From Paraphysomonas bandaiensis (taxonomy: Eukaryota > Protista > Chrysophyceae): a stretch of 64,000 nt of DNA. Each line of letters begins with the position of its first letter. The first letter of the stretch is position 1. The position numbers and the translations under genes were made by a program. Positions 1 through 64,000 of the stretch are shown one piece after another. The stretch covers positions 124,001 through 188,000 of the forward strand of contig CBFFRP010000200.1 of the NCBI GenBank assembly GCA_965644295.1, written 5' to 3'. The notes below the pieces were generated by a model. That model saw only the letters and a list, made by a program, of their open reading frames with translations. It did no database searches and had not been told where the DNA came from.

Positions 1-2020
1 TATGGACGTGTATCCATGAGGTACAGAAGGGACTAGTCAGGGGAACGCCCCTTGGGGTAGGGCACCGCAGGACTTCGTGGAGGAGGATTCTGTATCAGGG
101 AGGCTAGTGTTCCTAACCTAGATACAAAGGGTGAGGCGGTATATTGGGACCCCGGCGTGTCTTGGGGCGTGTTGGGCCTGGGGCAGAGGAGTAGCTGATG
201 GAGTTGGCATTGTGGCGTATCCGCTGAGGCGGGGGTAGTGGAAGAGGAAGACGACCCGTGGGGCGCGTTAGGTCTCCACCTTTTAGACGTAGTAAGCGTA
301 GAACCCGCGGTTTCCGCTGGGTATTGTTACATACATTTAATCGTGTGTTGCCACGTGTTTGACGGAACCCGCGGATTCCGCCGTGTGTTGCTTCCTGTGT
401 TGCCACGTTGTTGACGCGGTCTCCTTAGGTGCGACAACATGATGACAACTGCAATCCTGAAGCATTAGTTTGGCTGCAGCGAAAAGCGGTTGAAGAAGGG
501 TAACAACTGCTATTTCGAGGGCACGAAGAAGTCCACGCGAATTTAAGGTGCAGTTGTATTACGCTCCAAAAACGCTTTCCATTTGAGCGTAGGTGATAGT
601 TCCTGTCCAGAATCGTTCAACTTGCGGAAGTGAAGTTTCCAGGCTCTGCTGGAGAGTTTCTTGAAAATGGCTGTACTCCATGTAGGGGGTAGGGTCGAGT
701 CTCGTTGTTGGAGTTCCCGAATTCACTCCGTCTTGTGTACCTGAATAGCGGATTCTCGTATCTGAGAGATGGAGGCGTCGTGTGGGCAATCAAGACACAG
801 GTGTTTGAGAGAGAGTAAAGTGAAAGCCACAGTCGGATATCATCTGGCTTTGTTCAGGTCGAGTGCAAATTTTGTTTTAGCCCTATTCCTACCAATGCTG
901 AAGGGTTTGTCCCATGTCAGTATTGTATTGAGTATGCACTGTCGTAGTTTGTGCGGAAGTAAGGCACTGCTCTCTTTCCAGTATCCAGTTGCACGATGCA
1001 GATTATGAACACGTAGAGTTGATCGCGGAGTGCAGTACAAGTCTTCAAAGTCCATTATTGATCAAGATGGGATTGAATATCAGTGATTAAGGGGTGGGTA
1101 TAATAAACGTCCGGCGTGTTCCGGACAGACGCTAGTGCCATATTATTCCGGACCTAAGAATACGTTCCATGGCTCTGACAACATCAATTTCACAGAAAGT
1201 GTAATTGTTGCGGTCAGCCTCCAACCATTCACCACCTGCAGCCGCGTCTGCTATGTAAATTCCTTTGTTTTCATATGTCCATTGAGTTTCGTCAGTCCTC
1301 TCAGGGTGTGAGCGAACCCAATAAATGTTCCTCTCAGTGCACACCTTGGTTTTCGCGATGCTCTCGAGGAAGAACTCTTTAGCACGATGCCTTCAAGTGC
1401 GCGTCGTCGTGTGGAGAGGGCTTCCCTAGTTATCATGCATACAGCCTTACAATCTGTATTTCAATAGAAATGTGGACGGGAGCAAGTGAGGATAGTATGA
1501 GAGCTATAACAACTGCTAGTAGTTCGTACGCATACGAATCAATACCAGGTATGTCTCTCATCACAGGAGTCATTATCACATCACTCCGGTGGAAGCAAAT
1601 ATTATGGACATAATAATATATATAGTAATAATGCGTTATATGTACTTCAATGTTTAGATCTCTTACTATAATCTACTAGTAGAGTAGTACGACTTATACT
1701 CTAGTATAAAACGTGGGGGGGAAATCCCACGTTTGCATAATATGTTTACATCGGAGTGATACCATCGCGTGTGGGGACCAACATACGTGTGAGGCGGCGT
1801 GGCCCAAGAAACTGCTACTTGTATGGGCCATCCGTGAAGATTGCATGACATGAATCTGGTAAGAAGTCTACAAGGTTAACATATATATCTGTGATTTCAG
1901 TTAAAATGTTCTCATCTAGGGGGTCAGGCGTAGCTGTTGTACCTACTTCCGCACCCTATTCGCGGAGGCTTATAGAGTGAAATGGTGGTGTGCAGGCAAT
2001 CGTGAGAAGGGTGAGGTGAT
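1..2020 (-). mobile_element. Degenerate non-LTR (LINE-like) retrotransposon, 3' part with RNase H and CCHC knuckle
   Basis: Minus-strand translation across frameshifts gives RNase H motifs in order: IFTDG (~1825-1845), SYAYELLAVVIAL (~1500-1540), TDCKAV (~1440-1460), WVRSHPER...GIYIADAAA (~1235-1325). Then SDCG...KHLCLDC (~785-840) and PQVERFWTG. Homologous to 5790-6790 and 53390-54010. Boundaries approximate. Confidence 0.75.
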
Positions 2021-2559
2021 TCAAATTAATCAAAATTATAATAGTTTTTATTTTGTATATAGCTATGTATGTAATTACAAATGCAACAATATTAGGTTCA
2101 ATAAGCTTCAAACCATTGCAGCACAGCTAAGGTGAGGTATTCCGCTAATTCGAGAACGGGGAACAGAAATATATGGAGAGTTGTTGAAATAATGGACAAC
2201 ATTCATTTTAGTGAATGTCTTATTATTAGCAATATGCGTTTAAGAGTGACGTGTATCATACATAAGATAAGGTATAAGGGGTGTAAACGAATTATTAATC
2301 TTAATATTGGTGTGCATCCTTGGTATATATATGTGCACTCCGATTAATATTAACACTTGCAATACTCATAACCCCTATATTATACTATTCCTTATTTTCT
2401 CTTATATGTGACATTTCAGGACATACTGGACGACGGTGCTGACAGAACGAACTACAGGCATAGAAACGAGTAAAGAGTTTAACCAAACGCATTCCATCTT
2501 TACATTCAGTGAGAAGTTATTTTCAACTTTTCAAGGAACAACAAACATTATTTATAACT

Positions 2560-2695
2560 AGTAATGAAAGTCTTATTATTACCAATACCCGTTTAAGAGT
2601 CAGAAACAATGTTGAATTGCGATTCAACTAACTAGTGCTTAAATCTGATACCCTAATGTTTTGCACTACGAAAGCTGCTTGTAGGTCACCGCAAT
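2560..2695 (-). repeat. Dispersed repeat family fragment (hairpin module plus tail)
   Basis: Reverse complement contains ...CAAGCAGCTTTCGTAG...TTAAGCACTAGTTAG...TAATAATAAGACTTTC, shared with the copies at 19420-19855, 28880-29680, 52960-53200 and 63416-63780. Confidence 0.7.
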
Positions 2696-3259
2696 TCATA
2701 AATGTCATTTACTAAATTTCTAAATTTATATCTTCACTACAACCTCTCCATATCATCAGATATTAGACAGTCGCGATCTTACACAGGTAATTTATTTCAG
2801 TTTCACTTCATATCATATCATTAATTCGTGTAATACTGCTTTATACAACTGTATTCTTCAAGTAACGGTAGCAATTCAAATACCTTAAAATGCAGCTTTA
2901 AATTGCTGGCCAATAACATTTATATATATTAAATAAATCTTAATACTTAAATTAATCTTCACAAAGGAATACATAACTGAATTGTCTCAGCCTACTAGTT
3001 AATCGGGAGCAAATAGTTTTCTAGCACATCAAGCCGTAGATATTATCGTATGTTCCACTATCGCAATGCTGAAACAACACTAATAGAGAAAGACATCACC
3101 AATTCAAAACCACAAATGACGATAGGGTATGTGAATTAACCATGAAAATAAAAAAATACTGCGCGACAACGATATCAACGGCAGAAATATTATACATATA
3201 TAATCATTTTTATAGTATGGTACTTCACATGAACTGTATCAACACTTAACCAAAAAGTT

Positions 3260-4636
3260 CTATACCCTATCCTCATTAGACAAAATAATGTCGCCTGGTT
3301 GGTCGATTGGGAACTCGTCTCCATGTAATGATTCGTAAGCTTGATGTTCTGACGTCAACGAAGGGGGATGAGCACCGCCTCTATCCTGGTACGATAGGGT
3401 CCCTGCTTTGCCCTTCTTGTCGTCAACATGCTTCCTTTGTGGGTGTGGATACCAATTGGTGAGATCTGCCTCTTTGAACGACACATTTCCGGGAGAGTGG
3501 ATATCTGGTGTAGAAATTTCGTGCATCACAAGCATCAGTTTTTTATATCCACTCTCACACATTTGCATGTAACTGAATTATCGAGAAGTTCAAAATGAGT
3601 GTAATTATTATACATGTAATTCATTTACCAACCTATTCTTCGGGAAATCAGCAGCATTAGAGCCCAATGGGTTAGAGAGGAGACGGTATATTGTCAACAG
3701 CCCGATGAATACGAAGCACATAAGCACTAATGTCATATACCCCCAAAACACTTCCCTGGTCTGACCAAGCTTCAGTCCTAATCCAATCACACCTGCTGAC
3801 ACAAAAATGGCCTGTATAATAAACGCGTAAACTACTACCGCAACAACCTGTACGAATGCATACGGAAGCTGCGTTCGAATATAAACCAAAACCATTGACG
3901 AATTGCTCCGTATGTTCTCAACGTCATCAATGAGTGTTTTCATTGTAACCGCACCTTCTCCAAGCATATCACCAAGTAAACCGGAAAACGCGAGACGTTG
4001 TATTAAGATCTGAATCCATCCGTAAATGATATTCGGGTTCAGCCCCTTTATCTTGCTGAGATAGGCACACTCGTTGGCCGAAATAATTTTACGCTTTACT
4101 AAATCTGATAAATCCATTTGCTTACTTGCAGTCTTATACAAAAGAGCATGAGCCAAATTTAAATATCTATAGATTTGTTGTTGTGATCGTCTGGCATCGA
4201 ATTCAATTTTTGGGTCTATGTTAACAAGAGTACACGAAAATACCGCTGCCAAAGTTATTATCACACTGTTCCCTTTTCCAATGACACCTTGTAAATGCGT
4301 ACGAATACACCACCATCTCATTATTAGATGAGATATAAATATAACAGTAACGAAAGCAGCGACTGCGCCCATAGTCATATGTCTGTAGTCGTTCTGCGGC
4401 ACAGGAACACAGAAATCTGAGAATTCTCTATAAGAGCAGCTCGCATAGGCAAGAAATGTTGTCGAAAGAACTGCAGTGATGATAAATACACAGAATCTAA
4501 CGGTTATTATGGATCCTCTTATGGGTATGATCCATCCATAGTCTAAGACAGCATCCGTGTTATAGGAGAGAATAGACGGACCCTCGCTCTCATAAGAGAC
4601 CACACTATCCACTAGCAAGTTCATAGCGAAGGTCAT
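3260..4636 (-). CDS. Bestrophin-family anion channel (2 exons; intron ~3573-3632)
   Basis: Several TM segments; motifs RGSI, MRWW, QLPYAFVQVV, LSNPLGSNAADFP. The C-terminal tail is in ORF 3260-3568. Confidence 0.85.
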
Positions 4637-5030
4637 ATGGAGTTATACATAATCCGGTGCATGGGCTCGATAACTAGACAACTATGCAGACATATATATG
4701 CATATTCCCACTGGATCGATCATGTTCTATGGTGTATTCCACGGCACACAGATCCACTATATACTGGAGATTTTCAGACTATAGATACTCGAAAAATAGG
4801 GATTTTGTGTTTTTCGAAGAAATATTCTGTATATATACACATCATTCATATACAGAACATACTGTACATCTAGATACACATATGAATACCACAGCAGCAG
4901 CAGCAGCAGCAGTGTAGAGTGTATAGGTATGTATACCTACACGCACAGCAGTGGATGGATGCATAGATATTCTGTATGTGTTGATAGATAGTGCATCGAG
5001 CAATTCAAACACGTGTATTGCTTTCAATTC

Positions 5031-5465
5031 ATGGCTCCTTTACGTAAGAAAACTTCCATGGCGACTAAGTCTATAGCCAGTCGTTCAGTTCGAGTGACAG
5101 ATTTCCAGCGGTCTGTGTATGACATGTGCTGTAAGGTCCCTGCAGGTGACACACACATATACATATATATATATATATGACTGGTTGTAGGGCGAGTAAC
5201 AACGTATTCTCTTATAGCAGCAGCGCTCAAGAAGCCTGGTGCAAGTCGAGCTGTAGGCAACGCCCTCCGCAATAACCCCTTTGCCCCTGATGTCCCCTGT
5301 CACCGGGTCGTCGCATCAAACAGAACTCTTGGAGGGTTTCATGGAGCAAGAGAGGGACCTTTCATGAAAAAGAAAATTAATATGCTCAAGGAAGAGTCGG
5401 TTAAATTTGACTCCGACGGCAAAGTAAATGCCGAGTGCGTTGTGTCTCCGACCGGGCTTCAGTAG
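5031..5465 (+). CDS. MGMT: O6-methylguanine-DNA methyltransferase, 129 aa; exons 5031-5145 and 5191-5465
   Basis: Not in the ORF track. The spliced translation reads ...VTDFQRSVYDMCCKVPAGRVTTYSLIAAALKKPGASRAVGNALRNNPFAPDVPCHRVVASNRTLGGF..., with the arginine finger (RAVG) and the PCHR active site. The intron is a 45-nt GT-AG. Confidence 0.93.
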
Positions 5466-5684
5466 TGTGCAATGAGTGATTTATACATGTTATGGAGGTA
5501 TAGTTTTCAGCTGCATATCTATCATGCCCGGAAGCTCTATGATACATTCAGTGCGGTTCTGCTCTTTTTAAACGTTGTTTTTCTGCTTTGGCTCACATTG
5601 TGTCTTTGTGCTTTTATTTTGAGTAAATTAGTAATTTTTGTCTATATTATGTTGGTGAAGCCTGTTATCTATATATTGTATTGA

Positions 5685-6790
5685 AAGTCTTATTATTTAG
5701 CAATAGGCGTTAGAACTCTGCACCAATGTAGTGGCTAGTTGAATGCTAGACAGACTATTTAGACCTCTAGCCATAACTAATCAGCACAAACCTCTATTAT
5801 CCTACTATATAACTAGGGGGTCCTTTGTGTAGAGTAGTATATCGGCGACTGCGATCCTGCAGCATGAGTTTTGCTGCAGCAAAAAGCGGGAGAAGCTGAC
5901 TGATGACCGCTATCTCAAGTTTGCGCAGTCTTTGGGGTGTAAGGGACTCATGGATGTGATCTCCAAAAACCATCTCGAGTTGAGCTGTGGTGATAATACC
6001 TGTCCAGTATCTCTCCACCTGCGGAATGGAGGGGCTCCAGGCTCTACTGGAGAGCCTCTGTAGCGCACTGGAGGTCCAGTGGGTAGATCATGATCTCTCA
6101 GTATATCATGAAGCGCGTTTTTGTGTCTTTGAAAAACGCCGTCTCCCGTATCTGGGTGATGGTGTCATGTGTGCAGTCTAGACACATGTGTTCAAGTGAG
6201 TCTAGTCAAAAGCCACAGTCAGAACATGCAGCTTTGGCCAGGTATAGAACTTGTTTGGTCTTCTCCCGGTTCCTCCCTATGCTAAAAGATTTGTCCCATG
6301 TCAATGCTGCATTGAGCACTCTCCGGCGTAGGTGGGAACTGTCTTTATCCTTGGATGGACTACCCTCTGCTTGTGCCAGTTTGTGCGGGAGTAGTGCCCC
6401 ACTATCTGACCAGTATCCTAGGGCCCGGTCGGGATAGTGATCTTAGCGTTGATCTCGAAGTGCAGTGTAGGTATTCAGCGTCCGTTGGCTGCGGAGGGTT
6501 TGGTAGTCAGTGAGTAGGGGACTCGTGTGATGCGGGCTTTGCTCCCCTGGTAGCTCCCCAGTGCCACAGACCCGCCGTCAGTATTCGTTCAATGGCTTTT
6601 GGTCAACTTCGATTTCACAGACAGTGTAATTTTGTCGGCCCAGCAGTCGGTCAACTTCAAGCCAGTCCTCCCCTGCTACGGCGTCTGCAATAATGTAGAT
6701 GCCTTTGTCTTCATATATCCATTCAGATTCATCCGTGGTTTGTCGTTTGGGGTGTGATCGGACCCAGTCTGCATGATAATCTGCGAACGA
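5685..6790 (-). mobile_element. Second degenerate copy of the RNase H LINE 3' end, with 3' tail repeat (5685-5795)
   Basis: WVRSHP..., GIYIIADA, CSDCGF*LDSLEHMCLDC knuckle, PQVERYWTG. The tail matches the reverse complement of 29570-29680. Confidence 0.75.
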
Positions 6791-7454
6791 CCTACTGATA
6801 ATGGCAAGACATCAAATCAGAGTATTATCTCATGTCGAACAGAATTAAAACTCGAGACTAGCATACAATAACCATATTGAGGTGTATGAAACAGGTTGCA
6901 ACAGTAAGATACGGTACGTAAGGAAAACAGATAAACCAAGTCAGGTTTTTATAATTTGTAGCTAGAGAAATTAGTCAATATTAGAACCTTCGTTAAAAAT
7001 GACTTTTATGTTAGAGTTGTATTACAAAATAATGTAACCAACCCCCTCTATTGCTGTGGAGTGTTACGTGTAACCTCACCTTGATGACATACACTGGGTT
7101 TGAATTACTTGATGTTGTTTGAGAGAGTGTTGCTTGCATATCAGTGCGCCGATCGAAGATGTTTGTAACTATTGTTGACATGTTAGATCTACACTGGCTG
7201 CTGATCTCACAGTTCGTATCCTCCTTCGAAAAATATGGCGCTCTAAATCTTGTAAACACTAAATACGGGGTAATGGAACAGTCTCAAGCAACTGTAATTC
7301 AATGCTACGATATTTCATCTTATAATTAATAATGCTACTTGTATTAAATAATCAGATGCCTCATCAATTGTATGCAAACGAAAATCATACTTAGCTATGG
7401 CACGTGCAACCACTACAAACCAAAAAAAATGTAATGGCATCGTGTTAAACTAAT

Positions 7455-9921
<2,467 letters not shown>

Positions 9922-10244
9922 TTAACTCAAGCAGGTGCAATAAATATATACAATCAACAGGATTGCACGGAGTGTAGTGGTATTATTGTACTGTGTGTGT
10001 GTGTATGTGTGTATGTATATATAGTAAGGGCTGGAGAATTTGCTTTGCAATGTTCCTTTCAGGTTAAGTGCGAAATATTCCAGAAAATATCTTGAGTAGG
10101 CACTGAAGAGAGTTTCATTTATTAGATTTCATTGATAGGAAATGAGTTGCAGTGTGGCGAAAAACAAAAACTGTATAACTGATATACAACACTGTATATA
10201 TGCAGTCCAGTTGGAGTGTTGGATGTTGGATGATTGGAATGATG

Positions 10245-10420
10245 GGTATATACATCCCATGGACATGGAGGGTCCTGTGAACGAAGCCAATTCAGAACAT
10301 CCAAGTGTCCAACTCCAGAAGCAGTAGAGCAAGGGTATATATTCCACAGACATGGAGGGTCCTGCGATCGGAGCCACCTTCATAACATGCAAGTGTCCAT
10401 CGCCAGAACTGTACCTTCCA
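10245..10420 (-). pseudogene. Fragment of an ankyrin-like repeat gene (GHLxVLxWLRSQDPPCPWD type)
   Basis: Two tandem units, GHLHVM-WLRSQDPPCLWN (frameshifted) and GHLDVLNWLRSQDPPCPWD, with no intact long ORF. Confidence 0.65.
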
Positions 10421-11248
10421 AGAAACTACCACAGAAGTTGAGATAGGACATGCAACGGTGTTGTGCTTTACGTCCACATCGAATTGAATATGAAAATAGT
10501 ATCTAATTCAACATTTGGCAATTGAGCGAATATTAGTGGAAGAGATGACATCTATACAATGTTAGTACATCTCATGATCCTTATCATGACATCATGCCAC
10601 TAATCTTTTCATTATCATAAAACTTTTATAATGATGTCACTTCTATCTTAGTAGTACCTTCTTAGATTACTTCGATGTGGGATTCTCTGAACAGAGTTTA
10701 TATAAATGCTATTTAATAACTTGAGTTGTCACTGCTTATTGTTTATTTTAACGTTTTGTGATATTGGCATCATAATTGGTTTCTCGACCAATTCGTATAA
10801 TAGCATATTCTTTGCGTCCAACGCAACAGCAGGACATTAAAACTTGCCCCAGCAGAAGCTTATTTTCAAGTATGATGTAGCTTTTAAATATGAGCCTCGT
10901 CAAATTTCTTTTGACAAAACCTGTAATATTATGATAACTCAATCGCATCATGTACAGATGATCAGCGGAGAATCTCCTTGTCTGAATCCAGTGTACGTTG
11001 CATACTACTGGTGTTATTCTTACCAGAGCATATCCATCAGTAGTATTAAAATACAAAATGTTTAGTGTTAGGCGGATGGATGATGTACACAATGACGGCA
11101 AATTACGCACTGCCAACACCAATGCTACACTAATATGACTCTGCACTAACTACATATGCGCTTCATCTTCCACTCGATTTTGGTGTCGTGTACATATCTT
11201 GCATGAGCAGCAAAACTGACGCACACAAACACCATATTAACACACCAG

Positions 11249-12863
11249 TTAATCTTCATCTTCTTCATCCTCTTCAGTTTCGGAAAACTTTGGCATGGAC
11301 CGCTTCGGTGCAGGCGTCTTTTGAGGAACAGCATCACCAGGCATTTCATGTGCTTCGTTGGCACCTTTACCGCGTCCCTGAATCTGGGCATACAGATTAG
11401 AGCTAGCAAGAATGGGACCTGCAATGGCCAAGAAGATCATCATGATGTCTTCGTCATCGCTAGTAAACACTCCACCACCGTTGACCTTGTTGATAAGCTG
11501 AATCACGCCAATAACTTCATCCCCAGATTTAATCGGCATGCACAGAATAGCCTTCGTGCGGTACCCAGATTTCTTGTCGATAGCCTGGTTAAACTGCGGG
11601 TGCTCATAAGCATCAGGAATATTAGCAACAGTGCCAGTAGTTGCAACGTTCCCCGCAATTCCTGATTCCATTGGAATACGTATATTAACCTAAACCAAGC
11701 CATAGATGGGTTAATACGTGTTAGATCTCGTGTCAATATCTCACCTCTCCCTGCATGGCGAATAGTCCTTTGTGAACGTTATCCACCAGAAATAAGGTGC
11801 ATCTATCAGCATCTACAACCCTGGTTGTCCGCTGGGTAATAGTGAATATGAGAGAGTTCACACCCATCTCGCCCTGCATCGCCCGAATAATGTCCAGAAG
11901 AGAGCGGAACTTGTCGCGCGAGTCCTCGGAATTCCGGAAGAGATTTGCGTTCTGTAAAGCAATCCCTGCCTGAGTGGCGAGCATGTTCATTACGTCATCA
12001 TCGACTTGTCCAAAAATGCCATCCTTTTTGTTAATAGCCTGCAGCACACCAACGATCCTTCCATCTGCACTGCGAATAGCCATGCACAAAATTGTGGTAG
12101 TGCGATATCCAGTAGCCTTGTCTGCACTGCAAAAACACCGTTCATTAGGTAGCACAACGCAAAGAGGCAATCTTACGTGTCACTAAATCGTGGGTCCGAG
12201 TAGGCATCGACAATATTTATTGTTTCTCCTGTTGCTGCGACTGTCCCAGCAATACCCTGTATATCTTATTTAAGACGAATATCCAAAGCTCGAATCACAA
12301 TTCGTACCTGGCCAACTGGAACGCGGATATTCTTGGCACCTTCAGCAACACATAGAACCAGCTCTTGAGCTGCAGCATCAAGGGTAAAAATTGTCGCACG
12401 ATCGCAGTTAAGAATACGGCATGTCTCGGTAACAATGTTATTTGTAGCCTGTAAATAGTTACAAGGGCATACGTAGAGATTAATAGCGAACCTGTAGGGG
12501 ATCCAAATTTGCAATGGTCCGAGACGCGTCAAGTAACTTTTCCATCGCATCTACCTTACGACGCATTTCTTCGAGTTGTTCAGGAAGAGTCTTTTGAGCA
12601 GTTTCGACAGTTTTTCCGTGAATGACACCATGCTCATCTACGAGAGATGTTGCTTCCGTGTAGCACGTTCTTAGCCAGTCCGTTACTTGTTCAGGACGAA
12701 ATTCACCACCGCCACGCTCGGATAACTTTGCCCCTAGAATATCTCTACAATACTGTAGAGGATCGACTGGGCGATTCAGAATAACTTCAGCAGTTAACCA
12801 TTCCACCAAAGATTTCCAGTTGACTCTGTTCAAATACTCTGTTGCCTTCTCGTTCGTTGCCAT
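11249..12863 (-). CDS. Multi-exon protein: RIIa/Dpy-30-like docking domain, coiled coil and two PDE-type GAF domains
   Basis: N-terminus EYLNRVNWKSLVEWLTAEVILNRPVDPLQYC. GAF motifs CDRATIF...NIVDAYSDPRF...DKATGYRTTTILCM...INKKDG.F...D and DRCTLF...NIPDAYEHPQF...DKKSGYRTKAILCMP...INK...F...DE. Acidic tail. Confidence 0.85.
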
Positions 12864-13464
12864 AACTATCTCCTGTACTACACTCCAATATCAGTCCCAA
12901 ACTTACTGCAGCAGATACTTAATGTGTCAACAAGACAGATATAATATTTCGACTATGTGTCTATTGGTCGCTCAGCTCTGTATAGAGTGAAGATGCGAGC
13001 GTTGCTATGGGGTGCTATCGGGTGCTGTTATACAAATTGTTGCACAACTTGCTCCCAACATTATGATACGCATGAATACATTGGAATACACTTGTATACA
13101 CTATATGGATTGGTGTGCTTTTTCTCGCATGTACATCCCATTTGAAAGACTGAAAAATGTCGGTTTTTTCCGAGACTGCGTTTGAATCCTTCTTTTTGTG
13201 GCAATCCAGAATGGTCGAATATTCTGAGATGTGTACTACAGTTGTGTATGTTACTGTAGTTCACTGTATGGGAACAAATATTTCGAGGTTCCTAGCACTG
13301 GACCAGACCATACAAGTATGCACGTACTGCTGTACATGTATATGGTATATACAGGACACCTGCGTGCTTGGAGTTTACAACTACTCGCTCACTCGTCAGA
13401 CCGTACCACAGTGTTACAATTTATAGGGCTCATATAGTCAAAGGAGTATTAATTTTTTGCCAAG

Positions 13465-14331
<867 letters not shown>

Positions 14332-15277
14332 TTTCTCTGACCAAAGGTCATGTCGTTCAATCGAACGGAATTTGCAGTCGCTAAATTACTTATTTGATAC
14401 GTTTTCAGTCGTCCATGTTCTGTGATAGTATCATTCGTTTTCTATGGCGTGGACAACGCATATGTATTGATTTTCACATCAGTAACAATATAATCACAAT
14501 GAGTTTACACCATGCTTATTGCTGTCACATGCCCTGATTAATGTGCAGTACTATGCCATATGTAGTGGATATAACAGTTCCAAGCCTGATTATTCATGCG
14601 AAAAAGAGCTTGTGAATGCGGTAGTTGAGTAGGATCAGTATACATATAGATGTATTTATTTTTATTACCGTACCAGTTACTTAAAGCACGCCATCAATGA
14701 AACATTTTAGACATTAGACATAGTATGATTTAGATTCTCACTATTAGTATGTAGTTTTGTAAAATATATTCCTACTTGCAAAGCTATAAGCTACGAAGTA
14801 ATGTGATATAAACATATAAACATCGATGATGGACTGAATTAGATTCAGCTGATGGATGTATTATATATAATAATACATGCAGGGCCTTGAAACCGTTAAT
14901 GGGTTGCTATTGGCTCGAAGGAAATCCAACGATTCTAGACGATATGGATATATATTTCGACGCTCAAGTGTAATATTTAACTTTATACGGTCATCTTATA
15001 ATTTATGCATGCATAGTATTCAAAATGTATGTAACTAGTGTACATTGTAGCCGCAGAGCTGAAGTAGAAGTAATGTTGACGAAATACATTGTACTTGCCG
15101 TTACTACACAAAATACTTTAACGATGTAACAAGTAATTTTTAGTAAGTAATAAGTAATCATATCAGTCTATTATGTGTATAATACTATGTAAGAGTAGTT
15201 TTAAGTTTTAAGCATTATAGAAAAATAAATCACCAGTACTTTTACAAATAAGTACACAATTCTTATTCTCATGCAAG

Positions 15278-15460
15278 GAGACGTTTTTTGACAAAGTGGA
15301 CCAGCCCTCCACTTGTCGGACTGTATTTGGTCCCACTCGAAATAAAAAAATTGTACTCATTTTGACTACAATTTCAAAGCTCTACACTCATGTTCCATAC
15401 GAAAAAACACAATACAAAAAAAGTGGGACCAGACTGGTCCGCTTTGTCGAAAAAAGTCTC
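15278..15460. mobile_element. 183-bp MITE-like element
   Basis: Imperfect ~27-bp terminal inverted repeats (GAGACGTTTTTTGACAAAGTGGACCAG / CTGGTCCGCTTTGTCGAAAAAAGTCTC), an inner inverted pair TGGTCCCACT/AGTGGGACCA, and AAG on both flanks. Confidence 0.6.
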
Positions 15461-16162
15461 AAGGCATACTTCACATGCACTTGATACTGAAATAGTAAAG
15501 ATAACGAAATTCTCATTTGACAACGAGGCGAAAATGTGATGTACTGCATGTATACAATACCTCCATTTCTTAATGGATAGGAAGAGTATGCTACCAAATT
15601 TGAATAAGAATTTCTCTTCCTGACTCGGTGAAATCCATAAACACATAATCAGTGCAGTCATTGTGGAGCTCAAAACCATAATTATGACTAGGATTTCATC
15701 CAGTTAGATAGATTATTACACCAATTACGGTGCGACTAGGTAATTCCACCATTTTGACTAGGTCGAATAATAGATTCCGTTTGCGTTCACTGGTCAATTC
15801 TGGAACGGTACTCTTTCGTATACAACAAATGATATGTGTTGCAAATGAATACATAATTCCCGCAATTCTGTTTCAGGTCACTCGAAAAACACTTACCCAG
15901 AGCAATAGTCACCGATGATAAACTCTGTCCTTTCATAATACATAAATATTTAATTTGATAGGGACCTATGATTCCATCTAGTCAAAACGATGGAATTATA
16001 ATTCTCATGTTCACCAATGTCCTCTTAACTCAATGAACCAATAATATAAAAACGTAGATATCTTCTCCTCTATATCCATCCTACCCAACAATATTACCAA
16101 GCGATGTGAATTTATCAAGTACACAACGGTTGCAGTAAATCAAATTCAACATATTTATGTGA

Positions 16163-16735
16163 TAGATATCCATTCCAAGAGATATGTCGGTGCGCATCTG
16201 CGTATAGCCGATAGTACACCACTCATCGGCTGAAGCCACCTTTCAATCCAATGATCCGATCACGGTAAAAACTCAGCAGCAGCTAGCTGAGCGATCTCTC
16301 GTAGGGTTCCACACGATAGATACCAGCTTAAAATAACAGCCAACTACAGGCTGTATTCCCAGTATACTGCTGTATAGGAGGAGTACTGTATTCTGAGTGT
16401 ATATGAATATGATGAGAGACGAAAAAAAAGGAAGTGGCCCGTCACCTAATGGTCTCCTGCCTGCCGGATTCGAACCAGCGACCATTGGATATCCTAAGTT
16501 ACAACCTCTACAGTCCAATGCTCTACCAACTGAGCTAAGGCAGGTGAGGGGCTATGATGAGGGTCATAAAATTATTATATAGAAAACAATGAATATGTAT
16601 ATACATGCATATGCGGACAAGTGTGTGTGTGTGTATATCAATACGTCAAGAAGAATTCTGATATGATCCAGTCCAGGAGCCCCACCTCTCACAGCATTCC
16701 ATGTGAGCAAGATCACGCTACACGCAGATCGCTTA
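16163..16735 (-). repeat. Inverted near-identical duplicate of 22423-23019
   Basis: Reverse-complement match; I saw one substitution and one 24-bp indel (22561-22584 is absent from this copy). Confidence 0.93.
16455..16544 (-). tRNA. tRNA-Tyr(GTA) with 17-nt intron (duplicated copy)
   Basis: Exact reverse complement of 22638-22727. Confidence 0.92.
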
Positions 16736-18857
16736 GCTGTTCTGCTAGGTGATATAGTGGAGCCTCTCTATCCGGGTGAGCGGAGGATGGTCTGATATTA
16801 GCGGAGAGTAAGCAGCCTGTATATCATGCGGATGATATGTGTGATGACGAGAGGGAGTGTTGCGATAGTGTGAAGTGGTATTATGGGACAGCAGATACAC
16901 CGAAAGATATGCTGATTCTTCTCTGTGGAAGATTCTATCTAAACGAGAAGCACTTCTCATCCTTCTATGTGCTCCATAACATTTCAATCAAGGACAGAGT
17001 ATTGCCTGATCTATTTATAAAATAGTACAAAAGCAAAGCCCACGCCAATGACAATCTTACAGCTTGCAATCTGCGAGAAGGGAGTTCAAAAGACCAGCTT
17101 TTTCTCTATTATGTAGGATTGACTGTGCAATATATTATCGAAAGGGATGGGCGAAATGCGTTGCGAAATTTGATTCATTTTTCGAACTTTAAAATGCATT
17201 ATGGAATATCTTTTCAAGCAGAATCGCGTTGGCGGTGACATGAAACGCAATTTCGAATTTTGTTTGCAAGTTAAGGAACAGGTATCAAGGCTCCTTTCAG
17301 TACCACAAACCCTACATGATTGGTTGCAGCGAGCTGGCGAATACGAGACGACTTTTAGACGCGCACTTCATTTACGCAACGGGGAAGGCCTACGTCAACA
17401 GCACTCATGGCATGATGGAAATATGTACCTTGAGTTCAAACCGCTGCGCAGATGACTATTCTCTCAATGAAGGCTATCTCTCTTCCGTTTTTTCACCTGC
17501 TCTTTAGCAGTGAAACAGAAGTGCTTTATACAGATCATTGATAATGCTATCGTGTACGCTCTCGTCGTCCTATGCATGTCATTATTGGGTTGTTTTTTGT
17601 TGCCAAGCTTGTGTCTGGATAGATGTATGAATGTATATGTACTTGAAAATTTCGATAAAAAGTTTTTCAGGTATATATTGCACAACGACAATTTAATAGA
17701 CAATGTCTATCTCGATGTCAGTACCCGTGTATCACATTACCTCGGAAGCTGATTGTAGCTCAGAATTTTCTTCATAGCTGGTCGGAGTATGCTGCCTAAC
17801 TTATTAGTACAAACTTTTTTGGGGTAGCTTTCGTTGAGGCTAATTGAAAACTATGAGATTGGGTTGGTGTCCCTGAAGGGTACAGCCGGAACAGAATTTC
17901 AAAATTTGCAAGCTAACAACCATTTTCCGATAAAGTATTGAACTCTAAGCACAAGGAAGCACAGGTAACAAAATTCCAAGTTATTTTTGGCAATATATTT
18001 TTAATGTTGTTGACATTAGTGTGGAACTTTATCTGACTGACAAAATAAGTCAGCTGTTAGCTCGTATTTTAATCAGATGACTCGTTAGAACAGTCAAAAT
18101 CAGTCCAGCCCATTTCATGATTCTCAGAGAACGACCAAAGTTAAAATTAAATGATTACTGTTATCGTATCTCGTGAATATGTATTCTAGGACCATGTCCT
18201 AGTACTGAATCGAGATTTTTTGCGTAGAATGTAGAATTTGATTGATCTTCAATTAGAAGCCGTATCTGCTATACTAATCAAGTAGTTTTTAATGAAAATA
18301 GATGAAATTTCAGAGATAATACTTGAAACTGTTTGATAAAGTGATTCTACTAACCATTCATTGAGGGAAGCATTATAGGTGTAATATAACCTAGTCATAC
18401 ACATATTTTGGAGTAAAACCTAGTCAAAGTAATAAATGATTCAACCTAGTCAACTTTAGTTATAAACCTAGTTATTAACTACCTTTTAAATAATAAATAA
18501 CAATGAAGTCACAGAGCAGGTAAAGTGAAACCAACGAAGCATAGATCAGATCAAAGCAAAGTTAGAAAACAGAAAGAGAGATAAATAGTAGCATATAGAC
18601 AGGAGTCCACCGCTAGAGTAGGTATGTAGTATGTAGATCTTTCGTTCTCATAACACAATCTTCATAATGTCCTTCAGTTCCCTTCGACAATGTCATAGAA
18701 GCTTACTGTCTGCGGGTCATCAGTGTCACTCAAGTTTACATCAATTACAATGCACAAATATGACTACAACACGCATAGCCTCACACACTACACAACATAC
18801 TGAAAGTGGTCGGTTACGAATCCAAACCGCATCTTGAAAGAATTTACAGCTCGTTTG

Positions 18858-19012
18858 TAAGAATATCTGTTTAATACATGAGAACGGTTGTGTTCAGAAA
18901 CTAGTTTTACATCTATAGACTAACTAATAACTGGGCTTGCTATTTACGACTAGTGGTGGGCAACCGTCTCGGGACTGCTTGTGCATCGCTGCGAGCACCA
19001 TGGTGCAACCAC
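18858..19012. repeat. Dispersed repeat modules
   Basis: 18858-18952 matches 54505-54603 and the reverse complement of 29820-29875. 18955-19012 is the reverse complement of 54075-54135. Confidence 0.7.
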
Positions 19013-19419
19013 AGCTCGTTTGATACATCACAACTAAAAGATTGTGAATGCCCACAAGAAGATACTTGCTCCACACCATCATACAAAAAAGTACTGGCTC
19101 GTAGGGCACCTAAACCTAAACGAGAGTTCCAACATTAATATAGATATTATAAGATATTTAAAGAAATATAGTTATAGAGCTTATCACTTATGGATCCCTC
19201 CAGCTCCAGTCAGTTTCAGAGAAAGAATAATTGTTCATCGAGGTCGTCGTCAGAATTCCAGATAATATATCGTCAGATCTTCCAATTCCCTTGAGAAAAA
19301 AACGATCATTGTGTGGAAAGTATATTAACCTACAACCCTTCATGACTATAATATACACTAATTTACAATGCTTTTCGATTTTTGTATCGTGAGAGCGTAT
19401 TTTAGTAGTTGGACATATA

Positions 19420-19855
19420 TAGAGCCAATGAATGTCTTAGTATTAGCAATAATAGGCATGTAAAAGTTAGTACTAATGTAGCAAAACAATTTAACTAACT
19501 AGTGCTTAACTCTGATATCCCACTATTTTGTGCTACGAAAGCTGCTTGTGCATCACCACTTTCGCTCTCTGTTCTTAAGGTAAACTAGCCTGGATGCTTG
19601 ACATCATCAGTAGGCACCCCAATACCCCGAATGCCCTTCCGGTGGGCCATTCCCTGATGCCTGTTTATTCATAAAAGGCTCTACACAAGTGACACTTATA
19701 TTTGTGTCTCTCTTGTACCACACAAGCATTTGGCTACGAGTGGGCAGAACAATATCTGCTGACTATATATGCGGCTCACGATAGTTTCCAGGAGAAATAT
19801 CTCCAGTACTTATTCCCATCACGAAAAGGTGCGAGTCCGACTTTTTTGAGGGTAC
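19420..19855 (-). repeat. Near-full (~450 bp) copy of the dispersed repeat family
   Basis: Colinear with 29190-29680 in the opposite orientation (AGTCGGACTCGCACCTTTTCGTG...GGGAATGGCCCAC...CACAAGCAGCTTTCGTAGC). Confidence 0.75.
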
Positions 19856-20245
19856 ATATATATATCATATTTCAATATAATATTACTTGTTATGATAGCT
19901 GATAATTGTATTTTGTCAGATTCAAAGCATTTAATAATTAAATAAATCTACTCTGGTATACGGTATACTGAAAATGGATATAACGTAAGAATTGATCATT
20001 TTCTTCCGTGTTGAAGAGCCAAGGGGAAGTTCCTAATCTAAGTGTTACCAGTATAATTAGATGAAATTATTTCATAAGCACGACTATATGTTGAAAAGAG
20101 ACCACACCATTATACTGAGCTGTTCGGTGAAAATAAATGATTCGTTGTTGGTATTTCGTAAGCTACACACGTTGACTGAAGGAACTATAAATCTACAAGC
20201 ATCCCTGCTTCTCTTGCCCCTCAAACATACTCGATGTTCAAATAG

Positions 20246-22413
20246 TTACATCATTGCCCCAAAGTTTTGTTGATATTCCTTGATCGCTTCACATTGTTCG
20301 GGAGTAAATATACCATTACTGTTTGACTGCATAAATTGAACAAGACTTGAAAGGCTGTCAAACACGTAAGCTAAAGAGAAGCAATTAGACAGATAATACG
20401 ACCTGACAATAGGTACAACATCGATGTTGAATTCCTGCTTGACTTGCTATAGCAGAATATATATATATTAGTTACTGTGAACACCATCTTATTATTCACA
20501 GTACCTGTATGGCAGATACGGGACTAACAGTATCTCCAATCAAGGATGATGACGCCGATCCCGTGGCCTCCTCTCTATCAAGAGCAACAGCAACGCCTAC
20601 CACTATTGCCCCACATTCCAATAGAGTTTCCATCGCCGCTCTTATGGCAGTACCTGCGGTAATAACATCGTCCACAATTAACACTCGTTTCCCAGATACA
20701 TCACTTCCAACAATACTTCCACCCTATATGAGAACAACATAAAACTATATACAACATAGATAGGACAACACACCTCGCCATGATCCTTCGGTTCTTTCCT
20801 GTTGTACGCGAACTCTTTGTCTTCCCCAAAGAAGGAGTACCATGCCGAAGCTACACCTGTAGCGAGAGGAATTCCTTTATAAGCGGGGCCAAAAACTATA
20901 TCAAAATCCATATTGGCTAGCTTGATGGCCTGCGCATAGTATCTACACAATGCTGCCATACTTCTTCCTCCATGGAAATTGCCTGCATTGAAAAAATACG
21001 GAGACAATCGACCAGATTTAAGGGTAAACGAGCCGAATTGGAGTACACGGTTGGTAATACAAAGTTCTAGAAACTCTTTCTGGTAAGTAAGAAGATCGTC
21101 ATTCTTGTTTCCTTGACTGATCTGAGATACACACTTCACTGCGCAACACAGAGATACAGTGATACATCCCACGCACCTTCTCGAATTGAGTGCTTTCAGC
21201 TTGCCCACTGACGTCTGCAATATAATCACCAAATATCTTCTTATCGTACTACAACTCACCTAGTCGCAACTCTTCTCTGACAGAATTTATTTTATCTCTC
21301 AACTCTCGGGCAATGTCGTCTGCAACTGAATCACCAAATATCTTCTTATTGCACTACGACTCACCTCGTCGCAACTCTTCTCTGACAGAGTTTATTTTAT
21401 CTCTCAACTCTCGGGCTATGTCGCCCATAGTTTTTCCCGATTCAAGTACGTCAGGATTAGATATGGCGCGCGAAACTGCTACCAGTAGTCCACTTCCATC
21501 CGTTCTTAGAGCTGCGCGACATACATCTTCCGCGTTCCCACCTTGCGCCCCCACCCCAGGACATAACAGCCACGCATCCGGAGCAAGCAATCGCACTTGA
21601 ACGAGAGACTTGATATCAGTGGCTCCAGTAACCATTCCGAGGCAGCAGTAAGGAGTGGTTGAATCAGACCATGCTGCCGTCTGCTGAGCCACCTGGAGAT
21701 GTGACAATAACTACATTACAGTACATACTGCTCATTGTTATATACGAAAACCTTCTCAAACAAGAGCATTCCATTCTTTAACTGTACCTCCTGAAATTCC
21801 TGTTTATAATCCATAGTTACTCATATGATTCAATTAAGCACTACCAACCCTGTCGAGCACTCACCACAGAAGAAGAATTCGAAGTTTTGCACAATACGAA
21901 AGCACCTCTGTCTTTGTATTCTTCAGTTACAAATGGTGCAATAGAATCCCACCCCATATATGGGCTTAGAGTAACGGCATCAGCTTTGCAGATGTCATAT
22001 GCAGCTTTGGCATAATGTGAGGCTGTGCTACCGATATCTCCACGCTTAACATCCAATATTATAGGGATGCCCATTTCATGCAGAGTGTTGCAAATCTGTC
22101 AGAAATTAAAAATATAACAGATAAGCATCTCCAGTAACCTGAGTGAGAACACGCACTCCATCAGCCCCTCGAGACTCGAAGAACGCTGCGTTCGGTTTAA
22201 AGGCAGCAGCGAACTCATGTGTCTCGTGAATGATATTCAAACAAAACTCAGATATAGCCTCTAGGGAGTGATCTTTGATCTGACAGACGGAGAGTCAAGC
22301 TATATATGTATGTACGTATATCTTACATGAGAGGGGTGAGGGTCCAGACCCACACACAGGAGACTGTTAACGGACTCCACTCGACACTGTAATCGTTCAA
22401 AGAAGGACTTCAT
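20246..22413 (-). CDS. UMPS: Bifunctional UMP synthase with inverse order: N-terminal OMP decarboxylase, C-terminal orotate phosphoribosyltransferase (multi-exon)
   Basis: Start MKSFFERL...VGLDPH. ODCase motifs [30 protein letters not shown]. OPRTase motifs [43 protein letters not shown]. The domains are joined in frame by phase-compatible GT-AG introns (21320-21364, 21215-21259, ~21122-21176). Confidence 0.92.
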
Positions 22414-22637
22414 GATGAATGATAAGCGATCTGCGTGTAGCGTGATCTTGCTCACATGGAATGCTGTGAGAGGTGGGGCTCCTGGACTGGATCATATCAG
22501 AATTCTTCTTGACGTATTGATATACACACACACACACTTGTCCGCATATGCATGTATATACGGTGTACAATGAAATACGTATTACATATTCATTGTTTTC
22601 TATATAATAATTTTATGACCCTCATCATAGCCCCTCA

Positions 22638-22727
22638 CCTGCCTTAGCTCAGTTGGTAGAGCATTGGACTGTAGAGGTTGTAACTTAGGATATCCAATGG
22701 TCGCTGGTTCGAATCCGGCAGGCAGGA
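22638..22727 (+). tRNA. tRNA-Tyr(GTA) with canonical 17-nt intron (22675-22691)
   Basis: Acceptor CCTGCCT/AGGCAGG plus discriminator A; D-arm GCTCAGTTGGTAGAGC; anticodon stem TTGGA/TCCAA with GTA; T-arm GCTGG-TTCGAAT-CCGGC; T-run downstream. Confidence 0.95.
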
Positions 22728-22955
22728 GACCATTAGGTGACGGGCCACTTCCTTTTTTTTCGTCTCTCATCATATTCATATACACTCAGAATACAGTACT
22801 CCTCCTATACAGCAGTATACTGGGAATACAGCCTGTAGTTGGCTGTTATTTTAAGCTGGTATCTATCGTGTGGAACCCTACGAGAGATCGCTCAGCTAGC
22901 TGCTGCTGAGTTTTTACCGTGATCGGATCATTGGATTGAAAGGTGGCTTCAGCCG

Positions 22956-24527
22956 ATGAGTGGTGTACTATCGGCTATACGCAGATGCGCACCGACATAT
23001 TTCTTGGAATGGATATCTAACATATGGAAGGATCCTGTGGAGTATGTGCAGGTGTTAGGTCTTGCTACCAGTGTTGTTGGAAGTGCCCTCTACCTTTACC
23101 GTTGGTACAACATCAATTTCTGTCTTTTGAATGAGGTCACATTTGTTGACTACTCTCGGAGTACTCACAGCCTAACAGACGTTGAGATGCTTGACTGCAT
23201 TGGGCGCGAGCAGATTGTTAATAGTGTGATCAATATAACCAGATTTATGAAGGGACAGTTTCTTTGTGTATGGGGTCATGATACAGCTGCAAATGATGTA
23301 TTGGTCCGACGAGCACTTATGGAGGCACAGTGCAGAGCAATACAATTAGATTTTCGTGGTGCAGTGTGGGCTGACAGCATGTCTGCTTGGATGAGTCGGT
23401 TAGAAAAAACTTCGAGTCCTATTCATTCTATGATACGCAAACTATCTCTCTTTGTGACTGGAAGTGGAGAGGAAGAAGACTTGGATGAAGAAGGGCCAGT
23501 GTCTGAGAGAACTCTTCTCCGGTTCAAAACTCTTATGTCCGAAAAAGCCAAATTTATAGAAAATGCTGCAATGCAACACAAAGATCGTCCTCTGGTGCTT
23601 TATGTTCGTGGTGTGGATTCGCTTTATAGAGGACGGTTAATGGGAGAGAATGCCAATCGCCGAAATACACTCGTGGAGCTGTATCTTGAACACCTTCTTC
23701 GCCTATCAGATGTCCCGACTGTACATGTGATTATATCTTGTAGCGATGTATTCTGGCTGCGTTGCTGGCTTCAATGTGACCCTGTATGGCGGCGAGGCCT
23801 AGCGCTGCACGTGGAGGCGTTTGCAAGCGGCAATAGTACTGTCATGCGCCTCTGGAATTGTATCAGGACCCTTCCTTCACATTGTCCCAGAATACCGGGA
23901 CTGCCGTCCCATGACCTTCCTTTTGAATGCTTCCAACGCATGCTTAACTATTGGGGACGAGGGTCAGCCGACTTGCTGCGAATCTACGCAGCAATGCTTG
24001 CAGGGGCTGCTGCCTCAACCGATGACTGCTGCATGTCGGGATCATTGTGCACTAATTCTGTGGATGCGCTTGCCGAATTAGATATTCGGAATACGACCCT
24101 ATGTTGGTCAGATCGCTCACGATTATCGTACGGGGAAGACAACGGGTGTTCCTTGTGGCGACGAAGAGCTCAGGTTATTGACATGCTTCTTTCTTCCAGT
24201 GGGTACACTGGCGAATGTGGGCTATCTCATGCCGCCACCATGATGGCAACGGCATGCATGCCTCGCCTCAGCGCAGATTTACTTTCCCGCAAGGACCCTA
24301 GACTGCTAGATTGTGCAATAGAAATGGTAGATCTGAGGCTACTCTGTGTGCACACCTCTTCTACTAACTGGACATATCCAACTGAATCACAGATCAGTAA
24401 GTGCGGGCAGTCTAAGGAATTGGAATTTCTCCCACTTTACTTTACTCCCCAACGGCCGATCGAGTTATTGGCCCTGCAGTATGTACTGCGTCCGTATTGT
24501 AAGAATGATACAGTAGAAGGTACTTAA
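22956..24527 (+). CDS. Intronless 523-aa protein with N-terminal TM segment and a probable degenerate P-loop (archaeal-ATPase/AAA-like) domain
   Basis: Long ORF with a TM segment near residues 28-48. Spacing of IGRE...LCVWG......LVRRAL...PLVLYVRGVD...VHVIISCSD resembles this ATPase family, but GKT and DE are missing. Confidence 0.6.
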   Translation: MSGVLSAIRRCAPTYFLEWISNIWKDPVEYVQVLGLATSVVGSALYLYRWYNINFCLLNEVTFVDYSRSTHSLTDVEMLDCIGREQIVNSVINITRFMKGQFLCVWGHDTAANDVLVRRALMEAQCRAIQLDFRGAVWADSMSAWMSRLEKTSSPIHSMIRKLSLFVTGSGEEEDLDEEGPVSERTLLRFKTLMSEKAKFIENAAMQHKDRPLVLYVRGVDSLYRGRLMGENANRRNTLVELYLEHLLRLSDVPTVHVIISCSDVFWLRCWLQCDPVWRRGLALHVEAFASGNSTVMRLWNCIRTLPSHCPRIPGLPSHDLPFECFQRMLNYWGRGSADLLRIYAAMLAGAAASTDDCCMSGSLCTNSVDALAELDIRNTTLCWSDRSRLSYGEDNGCSLWRRRAQVIDMLLSSSGYTGECGLSHAATMMATACMPRLSADLLSRKDPRLLDCAIEMVDLRLLCVHTSSTNWTYPTESQISKCGQSKELEFLPLYFTPQRPIELLALQYVLRPYCKNDTVEGT

Positions 24528-25187
24528 TATAACAATAGTATTGGTAAGTGAATTTAATCTATTTTAACGAACTACTAGCAGTTTAATCGTGTTCTACTAC
24601 TCCTATTGTTTCCTATCTAGTACACAGGAAACTATTGAAAGCGACTTATATGCGTGTATGTGTGTACAGTGTGCCTCATAAATATTACCAGATGCTAAAT
24701 GCTAAATGATCACATACCACATACATTGACAGTTAAGACTTGTGTTAATGTACTACTGACATGAATACATAGAAAGGACAGACAATTTGCACCAAATGAG
24801 CATACTATCACTGAGCATATTTTGAGCATATGAATGAGATAATTATGCCGGCACTCTCTGGCTTCAAGACGCAATTAGCAGTGTTTAGGAATGAGCATAT
24901 GAATTATGAATTCCCCTTGCATTCCTCGTTGGAAGCGTTGTCTGACTAGCAGGAAATTGTTAATTTCCGATTGTGATCATGTCACATTAAATAACTACGC
25001 CGATTCTCCCTTGACGATAAGCATACTGATTCTGGCAACAGTACTTGGTACTTGGCCGATAAGTGTTACAGAAACTACGTGCGCATGATCACTTGTAAAC
25101 ACTATGAATTATATACATCTGTACACACCGCTGAACTCGTATATTCCATCTACAAAGATGAAACCACTATCATATAGCATCATTTAT

Positions 25188-26231
25188 CTACAACTGAATA
25201 TTCACACTCAAGCCATCATATGCCAGTTGTATATCTATACCCTCTTCTGATTGCAGTAACTTCAGCTTTGTATTTACCTCTTCATGGTCGATACCTGAGC
25301 CCATCCCAACGAGTAGTGTACGCTTTGGCCTAATCTCTCTACATAGTGCTATCGCCTGATCGAGAGAAAAATGAGTTGGGTGTTGGTAATCAATGGCCAG
25401 GGCATCTACTATCAACAAATCTATCTCGCCCTGTTGCTTGATGGCCTGGAGGGAAGCTGGAATCATACGGCTAATATCCGATATGTAGCACAGTTTGTCC
25501 TGATTACCAAACACAAATCCCAGAGACTTTAAATCCTCACCATGCATGACAGGAAAAGGAAACACATTTAAACCATGAATATTGAACTTTTCATAGTACT
25601 CTATCGGTATGCACTTGATATTCGACACATGCCGCTTCACAGCACCTTCACTACATATTACACAGCGTGTCTTTCAAAAACAGCACATACCTGGTGTGTC
25701 ATCGGGAAATAGATAAAAAAATACCTTTCGTACGACCTTTTCGCAGTCCTGTGTTAAATATACGGGCATAGGCTCCGCACCATCGACGTTCTGTATACTT
25801 CTCACATCGTCCAAACCAAAAATTGCATCGGCATGACCATGAGTAAGTACAACTGCATCCACGTGCGTGACATGATTGGCGGGAAACCACCTCACAACCG
25901 ACTCCCGAAAAGTTTTCCCCATATCAACAACTATATTCTTCTCATCCTCATCGTGCTTATATCTGATGAGGATGGAAGGGTTGCACCTGTAGTTCTTATT
26001 AAAGCGAGGGTCACCAAGAGCAGCTTTTCTAGACACGAGATAGTTGTTGGTAAGTCTAGAGTTTTTCGGTGCATCTTTCATTAGATGTATGGGAATGGGG
26101 GTCCCGATTGAACTGCCAGTCCCCAAGAAGAGCACCTGACTGTCAGAGTGACTGAAATCACTGGATGCTGCACAGTACATGGCTCCCCAAAGAGCAAGAG
26201 GTTTCGCAGTGCGTCGGAAAATGGGTATCAT
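25188..26231 (-). CDS. Metallo-beta-lactamase-fold hydrolase (PhnP-like), 2 exons, possible organellar transit peptide
   Basis: FLGTGSSIGTP, RCNPSILI, VDMGKTFRE, THGHADAIFGLDD, VMHG, YISD, HPTHF, LAYDG. Confidence 0.88.
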
Positions 26232-26652
26232 ATGTGATAAAAAGGTTCTTCGACTTTAATGTAGTAAGCATTAGTCACATGGCGTGGGCAGACGTCACTG
26301 ATAAGATGCAGAGGGAGAGATGTGGATGCTGTTGTATATACAGACAGCATGACTTCTCTGTACACAAGTACACTCTCTCAAGTACATTGTACGTACCAGA
26401 AAACTAATAGTACACCAGTACACTATTGCGGTACATTCTCCTTACACTACAGTATTGTGAAAATACTGCGACAAGAATACATTGTTCGAGAATATGGAGA
26501 ACACACCCAACACACCAGACCCTCCGCATACTGCATACATACACCCCTAGAGCTCTAGGATGACCAGAGGTTGAGGTCCAGGTATACGTCCATAGTGAAG
26601 AGAACGATCTCTACAAGTGGTGACTAGGATATTGCAACTAATATCTAATCCA

Positions 26653-27342
26653 ATGGAATGGTATATTGGTACCGCTTGCATGATTATTGCATTTGCATGC
26701 AGTTTTTTGTTTTGGAGTTGGTATTCTCAGCGTAATAAAAACGAAGAAGAGTTTAATTTTCAACCTGACGACGTTAATAATAATGCAGATCCAGCAGCTA
26801 TAGATAAACTCTTTTCCAAAAATGATGGTGATGTATTAGCTGGAGAAACAAAAAACTATTCATGGACTCAGAATGACAAAGAAGTGGAAGTCTATGTCAA
26901 AGTCGAGGATACAGTGCGCGGTAAAGATGTCAAATGTGAAATATTACCGGACAGTTTGTCCCTGTCGATCAATGGCGAACTACTTATTGACGGCTATTTT
27001 TATGCCAACGTTATCCCCGATGAATGTAATTGGCAGATTGGTATAGATTTCAAACTATTCGAAACTGCGCGTTAAAATTATGCATTTAGATGGCGATGGC
27101 GCTGAACGCAGAGTTTGGATTAGTTTGTACAAAGAAACCCCGACAACCCGAAATCAGCATTGGAAATGTGTACTAGAGGGTGATGAGGAAATTGATGTAT
27201 CCGGTCTAGGACCTCCAGTACATCACATTGATGTCAACGATAAGAATTCTCTACATTCAGCGTTAGACAAGGTTAACTTTGCGCATACATATGGACATGC
27301 ATTGTAAACTTTGTTTTGCAGGTTTCGCGGTACAAAAAGTGA
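26653..27342 (+). CDS. Membrane-anchored CS (p23/NudC-like) domain protein, 3 exons
   Basis: N-terminal TM segment; YSWTQNDKEVEVYV...KDVKCEI....LSL...ECNWQI..., then WKCVLEGDEEID. Confidence 0.82.
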
Positions 27343-28879
27343 TCTTGATTAAAAGGTTATATATAGTATGATTGATCGGAACTGCTAAATATTATAATAT
27401 TTTAGCGCGACTCCGTCGAATTTTTTTTATCAGAACCGTCACACGACTAATATAATACACCAATTTCAAATGCACTAACGGTACACCAAAATGCGTGTTA
27501 TATAGTTTTTTACATTATTGGTTCAGCATACTTAACTCTTTCTCGTGTCACAAATTGTTCCCTACACCGCCTACACCCTACCCCAATAGGGGTATTCATA
27601 TATGCGGTACTTGTAGCGCTCAATTCTCAGTAGGCGCTAAATATCTTGAAACACACAACAGAATTATCAGGATATATAACACCAAAACGGAAATTACGCA
27701 TCAAAACTTTAGAGAACTCTGATGTACCGGTTATCGGTTATATTGTTTAGAATTACCTGAATATTGTTTTATCCCCATTTTGACCTGATTTTGTCTCAAC
27801 AGGGCGCTCATATCAACACCGGGAAAATTTAGACATTCAACTTCAATATTCGATTCAACAGAAGCTCACCTATCCTAAGTATGGTAATAACAGTCATATG
27901 TACGTGATTTCATTATAGTCCACACAAAACCACAATCATGAGCAAAATACCAAGAGCAGATCATCTAACACTCCAAGTTATATTCCATACTTCGACTGCT
28001 GTATAAGATCACAACGATGTCAGTGCAAGTGATCTGTCTTCATATCCAGGACTTCGAAACAACTTCAAGAACATTACAGGACAGTTTAAGTACCATATTA
28101 TCTGATGCTATAATGGTGGTTAGGAGCAGCGGCACCCAGTTCTTTCAGGGTTTGAGCCATATCGTGCTTCTCATGATATTGTGTGCCTCATATCATACAC
28201 ACATCATTCGATCAGGTGCACTTGAAGAGGTAGAGCCTGCTGTATATAAATGTGATGATGATGCTAATTAAGGGAATAAGAAGCCTCTCTTTCACCTTCT
28301 TCAACTGTTCACATTCATCATCACACTTACAGTATACATATCCTTGATTCGAAAAAATATGAGTTCTCATTTGTGTTCTTAATGTTAATCAGGGAACATC
28401 TATTTCTTAATACAGCAAACATGCTACAAATAGCTATACAATCTAATATAAACTTTTCAACGCCATGAGGATAAACTCTCGTTTCAAAATTTTGAGCGCC
28501 GCGGGACGATATAGCCTCCTTATTGCCCGTGGTTAAGTAAAACTATATGGCAACACTCTTTTATAGAGAAGGGCTGTGCAGCAAATGTGCAGCAAATTGT
28601 CAGTTATTGAAATTGGGACAGCAAACAATAATTGTCAATTAAATGCAATTGATTAGAATATTTTTAGTTCCATCAATTTAAGTGCGTGTATTAGTTACTT
28701 AGTTACTGCACATAATCATAAGTGGTGAACTACACATAGCTAATTAAACATTCAAACTTCAAATGTGTTCATTCCGAAAACAAATTAGGGATTATAAGAT
28801 TCACTGAGCTGCTGCCCAAAAGTCTGCCCAAAAGTCAGACAACAGCAGAATTACTCATGATGGCCGATATACATCTTTC

Positions 28880-29880
28880 AAACAACCTGACGTCAGCAGA
28901 TAATAAAGTATATTAACGTTCTTCTTGCTAAGCGTTTGCTTTGAGTGATAGAGCGAAAGTGGTTGCACCTTGGTGCTTGCGGTGACGCACAAGAGGTAGC
29001 ATTAAAACATGTATCAGAGTTAAGCACCAGTTGGTTAAATTGTAATGCTAAATAATAAGGCATTCACTACTAGTAATACAAGCATACATATATATATTGT
29101 TGTCCTTACTCAAGTATTAATGGCCAGAGATGTAGTACAACGATACAACAGAACGAAAATTTCCAACCAAAGTATAGTCACAATGATATTATGACCCTCA
29201 ACAAAGTCGGACTCGCACCTTTTCGTGGTGTTCTGGGGGATAAGTACCGGAGAGATTCTTTCTGGGAAACTAACGTGAGCCGCAAACATAGTCAGCAGAT
29301 ATTCTTCTGCCCACTCATAGCTCATAGCCGAATGCTTGTGTCGTACAAGGGACACCAATAAGTGTCTCTTGTGTAGACGTCTTTGGGCCCTGACGAATAA
29401 ACAGGCATCCGGGAATGGGCCCACCTCAAGGGTAGCCGGGGTATGGGCTGCCTGCTGAAGTCACGCATCCGGGATGTTCATCTTAAGAACTCAGAGGAAG
29501 TGGTCGCACCTTGGTGCTTGCGGCGACGCACAAGCAGCTTCCGTAGCGTTAAATAGTAGGATTAAAAAAGTGTGTACTGATTAGTTACAGGTAGAGGTCT
29601 AACTACTTTGTCTAGCATTCATCTAGCTACTAATTTGATGCAGGTTTTTAACGCCTATTGCTAATAATAAGACTTTCAATATGATATTATGACTAGCTTA
29701 ATCTAGCTAAACTTATTATCTCAGTATTGCGCAGCGCAAAGTGCGCTTCCTGATGTTGTTTCGTAGAGTTAAGCGTCACTTGTGGCCACAATATATGTCA
29801 GTAGTTTAAAACAATGGAAATAAAACTAGTTTCTGAGCACAACCGTTCTCATGTAATAATCAGATACTCTTACTAATAAT
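28880..29880 (+). repeat. Cluster of dispersed repeat family copies
   Basis: Hairpin module GTGG(T/C)TGCACCTTGGTGCTTGCGG(T/C)GACGCACAAG-like at ~28960 and ~29500. Flanking modules are shared with 5685-5795, 19420-19855, 52960-53200, 54290-54600 and 63416-63780. Confidence 0.78.
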
Positions 29881-30186
29881 GGAAATATTTTTGATTGGAC
29901 GGTACCTTGCAGTACTACAGCTATGTATAGCATAGTTGCCCAGCCCTGACACAGATGTCATTTATCTTTTTCGTTCTCTCGTGGCATTTTTATAACGAAT
30001 AATTCGCTCTATGAGAAAATACTGTATTAACAGGTATTAGTTAACCACAATCACATTCGTGAGTCCAAGTATTGTTCATTCTACTAGAGATAACATGCTA
30101 CATTCCAGGTTATTCTGGTTCAACAATAATTACAATTAATAATAATCAGCGAAGCATCGGGTATATATATAACTGTTCTAAACATA

Positions 30187-30666
30187 TTAAGGTACTGTAC
30201 TCTCGGTGCAATTTTCTTTACGTTCACTGTCATCACTTTTCTGCTGTCCATCGGTCACTACTTCCTTTTTACTGCTAGTTTTCTGCTTTTTCGCAGATTT
30301 CAATCGCTTCGACAGATGCACTCTACTTAAACCAACACTATCTCTCAACCCTCCAAATTCATCAAGTCGATCACGTTTAATCCCATTTATACAACACGAT
30401 AACATATTTAATTTGAAGGTATCATCACTTTTATCAAATGTCAAAATGGAGTCATTGTGTCCTCTCGAAACTCCACCTTTCAAGACGAGAGTAGAATCAG
30501 GTGCAGATGCAGATACTCGAAGTACCGCAGAGTCTCCAGATAATTCCAATTCACTTCTCTTATCACTTAGGCATTCCGTGTCAACATTGTATTGTATGCT
30601 GATAATTTCATCATCGTCAGCGGACGATATGACTAACGGGTATCGCTTATTCAATTCAAAGTCCAT
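30187..30666 (-). CDS. EAF (ELL-associated factor) domain-like protein
   Basis: YPLVI...SIQY...LKGG....DSILTFDKSDDTFKLNMLS...IK matches the recalled EAF-domain pattern; basic, low-complexity tail. Confidence 0.55.
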   Translation of the reverse strand: MDFELNKRYPLVISSADDDEIISIQYNVDTECLSDKRSELELSGDSAVLRVSASAPDSTLVLKGGVSRGHNDSILTFDKSDDTFKLNMLSCCINGIKRDRLDEFGGLRDSVGLSRVHLSKRLKSAKKQKTSSKKEVVTDGQQKSDDSERKENCTESTVP

Positions 30667-31421
30667 TAAACAGAAATCATATACCCTATGCTAACATCAA
30701 TTTCTTTTTAACAACTTTGACGATTGAGCTCATCAATACTATAGAACAGTGCATCCAGTCGCCACATCTATACAGCCATATGCCATATATATCTGTGCCT
30801 GTAGTTCACTGTATATGAATGAATTATATTATTGGGAGAATCGGGCTATTCACTGTACACTTCTCTGCCTAGAGCAAAATATTTCGGTAGTTTTACGGAA
30901 AGCAAAATCTAAGAATTCTTATGATCAATGCCTATATTTTTTGTATATATTTTGACCTAGTTTTTGTGATCATCTGTGCATATATTTATGGTATTGGGAC
31001 TACAACATACCATACCGCATACTACTGATATACGGAGCAGTAGCAAAGACGGGTGAGGAGGAGAGAGGTGACGGTGTGTGGTGTCTGGTATTGAGTTTCA
31101 GTTCTAAAAAATCATTCGATCCTAATGTATTGGAGTTCAATGTCAGTCTACTCCAGTCTATACGTGCACTATACAGCACACTGTCAATCGCTTGAAGGTC
31201 AGTTCAGTTCAGTACAGCTGCTATAGTTTTTGTAATTTACTCGACACGATATAGACTAGATAGATAGGGACAGCTGAGCTCAGACACCATTGGAACGATG
31301 TCTCATTGTTGATAACAGTGTGTATTATAGAAGCTCTGTGGTCACATCCCTCGAGACTACATACGGCATATTAGAATAATAGAATCTGTCATTGGACCAT
31401 CTATCGTCTCTTGCAACTATT

Positions 31422-34294
31422 ATGAACGCTAATCTCAGAGGACTCTTAGAGAGTTCATGTTCTGTTCTCGGGTTTGAGGTCGGCGAAGTGTGGTTTGCAA
31501 GAAAAGCTACAGGTCTGTACTATATTATGGGGACCTTTCTAATCCAGTTATACAGGCGATGATAAAATAGCACTAAGATTTCACCAACTTCATATTAGTT
31601 CAGTATACGAAGATATTCATCGTGCTTTGATACAACCGAATATCAATGATGGCTACACTGATGAAACAACACACAAAGTGTCCCCAATTGTGAGTTATAT
31701 TTTGCAGTTTTATCGTATTAATGAACTGATGTTGATCATACAGATGTGTAGAAGCGCGTGTGAGAATGGGAAGATTGTTTGGGCCAATGCGAAAGCATGT
31801 GAAGGACTGGTGGGAACTGTGGTTCCTCTACACACAGCAGTTAGCGTTCCTGCGTTTAGGATTGGGGAGGATCTGTGTGTTGTTGTCTTATTCTCAGTGC
31901 AAATAATCGAGATGTCTACCCGCGCGATTCAGTTCTTATGTTCGGTAATGGCAGCAGTACCATACTACGATAAAGACTTTGCGATTCTGGCGCCTCACAT
32001 TGCCCCCTTCTATAATACCGGCATGAATGTCGTTAGTGACATACCACAATCAGACTCTTCTGTGGACCTTCTAGAGCTCTCCTCGCCCTGCACACTGAAT
32101 GAGTCAGATGAGTTACCCACCCCGGTTATGTCTTTAAGTGGGGTGCATTCGCAGTGTGCTCCCGACATGGATCTGCGCGTACAGGACATGATCGGTATAT
32201 CGGAGGAGAGCGATGGATCCGTTCAGGGCTTTGCATCGTCATGGAGTTATATGAAGTTTTCTGACTTATGGAATCCTGGAAGTGAATATGGTGGGGGCAC
32301 TTTAGTGGATGGCCGACTAAGTTACACACAGCTGAAAGAGCGGTACCATGAGCTGATGATCGGGTTGCTGCACCTCACAGCTTTTGAGATAACAGAATTG
32401 TGGCTGTTAGATGAATGTAGCTCAGAACAGGTTCCAAAAGATCGCTTGACAGTAGTCGCCGCTTTTCATACTGATGCCGCATTACAGCCATGGGCGTCTT
32501 TCACCCGGTTGCTTTCGTTATCATCTGGATTAGATTTTCCAGGCCAGGTGTTGCAGAGCGGGCGCCCGCAGACAGACTCCATGTATGGTCACCATCACGT
32601 ATATGACCCTCTTTATCCACGTGCGTTACACGCCAAGGAGCTTGGTCTCCGAACAGCGTTTGGTGTTCCCATTCCTAAAGACAGGGGTGTGTGTGGTGCT
32701 CTAGTCTTCTACGCTCGGAGCGATGTTCCTTTGCCTCGGACTCTGGTTACAATGATCACCGCAGCTACTTATCTGCTTGCCGGAAGCTGCATTCATACTG
32801 TGAATGCCACTTCATCAATACCGTCCACGGTTGCATCTAACCAAGTTGATTCAGCTATACAATCCCATGTGCCCTCTAATCATAATTATCTGGGAGAACC
32901 CGAAGTGGGTCATTCGTATGAAGAAGATTGCAAAAGTCTCATTGACTTCGCCTTCAATAATGCGCTCGAGTTATTTTGTGACGATATAGACTCATGGGCA
33001 AACGGCGACGAGGAGTCAATGTCATCTAATCTCTTGGAAAGTGACACTGATGCTCTGATCACTTTAAATGATGGGGGACGGAAGAGGGGCCGCACTCTGT
33101 CTCGGAGTAGTTCCTTTGGAGGGCACGAGAGTCAGGAAGAGGGATGCTGCAAGAGATGCTCACGTGCTCTAAAGAACAATGCTGTTGGGAAATACTGTCA
33201 CAACTGCGAGCTGCTCGTTCAGCAGCGCACAACGCCAAGTCACCCCATGATCACCATGGATGCAGCATCCCTACATGGGAGTGGATATAATGGTTTACCT
33301 TTTATCGGAGCTGACGGACTGAAATCCGAATTCGCATTTGCCAATCATTTGGGCAGTGGCAGTATTGGCTTGCCAACTATGGGTACCGGACAAGGTGGAA
33401 TACCTGTATACCAGCATTTCGACAGTAGCGCGGCTTCACACAGAGATGCATTTTACAATTCCAGTCGCCAATTGAGCGAGAGACAATCAATAAACCATCT
33501 ACAAAACTACTTTGCATCAATGGCGACATCTGACCCAAGAGGCCTGGACACGAAACTGCCTCTACCGGGAACAAGCGAGGGGAAGCCTAGTGCCCCTTCA
33601 TCGTCCAAGCCACGCTCTGCTGCGAAGCTATGTAAATACGAAGGATGTGAGAATACAGTAATGCAGAGATCGCCGTATTGTGCGGCGCACGCTGGTTCGA
33701 AAAAGTGCCAACGTGAAGGATGCAACAAATGTGCGCAAGGAAGCACTCGTTTTTGCATTGCGCATGGTGGTGGTAGACGGTGCACACATCCAGGATGCAC
33801 CAAAGGGGCGAGGGATAAATTCTTTTGTGCAGCACATGGTGGTGGAAAGAGATGTATTGCGGAGAATTGCAATAAATCTGCTGTCGGAAGTTCCAAGTAC
33901 TGTACGAACCACGGTGGAGGGAAGAGGTGTAAAGAACCAGGTTGCCAAAAGTCTGCCCAATCATCAACATCATACTGTGTGAAACATGGAGGCGGACGAA
34001 AATGTATTGTAGAGGGATGCACTAAAGTAGGTTTTGAATCTGTTCCTAGCTGTATCTCACTAATTTGCAATTTAGGTCTCTCGAGGACGATCTAATTTTT
34101 GTGCAAGTCACGGTGGTGGCGTTCGCTGCAGAGTAACGTCATGCAACAGACACGCATCTGGCCCGTTGCAACTATGCAAAGAGCACAGCCCTGGGGGAAG
34201 TGATGTTGCTACATTGGCTACAAAGAATGTTGTTGACAGCGATAGTCAAATAGATGAAACTACTCTGGTGTCTAAACCAGAACCTGGTACATAG
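31422..34294 (+). CDS. Putative transcription regulator: two NIN-like (NLP-type) GAF-like domains plus a C-terminal array of WRKY19-like CxxxGC...CxxHGGG zinc fingers
   Basis: Exons ~31422-31512, 31556-31689, 31744-34026, 34076-34294. Repeated FEVGEVWF / FEITELWL; GLDFPGQV...YPRALHAKELGLRTAFGVPI; about seven CxxxGCxKxA....CxxHGGG-type units. Confidence 0.8.
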
Positions 34295-35768
34295 ATTGTG
34301 ATATTTATACCTAAAAATCTCTGTGAATTTGCTATGCAACTGAATAAGAATTCTTATTCTTCAGCCTCCCAATAATAATATTTAAGATTTTGATACCATG
34401 TTTCTATGCGGCTATTTAATTTGTGCTTGAAACCTTCATTTCATTTTTTCTCCGAAAGTTTTTCGATTCGTTTAGACACTCGTATATTCACTCGACAGAC
34501 AATACACAACAACACTACGACGGCTCACAAACTTCAATAAATTTTTCATGTTACTGAACTTACTTAAAAGGGTATATCTAAAAAACTCTAGTCTTATCAC
34601 TTGAAATTAATTTTTTTGAGGGGGGTATTAGTCAATATCGAAGGCCAGTATAAAAGTATAAAAGGGGTGAATAGATGTTTTTCTTCCCAACAATCTTCAT
34701 CTCTAATTTTTCATAGACTTTTAAATGCCTGCTATTTTGCTACTATTCAAATATGCTCTTTGATGCAGATGTAGAAAAATATCTAACAAAAATAATTAGC
34801 AAGATGTGTCAACAAACTAGAAACCAAAATATTATGTCTACGTAGTGCACAGTTGAGAATTCAGGTTACAATTAAAAAATTAGTTTGTATTCTAGGCTAT
34901 CTAATTATAACTGTTATTGAAAAACAATTTGTAACTACTACATATCTAGTTACAGAACTTCGATTTTTTCAGCAATTCTTATCCATTTTACAGGCTCTCT
35001 ATATTCAGTGTTCATTTTATGGGCTCAAATCGATGTCAGCTATCAATACCAGAGCGAATAGTGAACACAAAATAAAGAATTTCCATGTATTATATATCGT
35101 ACTGCATATAGGATTTTCATTGAGTGAGATGCATTTGCAATGATATTCTCTACTGACAATGGCAAGCTACATACACGTAGTGTGTAGGTCAGGACTTGAA
35201 CTGCCACTGACATATACGTACATCGAAGCCAGTAGATGTATGTATTATTAATACGGTATGTATTCGAAACATATACGAGAGGGCTTATGTTCTATACGTG
35301 TCCTCTCACCCAGCAACATCGATCACTCTGTCTATGTATCATAGCTCGCTTCTTGACAGGATTGCACATGTCTGTTCTATCATACACTGGAGCTGTATGT
35401 AACCCTCTCCACACTCTAACTATAAGAGATCATTCGACTCCATCACAGAGAGAATTATATGAGGAGTATCAAGGAGGCATCTTACAGGGGTTTCTATATG
35501 TTATCTACACTCTGCCTGTACATAGAAGTACACTGAGTGTATCCATAAGTACATGGCATGCTTAGAAGTACTGTACTCAGTGTATCCATACATGTACTGC
35601 ACTATATTCCAGAAGTACAGCAGTACATATCTGATAGTTCAGGTCATCAGAGCAGTACAGTGTGGAATACTGCAGTATACATACAATGGTGTGGTCCAGT
35701 GCAGTGATTATTCAGAGCAGACACACCATATAGAAGGAGAACCACAGCACACTGGAGCATCCCTTTAT

Positions 35769-36764
35769 ATGATGTTCCGTGCTCTAATAGCTGGTAGACT
35801 ATCACCGGTGGCTATCAATAGAAGGCTCTATCACATCCCTGTTTTACTGAAAGAGAGTTGCGATGCGCTGTGTGTTGTGAGGGGGGGCGTGTACGTGGAC
35901 TGTACATTAGGCGGTGGAGGACATACACGGGAAATACTTGAACGAGGTGGCAATGTGATTGGGCTAGATCAAGATCCGGACTCTATAGCAAGGGTAAAGC
36001 AGGAGTTAGCACAGTACATTAGTTCGAATAGACTGGAAATAGTGCAAGTAAACTTCAGCGAAGTAGTCAGCGCGGTTCAATCATCAGAATTGGGTAGGGA
36101 CAGATTGAAAGGTGTAGATGGGGTGCTCTTTGACTTGGGCGTGTCGTCACACCAGATTGACATGCCTGATCGAGGATTTGCTTTCAGATTCGAGAATAGC
36201 CCACTCGATATGAGAATGGGAGGCGCTGATGATGAGAAGAGTGCGACTGCAGCAGACATTGTCAATACCCTCGATACGGAGTCTTTGGCAGACTTGCTTT
36301 ATACCTATGGAGAGGAGCGAGGATCTCGTGTCATTGCTCGTGAGATTGTGGCTGCACGCCCAATGATGTCAGCCGGCGATTTAGTTCGAGTCATATCGCG
36401 ATGCACCCCCGCTCCCCATCTTAATAAGACTCTAGCTCGGTGCTTTCAGGCTCTCAGAGTGGCTGTTAATCACGAGATGGAGTGTTTAGAAATGGCTCTT
36501 AGAAATTTACACAGTTGTGTCAGAGAAGGTGGCCGACTAGCAGTTATATCATACCACTCACTTGAGGACAGAAGAGTAAAGGAGCTGATGACACCTCTCC
36601 GTAAGGGAGATTTCCAGGTAAAGATAGATTGCGAGGACTGGTTAGGAAACGGAAGGGGTTTATGGCAGCCATTAAACAAGAAGACGATTACTCCTACTAG
36701 AGAGGAAGTAAGATTAAATAACAGATCTCGTAGTGCAAAGCTTCGTGTAGCAGAGAGAGTATGA
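35769..36764 (+). CDS. rsmH: Organellar SSU rRNA m4C methyltransferase RsmH/MraW (METTL15)
   Basis: HIPVLLKE, DCTLGGGGH, DLGVSSHQID, PLDMRM, FQALRVAVN, ISYHSLEDRRVK, NNRSRSAKLR. The likely start is MMFRALIAGRL (transit-peptide-like), not the ORF-track start at 35553. Confidence 0.93.
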   Translation: MMFRALIAGRLSPVAINRRLYHIPVLLKESCDALCVVRGGVYVDCTLGGGGHTREILERGGNVIGLDQDPDSIARVKQELAQYISSNRLEIVQVNFSEVVSAVQSSELGRDRLKGVDGVLFDLGVSSHQIDMPDRGFAFRFENSPLDMRMGGADDEKSATAADIVNTLDTESLADLLYTYGEERGSRVIAREIVAARPMMSAGDLVRVISRCTPAPHLNKTLARCFQALRVAVNHEMECLEMALRNLHSCVREGGRLAVISYHSLEDRRVKELMTPLRKGDFQVKIDCEDWLGNGRGLWQPLNKKTITPTREEVRLNNRSRSAKLRVAERV

Positions 36765-37466
36765 ATTGTTCGACCTATACAGTCTACAACGTGGAAATAG
36801 TGATCGGGATAAAATTTTATATTAGTATATTCGCTTAGTCATTTATGTAAATATTTTCTGTATGCTCTATGTTTGTTTATTCGATTCATACTTTTTTAGT
36901 ATGATCTCTGCATGGCTGTGGAGAACAGACAGAGGAACAAGGTGAAGCTCAATTAATATCACTGAGAAAGAGTAATACACAGTTCTGAATTTAATTAATT
37001 TACAGGGGCTAATACTCATGAATTATATATCCTCATTGCCCTATTTTGAGAGCGTACCCTAGTGAAGTGTTAGTGTTGACTAAGCTAAGTAACGTATTGA
37101 GTATTGATTATTAATAAAAACCTCAGCGTATTCTTTGTGTGTCGGCACCAAGAAAACTCTAGCTAGATCTACACTATACTTGCATAGCCTATATGAGATC
37201 ACGAGAAACCCTGCGCATTCTAGGGAGGGGGGGGGGGCAATGTCACACTAGACCTATACTGAGTCATGCATGGTCACGAGAATCCCCGCGTAATCTTTGT
37301 TAGGTAATAATGGGAAGGTACAGATGGTCCTACTAGAATCTGCGCGAGATACATATATAAAAGTCATGCATAGTTATGAGAAATCCCGCGTAATCTCAGC
37401 AGAGGTTAACACAGGTGGGGGGACAACTGAATCTGCGCGTGATCTATGTGGTCAGCTACGTTGGTA

Positions 37467-37758
37467 TGTTGAGATCTGAAGATTCTATATACTTGCAATT
37501 GAGTGCAGTATTATGTGAGATGCAAGGATCGAAAGATATATATGTAATTAGTACATTATATTGTGTAGTATGAAACTGAAGTAGAAGTGGATGACTATAC
37601 AGGATACGATCACTGAGTGTGTGGTTTGTACACTATAGTAGTAAATGAATGGTGTTGAACACATCGAACACAACTTAGGTTCTTTATCATGTAATGTTTA
37701 TAATTTCATCTTATCATTTGAGAATAGTAACCTTAGCAAATAATGTCAACTTCTGTTA
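37467..37758 (+). repeat. 5' LTR (TG...TA)
   Basis: Direct repeat of 42465-42756. Confidence 0.93.
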
Positions 37759-37776
37759 TGGTAGCGGATGGTAGTT
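37759..37776 (+). other. Primer binding site, probably initiator tRNA-Met
   Basis: TGG-T-AGCGGAT-GGTAG-TT is 18 nt and parses as the complement of CCA, discriminator A, an acceptor stem beginning AGC, the T-stem and the AA end of an iMet-type T-loop. Confidence 0.7.
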
Positions 37777-37850
37777 GTAGGGATGGGGAAGATGACAAGA
37801 AGCTACGGTTTGACAAGAACCAAGCAGACTATTAAGCGAGAAAAATCAAG

Positions 37851-40800
37851 ATGCATCTAATGAAGAAAAACCGAAACCATCTTGGCTTGGAGGACCCGCC
37901 AGCCGGAGGAAGGAATTTAGAGTCATGGAGAGAGCGTAATGATACCTGTGTTAGTACTATTTGGGAGGCTTGCGAGCATGACCCTGATGTGTTGGAGGTA
38001 GCCAATCAATATTTGGAGGGGAAGGCAATTTTACCTGCTGATGATCCTGCTAAGGAGGTGTTATCCAGTGAGCTCCTTCAGACACTGGTTGATAGGTTCA
38101 GAGGCGAGATTGGGACTGTATTGGAGAAGACTACGGCAGAATACCATTCGTTCAAAATAAGGCCGGGGGAAAAGGTGTCTGTTGGGGTAGATCGACTGAA
38201 CGGTATAATCCAGAAGCTCATAAAATTGGGACAACCGCAGACAGAGGCAAGTAAATTAGCAAAGATAAAAGCAGCGCTGCAGATAGAGGAATTACATGAT
38301 TTATGGATGTCGGTAGCGATGATGCCTAAAGCAACAACTACATTTGATTCGGTGAAAGAGGCTTGTGAAGAGTATGACGAGGCTATGACGCAGCTGAAGA
38401 AACTAAAGGGAGACAAATCTGAAGAGATCAATTTTACGGCGTCGAAGGAGCCAGTGGTTTGTTCATTTTGTCGGAAGAAGGGACATGTAGCAGCGAATTG
38501 TTATGCTAAGGAACGACAAAGAAAAATGGACAAGTTCAAAAGAAAAGGGAAGACAAAGGAAAAGGCTTCGAAGAGTGTGCAGCAGCCAGGATCAAAGGAT
38601 TATACTGGTTGTCATATCTGTGGAGATTTTAGTCATAAAGCCCGACAGTGCAAGTCGAAAAAACGGAAGAACATAAAAAACCCGGATAATGAGAATCCTC
38701 GAAAATCGAACAGGAAATTCGAGACAGAATGGAAGAAATACGTCAACGACGGAGAGTCGTCGGATGATGAAGCGAATATGTTTGGAGAAGAGGTTTTGCT
38801 ATCGGTGGATACGTCGGAAGAACCTCGTGTATATCTGGACAGTTGTGCAAGTAAAAGACTGTTTATAGTAAAGGATAAAGTTGCACTGGAGTCATTTACT
38901 CCTGAGTTTGGGGCAATCCAACTAACTAGAAAGGGTTCTCAATTGGAGACACAGGGAACTGGCACATTTGGGGAATGGAGAGACATCAGAGTTAGTGAAG
39001 AAGCGGTGAAGAACATTGTGTCAGGAGGAATGCTGAGATCAATGGGACACGGATTACAACTGCTTCGAAAGCCTAAAATCGTGGAATTGGACTCTGGAAA
39101 CGAGGTGTTGACTGGAGAGTACGATGAGCATGGAGGAATGCCGTATGTGGACTTGATGGAGGTGTTAAATCTGCCAAATGTGTCTATGTGCAATCAGATG
39201 GAGGAGGTAAATTTGTCGGATAATACAGGACAAGATGCGTTGGATCGCTTACATGAGCGTACTGGACATGTCTCGAAATCGAAGTTAATAGAAGCTCACC
39301 GACACATGTTATTCAGAGGATCAGGACTACAACGACATCACCTTTCGAAGGCAAAGGAGAAGAGTTGCAAGAAACCCCTGTGTAAATGGTGTGCCAAGGC
39401 GAAGATAACCAGGCATTCGTTCAAATCACGGGACAACGAAGAGCTAAGCGCAGTCAGGTTTCTGGAAAAAGTAACAGCGGACATCTCAGTCTATCTCAAT
39501 TGTGAATCCAGACAAGGGTATAAGTACGTGCTCCTATTTACGGACTTAGCAACAAAGATGATATGGGAATATGGATTGAGGACTCGAAGCGGAGAGGAGG
39601 TGTTCAAATGTCTACGACACTTGTGCGAGGTCCACTTAGTGAAGTACGAGGGGTGGAACCGTATAGTGGAGTATCATGCCGATGGAGGATCCGAACTTAT
39701 TAGTCAGCAGATAAGAGAGTATCTGTTGCAGCGATATGGGACTCGGGTGTCACATACAACACGAGACACGCCAGAGCTCAACGCGGTGTCTGAGAGGAAA
39801 TTCCGAACAATTGGGGAGATGACACTGACGATGTTGACGGCATCTGGACTTCCAAAGTCGTTCTGGTTTGATGCTTATCAAACTGCATGTTACATTGTGC
39901 GACGAATGCCAACTCGGACGTGGCAAGGATGGATGTCTCCATATGAGTGTGTCCCAGGGGGGAGCGTTCCCAGCCTATCGTGGCTACGGAAATGGGGGTG
40001 CAAAGCATATGTGCTAACACCCAAGGCCGACAGGAGGAAGGACTGGGAGGACAAAGCAATGACAGGTTATTTCATAGGGTATCCAGCTGATCGAAAAGGA
40101 TACAAGGTGCTAGTGGGGGACACCGTAGTACACTCTGTACATGTATTATTTGATGAATCGGTACCTGAGAGGTCTCAGGATTATTATAGAGAGCTGGAGG
40201 AGGCTCAAGTGGCTATAGATCCCGAGGCTCGTCAACCGGGTGAGTTTGAGTATCTTATCGGAAAGCACCATGAGGATGGTGGTCTGCTATACAAGACTAA
40301 CAGAGTGGTGATAAGGAAGGGACTTATTGTGGGATACCGGTCGTTGGTTACTGGTAACCAGGTTCAAGTGGAGGATAAAACTCCTATTCATATTGCTGAC
40401 ATCAAGAAGATGACAGAGGATCTTGCGCAGAGGGTGGTTAGGGCCAGAGTTACTGACAACCGTGACGGCGGTATCAGCGGAGTGGTGCCACAGCAGTCGG
40501 AAAGTGGGCAGGTGCAGCCCCAGGCTGACTCAGCATTACCTTCGGGGGAAGGGACCCCTGCCGAGAATCATCCGCACGGCAAACGCGCAAGAACTCCAAG
40601 GACGGTAACGAATGTGTCGGTGTTAGGACAAATCCATCATTTGAGTGATGAGAGTGATGTGAGTGACCTTTTACAGGAGGCAGACTCAGTGTGGATGTCA
40701 GCGGAAGAGTCGACAGTGCCTCAGACACATCGTGAGTCCTTGGAGAGTGCCGAGCACAGGGAGTGGAGACGAGCTCGCCGTGTAGAGCGAGAGGGTTTGG

Positions 40801-42341
40801 CGAAGCGAGATACCATGGAGGTGACTCGTATACCGGACGGAGTCGTCCCACTGCACTCCAAGTACGTCTATGGAAAGAAGTACGATAAGGAGGGAGAGGT
40901 CCGCCGATATAAGGCTCGTCTTGTAGCAATCGGTTGTGGACAGCGGTCGAGTGGTTGGGCGAACCATTTCGCACCCGTTGTAAAGGGGGTAACAGTGCGA
41001 CTGGTAATCGCCATAGCTTTCGTGATGAACATGGTAATTCATCAGCTGGATGTGTCTAACGCATTTCTATATGCAGATATAGAGGGGGATGTATATATGA
41101 AGGCAACTCCGGACTTTCAGCTGCCTGAGGGGTACTGCTTTAAGTTGAAGAAGTCGTTATACGGGCTTCGGAGTTCCCCGCGGTCGTGGTGGAAAACATT
41201 GGATAAATTCATACGATCTATGCATTTTAAACCATGTGTATTAGACCCATGTTTGTATTATCAGTATAAGGGCGATGAATTGATATTATTAACGATATAT
41301 GTGGATGATATCCTAGTGTTAGGTCGTGATGTCAACATAGTGAAGGATATTAAAGCTCAACTGTGTGCCCGGTTTGATATGAAGGATATGGGCGAGATGG
41401 AACATTTTCTGAATGTTCGAGTCACAAGAACGCCAGAGTATATTCGTCTTGACCAATCAGTATATGCGGCTAAGATCTTAGAAAAGTTTGAAAAGTATCT
41501 TGGGCCACCGCGAAAGGTACGGAAGAGTCCTCTACCGGCGGAAGCAATGGATTTAGTGGCAAAAGGGGCGCGGCATGAGCATACCGAGGAGGAACAGCTT
41601 ATAGTAGATAACTTCCCATATCGGCCGCTGATAGGTGCATTACTATATCTATCGATGAACACGAGGCCGGATATTGCCTATGCAGTGGGAGTACTGTCTC
41701 GGTTCAGTAATAAGGTGAATATTGAAGTATGTAAGCTATTAACACACGTATGGCAATATATTCGTGGTTCTATTGACAAAGGGATTCAATATGGGAGTAG
41801 ACGGTTCGACTTCCATATGTTTACTGACGCGGATTGGGCGGGAGACCAGCTCTCCAGGAAGTCCACGTCGGGGTACGTTGGGTTTGCAGCGGGAGGGCCT
41901 ATAGTCTGGCAGTCCAAACTGCAGACGACAGTGGCAACGTCAAGCATGCAGTCTGAGTATCAGTGTATTTACTCGGGTCTCCAAGAAGTGCTATGGGTTC
42001 GGGGGGTGACGGGTGAGATTAAGTTGAGGCTCATCAAACCCACACCATTCTTCATCGACAGTCAGAGTGCCCAGGATTTGGCCGAAAACCCAGTGTTTCA
42101 CAAGAAGTCGAAGCACATTGAGATTAAGTATCACATGGTGAGAGAGCACGTGGATCCCAATCAGTTCAATACGATTAAGTTAGTGCATGTGCATACATCG
42201 CAACAAGCAGCAGATATTTATACAAAGTCATTGGTTGGTTTATCATATATGGAGCAGAGAAAGAGAAATCTTGGAGAGAAAGTTAAGAGTTCCACTGAAG
42301 TGATTAATGAGGGACCAAGGGATAAAAGAAGACGCAAGTAG
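37851..42341 (+). CDS. Copia Gag-Pol polyprotein (Gag-PR-IN-RT-RH)
   Basis: Two CCHC knuckles; protease LDSCAS; integrase HHCC and D,D,E (TADIS/HADGG/VSERK); RT YKARLVA, LDVSNAFL, YVDD; RNase H TDADW. Confidence 0.96.
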   Translation: MHLMKKNRNHLGLEDPPAGGRNLESWRERNDTCVSTIWEACEHDPDVLEVANQYLEGKAILPADDPAKEVLSSELLQTLVDRFRGEIGTVLEKTTAEYHSFKIRPGEKVSVGVDRLNGIIQKLIKLGQPQTEASKLAKIKAALQIEELHDLWMSVAMMPKATTTFDSVKEACEEYDEAMTQLKKLKGDKSEEINFTASKEPVVCSFCRKKGHVAANCYAKERQRKMDKFKRKGKTKEKASKSVQQPGSKDYTGCHICGDFSHKARQCKSKKRKNIKNPDNENPRKSNRKFETEWKKYVNDGESSDDEANMFGEEVLLSVDTSEEPRVYLDSCASKRLFIVKDKVALESFTPEFGAIQLTRKGSQLETQGTGTFGEWRDIRVSEEAVKNIVSGGMLRSMGHGLQLLRKPKIVELDSGNEVLTGEYDEHGGMPYVDLMEVLNLPNVSMCNQMEEVNLSDNTGQDALDRLHERTGHVSKSKLIEAHRHMLFRGSGLQRHHLSKAKEKSCKKPLCKWCAKAKITRHSFKSRDNEELSAVRFLEKVTADISVYLNCESRQGYKYVLLFTDLATKMIWEYGLRTRSGEEVFKCLRHLCEVHLVKYEGWNRIVEYHADGGSELISQQIREYLLQRYGTRVSHTTRDTPELNAVSERKFRTIGEMTLTMLTASGLPKSFWFDAYQTACYIVRRMPTRTWQGWMSPYECVPGGSVPSLSWLRKWGCKAYVLTPKADRRKDWEDKAMTGYFIGYPADRKGYKVLVGDTVVHSVHVLFDESVPERSQDYYRELEEAQVAIDPEARQPGEFEYLIGKHHEDGGLLYKTNRVVIRKGLIVGYRSLVTGNQVQVEDKTPIHIADIKKMTEDLAQRVVRARVTDNRDGGISGVVPQQSESGQVQPQADSALPSGEGTPAENHPHGKRARTPRTVTNVSVLGQIHHLSDESDVSDLLQEADSVWMSAEESTVPQTHRESLESAEHREWRRARRVEREGLAKRDTMEVTRIPDGVVPLHSKYVYGKKYDKEGEVRRYKARLVAIGCGQRSSGWANHFAPVVKGVTVRLVIAIAFVMNMVIHQLDVSNAFLYADIEGDVYMKATPDFQLPEGYCFKLKKSLYGLRSSPRSWWKTLDKFIRSMHFKPCVLDPCLYYQYKGDELILLTIYVDDILVLGRDVNIVKDIKAQLCARFDMKDMGEMEHFLNVRVTRTPEYIRLDQSVYAAKILEKFEKYLGPPRKVRKSPLPAEAMDLVAKGARHEHTEEEQLIVDNFPYRPLIGALLYLSMNTRPDIAYAVGVLSRFSNKVNIEVCKLLTHVWQYIRGSIDKGIQYGSRRFDFHMFTDADWAGDQLSRKSTSGYVGFAAGGPIVWQSKLQTTVATSSMQSEYQCIYSGLQEVLWVRGVTGEIKLRLIKPTPFFIDSQSAQDLAENPVFHKKSKHIEIKYHMVREHVDPNQFNTIKLVHVHTSQQAADIYTKSLVGLSYMEQRKRNLGEKVKSSTEVINEGPRDKRRRK

Positions 42342-42464
42342 GTACTGAGTTTTTTAGACAGAGGTTTAGACTTAGAGATGAGTCTATTTTACTGTCAAGA
42401 ATTTTTTATCTCAGGCATTCAATAGCTGGGAGGCGTCATAGTACAACACTCAATTGAGGGGGAG

Positions 42465-42756
42465 TGTTGAGATCTGAAGATTCTATATACTTGCAATTGA
42501 GTGCAGTATTATGTGAGATGCAAGGATCGAAAGATATATATGTAATTAGTACATTATATTGTGTAGTATGAAACTGAAGTAGAAGTGGATGACTATACAG
42601 GATACGATCACTGAGTGTGTGGTTTGTACACTATAGTAGTAAATGAATGGTGTTGAACACATCGAACACAACTTAGGTTCTTTATCATGTAATGTTTATA
42701 ATTTCATCTTATCATTTGAGAATAGTAACCTTAGCAAATAATGTCAACTTCTGTTA
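42465..42756 (+). repeat. 3' LTR (TG...TA)
   Basis: Direct repeat of 37467-37758, preceded by the PPT. Confidence 0.93.
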
Positions 42757-43195
42757 TGGTACACGGGTGGGTGGGCAGCAGAATCAGTGCTATATCTCGG
42801 TGTTTTAGGTGGGGCACCAGCCAGCCTACACTATGGCCACGCCCTCGGAATGGGGCAGGTACTAATATTAATGCAAGGGGTTGTGGTGGTATACCACTAA
42901 TACCGGTTTAAGCGGTGGTAGATATGTCGTTATACCCTTTATGCGGTGGAATACTGTGGTGGTGTCTCTACGTGTCTTTCTAATGTGGTGATATACACCT
43001 AAACGGTATACCGGCTTAGGTATGCCCCTAAAGGGCTAAGTTGGCTAGTATCAATGGTTAAATTAAGCACTATCGCCCGCAGCTATGGTTTCGCTAAGTC
43101 TACATCAGTTGCGTTCTCTTTACATCAATAGTGCCACTCGAAGACAAACTGTAATATGCAAGACAATTTCCCAACTCAGTCCCATTCAGAGAACG

Positions 43196-43797
43196 CTAAA
43201 TATGCAATGCCCCCAGGTGCGTTGCCAGTCGCTCTCTTTTTACATCAATAATGCCACTCGAAGACAAATTGTAATATGCAAGACAGTTTCCCAACTCACT
43301 CCCATTCAGAGAACGCAAAGCTGACATTGTTTGTGGAAATTCATCTGGAAGTTGTGCAGGAGGTAGTGCTGGGTCTCTCGGTACAGGCATAATCGGATGC
43401 CCTGGAAGTGAACTAGAACGGTTGTTAACTCTGGCCAAATCTTGGCGAATTTCTCGTAGTTCTGTGTGAATGGGTTGCAAGGCTTGTTCCAAGGCTTGTG
43501 CCATTGCAGGAGCAAACCAAGCCGGAGCAGCATTCGGCGCAGTTCGCTTCATAAGTCTCTGTGTAACAAATTAATAACATGTACTCACACAATACAATTT
43601 TAAAGCCATACCTTCAAACTCTCTTCTTCAGCATCAACGATTTCTTCTACTGGAATATTCACTCCGCATTCTATTTTCTGCTTCTCGAGAAGACGGACAT
43701 ATTCCACTTGTTCAAAAGCTTCATTTTGTGTTGGAATCTCCCCAGCACAGGGGTGAGGAGGAGATATTGTGGCAACTTGTCGATTCAATAGTGGCAT
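43196..43797 (-). CDS. 182-aa Mug135-like C-terminal domain protein; exons 43797-43612 and 43558-43196
   Basis: A phase-0 53-nt GT-AG intron joins ORFs 43600-43815 and 43196-43552. PAWFAPAM, a short coiled coil, then N...P.P...FPQT...L..L.......L.YY.L...G....R..L..HLG. Confidence 0.65.
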
Positions 43798-44210
43798 CCA
43801 AACTTCCAACACCAAAACGAAACGATTGTGGTTAAATTATAGATTTAGACGGATGAGGCCTGATTAGAACTAGCTACTGTATGATAGCGAGATTTTGTGT
43901 TGAGGAGTATCAACGCCATGTCGTTGTGGTCTTGGTATATTATTCATTGGCTATGATGATTTATTCTGCTATGTACAATAATATCAACGGCTACTTCTAA
44001 TCACCTTCCCTACAGACTGTATTCCTAAGTACATAGTATACGTATATTATACAGTACTCTCTGTACAACACCATATACCATGTATAATACAGGACATATA
44101 CATGTCTATACTGCTGTATGTATGACTGTAGGAAGGAGTCCAAATACCCCTCTATCTACTTCTGTCTACTCTGTAGAGGTGCGCACATAGCACGCCACTT
44201 GACCACCAGA

Positions 44211-44700
44211 ATGGATGAGTTCAGTAGAACTTCTAGCAAAAAGAGCTTGGGTAGAGCCGCAGATCGTTGCCAAGAGTGTGACCAACTGACGGACCCGCGT
44301 AGACTCACTGCTGGAGGTCTGTGTTACTTCTGCTCATTATCGCAACTCTTTGATTGCAACTACAAAAAGTGCATATATGCACAGGATATATATGGCAGAG
44401 GAAAGTCCTTTATAGTTAGGACCCCAACGCAAGGAAATAGCGGAGGAGAAAGAGAGTATATTAGCTCCATCTCCAGGCTTATATCGGATTGTGAATACTT
44501 TATTCACACTACAGCCTCAATACGACAAGATGATTGTAATTTGTTCCTTCCAACGGTACAAACAGATTACTATACCACGAATCATGGTGGATATAACAGC
44601 ATAATGAAATAGCTTCTAGAATTTAAAGAATTCAAGGATGAAGATCTATTTTCGGAATTGGAATACCGATGCACATGTTCAAATCAGTGGATTATGAAGT
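44211..44700 (+). pseudogene. Possible decayed Cys-rich (CxxC...CxxC) gene divergent from the Mug135-like gene
   Basis: MDEF...RCQECDQ...LCYFC; no recognisable family and the reading frame degrades downstream. Confidence 0.25.
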
Positions 44701-45709
44701 AGTATCCTAAAAGAATTAAGAATGTACGGCTATTACGTCATGTATATACTTTATGATGCTGAAGTTGACGAGCACGGGGCTGGATTAATGCAACTAAAAT
44801 GACACGGAATATTTAGGTCGCAGTGAAATTCGTTCCGCATACGAGTATGCGACTGCTGGAGGGGGTAGTGTAATTAACAGCTATCTGGCTATTTTATCCT
44901 ATTACCCCTCTATTGTATATGCTTAGGCTTGTATATATTATATGTTAGAAATAGGTACATTATTATTATTATTATTGCAATCCATATGAAGTTTTATTGA
45001 TACTATGACAAGGGTTATTTATGCTTATTATTGATATATATGTATCTATTCAACAGAGAAAAGACAAACAAGAGACATAGTGATTTTTAGTGAAGCATCA
45101 TGATGAAGATATCTATATGATATTATGAGATTAAGGCTGGAGAAGTTTACTGGAGAATTCCGGGTTTGATATCCACGCTGATAGAAGTGTATTGCCAGAT
45201 TACCCAGTAATACAGTTGTACTTTACGTATTTCATAGTGTACTTGTTGTTTATTGAACTGTATATACTATGCCTCAACTACAATGAGAACACTGAATCTA
45301 TCTTCCCTTATACATTGACGATGAATCAGAAATGATCAGTCTGATATGTTGGTAATGTATATGGAAGAAGATCATTCCTTATGGCCTTTCCGGTGGCCTG
45401 GGAATCGTATGTATAAATTGAATATTGATAATAAGATGCAATTTCTGTACTCTAGAAGTTGCTTGTAGATAGTATTGTAGTTGTAGACATATTCATTGTT
45501 ATTTATCTATTAGTACTATGGAGGGAGAACCTAATATGGAGGTTCAGAGGTTCATGGCTCTAATTTGTTTCATTTATCTCTGAGAAGGATCAGAGCAATG
45601 ATTATTGAAGAACAACAGTCGATATCGAGTGCTGATGAGCAGCGCGTCAGAGATATTGGACTCGTTATTGGATTAGATGATGCTGACACCAATAGGCGGG
45701 TGTTACATA

Positions 45710-45751
45710 TACCAGCCAGCCTACACTATGGCCACGTGCTCGGAATGGGGC
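45710..45751. repeat. Solo right end of the MITE family
   Basis: ACCAGCCAGCCTACACTATGGCCACGTGCTCGGAATGGGGC matches ~42816-42856 and ~46436-46476. Confidence 0.8.
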
Positions 45752-45959
45752 AAAACCGTACGGACCAGAGCTTAATTACGTAATCCATAAGAATTGCACT
45801 TATTTGTGAATTGACAAAATGATTTAATATTTTGAACAGAAAATTAAACAAGTCACAGGATCACAACAGGGTCATTTTGAGAACGACAAAAAGAAGACTC
45901 TTTAATCGAATTAATCATAAGAAACATAGATATTGAGACATTGTATATTTAGGGGTACT

Positions 45960-46476
45960 GCCCCATTCCGAGTGCGTACCCTAGTGAAGTGTTAGTGTTG
46001 ACTAAGCTAAGTAACGTATTGCTTATTAATAAAAACCTCAGCGTATTCTTTGTGTGTCGGCACCAAGAAAACTCTAGCTAGATCTACACTATACTTGCAT
46101 AGCCTATATGAGATTACGAGAAGCCCCGCGCATTCTAGGGAGGGGGGGGGGGCAATGTCACACTAGACCTATACTGAGTCATGCATGGTCACGAGAATCC
46201 CCGCGTAATCTTTGTTAGGTAATAATGGGAAGGTACAGATGGTCCTACTAGAATCTGCGCGAGATACATATATAAAAGTCATGCATAGTTATGAGAAATC
46301 CCGCGTAATCTCAGCAGAGGTTAACACAGGTGGGGAGACAACTGAATCTGCGCGTGATCTATGTGGTCAGCTACTTTGGTACACGGGTGGGTGGGTAGTA
46401 GAATGAGTGCTATATCTCGGTGTTTTAGGTGGGGCACCAACCAGCCTACATTATGGCCACGCCCTCGGAATGGGGC
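45960..46476. mobile_element. Intact 517-bp MITE (empty-site copy)
   Basis: TIRs GCCCCATTCCGAG(T/G)GCGT; ACT on both flanks (45957-45959, 46477-46479); internal repeats GAATCCCCGCG/GAATCTGCGCG. Confidence 0.87.
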
Positions 46477-46699
46477 ACTCATCATGCCCGTCATGGTAGT
46501 TACTTGAAACGTACAGATTGAACACACAAGATGACGACAAAAAAATTATCCTCCTTTGCTTATTATGTAGTATGTAATTCTATGTTAATAGAAAGCATGA
46601 AGTATATAGAGTAGAAAACATATTTCGCCAACTAAACACACAAAAAAGCCTTTTCAACTCTATTGAGTTTATTACTATTAACACTTAAATATACAATAG

Positions 46700-48607
46700 T
46701 AAGTGCACTACTTATGAGCCCGAAAATTTCGAAGTACTTCGAGATTTTCATCATACATATGAACGTCACTATTTCCACACAAAGCAAACCTAATATATTT
46801 CCTAGAATCTTCGTCCAAAAATTCTGGACGATCTGGTCTGTTATGAATTGGAAGTTCCATCAACTTTTTTAACCTTTCCTCCTTCGTATCTGAACGTTGA
46901 ACAACTTCTTCTTTCTTTTTCTTTTCGTCACTTTTTTTTGTCTTGCCTTTCGATTTACCCTCTTTTGCTTTCGACTTTTTCTTCTTCTTGGTTTCTTCAG
47001 TTTTCTTTTTCTCGGCATTCGGTTCATTCTCCTTTTCAACCGCGTTACGTGATTGGTCTAATTTTGTATCAGGCAGCTTTTTTTCAGTGGGTTTTGCATC
47101 AGTGGTATCTGTAGTTTTAGCTTCTTCAGATTTACTCTATATGGGATGTTTCAAACGACGCAATTATCAAAGAGAAAGCTGACCTTTTTGGTAACAGGTT
47201 TCATTGAATGTAGCCATTTGTCTTCATCTGTAACTTTCTCTTCCCCCCCGGCCTTCTTTAGTCGACTTTTACCAGCGCCCATTGCATCTAGCAACTTTTC
47301 TTCCTCCTCTGGGTTTATCTATAACAGCATTACGGCATGAAATGAACTTCAAATAGTGCCCACCGTAGTTGCTTGTGAAACTGGAAGTGCAGTTCGTAGA
47401 GTTCCAATCCATTTCTCAGGATCTAAGAGAAGGAGAAAATTCCTTAAGTCTCCATTTTGCGACTGATGAGGAAGATGGTGATGTGCTAATATTCGTAAGT
47501 AGTTGCAATATTAACAAACCTGCATACTGTATGCTCTTTCTGCGTACTTGAGAGCCCTATCTCTATCACCAAGTATATAAGACAATTCCGCATTAGAATG
47601 CAGAAGCGACGGCTTATTTGGTGCCTTTAAACTAGCCTGTATATACCAAGAATTAAACACGGAAATAGACACAGCTTAGCACCGCACCTGATGGAATAGT
47701 TCGGCTGCCAAGGTTAATTCGCACCGATCCAGAGTTTGCAATGAGAGAACCTCCCATATTTCTACCGATTCACTAATGGGTTTCTGCTTCAACTGTCTAT
47801 CCACTTTGTTAAATGTCGCCTCAGGGTTCGGACCTTTGCTGATATCTTCTAGATATGCTTCCTTCAAATCCTCGTACGTCTGTGCAAGGACAACAGCATA
47901 CTTGCTCCCGCTTTGTTCGAAGGTCAGCGCTAAAAGGGAAAGAATGTGTGTACGCGTGAGTCCTTCGCTCTGTGGAGGATCATCCTTGACAAACTCTAAG
48001 TACTCTAACGCTTGTCCATTCTGGCCCAATCGTTTCAATATAGCTGTTTCATTGCTGACATTAGCGTAATATCACAAAAGAGCTGCAAATTCGAACCTGC
48101 AGCTTTAAATATAATATAAGCTAATTCTACCCCATCATCAGCTTCAGCAGTAATCATATCTGACAGTATTGTCAAACTCGCAGAAAGGCACCCCAAGCAC
48201 TCCTTAACGTATGCAAGTTTCAACATGACTCTATATTTCAGCTCTTGTGGGACACCCTCCACTTGTACTTCATCATATAAAACACCGAGTAAATTATCTG
48301 CTTCAGTCATATACGCTTTATGCTCAGGAGTCAGATTCAAACGAATAGAATCTTTCTTAGAAAACTTTTCACTCTTCCAGAATGTGACAAGAGCAGAAGC
48401 ATACTCGAATCTAGCCTCTCGTGACATTTCATGTGTACTCATGAACTCTCGAGCCGAGAGTATGCATTGTACCGCTCGCGGCTTCGCATTAGTTTTCACA
48501 CACAATTCAATTAACCTTCCATACTTGTCGAAAGTATCGGGGTTGCCAACCAAATCTACCTCTAGTGTTCCCAGTTCAGCAGCGACAGACTTGGAGATAT
48601 TCGCCAT
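46700..48607 (-). CDS. Multi-exon alpha-helical (TPR-like) protein with Lys/Glu-rich C-terminal region; 3' end uncertain
   Basis: ORFs 48035-48607 and 47676-48038 are linked by short introns; helical A/L/Y patterns; K-rich exon at ~46800-47135. Confidence 0.6.
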
Positions 48608-48848
48608 AACTCACTTGCAGTTATACAAATAATGAAACGACACAATCTGCAGAATATCAGAATAAATAAGCAGAATTAGGTTGGCTGCTACTGAGGCATC
48701 TGACTAGCGACGAGATGTATACCACTTACAAATAAACAAGAAACTAAATGAACTCAACTGCAGTACAGCCAGCTGTAACTGATACTGTAATACGACACAA
48801 TTGTACTGATACAGCTGTACCTCCTCAGAGTCTATCTACGTACACCAG

Positions 48849-48972
48849 TACATACATACATACATACATACATACATACATACATACATACATACATACA
48901 TACATACATACATACATACATACATACATACATACATACATACATACATACATACATACATACATACATACA
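48849..48972. repeat. (TACA)n microsatellite, ~31 units
   Basis: Perfect tetranucleotide run between two divergent genes. Confidence 0.97.
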
Positions 48973-49105
48973 TTCATTGCATGAGGTGCTATATGGTCAT
49001 AGTGTAGTGTATCAAGATAATATTAATGTCATTGTCGAGTGTATAGGTATCTGTTATTATAACTGGTGTCCGTTAGAAGTAGCGGACGTATCATTTATAT
49101 AGAAT

Positions 49106-52100
49106 ATGACAGAGAGGAGCTTCGACAAGCATGCTTCTCTGATAGATAATCCTGGTCGAGCTCACCTGCAGAGCGTATTGAAGACCAACCCTAATCCTGG
49201 TAAAGCGATATTGGAGCTACAGGACACTTTTGGTCTGAAGTATTCTAGCACTATCGCGCTCCCTCTGCTGGATTTGCTTGAGGTCTCTCGCGCGTCTGTC
49301 TATCAGACACTCTTCGACACATCCAAAACCAAACTAGAAGGTAACTGATAGGCTAGCTGGGCGATACTAGTTTACATTTTTATGCAGAGCTTTTACAGAA
49401 ACTTCCTCAACAAAAGCTGATTGCATTACTATCTGTAACGTTTCGATATATCACTGTGAGAGACCTCAAGTCTATTCCTGTTGCAATAATAAAAAGACTG
49501 AATGATGTTCCGGAGAAATTTCTCAAGGCGCTTGCCAATAAAAGGCTTCATCATGTGTTGGAGGTATGATACGCTGAAACAAATTTTTCTGCATGTACGC
49601 TAAGTTTTTACAGGAAATACCAATGCACGTGAGACGACAAGTATGGCATGTAGACCCGTCCTATTTCGAGACAGTTGTTTCGGATTTAAGTCAAACTTGG
49701 TTAGATGAGAATTCAAAGAATGGAAATACGAGGTAGTTTAAAGCCCTATGTGTTGTGGATTTGTTAACTGTATCTGATAGGCCGAGTCCTCCAACTGAAG
49801 AGTTCCGAGATTTCATTGGAGACTCTGTCTTCCTTTTTGGAAAGTTCGCTAAGATGTGTTGCAAGAATGTGATATTAGAGAAGAGTATGGCATGGTCAGT
49901 GCTGTTACGACGAACCATTGTAAGCATTAGGAAGGAAAAGGTTGTTAATTGTTTATATGACGTCGTGTGGATTAATTGCCATGGCTTGCAGCTCCCGGCC
50001 CTAGGGAAGTTACGGGACTTGTCGCTGCAAGTGGATCACTGCATTCGAGAAAGGACAATAGATGCTGCGGCAGTGGCTAGTATAATCGCATACCTCAGTG
50101 ATATTAAGCGTGCAGCAGATATATCGGGTGCGCGCATTGAGTTACGAACCGGTGGTTCTACCCCTTCTTCAGCTCCTTCGCTGTCCGAGAAACTCAAAAC
50201 CGCCTGGAAAACTCTCCACGACGCGAAATGCTTTTCAATATTCCGTCAACCGGTGAGTAATGGCCTCGTCCTTTTCATTTCTAAAAGGTTAAGCAGGCAA
50301 TTCAAGCGTGCCCGGATCAACGCACCAAAGATCGATATGCTGCCTTGGTACCACGGCCAATGGACCTTTCGGAGATGCAACGAAAACTTGACAGCTATTC
50401 ATCACTCGACGAATTCGATGCAGATATCGAGCTCATACTAGACAACTGCAGACGCTTTAATGGTCCTGGATACTATACAAATGTAATCTTCGTTTCTGTG
50501 GTTTCTGTGTCAGTACTGACTAATGGGATTCTAGATGGCAGACAAGTGCTCGGCTCTTTGGTCAAAGAAGAAAGCGATGATATTCAATACTACTGTTCCA
50601 GTTCCTCCACCAAAGAAAAGCCGTCAGCAATCTCCTAATATCAAACCCACTCCTTCTGCTGATCATACTTCTCTGTCGGTTCGAAGCAGGGGTGATATGG
50701 AAAATAGTAGCACACACCAAGAACTGGACGAGTTACAGATTACTAAACGCCCCCGCATAGTTAGAGAAGAGAAAAAAGATCAGCCTCAGCTCAACCTGCA
50801 GACCGTACTCACATCTGCCTGGGATTATATATCTTCTCTTGATAAAGACGGAATCTTCGCCCAACCGGTAACAAATGTGATAAGCACGTAGGGTATAGAT
50901 GACCGGGCATTGTGTAGGTGGCTGAATTGCTCCCAACTGCAGATGCGAAGAGGTACCTCAGTGTAATAAAAAAGCCAATGGACTTATCAACAATGAAGTC
51001 GAAATTAGAACGCTATAAGACTGTTGACGAATTCGAGGCCGATCTTGAGCTTATGGTGGAGAACTGTAAAACCTTTTATGGCGAAGCTGATGAGTACTAC
51101 CAGGTTCTCATACATTTGACTTGATTCGACGTTATGTAACCCATACATGTAGTTGGGGCGACGTTTCATTAGCTCATGGAAGGAGAAAAAGGAGTCCTTG
51201 CTGCATGGAGCTAATATGAGCAACAAAAGCCAGTCTGCGCCATCTGTTCGTGCTGCTCCTTCTCGTGAACGACCCGTGCTTACACCTATAACGGACACAC
51301 AGCAGCGGGAGGTGGCAGTTGCTCTTGACAACAAGGAGGCCGCGCTAGAGCGAGCGTGGGACTACATTTCGTCATTGGACCACGATGGCATATTTGCGAA
51401 GCCTGTATGTGTGCATGCTATCATATTATATTTAGTTTAATGTTCTGCAGGTTACTGATATGGATGCCCCAGGCTACTCTGCGACTGTGAGAAAACCTAT
51501 GGATATGAGTACTATCCAATCGAAATTGTTCAAGTATAGGTCTATTCCTAACTTTGAAGCGGATCTCAGGTTGATGCTGGAGAACTGTTTGGAGTACAAT
51601 GATCCTCGTGGGGATTACGAGCTCTCCGACGTAAGAATAGGATATATGTTGTTTTAATATCTGACCTTGCCCTATAGTTCGCGGTTCAAATTTGGGAGGA
51701 CTGGTTAGTGAACAGAGCAGACGTATTACTAGGCCGTGAGGTGAAAGCAGTATTAAAAGTTAATCGACCCAAGAAATCTCGTAACAGCAATGGTGGTGGT
51801 AATGAGCGAGTGAAGCCAACAAAGCGACAGACCGTTATTAAAGATGATGATTGGTCGGATGGTGACGACGACGATGATAACTTCGATGAGGACGAAACTG
51901 ATGACTACACGTCCAAGAAACCACGGAGTGGAGGAAACTCCAAAAACACCCGGAAGAATAAAACAGGTGTGTCACGCAGTGTAAAGCAGAAGTCAGCTGT
52001 TGTCGCCCCTATTATCCCAGCTGTGCCTCTACATGTACAGGCCAACTTGAAATCACGCGCATCAGTTACTACTGATGCGTCCACAGTCTCTTCACATCAA

Positions 52101-52577
52101 CCGAGCGCAGCTCCTAAAATTTCTAATAGCAGTAAACAGCCAGTGGTAAACCCCCATTCAAGTAATAGTGGCTCCAGAAATCATCCTTCTCACTCCACCG
52201 GGGTGTCAGGGAAAGATGTGTTGCTATGGGCCACAGTTATTTTGAGGGATTTTCAGCTTCGAGAGCTCTTGATCGAGTACTTGGCTTCAGTGATGCAAGG
52301 CCTAGTCGATAAAAACATCCTTCCTATGGACGATGACAATGCAAGGAATTCTATTTATTTAATACAGTTTAATATGCACTTTGAGCCCAGTTACCCCGTG
52401 TTGAATCAACACTTACTTCGCACATTGTTACCAAAGTTAATGCTAGAAAGTGTCTTGCACGATGGTGACAGAGAAGGTGTTCACAGTATTGTTGACACAA
52501 TATTGCAAGCTGTACCCTATGACAAAGATATTGTGACGGATATCATTACTAAGATGTACTCTGAGTTAGTCAAATAA
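49106..52577 (+). CDS. NELFB: NELF-B (COBRA1)-like protein with three inserted bromodomains (multi-exon; 3' end may extend further)
   Basis: Spliced N-terminal half has KAILELQDTFGL...ALPLLDLLEVSRASVYQTLFD, VPEKFLK, VRRQVW, DHCIRERTID. Three PMDL/M...F.AD..L...NC..(F/Y)(N/Y) bromodomains follow. The C-terminal part has VILRD...LVDKNILPMD...LLRTLLPKLM. Confidence 0.8.
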
Positions 52578-52653
52578 AAAATTTCTTTGTGCTTGTTAAT
52601 ATCATAACCTTTTCTTCTTATTATTCATATGAAGTGGCATTTTCACGAGTTTG

Positions 52654-52935
52654 TCTCCAGCCTGATTGGTAGAACGTTGCAATTAGCGGGAAACATATTC
52701 GAAATTGTAGTCTGTAAAATAGGCAGATGGTTGAAATAGTGTGCACGTCTCTAAAATTTAAAACTTTCTCTAGTTTAAGCGAGAATGCTGGTTTGTAAAT
52801 GCCGAAGCAATCATTGAGTCCAAATCTCCAGCCTGTGTAGTAGAACGTTGTAATTAGCGGGAAACATATTCGAAATGTAGTCTGTAAAATAGACAGATGG
52901 TTAAAATAGTGTGCACATCTTTAAAATTTAAACTT
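52654..52935 (+). repeat. Imperfect direct repeat, ~110 bp x2 (52654-52766, 52825-52935)
   Basis: TCTCCAGCCTG...GCGGGAAACATATTCGAAAT...AAAATTTAAACTT occurs twice. Confidence 0.85.
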
Positions 52936-52959
52936 CCGGGCAGTTCACCTCAAGGAATC

Positions 52960-53200
52960 AAGAATCCTGACGTTAGGATATGTCAAGTATATCAACATTC
53001 TGCTTGCTTACTGCGTTTGCTTTGAGTGATAGGGGAAAACTGGTTGTACCTTGGTGCTTGTGGTGACGCAGCGCACAAGCAGCTTTCGTAACGCTAAATA
53101 GTAGGATAACAGAGTTAAGCACTAGAATGAGTTAAATTTCAATGCTAAATTATTAGCTCTGAATCTTACACACGCCTATTACTAATAATCATACATTCAC
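52960..53200 (+). repeat. Dispersed repeat family copy
   Basis: Matches 28885-29070 (CCTGACGT...GCGTTTGCTTTGAGTGATAG...GGTGCTTG...AGAGTTAAGCAC). Confidence 0.78.
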
Positions 53201-53389
53201 TGCTACGTTATTATTCAAGTTATTTAAATACTGAATATTTTATTTGATAACGTAGTTGTGTTTTTATCACTTGTACTTATCTAGTCGGACGACATATAGT
53301 TCCTTGTGTCTTGTACTATAGGCTTAAATCAGGACAACCTACTTTTAATATTCATGGAAATATGTGGTAAACAGTAGTATGTGTTTACC

Positions 53390-54605
53390 TTCTCACCTGC
53401 ACACACCCGGACCTCACTCAAATACGTGAAGATGTTCACCAAGCACACCACAACAAGCTCGACAAACTTCGCACACGCACGCTCCCCCATCCCTGGTTTC
53501 ACACCGCCATAATCAAAAGCCGCATGGAATCCACACACAAACCCCAGGTTGAGCGCTACTGGACCGGCCACATTACTGCCACACAATTGGCCGACGCATT
53601 CGGACGCCACATAACCAGCCCCGAACATCAGTTCCACGTCCTCAAAAAATCCGTAACCTCTATTCTCCTTCCCCTATATGATGGAGGGCTTCGCATGCTT
53701 CGAAACAGAGGTCTCAGACATCACAACACAGACACGGCACCAGTAACACCGATTACGACCCCATCACACTCACAGCAACGCCAGTCCCAGGATACTCACC
53801 CGACACCGAAAACACTCCAGCTACTCCAAGCGACATCCACCCCAAGAATTCTATCCTCTGCAAGAGTCCAAACCCGAAGAGACAAGCGCCACCACTCCGG
53901 AAACAACTCCTCCTTACTTGTGGCCGAAATCCCACCTCGACAAGCAGCACCATCTCCACCACCGACTTACACTCTCATATACATCTAGCCCCAACCATCC
54001 CCCGTAAGACTCATGATACCGGCCCGCCAGACACACTGCCCAAAGGCAGACCCCCGACTAACCTCACTACAAGGGACGGTTGCACCATGGTGCTCGCAGC
54101 GATGCACATGCAGTCCCGAGACGGTTGCCCGCCACTAATATATAATAGTGAGCCCATGTACGCATTATACTTCTTATGAATGGATAAAACTTCTATGCAT
54201 ATATATATATGCCTTGGTGGGAGTAATATACGTGTCATCTGTGGTGATGTGGAATTAGCTTATGGTATTCTACTACAGTGCAGGCCCTAAAGTAGGTCGG
54301 ACTCGCACCTTGTTGTTGTGATGCACTGGGAAAAAATATACCGAAGATATTACCTTTATTGGAAAACTATTGTGTATTGCATTTTGTAAAGAGCAGAAAA
54401 TGTTTTGCTCGCACATTGCAGTGTACTGCAATCACTGAAATGATACTCTTAATAACTATGGAAAGAGTGTGTAGTTTCAATCACTAAACTTTGGTAAACA
54501 CATATAAGAATATCTGATTATTACATGAGAACGGATGTGTACAACAGAAACTAGTTTTGTATCTCTATAGACTAACTAATAACTGGACTTGCTATTTACG
54601 ACTTA
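53390..54605 (+). mobile_element. Third LINE 3'-end relic followed by dispersed repeat modules
   Basis: PQVERYWTGHITATQLADAFG is homologous to the two minus-strand relics; repeat modules at 54075-54135, 54290-54345 and 54505-54603. Confidence 0.68.
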
Positions 54606-55628
54606 ACGGCTATTGGAGTAAATTAGTTAGTAGATCAGGTTGAGTACGAATGGCAAGACACAATAATACTGATCCGATAACACACACTGCTTTTGCTCTA
54701 CTAAAGTTTTTGGCACAACTAAATCTAGTCAACTGGCAACTGCAGTAAGAGAATACTTTTAATAGTATAGAAAGATAAAAGTGTTAGCTTATAGCTAAGA
54801 AAATAGTGTTAGAATAGTTTCGTATGTTTTATATATTATAATACTTGGGTACAAGAACATGCTCGATTCTCCCGTAGTCGAAGTTCATTTATTTTTAGAG
54901 ATTCGTGTAGAAATGGTCAAAACTAAGGAGAAGATGATGAAAAACCATAAATGAAAGATAAGAAGATGTCACACGGCTGCCAAGATGAAGATCAAGCAAC
55001 AAGATGCGACCCAGGATATTCCTCTGTCATCTTCATAACCTGTGGTAACCCCGTGGCGTTAAACTAATGCTCATCTAAGCACTGTCCAGATACGTTATGG
55101 TACTTTAGAATACTTGCGCACATTGCTACTATTGCGATGGCATATACAATGCTGTTACTGATGTCATGAGGCTTCTCTATGTGTGCTTCGGACTTGCGTG
55201 TCTCATGCACGGCCTACAACTGGGCTTCTAGCTTTACAATGCTAATGATTGGACATGCCAATACATACTGGCACCATGGTTATGATGGGGTAGTGGCTTT
55301 ATGACCTCTCTGAAAGGATAACTATGGGGAAGCGGCTAATATGGTATTGTATCGTTTGCTACTATTTGTAACTAACAATTTTAGTAGAGGTCATACTTTA
55401 GACTTCATCAGAAATGAAAATACAGGTAGATATTTATATTGCTCAATTCAAGATTGTTATGTCAACAAACCATACTACTACTGTACAGTACAATGTTCAT
55501 TAGGTTATCAACGGAGCTATATACGACTATTTTTTACCCTATTTATATTTTTCAAGCTGAGCTGATTGTATATATATCATTCTCTGTGCATGGCATTCGT
55601 TAACCGACCTAAGAAATTAAATTGTCCC

Positions 55629-56347
55629 TTATATATATGCCGAAAAAGCGCTCATTGCTACATCAACTGGAGCAGTTGTAAATATCGTTGCAGGGTATAC
55701 GGCCTAAAGATATATCAATACATATTACCATCCACAGTAGAAGCAAATACCGACTCCCAGTGTGGATGCAATAAAATTTTGCAGCAACCCGCATCCATAA
55801 CACTACATGATACAATGAGTTCGTGAAAATGAGTACTTATCCAGATACCGATACTTCAATATCATTTGGGCTCCTTCAACTTCATTGTAGGTTCTATTAG
55901 GGTTTGGATCATTCATCTGGATATTAGCAGCATCAGAGTTTCAGATGGAGCAAGCGCGCAACAACTCACCGCAAGTCCCGAACACGGATCAATGAAGTCA
56001 GCCCAGTGTCCAAGTGCGGTTAGTTTGCAACAAACTTCCCGTGCAAAATCTACAAACTGTATTCCAAATCATTATTACTCCTCATCCTGCACACAACACA
56101 CAGAGACGACCTCTTGAAGCAATCTATCCTTCTCAGCTTCAACACTATCACTAATACCAACAAGATCTACTGTTGCCTTTTGCATTGTTGGTATCACTAA
56201 CATCTGCTTGAGGTCAATGTCTCCGGGAAATACATGCTTCAAATCCACTTTAAGAGCTTTTGGACAGCGATGGACTGAAAACTGAAAGCTTTCATTGCCA
56301 CGACGAAAAGATGGGCATAAGATAGTGTTTTCAATATTCGAATTCAT
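55629..56347 (-). CDS. MMADHC: Cobalamin trafficking protein CblD/MMADHC-like (multi-exon)
   Basis: SVHRCPKALKVDLKHVFP, EAEKDRLL, GHWADFIDPCSGL, GCCKILLHPHW, YPATIFTTAP. Confidence 0.85.
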
Positions 56348-56757
56348 GTTATGAATGATGTAAAACTATCACTGAGTCAGGATTGTATCATGCAAGACCA
56401 TAGCAGACTAACACTGTATTGATATTGTGACTGGTCATCACAAGATGGGCTTTTTTAGCACATAGAATTCACAACATACCTAAATATCCGGATATTCTGA
56501 GTAATATTCTGAAAAAAAAAGAAATTTTATATAAACTGGCTGCTGTATATATAGTTGTAGGTACAGACATGCGTACACACAGTTGTCTATACAGAGTATG
56601 TGTGTGTGTGTATATATACATGTATATACACATTCAGTTAACTTGGATACGTTTATAGCCTTGTTGAGGTGAAGTCTGTTAGTCTCATATTCTAATATCG
56701 AGTAAAGGAATATTCATCTTCATACATCATTCTTGATTGACGGGGTAGTAGTTTATA

Positions 56758-59700
56758 ATGGATCTAGCTCCATTAGTTCGATTGAAGGAGAGTCTGGAGA
56801 CAGCCCACAACAACACCTCATCAATGCTGTGGAAGCTACGAGACTTTGAAAGTAGATTAGCAAGCCTCGATAAGAAGATGCTTCCTATTCAAAACGTATG
56901 TTATTTCTCTTATTGTTAATAGATGTGTGGGTTCACTGACTCTGTGTGTGTGTGTGTGTATTAGAGCACATCCAAACTATCGACTGCTAAAACGAACATC
57001 GGATTGACTTTCATCGAAATTGAAAAAACAAACGAATATTTCCGACTAGCTAGTGAAAACAGTAGTATTATTACTAAAGGCTTGCGAGGAAACAGTGAGA
57101 ATTTTTTCGAGGTACTATGAATGTAGATTCCAAGGAGCGCGAATTCATGTGTATTCATAGGCTGTAGAGAGGATCACAATTGCGAAGCGATATTTTGACT
57201 CACATAGAGATATGAAATCGTCGGCTGCCGCTCTGACGAGTATCGATGGCATGATAAAGGTAGGTTTATGGTTAACTCCCCTGCATATAACACTACTGCT
57301 GATGATATAGAGAGCGATGGCACATTGTATTGAGGAGGCGGACAGGGCATACCGAACATGTGGCCGATGTTATCGGATTAAGGATGGAGAATATGTTGTA
57401 AGTGACTATGCTGCACTGTACATTTGTATAATTGCTTGAAAATATTTAGGCTCTTAACCCTATGTCTGAAGAGATTGCTGCTAGCGTCAAAGCTATATGT
57501 GATTGTTTGGGTAGGTGATTGTGTTCAACTGTGTGATTTTCTTGTTTCACTGGCACGGTTGCATGTACATAGAGACTCATAATGTGAGTACTCACTTAAA
57601 CATGTATCTTACCCAGAGGACGGCGATAATAAAATCTGAACTAAAGGTACGATTATCATGAATTGAGGTTTGTATTTTTTCACTGGCCTCCAGAACTTTG
57701 AGGAGCAATCGACAGGAGGTGGTATGGGCCAGTCCAGCACTACGGGTGGCAATATTATCCCTCTTCTAGAATTCATTACTGATGGGAGTGTACTCTACAC
57801 CAAAGGAAACTTTTTCTTTCCTAAATACTACTCCGTGGCTTTCACAATGCTCAGGTAACACGCTCTTCAACTTTGTCTACATTTGGCGTGTGTGAATCAT
57901 AGTACAGGGGCGAACTGATGCTGTGGAGCACTTCCCTTTCCGGGCATTCGCCTGAGGTAAGTGAATCTTGCGAGCATCCCTTTGATATGAACGGCCTTTT
58001 TGTTACAGTCATCGGCTGTTTTTACCTCCATCTGTGAAGTAGTTATCTCTGAGCTCGAACGGGTGACAGCACCATATCTTCTCCCGACAACTGGATTACA
58101 GGGAACTGGTAGCAGCAAGAAAAAATCTGGGCCAGTGGTTATGCAACAGAAGGTATGTTATGTCCTTTTCTTCTGGTGTTGTCATTAACAACATTGTAGA
58201 ATAACATGTTTCTTATTCGAATGGACTTGCTGGATGTGTTTTTGTCCAGATTCCTCGAGTTTAGGTACGGTACACAGCTCAATATTTTGACAACACCATC
58301 ACAAGCAATGCAGAGACCTTTGTACACCTGATGACGATAACATTTCACCGCAAAAGACAATTACAAATTCTGCTGTCGCTGCCCTCTACAGTTTCCGTGA
58401 TAACATGGCACGATCGGCTGTAGCTGCTCTGGATGAAGTGCTGAAGGTGTTCTTACCATTTACTGAAACCAGTATGATTCATTTTTTTACAGGCAATTCG
58501 CCTGACCCAAGCCACCGCACAATCATCTGGATCGTCTGCATCCCCACCAATGCATGAGTCTTGTGACTTACATCCTATTTCCGGTTACGTGTTGTGCTTC
58601 TGCAAAGAAGTTGTCGCATTTGAGAACGTCTACCAAGACTTACTTGAAATTGCCGTTAAGTAATTGGGCTTACCGTCAAACTCTGTTGTGAACTATGTCC
58701 ATAGGCTGAAATTAGCTGTCCAATATCACATTTACCACCATCAACTGTTGGACTGGAGTCCTTCGTACTTGATGGGCTAATTATGAGACTTCAGGTATTT
58801 CAGTATTTCCGTTGATTTTTATCATCATTTATCGTACTGTAGGAGAGGAACAAGGGAACATTTGAGAGTTCTCCCAGCGCAGGCTCTGTGAAATCGACTG
58901 GGGCTATTTCGGTGAGTAATAGAGTGACAAAAAGCTTTGTATTAATTATTTACTGCAATAGACTGATGTCGCAGCTGACTTACGTACCGCCAAACGTCAT
59001 ATTTTTATGCTGAATAACATGGACGTGGTCGCTATTCATCTTAGGGGGCGTATAAGTGCTCTACATCCACAGACTGGAGGACGAAAAGAGGTAGTTTTGT
59101 GTATAGCTAGATGTTAATTAACAAGTGTGTAGGGTCGAGTGTCAGTACTGAAGAATTTTTCGATTGTTGGAGGAAAGGCAGGAATAACGTCGAATACAGG
59201 GGGAGGCGACCCGTATTCCCCCAGTGCTATGCTCACATCACTCTATCATAACATTGAAGGAAGGTCGTTTTTGCAAACGGAATTGAATTTTGTATTATAA
59301 TATTTCTCCTTAGGATTCAGAGTGAACTCAATGAGCTCTGCAGTTTGATTTCGTCGCTACTTTTGAACTGTACATCTCTTGTAAGAAGTTTCCAGCGCGC
59401 TTCTTAAAAAATTAACATTGTTATTAAGGATGCGGCAGAAGAAGCAGCTGCCTTGAGGTCGTCGAGTGCATTTAGCTTTTCAAATTCAATGAAAAGTAAT
59501 ACTGATCTTGTGTTAGCGAAAAAATTGAAAGTGTGCTTTGGGGTATGCAATCATATTATTTCCTGTAATCTCTTGATGTACATATGTTGTAGACATTCAA
59601 TGATATTATGGACACGTTGATAGGTATGCATGATCAGTGGAGAATATCATCAAGTGAACTGCGAGACCGTGTCCACACACAGCTGAATTTGCAAATAATG

Positions 59701-59823
59701 GATGCATATACAGAATTTTATTCGACTTATAGCAGTGTCCAGTTTTCCAAGAAGAACAAAGATTCATATTTGCGATATCCTCCTCAAGAAGTGGAGAACC
59801 AGATATCTGAATTATTTACTTAG
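56758..59823 (+). CDS. EXO70: Exocyst subunit Exo70 (many short exons)
   Basis: N-terminal coiled coil (L.DFESRLASLDKKMLPI...AKTNI). C-terminus FNDIMD...W.IS..ELRD...Y..FY..Y....FSKKN...YLRY......I.ELF. Confidence 0.87.
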
Positions 59824-61288
59824 CGTTTCAGGGCATGCTCGGTTTCTGTGTTATTTCTATGCAATATCGTTTGTGATAGTACTACTGTAAGAAGATAAAT
59901 GCCGTTTCTATGACTTGTCTTGTGCACATGATTTGTGAGCCTGTTGTGAGCAAAGGATTTATAGGGATAGTCATGCCTAGGGTGACTCTGTTTTCACTGA
60001 AATGGTTCTCAAGTATTCAAGTTGTCAAGTACATGTAGCACTCGCGCCATTCCGTTTCCTAAATATATCTGAGAACTGTAGTGAGTGATCACCAGAATTG
60101 CGAATGTACTACACATTAAGAATCGCTTCACGTAACAATTTACATCATATGTGATACCATTATAAAACGAATACATAGTACAACCCTTCAAGCTAACAAG
60201 ACACTGTATGGCTCGACCTATTGCTTCTTACTTCTTATGATTTCGTTGTGTTGCATTTGCTGGTCTTACACTACATACTTGAAAACTATTACTATATAAA
60301 GTGTTTACTGCAGTTACTACATCGTCATTCAGTGATGTGATATATACACATCTCGCAAGATAATGTGAGCAACAGTAGCATCAGTCGAGTGAAGACACCA
60401 GTAGTACAATTCCGACAAAACCAAGTAAAAATGTTTTCAATTGGTTCAGCGTTTATTAACAATTAATAGTATCACAATGCGACATCACTGCTTTTATATG
60501 AAATAGTGTAGTCGTCACGACGGCAGTACAGTTAGCACTGATACCGCAGTAAGAATGGAGTACTCACTGTATGAGGACAGACGTCAGTCAGTATCAGCCG
60601 TATGTGCTCCCATTACACACATATATATAGCTTAAATGCTATGGGGGGATGCCGACGTGCTTAGCCACAATCGTCACCACAGAGCATCCTCTATTTTCCT
60701 TCAGAGAGTCATTATCTGTTGCTTGCCCCACCACGGAACAATGATGCTGTTGTCTTTGTTGCTGTTTATGATGTGGACACCGCCTCTGATCAATACACGC
60801 ATCACGGCTACTGCTGTTCACAACAGCTATATATTGGAGGTTTTCTGCTGTATATTGTTTTTAACAAGGATACTTTCGTGTAATATCCTGGATTTTTAGG
60901 CCTCTTTTATATACTGTAAAGTACAGTGAAATAATACATTCATCACATGCCAAAATACCGTGTTTTTAGCAAATTCTTGTGAAATACATGAAAAATCATC
61001 ATTTTGTAGTAGAGTGTGAGTGCGAGTGGTACAGCAGTAGCTAGCTCTCAAGTCACCCGCCCCCAGACAGCAGAGCAGAGCATATATATGAAGGAATTAG
61101 AGGACAAGTTGTTGAATATAGAAGCAAGTGGCCTCTGATTTTCCCTTACTCATTGCACGGTTGCTGTGAGTTATCTTATCCTTTAGAGGTGCTGTGACAG
61201 GTATCGTCTATAGCATAGCATATATATACATACATAACATACGGGACACTGTCACTGTGTCTGTTCCTCCTCCGCTCATATATACACA

Positions 61289-62522
61289 ATGAATTTAAAT
61301 ATCAGGTAAGAGAACAGTATGAACACTGTATTATGGACACTGTACTCCTGACTCACATCTTATTATTATCAGTGACTCTGTGTGGTATATATTCATCCTG
61401 TTCATCATGTGGGCTGCGTTGCGATATATATTTATGGGCTTCTCTCTACTTGTCAAAAAGTTTACTGAACCCTTAAACCAGTCCGTGATTGTTAACTTGA
61501 ATGGTGTGTACTATCCTGTTTCATATTGGACAGAGAAAGGAGGACGTCCGTATCAGGTACATTTATTTTTTGAATTGGTGTCATTATGAAGAAATTGTAT
61601 ACTGCAGGAAGACAGGTACGATGTGTTGAAGGGGCGGGGTGCTGACGATAGTTCTCTGTATGGTGTATTTGATGGGCATGGTGGAGACAGAGCAGCACAG
61701 TACTGCAAGTCGCATATGTTAAGTGCAATACTTGCTGACGAGATGTTCGAGTCTAACCCTGCCGAGGCAATGACGAAATGCTTTCATAGGTAGGTCAGGT
61801 CCCCTATAAATATAGATTGGTCACGTGGCTTTGTAGAATTGATAGAGAGTTTATGGATGTTTGTAAGAGCTGGGGGTACACGGATGGTACTACGGCTGTG
61901 GTGGCTCTGATAAGCAATAGACACATTGTGGTAGCTAATGCTGGTGACTCCCGTTGCATGGTGGTACAGAAGGGCGGACAGGCACACGCACTCTCTGTTG
62001 ACCACAAACCATCACGGTATAACTGATGCGCTCCTTATTTTTTTGACGTATCTTCGTAGGGAGGATGAAGAGCAACGTATTAGAGACTTAGGAGGTAAAG
62101 TTATATTCTGGGGTCGGTGGAGAGTAGAAGGTGTGCTTGCCGTTTCTCGAGCCATAGGAGATATCAAGCTGAAACCGTATGTCACTTGTGATCCCGAAAT
62201 TCAGACAAAAGAGATTACAGACGACGATTTATATATGGTACTCGCATCCGACGGGCTATGGGATGTAATGACAAACGAGGAAGTCGCCTCCTTTGTAGTC
62301 AGGTGTGATGTGCCATATTTAGCTCTGTTGTTTTAATTACGTCGAGCAGAAACTGCCAGCGGCAGGAATTTAAGCATATTGCAAGAGATCTTTGCTACGA
62401 AGCCACTCTTCTCGGCTCTACAGATAACGTCACGGTACAAGTAGTAGATTTGAGGTAAGTTGTATGAGTTGAATTTGAAAAACTTGACATCTATATATAG
62501 AAGGAAAGTCAGCGCTACGTAG
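61289..62522 (+). CDS. PP2C/PPM protein phosphatase with N-terminal TM anchor (multi-exon)
   Basis: [53 protein letters not shown]. Confidence 0.93.
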
Positions 62523-62611
62523 CACTGTGAATGTTTTATAGATTTTTTTACATAGATAGTGCAGCATAAGGAAAGTGTCATAACCAAGTAATTAGTTCTC
62601 TGTATCTTTCA

Positions 62612-63002
62612 TTGAAGTATAAACTTCGCTTCCGTAGTTTCTCTATTGCATACGCACGACGTATCTTGAATGAATGGATATCACATCACATGCATGCATA
62701 TCCACACACTTAGTACAATGTATCGACATGTTACACCTGTAATCTCTAATCATTATGTGTTGACAAGTTGAACTACAAAGTATTGACTTGGTGAATTGAG
62801 AATAATCATTATGTGTTGACAAGTTGAACTACAAAGTATTGACTTGGTGAATTGAGAATAATGATTAGAGATTACAGGTGTAACATGTCGATACATTGTA
62901 CTAAGTGTGTGGATATGCATGCATGTGATGTGATATCCATTCATTCAAGATACGTCGTGCGTATGCAATAGAGAAACTACGGAAGCGAAGTTTATACTTC
63001 AA
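62612..63002. repeat. 145-bp perfect inverted repeat with a 101-nt loop containing a 56-nt tandem duplication
   Basis: Arms 62612-62756 and 62858-63002 are reverse complements; GTGTTGACAAG... starts at both 62757 and 62813. Confidence 0.93.
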
Positions 63003-63415
63003 CTCATTCCTTAGCAAAATATGACTGAGATATACTTGACATTTCCACAACATGTCAAGTAATAAAGTAACAGCTTTGCAGAAAATTAAAGTGTATTTCA
63101 TTGTTAAGAATATAAAAATATTACAAATATACTGTGAGAAAGTAATTACAGAAGAACCGATATAGCATACCATTGCCTCATTTACAATCAAGTAGACAGT
63201 AAAAGAGCCAAAAGATTCAAAGCATATTTTTATACAAACCTGAATTTTGTGAGCGCATTGAATTTTGAATTCAGTGAATCTAATTTGAGGTATTTTGGGA
63301 TAGAGAAATTAATTATTCTAAATAGTTGATGTAACTACCTCTTCATGTGGATGACAAACCTCGTAAAAATTAATAAAACGTTGCGTTTAGTATCACGATA
63401 TTCCCTCATCATATT

Positions 63416-63780
63416 AGTGAATGTCTGATTATTAGCAATAGGTGTAAGGGTTCGAGCTAATAATTTAGCATTGAAATTAAGAACAGAGAGCGAAAGTGGT
63501 CGCACCTTGGTGCTTGCGATGACGCACAAGCAGCTTTTGTAGCGCCAAATAGTAGGATATATATCAGAGCTAAGCACTGGTTAGTTATTAAATTGTTTTT
63601 CTACACTAGTTCTGACTCTCACACGAATATAGCTAATAATCAGGCATTCACTACACAAGTATTTGGCTACGATTGGGCAGACTATATATGCGGCATATGT
63701 TAGTTTCTTGGAGAAATATCTCCGGTACTTATCCCCCAGAACACCACGAAAAGGTGGGAGTCCGACATTGTTGAGAGTCC
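63416..63780. repeat. Rearranged copy of the dispersed repeat family
   Basis: Hairpin module at ~63495-63540 is flanked by an inverted pair of tail sequences (~63416-63441 and ~63628-63653), followed by an inverted upstream module. Confidence 0.72.
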
Positions 63781-64000
63781 GTCATCATAACATCTACCTC
63801 TATCGAAAAGTAATTAACGATTGCCGGCAACGTATACAAGCAACACCTTAAATGATTAGGTACTCTTTTTCAATTAGTTCTAGTAAAGTTCTACACCTCA
63901 TCATCATCCTACCCCACAATGAGGCGCACTACAATAGAATCTTACATTTTACTGCTACAACCTCATTAATCAAAAACAATGCTACAATATAATAAGTATA

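Follow-up and report, generated by a model that had tools for sequence, protein, structure and literature searches.

The NELF-B proteins closest to the one described here are those of other stramenopiles. According to the supplement of Chivu et al. (bioRxiv 10.1101/2023.02.19.529146), all stramenopile NELF-B candidates bear a bromodomain, and stramenopile NELF-C/D bears WW domains. In the pfam_scan data of the same preprint, Hondaea, Mucochytrium and Phytophthora have the order COBRA1, bromodomain, COBRA1, with COBRA1 matched to hmm 164-177, then the bromodomain, then COBRA1 again from hmm 172-190. The bromodomain is called 'C-terminal' by these authors and is not discussed in their main text. 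The preprint describes NELF-A and NELF-E as having evolved after the NELF-B/C-D core, which is considered an ancient eukaryotic unit, and reports that strong focal pausing, like NELF-A/E, was added later. The NELF-B files of that study include no Paraphysomonas or Chrysophyceae name.

Animal NELF-B (human; PDB 6GML and 8UHG) has no bromodomains. Its N-terminal module contacts NELF-A/C, and NELF-E is held jointly by that region and the C-terminal module (residues 438-519); the module boundaries are those given in eLife 2016.

The stretch of DNA analysed here (the window) comprises 64,000 nucleotides of Paraphysomonas bandaiensis (assembly GCA_965644295.1, contig CBFFRP010000200.1, positions 124,001 to 188,000). 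It includes a NELF-B-like gene with the following features.

49106-52577, + strand: complete coding sequence of the NELF-B-like gene, 11 exons, 995 aa (stop-free spliced translation and transcript joints)
49009-52635, + strand: transcribed span, from the outermost positions of two spliced 3100-nt contigs (X1 and X2) combined
49106-49340, 49388-49563, 49614-49732, 49781-49940, 49992-50252 and 50297-50482, + strand: exons 1-6
50535-50867, 50918-51103, 51153-51404, 51451-51630 and 51678-52577, + strand: exons 7-11
49941-49991, + strand: intron 4, 51 nt, in frame and without a stop; GT..AG joint 49938/49990 found in contigs of all four runs
49106-50120, + strand: NELF-B N-terminal module, aa 1-273, homologous to human NELF-B ~14-294
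50175-50585, + strand: bromodomain 1 (BD1), aa 292-396, split by introns 50253-50296 and 50483-50534
50787-51203, + strand: bromodomain 2 (BD2), aa 464-569, split by introns 50868-50917 and 51104-51152
51336-51734, + strand: bromodomain 3 (BD3), aa 614-715, split by introns 51405-51450 and 51631-51677
51735-52211, + strand: low-complexity linker, aa 716-874, ~160 residues (composition and linker alignment)
52212-52574, + strand: remnant of the NELF-B middle module, aa 875-995 (C-terminal HMM and joined profile)

The start ATG at 49106 is preceded by an in-frame TAG 3 bases upstream, and the stop TAA occupies 52575-52577. All 10 introns are of the GT..AG type and 44-52 nt long. The transcript contigs X1 (49052-52635) and X2 (49009-52592) each hold the entire coding sequence with every intron spliced out and define a 5' UTR of at least 97 nt and a 3' UTR of at least 58 nt. 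A third data set and a polyA marine metatranscriptome yielded shorter contigs with identical splice joints. The gene is thus real and expressed as a single spliced mRNA. The original prediction had proposed one spliced gene, and the open frame indeed runs through all 10 confirmed joints to a single terminal stop. The order of parts and the extent that it gave stand; its gene model had overlooked intron 4, which is read through in a straight ORF reading because it is in frame and lacks a stop, and which was exposed by the transcript contigs.

The three bromodomains were identified by significant matches of one exon piece each to the Pfam Bromodomain model PF00439: 50297-50482 for BD1 (E 8.6e-14, 51.7 bits), 50918-51103 for BD2 (E 1.9e-16, 60.2 bits) and 51451-51630 for BD3 (E 1.1e-12, 48.2 bits), all above the gathering score of 21.7 bits. 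Their boundaries lie near those predicted. The register of the acetyl-lysine pocket was taken from BRD4, where we take Y97 to be the ZA-loop Tyr and N140 the BC-loop Asn. Judged by motif register only, BD1 (NCRRFN) and BD3 (NCLEYN) carry the pocket Tyr and Asn, and in BD2 of the Paraphysomonas genome the Tyr is kept and the Asn is replaced by Tyr (NCKTFY); comparison with the orthologue L009 showed that its BD2 retains the Asn. The linker after BD3 matches the acidic/basic linker of the original prediction and holds an acidic patch with Trp (DDDW), a K/R patch and a PLHVQ motif, short motifs that recur in orthologues.

Tandem bromodomains are shared with BET proteins (BRD4 and relatives), which act at the promoter-proximal elongation step and promote pause release through P-TEFb. 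BET proteins act in trans via P-TEFb, whereas the reader domains of the Paraphysomonas protein are part of the NELF-B-like subunit itself, which has no ET or CTD domain. Several bromodomains per chain are also found in Polybromo/PBRM1 and TAF1, where they allow multivalent reading of acetylated nucleosomes; in those proteins, however, the host scaffold and complex are different and no helical-repeat subunit is interrupted by the bromodomains.

For the region upstream of the bromodomains, profiles were built from a few environmental orthologues and searched against the PDB (177,635 sequences). The exon 1-2 profile (A6) matched NELF-B at E 4.4e-8 over human residues 14-137, the next family following at 2e-3. 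NELF-B 202-294 was the top match of the exon 4-5 profile (A1), and NELF-B 25-73 gave the sole matches of an exon-1 profile. Profiles A1 and A2 each ranked NELF-B first, in colinear order. No NELF-B match was obtained with the very short exon-2-only and exon-3-only profiles, or by single-piece phmmer searches of the PDB with exon 4-5, the last exon or the C-terminal piece. Thus, the N-terminal helical flank is NELF-B, as had been proposed, and the human NELF-B motifs cited in that proposal are genuine, the PDB alignments printing the same human residues. Within the protein, conservation is highest in the module by which human NELF-B contacts NELF-A/C.

A split COBRA1 match flanking the bromodomains, which the original prediction had expected, was not found on any piece. 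The Pfam COBRA1 model (PF06209) matched neither the exon pieces and orthologue fragments at E<=1 to 10, where exon fragmentation lowers the power of the search, nor the contiguous 146-aa N-terminus of L007; a six-frame genome scan with PF06209 gave no match, its controls being silent as well. A search of 1.84 billion representatives, with a query that still contained the in-frame intron 4, returned ORF-level fragments and two spurious sequences (P0003 and P0006), and two metagenome locus scans found no relative.

The architecture with three bromodomains is present in full and mostly position for position in the environmental orthologues L009, L010, L011/L012 and L013; L015 spans the three bromodomains and the C-terminal part, and L003, L004 and L007 are partial. 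The triplication is thus conserved one-to-one in at least five relatives, and environmental contigs recovered independently from several samples carry the parts in an identical order. A search of the own genome with A6 revealed no NELF-B-like locus besides 49106-52577, so that this is the one NELF-B (COBRA1-family) gene detected in this marine stramenopile. The suggested search for a partner gave an ORF (G000:C406) encoding two WW domains (E 7e-17) and a TH1 domain (PF04858, E ~3e-14 to 4e-13), i.e. NELF-C/D.

The C-terminal module of human NELF-B (438-519) is absent. The window protein ends ~33 residues past the position aligned with human residue 383, and this short tail leaves no space for the module. 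It is likewise absent from the orthologues with a complete 3' end (L009, L010, L011/L012 and L013); the window protein and these orthologues end ~33 (window) to ~90 residues after the LLPxxML motif (human ~379).

The best explanation overall, which we consider likely, is that the gene encodes NELF-B with an inserted three-bromodomain cassette and the role outlined below. Its identity and architecture, i.e. NELF-B with three inserted bromodomains, are very probably as described. Among the alternatives, the one that survives best is that the protein descends from NELF-B but works outside any NELF complex, as a multivalent bromodomain chromatin scaffold that reuses the NELF-B helical repeats. Such a scaffold would fit the missing C-terminal module, the lack of a COBRA1 Pfam signal, the strong divergence from animals and the dominant share of the protein that its three reader domains and its long disordered linker take up. 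However, NELF-C/D is retained in this genome, where no second NELF-B-like gene was detected, and the part conserved best is that which in human contacts NELF-A/C. Moreover, the bromodomain-bearing form occurs in every stramenopile NELF-B candidate examined, and WW-bearing NELF-C/D is recorded for stramenopiles too. Loss of the NELF context is thus improbable.

A second alternative takes the wording of the published supplement literally: the bromodomains would be a C-terminal fusion, and the last 120 residues an unrelated helical tail. This region is conserved in L009, L010, L011, L013 and L015. A four-sequence C-terminal profile alone gave no NELF-B match among PDB sequences at E<=10, and word-indexed homologue searches with the C-terminus gave no matches, as an unrelated tail would predict. 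Since the C-terminal part alone misses NELF-B in the PDB, its assignment as a continuation leans on a targeted test (p ~3e-4 to 3e-3). A C-terminal HMM scored 7.5 bits against human residues 295-420, a value reached by 13 of 5000 shuffles, and aa 875-962 (52212-52475) align with human NELF-B 297-383, directly past the end of the N-terminal part. When the bromodomain block was excised in five orthologues, the joined profile gave one 21.4-bit domain over human 224-381; the full-sequence score was 21.8 bits, compared with 10.3 bits for the N-terminal part alone, so that the tail adds 11.5 bits, and does so only if colinear after that part. A score of 21.8 bits was reached by one of 3000 shuffles of the C-terminal part, and a reversed tail or another NELF-B segment in its place gave no gain. 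The human NELF-B segment used in the alignment tests is identical to 8uhg_V at 64 of 64 positions. A concatenated profile of the whole family matched human NELF-B with 58.3 bits (E 5e-15). The homology of the middle region is weaker than that of the N-terminal part.

The cassette is preceded by ...VDHCIRERTID...KRAAD and followed by KDVLLWATVILRD, where NELF-B resumes. This compares with Hondaea, Mucochytrium and Phytophthora, where the bromodomain comes after an 'LDxxIR/VK' helix, NELF-B resumes at 'xxL(G/S)DxxxIL', and COBRA1 continues after the bromodomain from hmm 172-190 onward. A C-terminal fusion is accordingly quite unlikely. In the preferred reading, the bromodomains lie inside NELF-B, both flanks being NELF-B in an uninterrupted alignment once the block is excised, and the second region takes up the next human segment, as had been predicted, in one domain running through the junction. 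From these alignments, the insertion site is placed at about human residues 294-297, the boundary of the N-terminal and middle modules.

Chance resemblance among α-helical repeat proteins could be suspected because fragment searches pointed to generic folds. AlphaFold models of two fragments (pLDDT 69 and 52), compared with the PDB by Foldseek, recovered generic helical bundles and solenoids only; look-alikes in a language-model protein atlas were other HEAT-like families below 0.9 or nothing usable, with COBRA1 not named. However, the match at E 4.4e-8 was obtained against the entire PDB, where the next family reached 2e-3, three separate profiles matched the same protein in colinear order, and none of 3000 whole-sequence shuffles reached the joined score, which makes coincidence very improbable. 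A gene-model or assembly artefact joining neighbouring NELF-B-like and bromodomain genes, for which there is just the general caveat that a contig over two genes does not prove one transcript, can be dismissed for practical purposes given the single open frame across ten confirmed joints with one terminal stop and the same part order on independent environmental contigs from several samples.

Compared with human NELF-B, the Paraphysomonas protein thus has colinear homology over ~14-294 and 297-383, a shared helical-repeat scaffold and a NELF-C/D partner gene; in contrast to it, the protein has bromodomains and lacks module 438-519. Its bromodomains occupy approximately the same site (COBRA1 hmm ~165-190) as the single one of Hondaea, Aurantiochytrium, Thraustochytrium, Mucochytrium, Vaucheria, Phytophthora, Aphanomyces and Saprolegnia and are 36-48% identical to bromodomains of the one-bromodomain form. 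The partner NELF-C/D has N-terminal WW domains in those stramenopiles, as in Paraphysomonas. The differences are that Paraphysomonas has three bromodomains in tandem and a ~160-residue charged linker, and that its clade is undetected by Pfam COBRA1. Tandem triplication, introns included, of the single stramenopile NELF-B bromodomain is the most likely origin of the cassette.

The architecture had been thought undescribed. This does not hold for the one-bromodomain form, which is on record in the supplement of the Chivu et al. 2023-24 preprint; hence, what is new is the tandem triplication kept in relatives, the mapped insertion point and a clade invisible to COBRA1.

As regards function, the scaffold retains the N-terminal module together with the initial part of the middle 'hinge' module, with the cassette of three bromodomains and the charged linker inserted at the module boundary and the module that cradles NELF-E in animals missing. 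The protein would pair with the WW-bearing NELF-C/D (TH1) of the same genome to give a two-subunit NELF core. The bromodomains (a canonical acetyl-lysine pocket is predicted for at least two) may tether this core to acetylated promoter-proximal nucleosomes or to other acetylated proteins and so take over the anchoring given by NELF-A and NELF-E in animals. An acetyl-histone reader would then be hard-wired into the pausing complex, as the original prediction suggested. We put forward such acetyl-lysine tethering of the NELF core tentatively. A more specific proposal for the chrysophyte clade, which is more doubtful still, is that the ancestral two-subunit core may be a self-contained, chromatin- and CTD-guided checkpoint, in which the triplicated multivalent acetyl-lysine reader in NELF-B, together with the WW domains of NELF-C/D, would stand in for NELF-A/E in anchoring to Pol II and RNA.

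Because the architecture was already on record, the surprise is limited. The Pfam COBRA1 model misses the Paraphysomonas clade, and surveys of NELF distribution therefore undercount it. An acetyl-lysine reader resides inside NELF-B across a whole eukaryotic supergroup and is tripled and conserved here. Bromodomain-bearing NELF-B provides a concrete, testable handle on the role of the bare NELF core in protists. If the proposed checkpoint exists, histone acetylation would itself bring in the pausing factor or set its position. Animals do the opposite: there, acetylation attracts the release factor via BET proteins.

The gene is encoded on the forward strand as one spliced unit, running from a start ATG at 49106, with an in-frame TAG three bases 5' of it, to a TAA at 52575–52577. 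In the final model it comprises 11 exons and encodes a product of 995 aa. Alignment of public contigs to 49000–52700 defined ten GT..AG joints; the first model contained nine introns, placed by eye and by frame, and the tenth was added from transcript contigs. The whole CDS lacking all ten introns was present in two contigs of 3100 nt from transcript data sets X1 and X2, which carry one organism label, and the same joints were found piecewise in a third data set (X4) and in a polyA marine metatranscriptome (X5). Thus, the bromodomain and NELF-B-like parts, originally predicted to form a single spliced gene, belong to one expressed mRNA and not to two genes. The intron at 49941–49991, within the N-terminal module, is 51 nt long, in frame and stop-free, hence a straight reading runs through it. 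Its retention would add 17 residues to the module; it was spliced out in all four runs.

The ORFs adjoining the gene gave no Pfam match. The roughly 500-bp divergent intergenic region on the 5' side includes a long (ACAT)n microsatellite (48848–48973). Just past the 3' end lies a direct repeat of roughly 110 bp, the two copies of which (52654–52762 and 52825–52932) are 92% identical and about 170 bp apart. The upstream neighbour and the three bromodomains are as follows.

48035–48607, minus strand, upstream neighbour ORF, oriented divergently to the NELF-B gene
aa 292–396, plus strand, BD1, Pfam Bromodomain E 8.6e-14
aa 464–569, plus strand, BD2, Pfam Bromodomain E 1.9e-16
aa 614–715, plus strand, BD3, Pfam Bromodomain E 1.1e-12

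The Pfam matches fall on the central exons of the three repeats and bear out the claimed tandem bromodomains, each at E 1.1e-12 or better. Pairwise identity between BD1, BD2 and BD3 is 30–47%. Two intron positions are common to all three, and introns 4–10 are all phase 0 (50253–51677 for the cassette), which suggests that the cassette arose by tandem triplication of an exon–intron unit. In BRD4 the reference acetyl-lysine-pocket residues are Y97 (ZA-loop Tyr) and N140 (BC-loop Asn). In motif register with BRD4, the ZA-loop Tyr is present in BD1, BD2 and BD3, and the BC-loop Asn is kept in BD1 and BD3, with Tyr instead in BD2; this replacement of the acetyl-lysine-anchoring residue lies at 51060–51080 (NCKTFY). 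In the environmental relative L009, BD2 retains the Asn (about 10070) and BD3 has His at that position; the BD2 alignments of the remaining orthologues end short of the residue.

A split COBRA1 match had been expected. However, Pfam COBRA1 matched none of the exon pieces, and a six-frame genome scan was likewise without a match, the controls being silent as well. NELF-B was also absent among the matches of PDB searches with single pieces of the protein. An exon 4–5 query against 1.84 billion representative proteins gave four true relatives only, all metagenome ORF-level fragments, three of which (P0001, P0004 and P0005) run on into the start of a bromodomain. Small profiles were then built from orthologues in several environmental samples (contigs of the fragments and later matches). 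The profile of exons 1–2 matched NELF-B chains in the PDB at E 4.4e-8 (36 bits, human 14–137; next family 2e-3), the exon-1 profile alone matched NELF-B as its sole family, and the profile of exons 4–5 ranked NELF-B 202–294 top among 177,635 sequences. The first helical region is therefore NELF-B, as proposed.

Relatives of the C-terminal piece were not detected in the first searches, and its profile alone did not match NELF-B in the PDB. The piece is conserved in the long orthologue contigs as W-A-x-[VI]-IL[RH]D ... LP-x-DD ... LLR-x-ILP-x-x-ML. Human test segments 14–137, 202–294 and 359–420 were taken from PDB output, and 295–358 was verified as 64/64 identical to 8uhg_V. On human 295–420 the C-terminal HMM scored 7.5 bits, colinear, a value reached by 13/5000 shuffles and 0/106 natural decoys. 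A joined profile, in which the exon 4–5 region of five orthologues was fused to the C-terminal core with the bromodomain block excised, aligned to human 224–381 as a single uninterrupted domain (21.4 bits) with a three-residue gap at the junction. Its full-sequence score was 21.8 bits versus 10.3 bits for the N-part alone and 9.4 ± 1.6 bits for the N-part with a shuffled C-part; 21.8 was reached in 1/3000 shuffles, and a reversed C-part or a different NELF-B segment brought no gain. The whole-family profile reached 58.3 bits, corresponding to E 5e-15 for a search space the size of the PDB, and its alignment comprised two colinear domains. Therefore the flanks are two halves of NELF-B, and the second helical region continues it, as had been claimed. 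We regard the assignment as NELF-B with inserted bromodomains as very probable.

By alignment, the cassette is placed at about human residues 294–297. Crosslinking of human NELF defined N-terminal (85–291), middle 'hinge' (291–438) and C-terminal (438–519) modules of NELF-B (eLife 2016), of which the first contacts NELF-A/C and the last, jointly with the N-terminal region, holds NELF-E; hence the insertion falls on the N-terminal/middle boundary. The protein ends about 33 residues past the position aligned to human 383, and in orthologues whose 3' end is complete the protein extends about 60–90 residues beyond the LLPxxML motif. Thus, the NELF-E-cradling module is absent, in agreement with the description of NELF-B/C-D as an old core that NELF-A and NELF-E joined later (Chivu et al., bioRxiv 2023.02.19.529146).

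The fusion sought in relatives was found with full architecture in L009, L010, L011/L012 and L013; L015 has three bromodomains and the C-terminal part, and L003, L004 and L007 are partial. In five or more relatives, each of the three bromodomains for the most part has its counterpart at the corresponding position. P0014 (JGI sample 3300072015) is a divergent relative, 48% identical at the N-terminus, followed on the same contig by an uninterrupted 1027-aa ORF that probably encodes the remainder of the gene with few introns. At the greatest distance among the relatives found (28% identity), L016:290–1900 has the NELF-B N-part and then a bromodomain-like stretch without the pocket Asn. Short motifs are conserved across orthologues in the disordered linker (51735–52211; L009:10536–10991; L010:8333–8812; L013:7041–7600): a K/R patch, an acidic stretch bearing a single Trp (DDDW, EDW or DFDW), and (F)VKPLPLH(I/V)Q, which reads AVPLHVQ in the gene studied here. 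They may serve in docking or in nuclear localisation.

The NELF-B family profile found this locus alone in the 62.6-Mb assembly. The search for NELF-C/D located TH1 on a separate contig, in one ORF with two N-terminal WW domains.

L001:928–2131 (G000:C406, about 229147–230350), WW-TH1 gene, Pfam WW E 7e-17, TH1 E 3e-14

The N-terminal module, which is kept, is predicted to bind the WW-TH1 protein. The bromodomain array would leave the scaffold at the hinge on a flexible linker, from which it could anchor the core to acetylated factors or to nucleosomes (+1 or promoter) that carry acetyl marks, and the WW domains of the partner could recognise phospho-CTD or proline-rich motifs. Pausing might in this way be positioned, strengthened or relieved. 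This combined functional reading is tentative.

Literature text searches found no paper that discusses NELF-B with bromodomains. However, the architecture, believed undescribed in the original prediction, is on record in Chivu et al. (bioRxiv 2023.02.19.529146), where the word 'bromodomain' is absent from the main text and present in the supplement. According to the supplement, every stramenopile NELF-B candidate has a bromodomain. The summary table lists 'C-terminal Bromodomain' and 'N-terminal WW domains' for Stramenopiles, including a WW and NELF-C/D fusion like that found here. The pfam_scan layout is COBRA1 (hmm 3–165)/Bromodomain/COBRA1 (hmm 172–286) in Hondaea and the same in Mucochytrium; Phytophthora infestans has a bromodomain and then COBRA1 hmm 190–294, and Vaucheria, Thraustochytrium, Aphanomyces and Saprolegnia have one bromodomain after COBRA1 hmm 164–177. 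Thus, many of the stramenopiles examined share the split architecture, with the break at approximately one site, and it is already recorded, though labelled 'C-terminal' and not discussed. The NELF-B files of that study contain no Paraphysomonas or Chrysophyceae names, consistent with the blindness of COBRA1 to this clade. Whereas those candidates carry one bromodomain, the gene studied here carries three, kept in at least five relatives. Also new are a divergent NELF-B clade missed by standard models, an insertion point placed explicitly on a module boundary, the loss of the C-terminal module, and transcript proof.
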